Shown one piece after another: positions 1 to 64,000 of a stretch of DNA of 64,000 nucleotides. The DNA comes from Aplysia californica. Taxonomy: Eukaryota. The stretch is taken from positions 480,038-544,037 of the forward strand of contig NW_004797416.1 in NCBI RefSeq assembly GCF_000002075.1, written 5' to 3'. Both the position numbers and the translations under genes were made by a program. Numbering within the stretch: the stretch's first letter is position 1; every line of letters begins with the position of its first letter. The notes under the pieces were generated by a model. It saw only the letters and a program-made list of their open reading frames with translations, was not told the DNA's origin and did no database searches.

Positions 1-29716: not shown

Positions 29717-32700
29717 CAGCAGCAGTAGTAGCAGCAGTAGTAGCAGCAGCAGCAGTAGTAGTAGCAGCAGCAATAAAAGCAAGAGCAGTAAAAATTTACA
29801 ACCAAGGGATTTGAAATAAAATTGCCCTAGAATGGCACCCAATGAGGTCCATTGCTGTAAATTTGTAGTAAAAATTATAAAAAAATCTGATGCATTGTTA
29901 TGATAATAATACTTAATCAGAGAGGGATAGATGGACAGGGTGGGGGATGGAGAGAGAGAGAGTGTGTGTGTGTGTGAGGAGAGAGGGAGAGAGAGAGAGA
30001 GAGAGAGAGAGCGACATTAGGCCTTGTCAACTGTTTCAGATGATTTCTTCCTGAAGGCAAGAATTCATCTTTAAATTTCGCAAAAGCTTTGTCAAATTCG
30101 ACGTAAGATTTGAATGCCTGCTCTAGAAAACCTTCCATCTTGTCAGGCGGAGACTAGATAACTAGGACCACCCTGGGGAGCGAAGGGGAAATGGAAGATC
30201 TAGATGATGTTTAATCATCAGCGCAAAAGAGGTCTGTGTTCACTCTGTCGCAATTAACGCCACGTTAGTTGTCACAGCGTCGCTCTGTTGCAATTAATGC
30301 TACCTATTCATATATTCTAATGAATGAACTACCGGTAAAAGAGACCTGTTCTGCAATTGCCAAAATGTAATTTGACGCTGAAATCTTTGTTAAGGAATGT
30401 GACCGAGCCGGCTCTCCAGCATAATATAGTGGTCCTGACTGGAAGTCGTGAGCGACCTGCTGGAGATAAGGAGTTTGACACTTAGCCATCACATTTTGGG
30501 GAAAATAAATTTAAAAACTGGGAGGTAAACATAGGCGATCGGCGAGATGAGGGGGCAAAGTGTTAAGACCTTCTAAATTTTGCAACAAAAAATTCCAGTA
30601 ACTCTTTTATTTATGGATTTTTTAAATGAAAAAGAAAAACCTGCTGTTCTGAAAAGTTACTCCTCTTTCATTTTTAAGCTTATTTTAAAGCAATTTGGAT
30701 GAAATTTTAATGTTTCATTTTCTTTGTTACATTATGGTGCGAACAGTGGGGACGGGGAAATCCTGTTTCATGGAACAGCATTAGTCCTCTCGTACACTTA
30801 GAAAATCGCAGTTGAACCTTACAAGTCGGGGTGCAGAGGTTGGATTGTCGAAGGATTTGAAGAAAGATAAAATAAGAGAAAGCTTTCTTCTTGGACTTGG
30901 AGGGTGGCGAATTGACCTGTGTTTCCTTGTTCTACCCCCCCCCCCCCCCCCCAATGCAGCATTTGTCTATGGCCGAATTTTAATTCAAGATAAATGAGAG
31001 ACCTATTAGTCTATTACGCTTGCTTAATAATAAAAATCATATATTATTAGAATCTAATTATAGTTTTAGTAGACAGTGTGATCTATTGTACTGTAAGACA
31101 TAATACAGTATGATAGAGGTGAGAAATATCCTGAGAATAGGAAAGAGAAACAGATGGGTAGAGTTCACAACAAAATTTGAGCAAATTTTTCAGTTTCATC
31201 TAGGGGATGATGCTGCTCTCCATACTATCACCATGACTGTTATAGTGGTTTATTTTCTGACCATTCTACAGTCACAGCTACTTCCCTTGATTTTTATTAA
31301 ATTTCAATCTCTCTTATTTTTCATTTTATTGGTTTACCCGAATCATGAATATGAAGAGTACACAATTTGCCAATCTTTAATGTGTTTTGAGTTTATCCAT
31401 TCTGGACTGTCAAGGGGTTAGTTGATTTTCAATTTCAAGAAGCTTGCAGTAGTTCAGTAGTAGTTTGTGTATGACAGGATGGCTATGAGTATGCCCACCC
31501 TGACAGAACAACAATATCACCAAATAATAATATTGGATATGTTTGATTAAAAAACTTTTTTGCACTGTTCCAAAAACCCTGATCACTTTTGATAAAACTA
31601 TTTCTTTGAACATTTGAAATGGTTTCTATAGACCTCTGAAAATGTTTATGATCCCTATCCTATTAAGTTAAACACTTAGTAGACCATGGTTTCAAAAGAA
31701 ATTTTTGTGCGATGGAATTACTCTGATGAATGACATTGATCATGAATTGCATTTCACTTGTTTTTAAATTTTGAAAAATGCAATTTTCTGAAAAACTCTT
31801 CCTTTCAATAGGTGCGTTTCTCACGTTGCTGTCTCCATCTACATTTTCTGTGAGACATTATGGCCGTCGGGTGAGGACCAAACCTCCGAAGATTTCTCAT
31901 TTTGGATACTCAGGTATAAAATGTTTTTTTATTACTATTAAATTTTGTTCTGGAATTTGAAATTGTTTTCTTATATAAAATGAATTATGTAGTGTCATAT
32001 TCTTTGATTACTTTAACTAATGAATCGTGTGTTGGTTCTGGTCGTACTCTTCTCTGATGTTTGGTGGCAGATTCAACGTCTATAAATATTTGGGTTCAGT
32101 AACAAGTAAAAATGGAATTTAATCTGTTCACTCGTTCTGTGTGAATAGACACTACTAAAAAGTTATGAACTGCTACTGTAGGCCTTTAGGAGCTTTAATT
32201 TTGGTTGAATGTTGCTTTCACAATTAACAAGAATCAGTTCCGACCCTTTTAGAAATGAATGAATCTAAGCCGTGACCTATAATACACTACTTACAAGATA
32301 GGACCTAGTGGGTCTTCATGTTCAAATTATCAAGTAGAACTTCAAGGTATTCAAGCCACCTTGGAGTACTTAAACTACACCACCTTCTGAAAATACCCAA
32401 TATTTGCAAAGAATGTGGTCTTTTTCTATGACCCCATGTTACGGTAGCCTTACAAGCAATGGAAAACTGTGAGACAAACGGTGAGAAAGTCCTCCATATT
32501 GTCTTAACAGCTGACCAACTTCTCTCTTCCTTTGCTGTGAGGCTTGTTCTTCAGTGGATCCCAGGACACACAGACATTCATGGCAATGCAAAGCAGACAG
32601 AGTAGCCAAGAAAAGGATTGCGTCTAGCACAAGTTCAGCTCTATTTTCATTCTTGCATGCACACTTTACAATAGTCCACCAAAAACATTGATCTTTTGGT

Positions 32701-35700
32701 CTTCACTCGGTAGATTATAGAGTCATGTTGATAATCTCTGATCAAGAGGCAATTATCTCCTTTTAGTACTTTAGGATAAACAGGATTTTCAGTAGCATTT
32801 TCGAGGACCCTCTTGTTCTGAATCATTAATTCTACATATTTCATGCCTCCTTTTGACACAATTGAGATCACAAAGGAGGCAGGCTGCTTTGACCTTGCCT
32901 GTCAGAGCCATCCAAGGCAGAGTGAGATACAACATACTAAGTGACAGACGGAGATGCTCCATAAAATAACTGCCCCATAGGTAATTCGAGATCATGTCTT
33001 CGGCTTGATAATATGGCAATGAGTGTAACAATTACACCACAGATGCCGGTACAGTTCTAAGTGAGGCAGGGCATATTACTGTCAATTTGAAGTGAAGATT
33101 TATTGATGGGACTGAATAATAGAATTTGTTCAAGAAGTAATTCTCCCAACATTTTTTTCTGACCTTGCTTGCAGGTGACCTTCGCACTTTACCAGAATTA
33201 GCTGACGAGACCAGGTTGTATCAGTATAAAGACTTGGAAAGTGAAGTGGAACAGTGAGTTTTCTCTTCTGTCTCTAACTCTTTAAAGGAAATTAAGTGCA
33301 TATCTAGCTTGGTAATTAATTGTTGAGCCCTTTCTTCTTTAGAGTATGCCTCCTGATGTGTGGCTCCGCCTCGCGCGCGGTCCTTGTCGCTCCAATATCA
33401 ATCAAGTAAGACTATAAAGAACCCGTCTCCTTACATGCGCCGTGACATCTAGCCGCGCACGACAGTCGTCTGTAATGGAGACCTCGTCATGCCCGACACA
33501 CTGGGGGTGTGACAGGTTTAAAGCATCACCATTGTTAAAAATATCTAGCCCAGGAGGGCCGGTCGACACGCTGTGTGTGTGATGTGGTTGCTCATAAGGA
33601 TACTCACCTTTCGACTCATCCCTAGTGACTGCCAAGCATGACACTGCGTCGTGCAGAAGGAGATGTTGACTGAGTCGCTGTCTGACATGTGTTTCACATG
33701 ATTTATTTTTTGGGATAATCTATGCAGTGGTTTTTTCTTCTACACTAACAAGAAAGCTAGTAATACGTTTATACAGTTTTTGACTTTTGAACGTGTCAGT
33801 ATAATTGAAAGTATTGAGAGAGTCTATGTTTTTGTTTGAACGCATGATCTTTTTTTAATGTTATTTCAAACATAACTGACAAAACCTGTTGTCCTTGCAT
33901 ATTTCTTGTTTTGTGATTAAAAGCGATTGAATACCTTTTGTCAGTTTGTCTTCTTACAAGTGCATATCAATATCTTTTACAAAACATTAGTGACAAAAAA
34001 TTCATTTTCATTTCTTTTAGAGATGAGGTTCTTAAAAGGCTGACCAGCTTTGAGTTTGCATCAGGGGTAAGTTTGATTTTCTTGTTTTAGAATTCTTTTT
34101 GGTTAGCTCATCTCAGAGCTAGAAAAGTCCTCATTTTTCTGTAGTTTTTTTTATTTTTTAGGTTTCTTGTTATCAGTTTCATGTGAAAGGAAATTGTCCT
34201 TTCTGTGTAAATGCTATGAGTGTCCTTTTTACTATAGGTGCATCCCTTCTCCAAGCTGCCTTGCTTTCTTTTCTTTTTACTTTTCTGTTGTTGTTTTTCT
34301 GTTCATTGTTTATTTTTTATCTGTTTGAGTAGCTATTTTGGTGTTTTTATTCATATGCTTCTATACCATGCAGTCACTTTTTTCGACGCTGCTTTTCAAT
34401 TCTATTTCATTATTCATTGTGTACTTTAACATGTTTTAACAAGTGAAGGTTGATGTATTATTTTGCTTTTATTTATGTTTTAAAAATCAATTACCCTAAA
34501 ACTAATAAATGTAGTTTGAATGTTATAAAAAATTTGGTAGGTACTTATAATTCGCAAAAAGTATATTTTTGAGTTAAAATGTATTAAATTTAATTTGATA
34601 CAGGGTAATATGGTGTTTTTGTTCTTTTTGATTGATTGTTCTTAATGTTCATTGTCCCGATTTGCTGTCGTGCTAGTAGTAAAAGTGTTGAGAGTTTAAA
34701 ATGTTATAATGTCTCTGATCCTTATCTGTGTCTTTTGATAAATAGCTCCAGTTTTAGTACAAAGACAGTTATAGCTGAGTCAGAAATGAGAGAAAGTGCC
34801 ATCTCATCTCACAGATGTTTGAGGATGCTGTTTTGATGTTTTACTTACTTCTTTCCCCGAGCAGTCGGTCATTTTTGTTTGTCATCTCTTCTTTTCCTTG
34901 TCATGAAAGAATTTTTCTCTCTCTATTGTTGGGTTTATTTGGTAGTAAAAAATGAAAAACTACTTGTGTTGGTTCTCGTTGTCTCGAAATTAGTGGGTGG
35001 TTGAAGGGTGCTGTTGGTTGGTCGTTCTTCTTTTTCTTTCTTTTTTTTTTATTGTTGTTTCTACCTACCTGTCTTACTTTTTTCCCCTGCACTAACTGAC
35101 TTGTTTTGTCAGTGTGCCCCTTTTTACTCAAACAAATCAAATTGTTGCTCAAAATCAAACAAATTGTTTGTTTCAGCCGGACAAAATTGCCCACAAACAG
35201 GAACTTATTCTGGATCGGATCATTGAGCTGTTTGGGTCTGACAGTGAGCTGGAGCAGACAAGTAAATCTTTTGTAGTCTCATCATTTGACTTTTGCATTG
35301 ACATTTCCTTTGAGCTTGATGTCTGCTGGGATATCTGATCTAACTTACACTTCCTTTGTTTTTTTACAATTTATTGTATTGTACTGAATATTAAAAAAAG
35401 AAATTCATTTAAAGTTGCATGAACCTTTTAGTTTGAATTTATCACTCTCATTTAAATATTTTCTCGAATTTTCTTTTTTCTAGTTACCCCCCCCCACGTA
35501 TATCTCTATATAAATTACTTAATACCCAGCTATTAAGTTTTACAAATAATAACTTGCTTCAAAACTTGTTTTCCTCAGTTGCCTTAAAGACGCTATCAAT
35601 CAGGCAAATGATTCCAATGTGTATAAAACACAGAACGGTAAGTACGATTAAGTTCAGGTAGTTGTAATACTTTCCTGTTTGTTGGTTAATTGTCCTGCTG

Positions 35701-38700
35701 AATACGTTTCATGTAGATCTGATTGGTTTTGATCCTTTTTTAATGATCAAATTTTTAAAAATCTTTAATGTTCAATCAAATCCAAATGTCCTGGGCTTTT
35801 TTTAAAATATGGAATCTTGGAGCAGAGGTTGGTAGAGAATCACATGTAAAAGCAAATGTTTTTCCTAATATCTGTAAATTGTCAGAGGTAAGATTGAAAC
35901 TTCTCCTAACTTTTATAGGATTATGTCCTTTGTTTCTTTCCTGCCTTTTCATGTGGGCTGTTGTAAAGAGCTGTTGATGTGACCTGTTTCTTTTCCGTTT
36001 GTTTGAACTACTTCTTTCTTTTCTTTCTTTCAACTGTCTTCTTTTTACATCATCTTGGTTTTACTCAGCCCTTAGTGAATATATTTCGTTGATTTGTTTG
36101 TCTTTTTAGTCAAAGCAACTTACTTTCTTTCACTTTCACAGAACAAAGTCGCAAAGATTATCCTGCTCAAGAATATTTTCGGTCGCCGCAAGATGCTGAC
36201 AGAGCTGAGGCAAATGGACCATGAGCGTTTTGAGTGGCTTCTGAGAGAGCTGAAGATTCGCTACGTGATCCCACGGGACCGAGAGGAGTACAAGGGCTGG
36301 AAACACAACCTGCGGGTCTCCACTCAGCAGAGGGCACTTACCAAACAGAGGAGGAAGCTGGAGAAGCTGAAGGTTTGTGGCTTCTTTTTTGTGAGTACAG
36401 TATCTGGTAGTTATGTATGAAAAGATAGAGGAAAAGAAGAGCAGAGGAAGGCAATGAAGGACATAAATAGATGGCCTGAACAATTTTGCAACAAATAACA
36501 CAAGGAGAAAAATGAAGCTGATGAAGAACACAAACAAATGGAAGGAGTGAGGTACCATGATCATTGATGTCTGCTNNNNNNNNNNNNNNNNNNNNNNNNN
36601 NNNNNNNNNNNNNNNNNNNNNNNNNNNNNNNNNNNNNNNNNNNNNNNNNNNNNNNNNNNNNNNNNNNNNNNNNNNNNNNNNNNNNNNNNNNNNNNNNNNN
36701 NNNNNNNNNNNNNNNNNNNNNNNNNNNNNNNNNNNNNNNNTGATGCTATGGAGATTGAAGGAAGAACTGGAGGTCTCACTTCTGATACATTGGTGGTTTG
36801 AGTACCGTGACTCCTAGGCCTGTCAGTTGTGATAGGGATTTAATGTTATTTCTTTTAAGAAGTGGGACTTACGAATGTAGCGTCTTTTAAAAAAAATTTT
36901 TTTTTATAGTAGAGGGTGTTACGGCGCTCGCAACTGCATAAGGTCATATGAGTGCCATATAATGTCTTTTTCTGGTAAGATGGAGCCAAGTGGAAGGAGA
37001 GTATTGAAGTAACTATCCTAAGTTCAAGCATGCCCCCTTTAGAGATTTGAAGCAGTGTCATCTGTATTGTGCCCAATTCAGCTTGATTGAAACTCACTGA
37101 CAGCGGATACCGACACTGCATCGGTGAGCCTAGACGTACGTGAAATGCCAAACCCAGACCCCTGCTGGTTTTGATTTCTTCTCCGTTTTTACGCTATTAA
37201 CGACTTGCACTACTTGCAGTCGGTCTTAGCAGTTGGGGAAAGGGAAGGAATGGTGATATGATGATGCTCGTCTGTTTGATTTGATGGTTGTTTCCCTTGA
37301 TCTATTGGGGTTGCTTTTGTGGGTTTTTGTTGGTGAGATGAGTTAAAAGAGTATCTTTTAGATCTAGCAAATTGTTTCACGATTTTGGGTTGAACATACA
37401 CACTATCCAGCCTTTAATTGAAAGACTTAGTGTACTTAGATTCCAATTATTCTGTTAAAAGGAAAAAAACCCCATGCCTTTGAGGTTGCTTCATGCGCTT
37501 TGTCAACCAGTGGCTCAAGTTATTCCAAGTTTATTATCTTGCATTTCAAATTATTATGCAAACACAAGTACAACATATATTGAATATCTGTTTTCATTTC
37601 AACAAATCACAACATAAAAACAACATATAGTAAAAATTATGAGCATGTACTTTGAACTGTTATCCAACAATGAATTTTAAAAATACTTTTGAAATGCTGG
37701 CAGCCAGGTTAAATTGGGATTTCATCCCGTGACAGTAAGCCCATTAGACACATTTTAACTTTTTTCTTTTTCTAAGGCTTTTAGCATTCCTACTTACCTG
37801 CATATCATGTGGTGTTATGGTATGGTTCTTCGCAGTTGATCACAGAGGTCATGAGTTCAATTCTTGCAAGGGGAATTTATTTCATCGAGAACCTCCACCT
37901 CTGTGTATCTCCTTGTATGTTTTATACCTCTCAGTGTGGGTTAGCCCTCACATACGAGGTTTGAAGAAGCTTAAGAGTACTTTTGAAAATACTTTATATC
38001 ACGGATAGTTCCTACTCGTCGGGACCGGCCTCGGTAGTTCGAGGGATCCGTAGTTTGAGTTATGCGGGAACAGTGTTATGGCTGTGTCAGAGAATCAAGG
38101 GAAGCAAGAACAATGATGAGCAACGCTTTTGAGTTCGATCGGTAATGAGCCTACCTGTACCAAGACAGTTTTAATTACGCAGGTCAGTTTGAGCAGTCTT
38201 TAGTCTACACCAATCGAATTTCAAATTTTTCAAAACAAACAATTTGATAGCATAAGCACATCCCAATGGTAATCAACAATGGGATGACTAAACAATGCCG
38301 CCCTACCCTACCTCTCCCACCAAGCGTGCAGTCCTTTGTGAAGAGTGGTGTGGCGGCCGATCGTGTGCTGTACAACCCTTTCTCTCGCCTGTTCCACACA
38401 GGCCTAGCTAGGCTTAGGACCTTGGCACATGCAGAGGGCATGTGTGTCGAGCACTGGCCTAAAAAAAGCGCAGCTAGCTGCTTCTGTGGAGGAAGGGGGG
38501 GTGAGGAGCAATCACAAAGAACAAAGAATGTGAGGGTCAATCGTTAACGGTCTTTTATGATCACGCCTTTTCCATGTGTCGAGAAAGGAAGCGCTCGCTT
38601 GCTAGCTTTCTCCGAGACTGTTGTAGGTTTGGCTACCAGCAGTTTCCAGGCTTGTTTTATTTGTGTTTCTGCTCTTTGTGCTTTTTCGAGAACGTTTGTT

Positions 38701-39652
38701 TCTCTCTTATAACACCTCTAATATTCGGCATTTGAATGACCTTATTGTGTTGTAAGTGCCGTAAAACATTTACTAAAACCAAATCAAGAACGTTTTGGTA
38801 TTGATGAAAATCTTCACTGTCCGCTTTGGTCCGATGTTGTCACATAACCCTTCATTATCTTGCTATCTGTGCCTCTTTATGTGTGAAATCACATGTAATT
38901 ATTGTAGTATACACTCACACAAATACTACGTGCGCGCGAACGTGCGTACACACGAACGCACACAGACACATTCACATTTTTACACAGATGTACTCACAGA
39001 AGCAAACGAACAGACAAATACACGCAAAAAAAAACACATAAATACACACACAAACACACACATAGGCACACACATAACCCAGCAAACACGCACAAACACA
39101 CACAAACAAACTAAGACACACGAAAGAACACGACGTCAAATATTAGCAGCCAACAAGACGACATTATTAGTCCAGACATTGTCGGGGTAACCCCCTGCTG
39201 TTTGACAGAAGACCACGAACCCTTTTGTAATCAACAAACCACACGGGGCATGTGGGTCCCTCAGTGCAGGAGGGAAAGAAAAAGAAAAAGAAAAAGGAAA
39301 GACAAAGAAAAGGAGGAATAAAAGAAAATGAAAACCATGAATAAGACGTGTTTTCCGTTATGGATTATGGAGCCTCTGCTTGTATCAATGTGCAGTGTGT
39401 ATCTTGAAGGAGTATATTATATTTATGCTTCTTTCCGCGCCCTCGGTAATATTTTCCCGGATATTCATTATCCAAACACAACGAAAATGCGCTCATGCAC
39501 ACAAGCGCACTAAGATCCAAATATTGATGTATACCGTCTCATACACTTTGGAACCTTCACACATACACGTATAGACACATTTAAATACACACATACACAC
39601 TCACACATACAAAATCACTTCCTCTCACACACTCTCTCTCTCTCTCCCCATC

Positions 39653-39690
<38 letters not shown>

Positions 39691-41639
39691 NNNNNNNNNN
39701 NNNNNNNNNNNNNNNNNNNNNNNNNNNNNNNNNNNNNNNNNNNNNNNNNNNNNNNNNNNNNNNNNNNNNNNNNNNNNNNNNNNNNNNNNNGGTGGTATTT
39801 TTTCCGTTTAAAAAAAATTATTAGGCCTATTATTATTTTGTCTCAAGTGCACCTCTTACGACTATTCCGTGTTTGTATTTGAGCTTTGCGTAATTTTCTT
39901 ACAAAGATAAAGAAGAAGAAAAAACGTGACCGCAGGCACAGTTCGACGGATGCATGATTTCGAGTAATCTGTGTTCGACCTATCCGGGTTATAACTTATA
40001 CTGTAGTTTTCGGTGATATGGATGGTCACGGTTTCTGAATTATGTAATGATATAGCCACGTGTGTTATAGTACTTAAAATTCTTGTTGGATGTTAGTGAA
40101 AATGAGTGGTATTTTAATCAACTGTTTCTCTGTTTCTGTACTCGCCTTTGTTTTTGTTTGTAGAGTCTTGTTATTAGTGTTAGTCTTCACTTCATGTCCA
40201 CTGGGACAGACCTGACTGGATTTTTTTGTCGGGAGGAGGAAAATCGATCGTGTCATTTCTGTCTTGTGTGTCTAGTCTGTTGGCCTACTTATTCCCCGGA
40301 TGTGTATGCTAGACCGCTGTTGTGGCGGGCTGTGTTCTCGGCACGGGGCTAAAATAGTCAAGGGTTCACATGAACCCAAGGTGGGAAAAAGAAATGTATG
40401 GGTTTCAAAGGAAAATTGGTAAAATTGTTATTATGCATTTAAACCACATGGTTTGCGCGTAGACTTGACTAATTTTGAGGCGCTGATTATGAATATGATG
40501 TTAAATTTTTAATCCAAACTTAGCATTATTATTTTTTTAGCTCCAGTGAGGCCTATGACTGATGAGTCACCGCCCGGCCCGGCTAAAATGCAGCAAGCGG
40601 CTTTCCAACAGGCTCGTCTTTTGTCGGGTCGGGTCGTTTTTGTTGACACAGCTTAACAGAATTTTCGCTGATTAAAAAAAAATACCCGGAGCTCCATTTC
40701 AACAACCAACTTTCCGAGAGAAGGGTGGAATTGGGTCGGTTGGTTTCTGTCCCAATGGAAATGAGCCCTTACTCTTTCTGTCCTCAGTGGAATCGTTGTA
40801 GCATTGGTTCTCAGGGGAAAGTACAAAATTTTAATATTACAATGTTTATGAATTATGTGGTGCCAGTTTAGTTGAAGGTCTACCATGCTATGTCGGTCTA
40901 CCACAAGTCTCACTCGATCGGCCACTGTGTATTCAGTTCTAGGTGTCTAGTGTAGGGTAAGTACTGCCTGGTTGGCAACGATAATGACAGTGCGTGGGAG
41001 CATGTAGACCAAAAGCGGGGGTGTTACACAATTGTGGTGAGTGGGTGTGCGGATAGACTGCTTCATTTTCCGGTGTCATTTAGATTCTGATTGAAAATAT
41101 GTGACAACAAGGGATCAGAAGGTGCTATTTTCAAGAAATCCCCTTCTCCCATGACATACTATGACCACCAAAATATTTTAATACGGCCTATGATGTTTTT
41201 CCAAGCCTGTAAACCATAAACATCGGACAGACCTTCAACTGAAGCAGCTGTCAGACCAGTCGAAAAGTAGACCATCAGCTGAACCAGAAACATTGTGATA
41301 GACCTTCAACTAAACGAACACCAATTATGTTCCCCTCCAGACATAAGTTCACCAGGCTGAACATGACACAACTAAATGCTCTTTTAACAGCTACTTTTAC
41401 TTATTTCTATCTTCTTTCAGACTCAATTTGAGGAAGAAAAACAAGCATTCTATGAACACAAGGCAAAAGTTTTGGCTGAGATTGATAAAGATTTAGAGAG
41501 TTATGGACTCACTAGAGACTTTCTTGAGGAGCTGTTGGTGAAGGAAAAGGAGACGAAGAAGCCACACAAGATCCTGAACTGGGAAGAGCGAGTGCGTCTG
41601 GGCATGACAGACAAAATTACCGAGGATTATTATGGATGA
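25222..41639 (+). CDS. MRPS15: Mitochondrial small ribosomal subunit protein uS15m, 8 exons, 364 aa
   Basis: Exons 25222-25495, 31812-31913, 33175-33253, 34021-34066, 35177-35261, 35579-35637, 36142-36372, 41421-41639. All GT-AG, phases agree, 1095 nt ending TGA. S15 core DEVLKRLTSFEFAS...SELEQTIALKTLSIR...RRKMLTELRQMDHERFEWLLRELKIRY matches the remembered metazoan MRPS15 pattern. Basic, Ser-rich N-terminus resembles a presequence. Confidence 0.9.
25738..25880 (+). repeat. Array of about 40-bp palindromic subrepeats; inverted partner at 30241-30304
   Basis: Three to four degenerate copies of GCGTTAATTGCRACAGAGTGACTCTGTGACAA. Confidence 0.8.
25885..26037. mobile_element. MITE with about 35-bp TIRs and internal TTAGGG repeats
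   Basis: Left end GGCGATTGTTAAGATTCCTGTGTTTAATTCCGATT versus reverse complement of right end GGCGATAGTTAAGATTCCTGAGTGTAACTCCAATT. Interior contains TTAGGGTT and AGGGTTAGGGTTAGG. Confidence 0.8.
26647..27176 (+). mobile_element. Full-length tRNA-derived SINE with Nin/Deu-like central domain
   Basis: A box TGGCCTAGAGG, B box GGTTCGAATCC, pyrimidine-rich linker, central GCACGTTAAAGATCCC...TAAGAGTAGG...CAAAATTC, (CAAA)n tail. 11-bp TSD AAAAGCTGTGA at 26636-26646 and 27177-27187. Domain name is from memory. Confidence 0.92.
27775..28230 (+). repeat. Degenerate tandem repeat, period about 175-185 bp
   Basis: AAAGTRCACAT...GGCAT...TTTTCCA...TGTCATCWTTGTTAT recurs from about 27778, 27953 and 28138, with weaker echoes to about 28580. 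Confidence 0.7.
28983..29596 (-). mobile_element. Non-LTR retrotransposon fragment encoding RNase H and the ORF C-terminus (frameshifted)
   Basis: EIEAVTRAL...IFVADSQSIL...WIFCPGHFGEKGNEEADRLA matches RNase HI motifs. Continues in another frame to a CPVC motif. Confidence 0.85.
29624..29790. repeat. Compound (GTA)n/(GCA)n trinucleotide repeat
   Basis: Direct reading; explains the poly-Val/Ala and poly-Leu ORFs. Confidence 0.95.
30241..30304 (-). repeat. Inverted copy of the 25738-25880 subrepeat array
   Basis: Reverse complement reads GGTAGCATTAATTGCAACAGAGCGACGCTGTGACAACTAACGTGGCGTTAATTGCGACAGAGTG. Confidence 0.8.
32330..32720 (+). mobile_element. Decayed RNase H fragment of a non-LTR retrotransposon
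   Basis: LQWIPGHTDIHGN, frameshift, then KADRVAKKG around 32549-32620. Boundaries approximate. Confidence 0.7.
36417..36575 (+). mobile_element. Decayed RTE LINE 3' fragment running into a gap
   Basis: KIEEKKSRGRQ...IDGLNNF...TMIIDVC parallels the RTE end at 13379-13634. Confidence 0.6.
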
Positions 41640-44600
41640 AATTTTTTAAAATTATGTTATCTGTATATCACATAGTAAACGGTGAGAAAGTTGGATGCTT
41701 AGGGAAGATGTTAGCATTGACAATTTAGAATGGATTTATTTTTTATATCATACATCTTCCTGAAGGTTCGAGGCTCTCTGAGGACTGAAATATTTTCTGT
41801 AATACTAATTAGTAGTGGTACAGTGTTTTCTCTTCTTCTGTGTGCTTTAGTAAGATCATAAAGTACTGGAAAGGGTTAAGTACTGAGTCCTGATATATGT
41901 AGTCATGTAAAAGACAAATGTATTTTGCACATTAGCCACGATTCAAGAGAACTGGCCTTTGTAAATGAATAAATCTTGTTTTCAGTGGCTACACTTACAG
42001 TAGAGTTGAAGATAAAAAGTTATGTGATATTTGCTGTTTGAAAACTTGATGTGAGAATTGTGTGCAGTGGGAATACAGGTATTTGTCTGAATATTGATTT
42101 GGCAGTATGCAGTTGTGACACTGTTGTGTGAATTTTTATACATTTGTGAAGTAAATATTTCATGGTGCTCCATGCTTTAGTTAATGCGTGAATGAAGGAA
42201 ACAATGTAAATTTGTGAATTGGCTGTTGATTGGGGAATGTTTGAAGTTGAAGTTCATTTAGTTTTGACAATAGATGACCAAGACGGAAAAAAATGTGAAT
42301 ATTGAGAGAAAACACTCGTATGATGAATACTTGTTTAAAATCTAATGGATGTTTGAGAGTCATTTTGCAATTTTGAGGCTTTTCAACTGAGTATCGAATG
42401 CTTTTTTATAGTAGCCATTGCACTCGTATTTTTTTGAAAGATTATTATTAACTTTGAATCTTGAATGACTTGGTTTTACAATGATTCAACAAATAAAAAC
42501 GAATTAGTTTGAACTGTGTGCCTTCTTTTATTTTCTAGTTTGTGTCCTTTTTGTTGCTCATTACAACTACAACCCAGTACAGGTGGTTGGAGGGTGATGC
42601 ACTGAAACGAGCTCCTACTTCTTTTCTTTCCTTTTCAGTATTGAGTTTCCCTCTGTAGTAACTTTCACCTTGTTGTCCTTCTTTCTGAAATGGCAGACCC
42701 AAGTGAAGAGATTTTTTGTTCTTTTGTCTTTAGCATTGTCACTCTGGTTGGTGGGTGGTTGGTGGGTGTTCTGGTGTGGTTTGCTCTTTCTTCCCTATCA
42801 TACATCCGCTGCCCTTATCCCCCCTCCTTCCTTATTTTTTTTGTGTTAGTTACTCTCTTGTAACACCTCTTACCTTTGGTACTTATATAACCCCATGACC
42901 TTATTGTGTTGGAAGTGCCATAAAATGCTTACTATAGTAAAAGTAAAACTAAACTTTTTTTTGTCATTCTGCTTTTCTTTTTTTTTTCTTTGAAATTTGG
43001 CACCCTGCTAGTACTAAACACAGAGCTGTTTTTTTTCAGAGAGCCCCCATCCCCCTGCTAGTACTAGACACAGAGTGGATGAGCGCCGCCCCCCCCCCCC
43101 CCCCAAGGAATAAAAATCCAACGAACTAATCACTAACAAGCATACACCAGCTTTGCAGTTTATTTTGATGAACAAAGTCATTAGGAAACACAAACCATAT
43201 GCAACATGCAGTGTGTTGAAGTTGAACTTGCATAGTCTAATGCTAAAACATGTGATACTCATAGAAGTAATAAAGTTCTATAGAAATGAGTCTTAATACT
43301 ATGAATATGTGGCATTGTAAATTGAACCAAAACATAATACGGTATATAAGCTTGTTCAGTGTGACTGGATATGTTTGTTCATTAATCCTTCTGTTGTAAT
43401 AGTGTAATGCTTAGAGAGGGCGCAAAAACAACAAGTTGTGTTTAGTATAAATTTGCGAGTATAACTCGTCTCAACCTTAGTTTATCCTAGGCATCACCAA
43501 AATGTCATTAATTGCACGTTTTCTTCTTTTCACTGTGCTTAAAAAAACCCTCAATTATATCAATAGCCTGAATGGCTCTATATTTACAAGTGTGTTGTGC
43601 AAGGTAGAAATGTTTCCACACACACACACACACTCATATGACCTTATGCAGTAAAACCCTCAACTGTAAAAAAAATACACACACAAACACACACACACAC
43701 CACGCGCGCGCTGGCGAAATGCGTAATAAGATGTTAGATTGCAAAATAAGCCCGTTTGTGACCAAACAAAGAGACATATCCCATAAAATCCCTTGTACCC
43801 GACTATTGCCAACGGTTACGTTGCTTTAATAGTTTCTTGAATTCCTTAAATTTTCACTAAAGATTAAGAAGAGTAAGACACTACATGTATTTATGTTTTT
43901 CATACAAAGGGAGCTGTTTTTCAGAGAGAGAAAAAAAAGGGGGGGGGGTTGCTTTATTGTAAAGCTTATGAAGTAACAGCCTTATTTGTCACAATAAATG
44001 AATGGATAAATCTGTAACATTTAGTTACTGTTCTTTTCTGAGATAACTTTTCCTATCTGGGTTGGTAACTTGCCCAAAATCTATTTTAACAGATGCATAA
44101 ACCGTTAGAATAAAATAAAACTGAATATAAATAAAGCAACCCCTTGTATGAAACTTTCAATAAGTATTTCCTTGTATCCTCTTGCTTAAAGCAAAAGTGC
44201 ACTAAATAATGTTGAAGAACTAAAAGCAGTTTCTCAAGGTTAAACTGAACTGAGTAGGCCCTAATGAGTTCTCTGTTAATAATGTAGCATTCCTGTGTAT
44301 ATATATCTAGATTGCTGATGGTCCGCTTGACTATCTACCTAAATGTTTTGTACTATTCGACGGCCTACCATCTGTCAAATCTGACTACTGTTTCACTTGA
44401 CGGTCAACCAGTACCTGTCTACAAACAATCCACTATACTCAAAATTTCACAATGTTTTTGATTTCAATGATATAGGCACCGTACTCCATAATTGCTACAG
44501 TATTTAGCCGAACACTTGACTGTGCTGGTTTTTTTCTTTGCCTTTTCCATCAGTAGATCTAACATTTCCACTTATCAACAACTCCAGATTGTCATTTGGA

Positions 44601-47044
44601 AAATTCTCTTTTTCTTGAAACAAGGCTTTACTATGCGCACTCTGAAGAGACAGATCACCCATAGCTGACATTTTCATCACAAGCCTTGAAAAGAAAAGCC
44701 TCTGATTCTAATTGAAAACAAGCAGCCTCTTAAAACCCTTCACGGGAGGAAAGACCCTTGAGGACTATTTTCTATGTTTGTTGCCCGAGATCAAATCTAA
44801 GTGCACATATAAGTTAGGCATAGGAAAATCTTTTGAAACGCAATTTTATTCTTTGCTATGGAAACGGCTGCCATCTTGAAAATAAACAATGGATTTCAAA
44901 TCCCTAAGGCTTTCTAGTTATTGACCTACCAATTTTGACCTAATATGGTGAGAGTATACCTGAACCAGACCCTATCAGTGTAACAGCAAGTTTTTTTTCA
45001 ATAAGAGCAAAAGAAAGAAAAAATGACAGTTTTCCTAAAGTATAAAAAAAACTTTTCTAAATTTAGGTTGCGTAATAGCTTGCAAATGGAACAGTTGTGT
45101 TTTTTTCACAAATATCTCTACGTCACATTGATGGCAGCCTTGCTATCTACGTTTCCTGAAAGTTTCATGTCAAAAGGAGGAAAACTAAGGAAGGAGTAGT
45201 ATAGGGAAAAAACTGCAAAAATATGACATTTTGAGAAAAATGACAATTATTGTGAAAATTCACAATATTAACCCACCCTCATTTTTTCAAAGCCAATTTA
45301 AGAGGAGAATAAAGACTTTCTCATTTGCCTCCTTGCTATTTTTGGACAAAGAACTGGTTGACCTTTAAAAATCAGCCAACATCCCAATTCACATAACCTG
45401 ACCCAAAATCTGCAAAATCAAAGGTTGCTCCTCCCCTTAATCAAAACATTGACCCATATTATTGTAGCGTAGATAAAATTGCAATCAACCAATTCAGACT
45501 CAATGGGGTGGGGGTAACAGTTGATTTTTTTAAAAAGAAGACTGGTTTACAACAAATTAAAAAAACACACAATTGGATTAAATACATAGTTTTTCACTTT
45601 ATTGCAGGTTTTGATTGAGCCTTTTCAATTACTGATTTACACGTTTTGAATGGCTAAAGATTTTGTATATTATGATTATACATCTTTTCATAGTAAGTGC
45701 ACATAATAATAATAGAGTACTGTACATTTGTAAGGCACAAACACTGAATGTTTACACTCAGAGTAAAAAGTACAAACGGAAGGTAGAACAGTAGTCATTA
45801 GCGTACAATAATTGCAACAACATGGAGAAATACTGGAGTGTAGCTCTGCATTTATAGGTAACAAAAAACCCCCCCCAAACTGCAGAGGTTCATTCCTGAC
45901 AAGAGCCAAGGAACATCTAAAAAACAACAAACTCCACACATTGTAGGATATAAGTTTTTAAAGAATAAAATAAAAGTCATTTTAAATTTGAACTTAAGTT
46001 AGTCAAGGCTAATCATTATATATAGATCTATGTGTCAAACATCTCTAAAAACAGAAGCTTAGTCTGCTTTCCTATCTCACTGTAAAAATCCAATGGAGTT
46101 ATTTAATTACTCCGACCTATTATGATCGCTATGGAGGGCAGTGAAAAGCAGAATTCTCCAACAAAGTATATAATTCTGCCCACAAATGCCATGCCTCCTT
46201 TATTTTCCTCCATATTCCATATTACCAAACACAGTCATACCCCTTATAATAAACATTATTCGATTTTAGCCTATCACAGATGAAATCATGGCTGCATCTT
46301 GTTCTCAGTATTTTGGAACATGGTTTTTACACTTTGTGCAGACTGGTGTCTCAAATTAAGACTGAAGGTCACTCTATCAGGGACTTTACGAGTGTGCACA
46401 GGCCAAAATGAAGAAAACAACTGGCCCAGTACCCTACATGCTGAAAGTAACTGCCGTTAAAATAGAGGTCTATAACATAAAAATCTCTTAGGCAGCAACA
46501 GAAAGAATTTATAAGACATTCCATCCAGTTCTCTCTCTCTCTCACCTCTCCTTATTTTGTTAAAACCTTCAAAGACATAGGGCTATATGTTGCTACTTTC
46601 TAAATAATATATTGTGAACAGTGTTTTTCTCCCAGGTTAAAAAAATAACAGTGAAGGCATATAAATGGTGTCGACACGCAACGGTCATGGAGTTTTGGCT
46701 GCACTGTGAGACAGAAAACCTGATTACTTGAAAAAGAAACAAAGGAGAAAACATCTCAGATGCTCTGAAAAACGCAAAGCATTAATAAATCTTCCTCAGA
46801 CTCAGAATCCGATCCTTTCTAGGGAGAGTGGTACAAGTACTCTTTATGACCTGAGGTAGCTTTTGACTTTTTTTTTCTATAGATATTTCAATACTGACGG
46901 GTGATTCATGAGGCAGCTTCTATGTTTTCATGTCCTTCTGTCATTGGATTGTGTCAGGTGAAAAATCCTTTCAAAGAATATAATTGGAAGTCTTGTGGGG
47001 ATTGAACCCAGCACCTAATGATCATATGAAAAGTTTTTTAACTA

Positions 47045-47208
47045 CAGTATAGCACGGATAGCTCAAATTCGTCCGGACCGGCCTTGGTAGTTCGAGTGAT
47101 CCGTGATACAATGGATATCTTACTAAGATATAGAAGAAGCAAAAAACCGGGACCGCAGGTACAGTTCGATTTCAAGTCTTCTGTGTTTGACTAATCCGTG
47201 TTATACTG
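47045..47208. mobile_element. Tigger/pogo-like MITE; related sequence at about 37996-38070
   Basis: TA|CAGTATAGCACGGAT...ATCCGTGTTATACTG|TA. Internal GGACCGGCCTYGGTAGTTCGAG shared with about 38021-38043. Confidence 0.75.
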
Positions 47209-47225
47209 TATATTAGTAATAGTTA

Positions 47226-47463
47226 CACAACAGCACAGACACACAGAAACACACATATACATTGTATAGTATACAGCATACACACACAGACACACAGAAA
47301 CACACACGTACATTGTATAACATACAGCATACACACACAGACACACAAATGAAAACATACACACATACAGACTAGGACTCCCTATCTCTCTCTCTCTCTC
47401 TCTCGCTCGCCCCCCCCCCCCCCAATCCAATCCCCCCCCTCTGTGTGTGTGTGTGTGTGTGTG
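47226..47463. repeat. CA-rich minisatellite (about 54-bp unit) followed by (CT)n, poly-C and (GT)n
   Basis: CACAGACACACAGAAACACAC...CATTGTATA..ATACAGCATACAC repeated about 2.5 times. Confidence 0.8.
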
Positions 47464-48439
47464 CCAGGCTAATTACAGTATAAATGCTCAAACAGCAAAA
47501 ACATGGGACATGCATTTTATGATGACAAAAGTAGCTAGATTAATAATTATTAATCTGTAAGACTATATATAAAATGTTCTAATCTATAATCTTGTTAATA
47601 CTTTCCAAATCAATTGACCACTCATGAGGCCTATGCTCTGAAAATTTTATCATTAAGGAAAATGACTATAAATCTGTAAGAATAACTTTAAAAAGAGCTA
47701 GAATAATGTCATGTGTGAAGGAAAGTGCATAGAAATAAATGGCAGCAATGAATAATTATGAAGACATAAATCAACTGAACAGAACATTTTGATAAATTTA
47801 TTTACACTACTCCTGTGAATGCCCCTTTGTAAAAACATCTGTATTTCAAAGAGGCCCCATCTTTCTCCTTACTAATAAATAAATAAATATATATATATAC
47901 CGGTATATATATATATATACATATATGTATATACCGGTAAAAAAAACTCATCCTGTCTCATCAGTATATCTCTCTGCAAGCCTCACCCTCTCTGGGGCTG
48001 ACTTTGTGTCCTTGGGAAAGACACTTCTGACTTTATACAAATTTTTCTCACTTCACCTTGGTGGGAATGGGTAATGGCTATAGAAACAGAAAGCGAAAGA
48101 TCTTGACAGTTCATGAGTATCCCAATTCTTAATCAGTCGATTTGACTGTATGCTTCCAGAAAAACCAAGAATTTTATGAATGCCTATGGGGGTAATAGTA
48201 ATTGTGTAGTTCATAGAGCATGCTGTAGAGCATGGATGTGTGCTATAGAAATACAATTAATATTATTATTATTTTCATTATCATTATTTTTATTATTTCT
48301 ATTATTATTATGTCAAAATACACACCTCTGAGCTACCTATATAAGTTGAAATGATTGACAGAACAATCCATCTGGGACAGAAGTTGTTTAAAAAAGAATT
48401 ATAACATTTTCCTTTCTTAGCCAATGCAGCTCGTATGAA

Positions 48440-48812
48440 GCGCAATAAATAAATAAATAAATAGCATTTGTATAGTGCAAGCAGCAAATACCTGCTCAAA
48501 AGCAAGCTCTAAGCACTTTACAATATATATTATTACCCAAGCAGAACCTACCCTATAGCATTCTGAATCAATCTTAACTTCCTGGGATGCAAACGGTGCT
48601 GGCTGCCATTTTATAGACACTAGAACACTAACATACTGACAAGATCTTTCGCTGTTTAAGGCCAGGTACCAATTCACACCTGGATAAAGTGAGGAAAATT
48701 CGGGCAAAGTGCTTTTCCCAAGGACACAATGTTGGGCTTAAGGCTCGATTTCTGAATCCGCACCCTCACGGTTACCAGTCGGGTGGCCTAACTAATAGAC
48801 TACTGACTTCAC
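48440..48812 (-). mobile_element. CORE-type SINE with L2/CR1-like tail
   Basis: Minus strand GTGTCCTTGGGAAAAGCACTTT...CCAGGTGTGAATTGGTACC, tail GTAAAGTGCTTAGAG...CACTATACAAATGC(TATT)n. The same tail occurs at about 58510-58578 (+). Confidence 0.7.
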
Positions 48813-48860
48813 AATAACAAATATATCTTTGACTTTGTCTCTATTCTTAGAATATATATA

Positions 48861-49835
48861 CGAGGGCTGTCCCACGGAATACCGGAAAAGGTCCGTAAAA
48901 GCAAAAATCTTTGTCCTATTATAATAAAAATGTAACACATCATACCTCAACATGTGCTTTATTTCTCAATGTAATCACCATCCCGCTGGACACATTTTTC
49001 CCATCGTTGGATCTGGGAGAAGATACCCTCCCTGAAGAATCTTTCGTCAAGGGATTTCAACCAATCGTTCACGGCTTCCACGAGGTCTTCGTTGTCGGTG
49101 AATCGCTGTCCAGAAATATGGCGTTTCATTGGCTCAAAAAGGTGATAATCTGACAGGGCCAAGTCAGGACTGTGAGGGGGGTGTAGTAGAACTTCCTAGC
49201 CAAACCTTTGGAACCAGTCTTTCGGGACGTTTGCGGTGTGTGGCGTTGTGTTGCCATGCTGCAAAATGACCCCGCTGGTCTTTTTCGGCCCCAACCCATC
49301 AAGCAGAGACCTTTCAATAGTGCAGCTCATCAAACTCTATCCAATAGACAGTCGACTTTGAAATGTTTAGCGACTCGCAAATTTTGCGAATTTTTAGGCG
49401 CCCGTCTATTTGAATAAGTTCGTTAATGCGACTCTTGTTGTCCTCAGTCTTGGCAGAAAAACAAGATCCTGGGTAAACTTTGTCATTGATATCGGAGTGC
49501 CCGGCTTTGAACTTACTACATCACTCATATACCTGTGACTTTGCCATTACTTTCTTCCCATAAACTGACTTTATTTCAGTGTGTATTTCTAGAGGTTTGA
49601 GACCTTTTGCGGTCAGAAACCGAATGACAGACCTTACTTCTACCCTTGACCAATTTTCCAAGGGGGTAGCCATCTTTTGAGAACTGCTGTGCTCGTTTGG
49701 TTTGTGGGATGCTCATGGTGCTCAATCGGGAAATTTCTAAATGATTGTTTTACAAGTGTGCGTTTACAGAATGGGAAAATATTGAATAGTTTTCAAATTA
49801 CAGCCAAATTCCGGTTTTCCGTGGGACAGCCCTCG
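48861..49835 (-). mobile_element. Internally deleted mariner (DD34D) transposon with transposase pseudogene
   Basis: 27-bp TIRs CGAGGGCTGTCCCACGGAAWACCGGAA (1 mismatch) and TA TSD. N-terminus MATPLENWSRVEVRSVIRFLTAKG from 49673; C-terminus HPPHSPDLALSDYHLF...RWEKCVQRDGDYIEK to 48959. Internal stop; HDNA reads HGNA. Confidence 0.95.
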
Positions 49836-52013
49836 TATATATATAAAAGTGGACTTTGGAGGCTTTGTGCACAAACTCCTCCCTTTTTACCTAACCCACA
49901 CTTTTAAAACTTTGCAGGCGTCCACAGCATCCATGTAGCTAGGACCTAACTTTAAAAAATCAACGCAAACTGCTTTCCCCGATTTTTCCTAAATGCTTTG
50001 TTTCGTCCACACACAGTTCTAGGCATAGGCTAACTTACGATCAACAATTTCGCAGTCTCATTACTTAAAAACCGGAAATCTTTTCTCGACACAATATTTC
50101 ATGATGTCAAACCTCCCTTTTCGAACTTCATGTTGCGGATCACTTACAGAGTTGTATTTTTCTGTGGTAATTAGACTTAGAAGATATATATCTTAAATCT
50201 TTGTGATAGACCATTTAAAGGGTGCACAGTTATATTAAGGAGTCTGAAGTCACAGTAGTTTAATTTTTGTTTTTTCATTAGTTTCGTTTAGATCAAATCT
50301 TGGGAAAGTCCATCTTCTAAGATGCCATTCTAAACGAGGGAGGCCTCCGTTCACAAGCAGTACGTATCTTCCCACAATGACTTGAAGATCGATTCTTTTG
50401 AGTCTGTTCATCGAACGGGGTACCCAGCTAGTCAAACATAAAAGCTCTGAGTGTTGTGAAAGAAAAATGATAAAAATGATGATGATGACGATGATGATAC
50501 AACATGATGCAACTAAAAAGCATTTTCTAAACTATATTCAAGTCTTGTGTTTTTCATACTGTTCAACAATGATGATCATGATGATGATGGTGACGATGAT
50601 GTGAAAAGAAAATCGCCTCTCACTCAATAATAAAAATGGTACCAAAGAGATAATAAGCATAAAAAATGATGCTAGGGTAAAAACTAAAGCACAACATGAA
50701 GTGACCTACAGACCTCCAGTTTTTTCATTGATCTCCTTAATCACCACATAACTCTTCCACCCATGATAGAGAGAGAGACAAGAGTTGGGAAGCACTGAGA
50801 ACTTAGCAGATCGATGAATAATCTCTTCATTTCTTAACCCATCATTAAGAGGCAAAATAAACGGGATATATGGTACGCACTGTTCAGGGTTTCCACTCAT
50901 CAAGGAGAAAAAATGTCCAACTATTTTCAAAGTAAATTCTTTTCTTAAGACAGCAGAGCTAGTAAAAAGAAATGAAGAGAAATGCAAGATAAAAGTCCTA
51001 ATATGGTAAGGACAAGTCCCTTTTCCTGGGGTGTCAAAGACAGGGGTTGTAGTATAACGGCAACGTAAGCAAAGGCATGATGAAAGAGATCTCGAATAGC
51101 TTTTCGTTTATGGAGTTCGGGAAAAAAAAGAAGTTGGGGGAGGGGGTAGTTTACTAGTAATAAATTGTCGGTTGGTCAGTTCGAATCTTGCAGAAACAAA
51201 ACCCGATGGGATATGTCATGAGTCACAAGGTTGTGATCCTGATTGTGCATCACTACACACTATGTTGCCCTCTGCAGCTGGTTGTTTTATGTTTCAAATT
51301 TAATCGTTATTTTTCTTTTTAATTATCTCATTGGCCAAAATCAACACCCACAATGCAAAAGCATAGGAATTTTTTTAACACCTTGTCAAACTAATGTGGC
51401 CTTACCCCTAGCTTTTGAACAACTAATGTTTTTTTTAAAGGGCAAGCTGTTTAAACTGAGCGATTACAAGGGCCCTCTGCACAGTGAGCCCAGTTAGACA
51501 CCTGCACGTAGTGATGAAGACTGTTGGGTGTCAGGATCTGATTGTCTTCCTAACGTGTTTATACACTGGGAAAGTGGGGATGGGTTGGGGTAGCCGAATG
51601 GCAAATAAATTATTAGAACTCGGAATCAAAAGTGTTATGATTGTACAAGTATTTTTGCAAACAGTTACATCTACATCAACATTACAAAATCTGCTAACGA
51701 AATGAACTCTCAGCTAAAAATTAGATTATCAGTCAGAGTGGTTAAGTGTGCAAACAGGCTTACGGGCCCTTTAGAAAAAAAAAAATCCTTGCAGGAAGGA
51801 CGCTAAAAAGAGAGAGGAAGACAAGACATCTTAGGGAGATGATGAAGATATAAAAGCTTGTATACATGAATATAAAATACTTAAAGCTTTGGGGAAATAG
51901 GAACACAATTCATCTTTCATTATTTGTATGTCAAATATTGAAGAAAGTCAAAACTGATCGGGCAAATGAAATGTCAACAGATGAAGAGCGTGGAATTGAA
52001 TTCAAATAGTCTA

Positions 52014-55000
52014 TTAAGCTTTGTCATATATGTTGTCTGTCAAAGTCGGAGCTGCTTCTCTCTGAAAGGAGGAGTAATCATCCTTTCCAGAACTGTCATA
52101 GATGTTCTGAGGAGCGACATCAGGTTGCTCCCTCAAGTGGTTGTATATTCCACTGTTGCTGGAACGACTTTCCTGTCTGGGGAGTGGAATAGGAGCTTTC
52201 TGCAGCGGTGCAGATATCTGGAGAAAAGAAAGAAATGAATGAATAAACAAACAAATAAATTAATTGACTGCGGAGCTGGTAAATTTAAAAAAAAAAATTT
52301 ATAACACAAACAAGTGGATGAATACATAAAATAAAGAATAAAAACAAAACATGGCATGGCAAGAACCAGAATAAAAATGAGTTGAAATTTTCTGCAATGA
52401 TTTTGTACAAGTTCTGTGAGTTGAATATTTCTTCATCTGCAAACAATTGATGAAGAATTATGAAATAAGACATTTAAACATGCCATAAGTTGAGTTGAGA
52501 AGAGTTTTGATATAAGAGTTGAAAACAAGTTAATGTTTCTCCTTCTTCCTCCCTCCTTTACAAACATCTTGTTTCTTAAAACCTAAGACACATTGAGGGA
52601 AGTGAAGCCCACGGGACAAAATTTCGACAGTACTATTAGATGTTACAACCCTCAAATCATTTCTATCCCATGTTAATACAGTGCAACTCAGATTTAACGA
52701 ACTCGGATTTAACTAATGGAAGCAGATTCCTTGTTTGTTTTTTAATTAATGAAAACAAACAAAATAACTTGGATTCAACAAACACAAAAATGAAAAAAAT
52801 CAAATTCAATGCAGTCATAAAGGAAGGAAGACACAAGTGTTCTGGGAGTGGAAAGTTATAGACGAGTCACAATCATATCCACCCTCTCCCTCCTGCTACT
52901 GGACAATGAAAGGCTAAACAAGACATAGATGTTAATCTACGTAATGAACTGTGCGCTGGTCTGTGGGAACAGACATTGTCATATGCCCTACATTATGTCT
53001 CAACTTGTCGCTCATATTGCTATAACAAACTCTCGGATTCAACTAAATCGAAGGTCAGGCCTGACGACTTCATTATATCCGAGTTTCACTGTTATAAAGA
53101 GAAGATAATTTTGGACACTTTCCCATTTTTGAACAGATAACCCTTCCATCAATTGTATTTCTTTTTCTACACCTTGTTGAATCAAACAGAGGGGGAAATA
53201 ACAAAATAACAAAACGATACCAAAATATTTGGTACAATATAAAAACATACACACATACACAAACACACGTACAATTTGCTTCTCCTTCTTGTGATTCATA
53301 CATCAAAAGCTTAATACACTGTAGGCCTACCTGGTGAGCAAAAGAATAAGGACGGACTTCTGGTTCATTATTCTCAGAGTTCTCTTTTTCACATCCTTTA
53401 TAGTTGTTGTTGCCAGGACCCGTCTCTTCATATTGATTTTCAAGTTCAAAGTACTCATCCTGCTTTAATCCTGTCTCCCCCTTGAGCAGTTTTTCCTCAC
53501 TCTCGTCCTTACTCATGGAGTGGGCCGGCTTGTGAGGCTGGGAGTAAATAACTTCCATAGGGAAGTTAGGGCCATTTGGAACATCTGGTTCATGTTCTCC
53601 GTCAGATAAGCTTGAATCCGTTACATACTTTCCTGAGCTTCTGAGCCTGTGGATTCATCCATTTGTAAGCATACAGCTTAAACATTATTGTTAACAAAAA
53701 TTCTCCATTTATATCATAATATGAATATATATATATATATGAGTGTAGGTCTGTTTGTGAGTGTAAGTGTATATTACAGCTCAACTCAATCCCTCCTCTG
53801 TTCGTCTCCGTTCTTTGTACTGGGAGATGTGAAGGTGGTTCCTACTTCTTTACTTGGATTGAAATATAATTATTTCCTGACTTGCTTTTTCCCAGTACTG
53901 GCCTAAACACACATAAGGTCTTGGTGTGCTCAACCTAGGTAAACTAATGAATAAGATATATAACAACAACAACAGCAACAACAACAATAATAATAATTAT
54001 AATCCAGAGTAAACATGTCTTAATGAAAAAATACCTTTAAAACAACTTGATAACCACACTTTCTCAGTGCTTTAAAATTTTGATTTATTCTTACTAATGA
54101 TATCAGTTACGACTGATCATCATTATAAATTATTAAAATCATCATCATCATTTTCTTAAAGCGACAAAAATCTGTTTTCATTAACACTGACTTTCCTAGT
54201 CAAAAAAGTGTAAGTTGCTGTATACTGCTACGAAACAGCTTCATTTTAGTGAGAGGAGAGTTCACCTTTTCCGTACACAGTGTGCTACTGTCAGCAGAAG
54301 AACGATGATTAGGACAGCTCCAACCACAATACACAGAATGTACACAGTACCTGTGTCAAAACAAAGGGAAAAAGAGACATGCAGTTGAACCAGCTCTAAT
54401 GCCCACCTGTGTAAGAAAATTCCTTGTACAAACGGCCATTTCCTCCCTTGCATATTCCTTACATTATAATGACACTGTGTAAAACAGCCTACTATTTTAA
54501 ATGGCTACTTTTCTCCTTGACAATGGGTGGCTGTCTTAGACAGTTTCGACTGTACTCTAATTTTCCTCTTGTTTTGTGTCAGTACAAAATTGGGGAATTT
54601 TCATTTTTCCTAAAGTATTTTGGTACAAACTAGCAACTATGCAGACAGTTCATTTCTCGGTGCATTTTGCCTATTAACTAACTTGTGCCTGAGCTATTTT
54701 TCACCCAACAACAATTGCACCCTGACAGTTCTTGGGTTTATTTAATCGCTAAAAAAAAAAGACAGAGAAAGCTATCATAGTTTTTTTAATGCAAAAAAAA
54801 GAAAGAAAGAAATGCTCTCACAGAAAAAGAAAATCGCATCGGATTCATCAGAATAGTTTATATTTAATTAATATTTTGAAAAGGCAATGTCTTGGGGTTA
54901 CGTAATTTTTTTTGTGCTGCCCAATTTGTAATAAAATGATCTATTGCAATGCGGGGGTGACAGACTTAGTCGGTTAAAGCTAAAAAAGTATTGCACATAA

Positions 55001-58000
55001 CTTCGCCAAATTTTTAACACAACGAAACAAGTGCGTCAACTGTTGGTTTGTGGCTTCCTGTTCCTTGTAACTGAAAAACACTGGAGATATTGATCGAAAA
55101 AGCGTATTTCGAAAATACACTGGATTCGGCCACTGCGCCAGCGGGACATCCTGTAAATACACGAAAATTGGTTCAAGTGTGTTAACCTTGACACTCAATG
55201 AACCCTTAACTATCTGCCACAAGGACATCTTGTCATATTGCAGAAAAAGGTTCTGAATTACTTTTTATAATCATCCTTTTAGCAAAGAAAATGAGAATAT
55301 CGGTTGGACTTGCAGGTGAAGCCCATCGACACAATAATGGTCATTTGCAAAGAAAAGTAAGACAGAAGAAAAACAGGGAAAGAGAAGAAGTAGGACCAAC
55401 CCGTAGCACCCTCAAATCAGCCATGTAAATATTTTGGCTGCCTGAATGACTAAAAAAAAGGGAGCATGAAAGTTTGGTCATAATCACTTTACAAACAAAT
55501 CAAATTATGAGTAAATCTACCACAAACCTAAATACATGCTTATATAGAAACTTTGTGTGACAACACAAGAGAAGGAGCAAATGAACCCAATGAAGAAAAC
55601 GTACGGCATGACAAATAATTATATACGCTGTTACAGAAAACCTGAGATTTACTACTATCAATAAGCTGCCATAGGTAGTTTGACAGAATCAATTCGTTGT
55701 TCTATTAAGAGTTTTACGGCACTTGCAACAAAATGAGGTCATAGGCCTATACTAAAAGTGCTGAAGATTAGAGGTGTTACAAGGGAATAACCAACACAAA
55801 AAAGAAGGAGACATCAGGACGATAGGTGTTTGATAGGAAAGAAGGAGCAAACCACACCAGAGCACCCTCCAACCTCAATTAGTCGTTTTTCTAAATTCTT
55901 TATAATGAATTTATAAATGTTGAAATTGTCTAAGACTGCCACCCATTGTTGAAGAGAAAAGTGGTTATCTTAGATAGGTGAATATCTTGAGCAATATCAT
56001 TATATAAAACAAAACCACAAGGGGAGAAATGTAAAAATGGTTTTTGAGATTGTCTTGAACAAGTGGCCATCATAGTATGTTAAACTGAATATTGATGGAT
56101 ATTTTTCTCTCTTTCTTCAAGAATATTACTGTACCTAAGGATCCATCTTCACTGTCAGATACACCAGGAAGAAAGGTCTTGTCTTCTCCAAACTGCTTTC
56201 CACAGGTGATCGTCAGGTCTGTCCCTGAGCAAAAATATTATATTAGTAGATTTTAAAAACTTCTAAAAAGTCTGAAATTTGGTTAAGGCAGCACTGGTAA
56301 AACAAGAAGTCACAAAAGTGACTTGAAAAAATTGAAAAATAGATTCAACACAAGTATACAAGGACAGAGCAGTAGGGTGCTGAACTTAACTCTCAAGGGG
56401 GAAAAAAATAGCCGTGTGATTTCAGTTTCTGCCTTCCTGTCTCCATCAGATAGGACCATGAATTATTGAGAAAAGTTCTCTATCTCATTTTCTTCAGTTC
56501 TCCCAAATGTAAATAGATGTTTCCAAACAAGAAAAGATGGTACATGTTATGTGAATAACAGCTGGATACATCTAACAGGCTGCAACACTGCATATCTCTT
56601 CGCACTGAAGTAGTGATTTTGAAATATCAGGCTAGCCAAGACAGAGTTATTGCAAAACTCTGTGAGCCTTCAGAGAATATCCCAAATAAACACTTTTTTC
56701 AACTTAATCACTTTCATCTGTATTTTTTAACAGGCAAATATGAAAAAAAAATAATATATATATATATAAAGTACTATAACATGTCTATCATCAAGAAAAC
56801 ATGTCCATGGGCTCTTGAATATATTATAGCCAAACCAACTACAAAAATTATAAATACCTTCAGAGGTAACATCTTTCGTTAACTATTTCATAAAAACTCT
56901 CCTTATTTTATATATATAATGATATGGATATATATATATATATCTCTTGCTGCTCAAACATAAAATAGCACATTCCTGAAATAGACATTTTGTGGTCTAC
57001 AGTGAGTCAGATACTTATATCTAGCAATTATAATAACAACAGTTATATTTCCACAATGAGAAAATTAAGTTCAGAGAAACACTGGAAAGAAATGGGAGGA
57101 GAAGACCACAGACTTCACCACAGTGATAACAAACCAGCTGAAGAAAGCAGCTGACACACTTTGTTTATATTCCTAGACCTTTGCTTAGAGTTTTCAAAAG
57201 TGGGAAGAAAGACTTGACTAGCCCACACAAAGAAAGGGGGGAGAGGAGTAAGAAGAGCTTGTTGCCATGTCCTCATGAGAGAATCAAGACACTTGAGAAT
57301 TTCTCAAAAGTATTCTCCTCAGGGCTTGTGAAAAAAGCAACTAATTAAAAACATAAATTTAAACAGCATTCTAACAAACAAAAAACTTGATTTACTCTTC
57401 GAGCATGTGACATGATCAAACCTGACAATGACTATAAAACATGGACAAAAGAATTGCTCAAACATATTTAAAATTTGAACTCCTTTCTTACACAAGCAAA
57501 GTGAAAGACATCAGGTTTGCTTTTTTTTAAAACACAAAATTAATATTTTCAGTCTCATTCAAAATCATGAACATCTTAATTTCTCTACACAGGTCCATTC
57601 ACCTACGCTTATGACTTTTCATTTATATCCATTTCATGCCAACTTGTCAACAATTTTCCTTAAAATATTTGTATAGCCTACACACATGAACTTACTTTTG
57701 AAGACATAGTACTGGTACCATGACAAAAAATAAAACTTATGATACATATAAAATAAATGCTGAGCAGAAGCAGCAGCAGCGAAATGTACTGAAATAACAA
57801 AAATTCTAAAGATACTAACAGGTTCTATGCACCTTCTGTTCTAGCACATAAAATCTTGAGGGCAGAAGATACATTTAATCAATTAATTCATCCACAACTA
57901 AGGCAAGAGAGAAAGGGTGGTATAGGATATCCTTTTTATTCAAAGCTCTAATTTTAACAAAAAGAAGTCGCTCACTCTCATATTTTATGTCATGTATATT

Positions 58001-61000
58001 GCCCTGCAAAAGTGGAAAGACATGGAGTGACATCAAGCCACTTGCCCAGGATAGGGAAAGATGGAAAGTGTTTGTTCGTGGCCTAAATCAGGATCCAGGG
58101 TGAGAAAGGCAATGATGATATTGCCTTGTGTTACTTCAACGAGTTACCATGTTATGTATTATTAGGGAGGGCGGGAGGGAAGGAGCAGGGGAGAGAGATA
58201 GACAGAGAACGAGATATATATATATTGATATGACATGATGCATGTGTACTTTGTGTCACAGAAGTTGGTGAAAGCGCTCTGTCAATTTCATACAACAGAG
58301 GAACTTGTAATAAAGTCTATTATATCGCATTTTATCTTCCTCTTGTTCAACTTTAAATAGACATTCCAGTCTCTAGAGTGAAGGCTGCTGTTTGCTGCAG
58401 CTCCTCCAGGCTCCCATAGAGTAATAATGGGGTTCCCTGACTAAGGTTGGACCAAGATTCCCTTCAACGGTTATCTTATCTTATTCCCAGGTAGTTACAC
58501 AATAATATAGTGTAAAGCGCATAGAGCCTGCTGTTGAGCGGGGATATGCGCTATACAAATGCTATCTATTATTATTATAAGTAATCTCACCTTTAACACC
58601 AGCCCAGATACTGTCAGGGATAAAGTTTGGATTGACACCAGAAAGAGACAATGTCATGACAGAGGAGGATGTGCATAGTTTTCCATCAAGATAATAGCGC
58701 AGCTTCTCATCACTGATTGTTACCCTGAGATGGGAGAGATACAATAAGTATAAGATTTACACGAAATACAGAGAGTTCATCCAAGTTAATGTTTACATTT
58801 ACCATTGATAAATACTGAGAACATTTGTACAAATCAAGTGTTTGTAGTTCAGTGTACATTTATACATTTTATAGTTTTAAATTCTGCAAAATGGAGCAGA
58901 AGGACTCACCAAAGTTTATAAAAATAGTGTCTATCTAACCAAAGTGAGTTGGACATGGTAACACTGACTGATTAACTACTGGGTCATATGACTGTACTCA
59001 CACAGTTCCATTTCACTTTGAAACATGAACATCATATTAATGAACAAATCAGTAGGAAGTTGAATTGTCAGTACCTCCCGGAGTCACAGCTTTCTATCAA
59101 ATTAAATTGTAAATGAAACGTTTAAGTTTTCATCCCGACGGTTAAGTTGAACGTCTGATGAGCTGATCTTTTTTCCACTCCACCGATGACATCAACTCAT
59201 CCTTAGTCGACTGTATACAGTGGTGTCCAAGAGAAACTTGAAATGTAATTACCCAATCATCGTGTTAAAGCCTTGCACTATCGCTTACGCATCATACCAA
59301 TTTAAAGCTAAATAACAAAATGAATTGTGCATCATCTTAAAAAATAATAGCTTATCTATGTTTAGAGAAGCCCGAGATATGGTCACTCAAAACTGACCTT
59401 AAAAGTCAATCTTGGCAAATTTGAGCAAAATTAGAGAAACGTAAAATTGCCTTTGTGCGTGTATTGAGGAGTATCAACATTTGTTTTTGTTTTGTTTTTG
59501 TAAAGTGTTTTACGGCGCTCGCAACTGCATAAGGTCATATGAGTGCGCGGGACACACCTAATGTTTTCAGTTGGTAGGAAATTTTGAATTTTGCCCGGGT
59601 GGCGGCCGAAGCCTACTCTTATCGATTTTAGACCACCAAGGGATCTTTAACGTGCGCAACTTGCACACGGGCCCTCCGAGATTTTTTGCCCTTGTCCGAG
59701 AAGGCTAGGTGTAGGTCTTTCCTACCAGAAGATCAGGGGTGTGGCTGAAAGACAGCAGTAAGAAGAAGCGAAGGAAAAGCAGTAGAAAGGCTGCAGAAAG
59801 AATCAGGAGCCCAGAGGAAGGGGCAAAGGAGGTGAGGGGGTGGGGGCAGAAAGAGGAGACGAAAGCAGACGACAGAACATGGCTAGAGAGCAGGAAATGA
59901 GGTGAAAGGAGACAAATTTAGAGAAGAACATTTTTCGGTCGCTCCCCGGATTCGAACCCGGGACCTTTTGAATGAAAGGCCAACACCTTAACCTCTAGGC
60001 CACGAGAGCCCCCGTATCAACATTGATAGAAAGGACATACATTGCCCTTCCAATGAAAGGATAATATTGTCTCTGCAATAAACAAAATTTAATTTCCATA
60101 GTTTCAAACAAAACGGAAAACGGAGCAGTCTTATACTTCGCAAAACTTCTTAACATTAAACGTGCTCACTGTTATCTTGCTTAGGAGCCATTGGTTTTGT
60201 GAAGGGCTCGAACCCTTTGGTAATCTGCTCTAATAAATTTTGGACATAATTATCTGTTATTTCATTCAAAATGTAACAAAAATTTGCAAACAAAAGGTTT
60301 GAATTGGGAGTAAAGTTGCTTTTCTTCAGCTGCTCATGGGACTTCAGATATTCTGTAGGATTCATCTGGGCTATTTACTGGAGACCACTCCAGCACTGAT
60401 ATGATTTGATTTGTCAAGAATTGTGTAAGGGTATTGGCCCTGTGAGAAAGTGCTTTCCATGAATGAAGATGTCTACTTGAACGACGCTGCGACGAAAATA
60501 AGGGTAAGACAAGATGTTCAAGCACGTGCGTGATGTAGTACACTGAACCAAGCAATCCTGTGAATCACATGAGGGCAGTTTTGTTTATTCCACCCTAGAC
60601 AACCCAAAACCATGGCAGTTTTGTGGCCTCACTCTTCAGTGACAGATGATCAATCCAAAATCTAACAAACACAGTCCATGTGCAAAATAAATTTCATGCT
60701 CTACACGAAACCAATAGTTCCTAAACAAAAACAAAATCATACCAATGAACACATGTAACGTTAAGTTCAGGCTTTGTTTGGAATTTGTGACTACTCAGTC
60801 ACTATGTTTTCTAATCTGTTTGAAAACAGCACCAGAAGATGCATTTCATTGCAGAGATAATAATTTAAATATTCTCTTTTCATTTGATATTCAATACATT
60901 ATGTCCAATCCACCAATGTTGATGCACCTCAACAGGCCCACTTGCGCGAACACACTTTTATGTTTCTTTGATTTCACACAATTTTGCTAAGCCTGATTTT

Positions 61001-63733
61001 TTAAGGTAAATTTTGAGGTGATCATATCTTAGGCATCTTTTAAGGAAGATGAAATATTAATGTGTCAGATGATGCAACATTTTCGTAGCTTTAAATTGGT
61101 ATGCTACATTCTTCTTCTTCTTCCTTGTTCTCGATGACAGCAGCTAGACAGTCAATCCGCTGTCGCGCACAAACTGTGCAGTGCGCTTCAAATTTGAGAG
61201 ACTGCCATAGAGCTTTCTCTCAAGGGGCGTCACATTCTGCCACGTCTGTATACGAAGGGTGGCGCCGCGCGGGCAGTGCTGAAGGTAATGGTTGGCATCC
61301 TCTTGTTTGTGTCCACATTCGCAGATCGTGGACTCTCCCACTTTTAATTTAGTGTATATGGTGTTTGAGTCTGTTGTGGCCACAACGGAGTTAAAAGATT
61401 GTGACCTTGTCTGCTCTATTTAGCATGTAGTAGGGTGATTAGGGTGGGATCTTTTTCATCTGTTTCTTATGGCAGATTTTATTAGCGGTATGCTACATTA
61501 GTGGGTTGTGCGAGGCTTTAACATGAAGATAGGTTGATTGCATTTTCATGCCACTGTATAAGCTGCCACAGGTAGCTGGACAGAATTTATTGTTTTTCTA
61601 AATTCTTTATTATGAATGAATAAATGTTGAAATTGTCCAAGACTGCCACCTATTGTAGAGCAGAAATGTAGTTGTCTTAGACAGGTAGACGTCTCGGACA
61701 ATATCATCATAATATAACAAAACTCTTGAGATCCACAGGACTCGCACACTGGAGCTCCCTTGTGTCAAATGCTACATTTACTCTAGGACAATGCTACCTC
61801 AGAATCACAAAGTTTTATCTGAAATTTTTGGCTGTTTTGAGTTACTGAGACCATGAGGTTGGAAATCAATTTAATGTTCTATCTGCTCTATCAAAATCGT
61901 AAGGTTATTTGGAGTCGTTATCAAAATCATATTAAAAGAATTGAATTTTAAAAAGCTTGACATGATGAGAAATTCAAAATCTTTGACGTCAAATTGCTCA
62001 AAATTAAGTACTGAGCAGACAGAACTTTGTAATTCTGGGGTAGCGACATGCTGAGGCATATGTTTGCCCCTCACAGGGTAAAGGAAAGCATTCCCATAGG
62101 TTCTATAGGGTTAAGAAAACTTGGATGGGAACAACACCAGTCTAGATCAACTGAACATGTCAGCTCTTTGCTAAACAGAGAAAAATTGTTCTTTTACATA
62201 AGTTTCAATAATTATAACAATCATTTATGGGTGCTGGTTTATAACTGGTCTATTGTTATGTTTCTAGTTCAGTTGACAGTCTTATACCTCTGGATCGTTC
62301 TGACAACTAGTAAGTTTAGTGGATGGTATAGGCCTACAACTACTATATTTCTTGTCTCCTCATGACAATGATCAATTCACATTTATATTGACTTGAGAGT
62401 GTCATTGGCTGCATTAAAATGTTGTTTTATTCGGTAGTTGTAATTTTTATTTTCCCTGTGCACATATACAGACTTGGCACTGTCAGTGGCCACATTTAAA
62501 ATGTTGGTCCTCTGAAGGAACTTTACATTTCCACTCTGAGTTTAGACTTATACAGGCTCGGAACTGTCATAAACCACACTAAAAATATTGACCCTGAAAA
62601 GGTACTGTTTCTTCGGTAAGAATGACGATGTTGTAAAATTCTATTACATACATCTTGTTGGGTTTCAAAATGGAAGGGAATAAAATATTGAATATCTCAA
62701 TCTCTTTTCATACATTTTAAAGTAAAGTTCTGGCCGACCAGTCAAAATGAAACAAGATCTAAATGGTGCATCCCATGCATAAACACCTCCGCCTTTGATC
62801 CATCCTCCTGTGTTTGATCTTAATATTTAGTGGCTAGCTGTCAATGTCTGTCACTTGCTGTCCCGACTTACTTGTCAATCATAATCTTTATAGTGGCAAA
62901 CATTCTTCAATTTAAACAACAATGCAATTTGAAGAAATACACCCACCCACTCAACACAAATGTAAAAATACATGTACCACTGTCTGATCTAAATGCCTGC
63001 ACTGCTGCCATTACTATCGCCAATCAGGTGGGTACGCTAAGCTTTTGCCTCATCACAGTAAACTGTGGTTGATCAAGTGGGACTTGGAGTAGACTGGCGT
63101 ATCTCATTAATGTCTCTCCAGTTTAACTGCACTTGGAGGAGGGATTCAGATTCCAACCGAAAGGAGATAGGATACAGCTGGACAAGGATGGAGACTGTTC
63201 GTTTAGTTAGAAGTTTTATGGCAGTAGTAACTACATAAGGTCATATGAGCACGCAAAACACAAGTTGGTAGCATTTGCAACAGTTCAGAGCATGGCTTGA
63301 TTTCACCTTATGGTAAAGTTAAACATGTCATGGTAAATATTTCAGTATTTAAAAGGATTAAAAGATAAATGATAAAAATAGGATGTAGATTAAAGTCCAG
63401 GACAGAAGTAGCCTACATGAAGAGCTCTTGTTAGTGGTCTATACCCCAGCACACGGTAAAAAAAAGGCTGACGACGACGATAATGATGGTAGGATTACCT
63501 GTTTGTGCCGTCACATCCATGGATGTTTAGAGACATTCCTTTGGATATACGGATATCATACGCTGAGAGGGTGACCTCTGCTGAATTGTTGCTCCTGGAG
63601 GTAATTTGGCAGGAACATGATGAACTCTCTGGTTGAGCGGAGAATGTTTCATTTTTGAAAATAAGCTGGATCAATAAATTTGATGAAATTTCAGTGCTGA
63701 CATTTTCACAGATGTCATATACTCTGGAAGACC
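52014..63733 (-). CDS. Uncharacterised single-pass type I membrane protein (5' partial): CUB-like Cys-containing ectodomain, TM helix, tyrosine-rich cytoplasmic tail
   Basis: Exons 63733-63499, 58724-58591, 56224-56135, 54350-54266, 53646-53331, 52217-52014 splice GT-AG in consistent phase into about 354 stop-free codons ending TAA. TM segment VYILCIVVGAVLIIVLLLTVA followed by HCVRKR. The 53646 acceptor has a weak pyrimidine tract. Confidence 0.85.
52679..53091. mobile_element. Tigger-like MITE in the last intron of the receptor gene
   Basis: Left end CAGTGCAACTCAGATTTAACGAA versus reverse complement of right end CAGTGAAACTCGGATATAATGAA. TA on the left flank. Confidence 0.7.
58004..58117 (+). 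mobile_element. Very short 5'-truncated RTE LINE
   Basis: SGKTWSDIKPLAQDRERWKVFVRGL then stop, (ATG)n tail, 8-bp TSD ATATTGCC at 57996-58003 and 58118-58125. Confidence 0.75.
59482..60013 (-). mobile_element. Full-length copy of the same SINE family
   Basis: Collinear with and highly similar to the reverse complement of 26647-27176. 11-bp TSD GTATCAACATT at 59471-59481 and 60014-60024. Confidence 0.92.
61111..61486 (-). mobile_element. 5'-truncated I-group/Ingi-like LINE with CCHC knuckle
   Basis: CECGHKQEDANHYLQHCP...KLYGSLSNLKRTAQFV then stop, (GAA)n tail, 13-bp TSD GGTATGCTACATT at 61098-61110 and 61487-61499. Confidence 0.9.
61560..61724 (+). repeat. Dispersed repeat; interrupted copy at 55662-56015 and inverted fragment at about 54510-54550
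   Basis: TAAGCTGCCAYAGGTAG...GACAGAAT...TTTTTCTAAATTCTTTAT...ATAAATGTTGAAATTGTCYAAGACTGCCACC is shared between copies. Confidence 0.8.
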
Positions 63734-64000
63734 CTGAAATTTAAAAAAGGAAAGAAAACAATCATCTAAATACCAGTAGAAAATAATGAAGATATATAAT
63801 TCCCAATTTATTTTTTATACAATTCCTTTAATGTTGCATACATTAAAAAAACCCAACAGATTATGGTAATGTGAAGTATGATAATATTGCACTTCTCAAT
63901 AAGAATTTAAGTCGGAAGGTTTATTTTGAATTATCTGTTTTGTGTCCATTTGGCCATTAGCAAACCAGTCAGTTTGTTCATATGACGAACTGAGAGCCTT

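What the first reader, a model, noticed from the sequence alone, without database searches (positions are those of the whole stretch)
52014..63733. Unrecognised kinase-less receptor with a CUB-like ectodomain and 10 cytoplasmic tyrosines
Seen: six exons splice into an ectodomain with 6 Cys (DICE, CSC, GCD, LCT, TCG), N-glycosylation sequons (NVS, NET, NNS) and motifs CSCQI...AYDIRI...IWAGV. One TM helix with a juxtamembrane Cys follows. The acidic, low-structure tail of about 175 aa has no catalytic domain but carries VIYSQP, DEYFEL, NQYEET, PYSF, GIYNHL, NIYDSS, DDYSSF and a terminal NIYDKA. Established: I-Y and acidic-Y contexts are Src/Abl-type phosphorylation sites, and YxxP, YxxL and YD/YEE are SH2 docking motifs. 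Inference: an invertebrate immunoreceptor or adhesion receptor that signals through recruited tyrosine kinases. I cannot assign it to a named family.
Basis: partly seen in the sequence, partly recalled or inferred. Interest (0 to 1): 0.7.

Follow-up and report, generated by a model that had tools for sequence, protein, structure and literature searches.

The report
Sea-hare receptor with tyrosine docking tail
This is a real, spliced sea-hare gene, already in databases but without a name, for a predicted cell-surface protein with no enzyme part whose inner tail carries ten tyrosines that likely serve as docking sites for signalling proteins, a familiar receptor design in what appears to be a snail-and-slug-only family.

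Summary
Six GT-AG exons join in frame and are the last 353 residues of a 518-aa RefSeq protein, Aplysia californica LOC101847103. Two further exons lie beyond the window and add a predicted signal peptide and a second six-cysteine domain. One assembled contig joins the exons. The second domain is weakly CUB-like: Atlas TM 0.60-0.64, and a local CUB profile aligns three cysteines, 6 of 2000 shuffles scoring as high. My own folds failed. The first domain resembles SUEL lectins only as a lead. Four of ten tail tyrosines follow isoleucine (7 of 100,000 shuffles); acidic and +3 contexts are not enriched, and there is no ITAM or ITIM. Best reading (0.6): a kinase-less scaffold receptor working like DCBLD/CDCP1, though not a member of either family. 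It is single-copy and unclustered. A published orthogroup pairs it with 19 Biomphalaria proteins only; I could not retrieve them, so tyrosine conservation and any immune role are untested.

The parts
63499..63733 (-). exon 3 of 8: first part of the CUB-like domain (C173, C204, C206, C238; sequons N175, N192, N213)
   Evidence: 37% identical to unnamed fragment P0003
58591..58724 (-). exon 4: second part of the CUB-like domain (C260)
56135..56224 (-). exon 5: last strand with C295 and short acidic stalk; one variant (G308D) in run X6
54266..54350 (-). exon 6: predicted transmembrane helix (about aa 320-340), juxtamembrane C342, basic stop-transfer residues
53331..53646 (-). exon 7: cytoplasmic tail with Y353, Y380 (YxxP), Y411 (YxxL), Y418 (YEE), Y428, Y446
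52014..52217 (-). exon 8, coding part: PxxxPR motif at 460, Y476 (YxxL), Y491, Y499 (YxxF), Y515, stop codon
51000..52013 (-). 3' untranslated region, at least 1 kb (the contig runs on past the stretch that was laid)
   Evidence: record 1 of run X6

Best explanation
The gene encodes a predicted type I membrane glycoprotein with no catalytic domain that likely works as a scaffold receptor: ligand binding or clustering would let Src- or Abl-type kinases phosphorylate its tail tyrosines, which would then dock SH2 adaptors. Shown: eight GT-AG exons, a spliced contig over exons 3-8, the hydrophobic helix, 10 tail Tyr, Ile at -1 enriched. Predicted: signal peptide, CUB-like second domain with four CUB-type cysteines plus an extra pair, disordered tail. 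Inferred: phosphorylation, a Crk/Abl-type site at Y380 (I-Y-x-x-P), a Src-SH2-like site at Y418 (YEE; consensus recalled), and a SUEL-derived first domain that has lost its sugar-binding motifs and so probably binds protein, not rhamnose or galactose. The ligand and tissue are unknown.
For: Anatomy. Spliced contig. No Pfam family in the 518-aa protein at E<=1. CUB-like: 8 of the 10 feature rows shown name CUB or CRF-BP families, scores 0.83-0.87 (top two other rows have no family, 0.90 and 0.87); 4 of 10 structure rows are CUB-bearing clusters at TM 0.60-0.64, all under the tool's bar for naming a family. A profile from 28 Aplysia CUB pieces scores aa 165-300 at 8.0 bits, 6 of 2000 shuffles as high, aligning C204, C238, C260 to CUB cysteines; control regions score 0.2 and -0.7. 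P0003 lacks both C173 and C204, a paired loss that fits a disulfide. Ile at -1 on 4 of 10 Tyr, shuffle mean 0.34, 7 of 100,000; tyrosine kinases generally select Ile at -1, ABL prefers aliphatic -1 and Pro +3, and nematode kinases keep these preferences (PMC11136658, passages). DCBLD1/2 are a worked example of this design (PMC6029619, abstract and introduction). Src kinases act in Aplysia cells (PMC4569314, PMC2150837; search listing only).
Against: No tail homologue was retrieved, so tyrosine conservation is untested. Acidic and +3 contexts are at chance level; the Tyr count itself is only marginal (P 0.003-0.09 for assumed backgrounds of 2-3.5%). Only one YxxP. The reversed domain scores 4.9 bits on the CUB profile and P0003 scores 0.9 (379 of 2000 shuffles as high). 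Both AlphaFold models failed (pLDDT 39.6 and 32.3) and structure searches with them gave nothing specific. SUEL similarity is not significant by sequence. Three poly(A) raw-read runs of one study show no junction read in the listed joints and about zero depth on the exon 3 and exon 6 bins.
Confidence: 0.6

Rival explanations
1. It is a pathogen-recognition receptor of the kind found in the Biomphalaria resistance clusters GRC/PTC1 and PTC2, with a degenerate lectin-like outer domain, active on blood cells.
For: Same gross build: single pass, no recognised domain, no homologues outside gastropods (PMC7494358, PMC5310918; passages). The published orthogroup holds 1 Aplysia and 19 Biomphalaria proteins and none from oyster, fly or human (PMC9334734 supplement rows). 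SUEL-like lead for domain 1.
Against: No paralogue in 493 kb around the gene (9.7% N) or in the genome. One amino-acid difference in 979 coding bases of the single other haplotype seen, against 15-45% extracellular differences for grctm6 and 3-85% for PTC2 alleles. No ITAM or ITIM. None of the 19 accessions is listed among 1221 Biomphalaria haemocyte proteins (PMC6281880 supplement search; grouped accessions are hidden and membrane proteins may be under-sampled). 15 of the 19 accessions are near-consecutive and may be isoforms of one gene.
Confidence: 0.15
2. It is a cargo or co-receptor whose tyrosines mainly serve as unphosphorylated sorting signals for clathrin-mediated uptake.
For: Three Yxx-hydrophobic motifs (Y411, Y476, Y499) and a PxxxPR motif; their reading as AP-2 and CIN85/CD2AP ligands is recalled.
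Against: Hydrophobic or Pro residues at +3 are not enriched (20,303 of 100,000 shuffles), there is no NPxY or dileucine motif, and sorting does not explain Ile at -1.
Confidence: 0.15
3. It is a fast-evolving adhesion or surface glycoprotein whose tail tyrosines are incidental or come from short internal repeats.
For: No detectable tail homologue; two N-I-Y-D copies; most context tests at chance level.
Against: 4 of the tail's 6 Ile stand directly before Tyr.
Confidence: 0.1

Closest known systems
DCBLD1 and DCBLD2 (ESDN) scaffolding receptors (PMC6029619; abstract and introduction read)
   Same: Single pass, CUB domain outside, no catalytic domain, many tail tyrosines used by Src-family kinases and Abl.
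   Different: They carry LCCL and discoidin domains and seven or eight YxxP motifs; this protein has no Pfam match and one YxxP. No sequence similarity was found.
CDCP1 (recalled; Atlas rows name its CUB family)
   Same: Degenerate CUB domains, juxtamembrane Cys, tyrosine tail phosphorylated by Src-family kinases.
   Different: Three CUB domains in CDCP1 (recalled), one here, preceded by a different six-cysteine domain.
EVA-1/EVA1C and other SUEL-domain receptors (recalled)
   Same: SUEL-type domain outside, single pass, no catalytic domain.
   Different: SUEL likeness here is only an Atlas lead (0.86); three of the eight cysteines and the YGR, DPC and KYL-type motifs are absent by alignment.
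Biomphalaria glabrata GRC/PTC1 (grctm6) and PTC2 single-pass proteins (PMC5310918, PMC7494358; passages read)
   Same: Gastropod-restricted single-pass proteins of similar size with no recognised domain.
   Different: Those are clustered and extremely polymorphic; this gene has no neighbouring paralogue and the one other haplotype seen is nearly identical. Homology to them could not be tested.

Membership tests
CUB domain | Pfam PF00431 match above cut-off | tested here: not met
   no family at E<=1
CUB domain | conserved cysteines in register with a CUB profile | tested here: met
   C204, C238, C260 aligned by the profile, 8.0 bits, 6 of 2000 shuffles; C173 placed by position and paired loss in P0003. 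Weak: reversed sequence 4.9 bits
CUB domain | jelly-roll fold matching solved CUB structures | tested here: inconclusive
   Atlas model TM 0.60-0.64 to predicted CUB-bearing models; own models unusable
DCBLD1/2 | CUB + LCCL + discoidin ectodomain | tested here: not met
   no LCCL or discoidin match; Atlas leads point to SUEL-like and CUB-like only
DCBLD1/2 | seven or eight tail YxxP motifs | tested here: not met
   one YxxP, Y380
DCBLD1/2 | phosphorylation by Src-family kinases/Abl and CRKL-SH2 binding | not testable with these tools
   needs experiment
CDCP1 | three CUB domains (recalled) | tested here: not met
   one CUB-like region; domain 1 scores 0.2 bits on the CUB profile
SUEL / rhamnose-binding lectin (PF02140) | significant sequence or profile match | tested here: not met
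   Pfam none; pairwise and two-sequence profile at chance level, 914 of 2000 shuffles
SUEL / rhamnose-binding lectin (PF02140) | eight cysteines and YGR, DPC, KYL-type motifs | tested here: not met
   four cysteines align by MAFFT, a fifth by eye; C5, C6, C7 and the motifs are absent (motif roles recalled)
SUEL / rhamnose-binding lectin (PF02140) | SUEL fold | tested here: inconclusive
   feature score 0.86, 177 of 256 shared, family on 27% of that cluster; structure rows unrelated at TM 0.31-0.41
ITAM/ITIM immunoreceptors | ITAM, ITIM or ITSM motif (patterns recalled) | tested here: not met
   0 matches for each pattern
Biomphalaria GRC/PTC2 resistance genes | single pass, no known domain, gastropod-restricted | tested here: met
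   absence outside gastropods rests on searches of limited reach
Biomphalaria GRC/PTC2 resistance genes | cluster of related single-pass genes | tested here: inconclusive
   no paralogue in 493 kb; window neighbours are a C1 peptidase, PACRG and a weak S15 match; unrelated single-pass neighbours outside the window were not annotated
Biomphalaria GRC/PTC2 resistance genes | extreme allelic divergence | tested here: inconclusive
   1 difference in 979 coding bases, one haplotype only
Biomphalaria GRC/PTC2 resistance genes | sequence homology to a GRC or PTC2 gene | not testable with these tools
   Biomphalaria sequences not retrieved; PTC2 table uses other identifiers
Receptor tyrosine kinases / receptor phosphatases | catalytic domain in the tail | tested here: not met
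   175-aa tail, no Pfam match, stop codon and 3' UTR on the contig

The most novel reading that the evidence does not exclude
This is the single-copy sea-hare member of a gastropod-only receptor family, built from a dead SUEL lectin domain and a CUB domain on a phosphotyrosine tail, that has expanded in Biomphalaria and includes some of the domain-less single-pass genes of the schistosome-resistance clusters; it would give those genes a fold and a signalling mechanism.
Probability: 0.1. Interest if true: 0.7.

Novelty: new variant of a known kind. Interest (0 to 1): 0.3.

Why it matters
Snail genomes hold many single-pass proteins with no recognised domain, and some control resistance to schistosomes (PMC7494358, PMC5310918; passages). 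Reading one of them as two degenerate extracellular modules on a kinase-substrate tail offers a testable way to interpret the class. As it stands this is one unnamed, annotated gene with a familiar receptor logic, so the value is modest unless its Biomphalaria partners prove to be resistance genes.

Full report
Observation. The six exons 63733-63499, 58724-58591, 56224-56135, 54350-54266, 53646-53331 and 52217-52014 have AG/GT ends at 5 of 5 introns and give one open frame of 353 residues. That frame is the exact C-terminus of P0001, a 518-aa protein named by NCBI as uncharacterized LOC101847103, XP_005097154.1, Aplysia californica. Two more GT-AG exons lie about 0.5-0.9 kb and 3.3-3.4 kb beyond the window's end; they add a predicted signal peptide and a 135-aa domain with six cysteines. 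Domain 1 is one exon between phase-1 introns, and exons 3-5 are also bounded by phase-1 introns, as is usual for shuffled extracellular modules (the generalisation is recalled).

Transcript. Of 24 runs listed I laid 4 on window 51000-64000. A 4065-base contig of run X6 runs through exons 3 to 8 in order and on into at least 1 kb of 3' UTR. Three joints are listed with GT-AG ends; the other two follow from contiguous record coordinates. X6 is only guessed to be RNA and carries a different organism label, but it differs at 1 of 979 coding bases in the five exons listed (G308D), and the genome search shows no intronless copy. Three poly(A) raw-read runs from one study show no junction read in the listed joints and about zero depth in the exon 3 and exon 6 bins, so the gene is silent or very low in those samples, whose tissue I do not know.

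Ectodomain. Pfam finds nothing. For aa 165-300 the Atlas gives CUB and CRF-binding-protein clusters by features (0.83-0.87; best row 0.90, an unnamed cluster) and CUB-bearing models by structure (TM 0.60-0.64 in 4 of 10 rows, under the tool's naming bar). As a separate test I built a profile from 28 of 30 fetched Aplysia CUB pieces (83 matches in the genome; two pieces with stops dropped). The domain scored 8.0 bits, 6 of 2000 shuffles as high, with C204, C238 and C260 on CUB cysteines; domain 1 and the tail scored at chance. Against this, the reversed domain scored 4.9 and P0003 0.9. P0003, an unnamed fragment 37% identical over exon 3 whose only match in this genome is that exon (E 1e-7), lacks both C173 and C204, which fits a disulfide. 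My two AlphaFold models failed (pLDDT 39.6, 32.3) and gave no specific structural match. I rate CUB-like as probable (about 0.8). For aa 25-165 the Atlas lead is SUEL lectin (0.86, 177 of 256 features; structure rows unrelated). An alignment with two Aplysia SUEL domains keeps four cysteines and loses the C5-C6 pair, C7 and the sugar-binding motifs (motif roles recalled), but scores are at chance. This stays a lead (about 0.5).

Tail. Residues 344-518 hold 10 Tyr. Four have Ile at -1 (shuffle mean 0.34; 7 of 100,000). I/V/L/D/E at -1 (4126 of 100,000) and D/E/S at +1 (3699 of 100,000) are marginal; acidic residues at -4 to -1 and hydrophobic/Pro at +3 are at chance. There is one YxxP, one YEE, three Yxx-hydrophobic motifs and one PxxxPR, and no ITAM, ITIM, ITSM, YxN, YxxM or NPxY. 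Tyrosine kinases generally select Ile at -1, ABL prefers aliphatic -1 with Pro +3, and nematode kinases keep such preferences (PMC11136658, passages). Y380 fits that ABL pattern at -1 and +3.

Relatives. Database searches returned no full-length relative; they need shared exact words or used exon 3 alone, so their reach is limited. The gene is single-copy by the searches made, with no paralogue in 493 kb around it. Its neighbours in the window are a C1 peptidase, PACRG and a weak ribosomal S15 match (28 chosen frames scanned). A published OrthoFinder table puts the protein in OG0000431 with 19 Biomphalaria glabrata proteins and none from oyster, fly or human (PMC9334734, supplement rows); that paper counts 1918 gastropod-only orthogroups (passage), so this is common. 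Fifteen of the 19 accessions are near-consecutive and may be isoforms. I could not obtain these sequences, so the grouping and tyrosine conservation are unverified.

Mechanism. Most likely (0.6) a scaffold receptor: engagement of the outer domains would cluster it, Src- or Abl-type kinases would phosphorylate the tail, and SH2 adaptors would dock. This is how DCBLD1/2 work (PMC6029619, abstract and introduction), but the protein fails membership of DCBLD (no LCCL or discoidin match, one YxxP) and of CDCP1 (one CUB-like region; CDCP1 features recalled). Rivals: a GRC/PTC2-type recognition receptor (0.15), a sorting or cargo receptor (0.15), incidental tyrosines (0.1). The GRC/PTC2 genes are clustered and differ by 15-45% (grctm6 ectodomain) or 3-85% (PTC2) between alleles (passages); this gene shows neither sign so far, on thin data. 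None of the 19 accessions appears in a list of 1221 haemocyte proteins (PMC6281880, supplement search).

Novelty. The gene model is public; no paper in the library names it, and searches found no description of this architecture. Two unreviewed notes of this scan describe tyrosine-tailed orphan receptors in a mussel and an octopus, which suggests, as a lead only, that the design recurs in molluscs. Verdict: real gene, new variant of a known receptor design, interest 0.3.

Noticed in passing
window 3549-7323 (+): Exons of a papain-family (C1) cysteine peptidase, probably a cathepsin; three frames match Peptidase_C1, best E 4e-21.
   Followed up: partly
window 16984-18622 (-): Two exons of PACRG (Parkin co-regulated protein), E 6e-18 and 1e-17.
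   Followed up: partly
window 36079-36417 (+): Weak Ribosomal_S15 match (E 0.007, below cut-off), possibly an exon of mitochondrial S15.
   Followed up: no
window 59936-60011 (-) and about 59500-60013: ARAGORN calls a tRNA-Glu here; it heads a very high-depth, variable repeat in intron 3, so it is likely a tRNA-derived SINE, not a tRNA gene. Shorter repeat pieces lie near 55730-55874 and 58501.
   Followed up: partly
window 48962-49712 (-) and 29156-29602 (-): Broken mariner-type transposase pieces (HTH_48, E 0.007) and an RNase H frame (E 8e-9) from mobile elements.
   Followed up: no
G000:C619:358257-439067 (+): Many CUB matches along about 80 kb on one strand, probably a cubilin-like gene.
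   Followed up: no
run X6 on window 51000-64000: The run carries a different organism label from the genome's own label yet its contig is nearly identical to the window.
   Followed up: no
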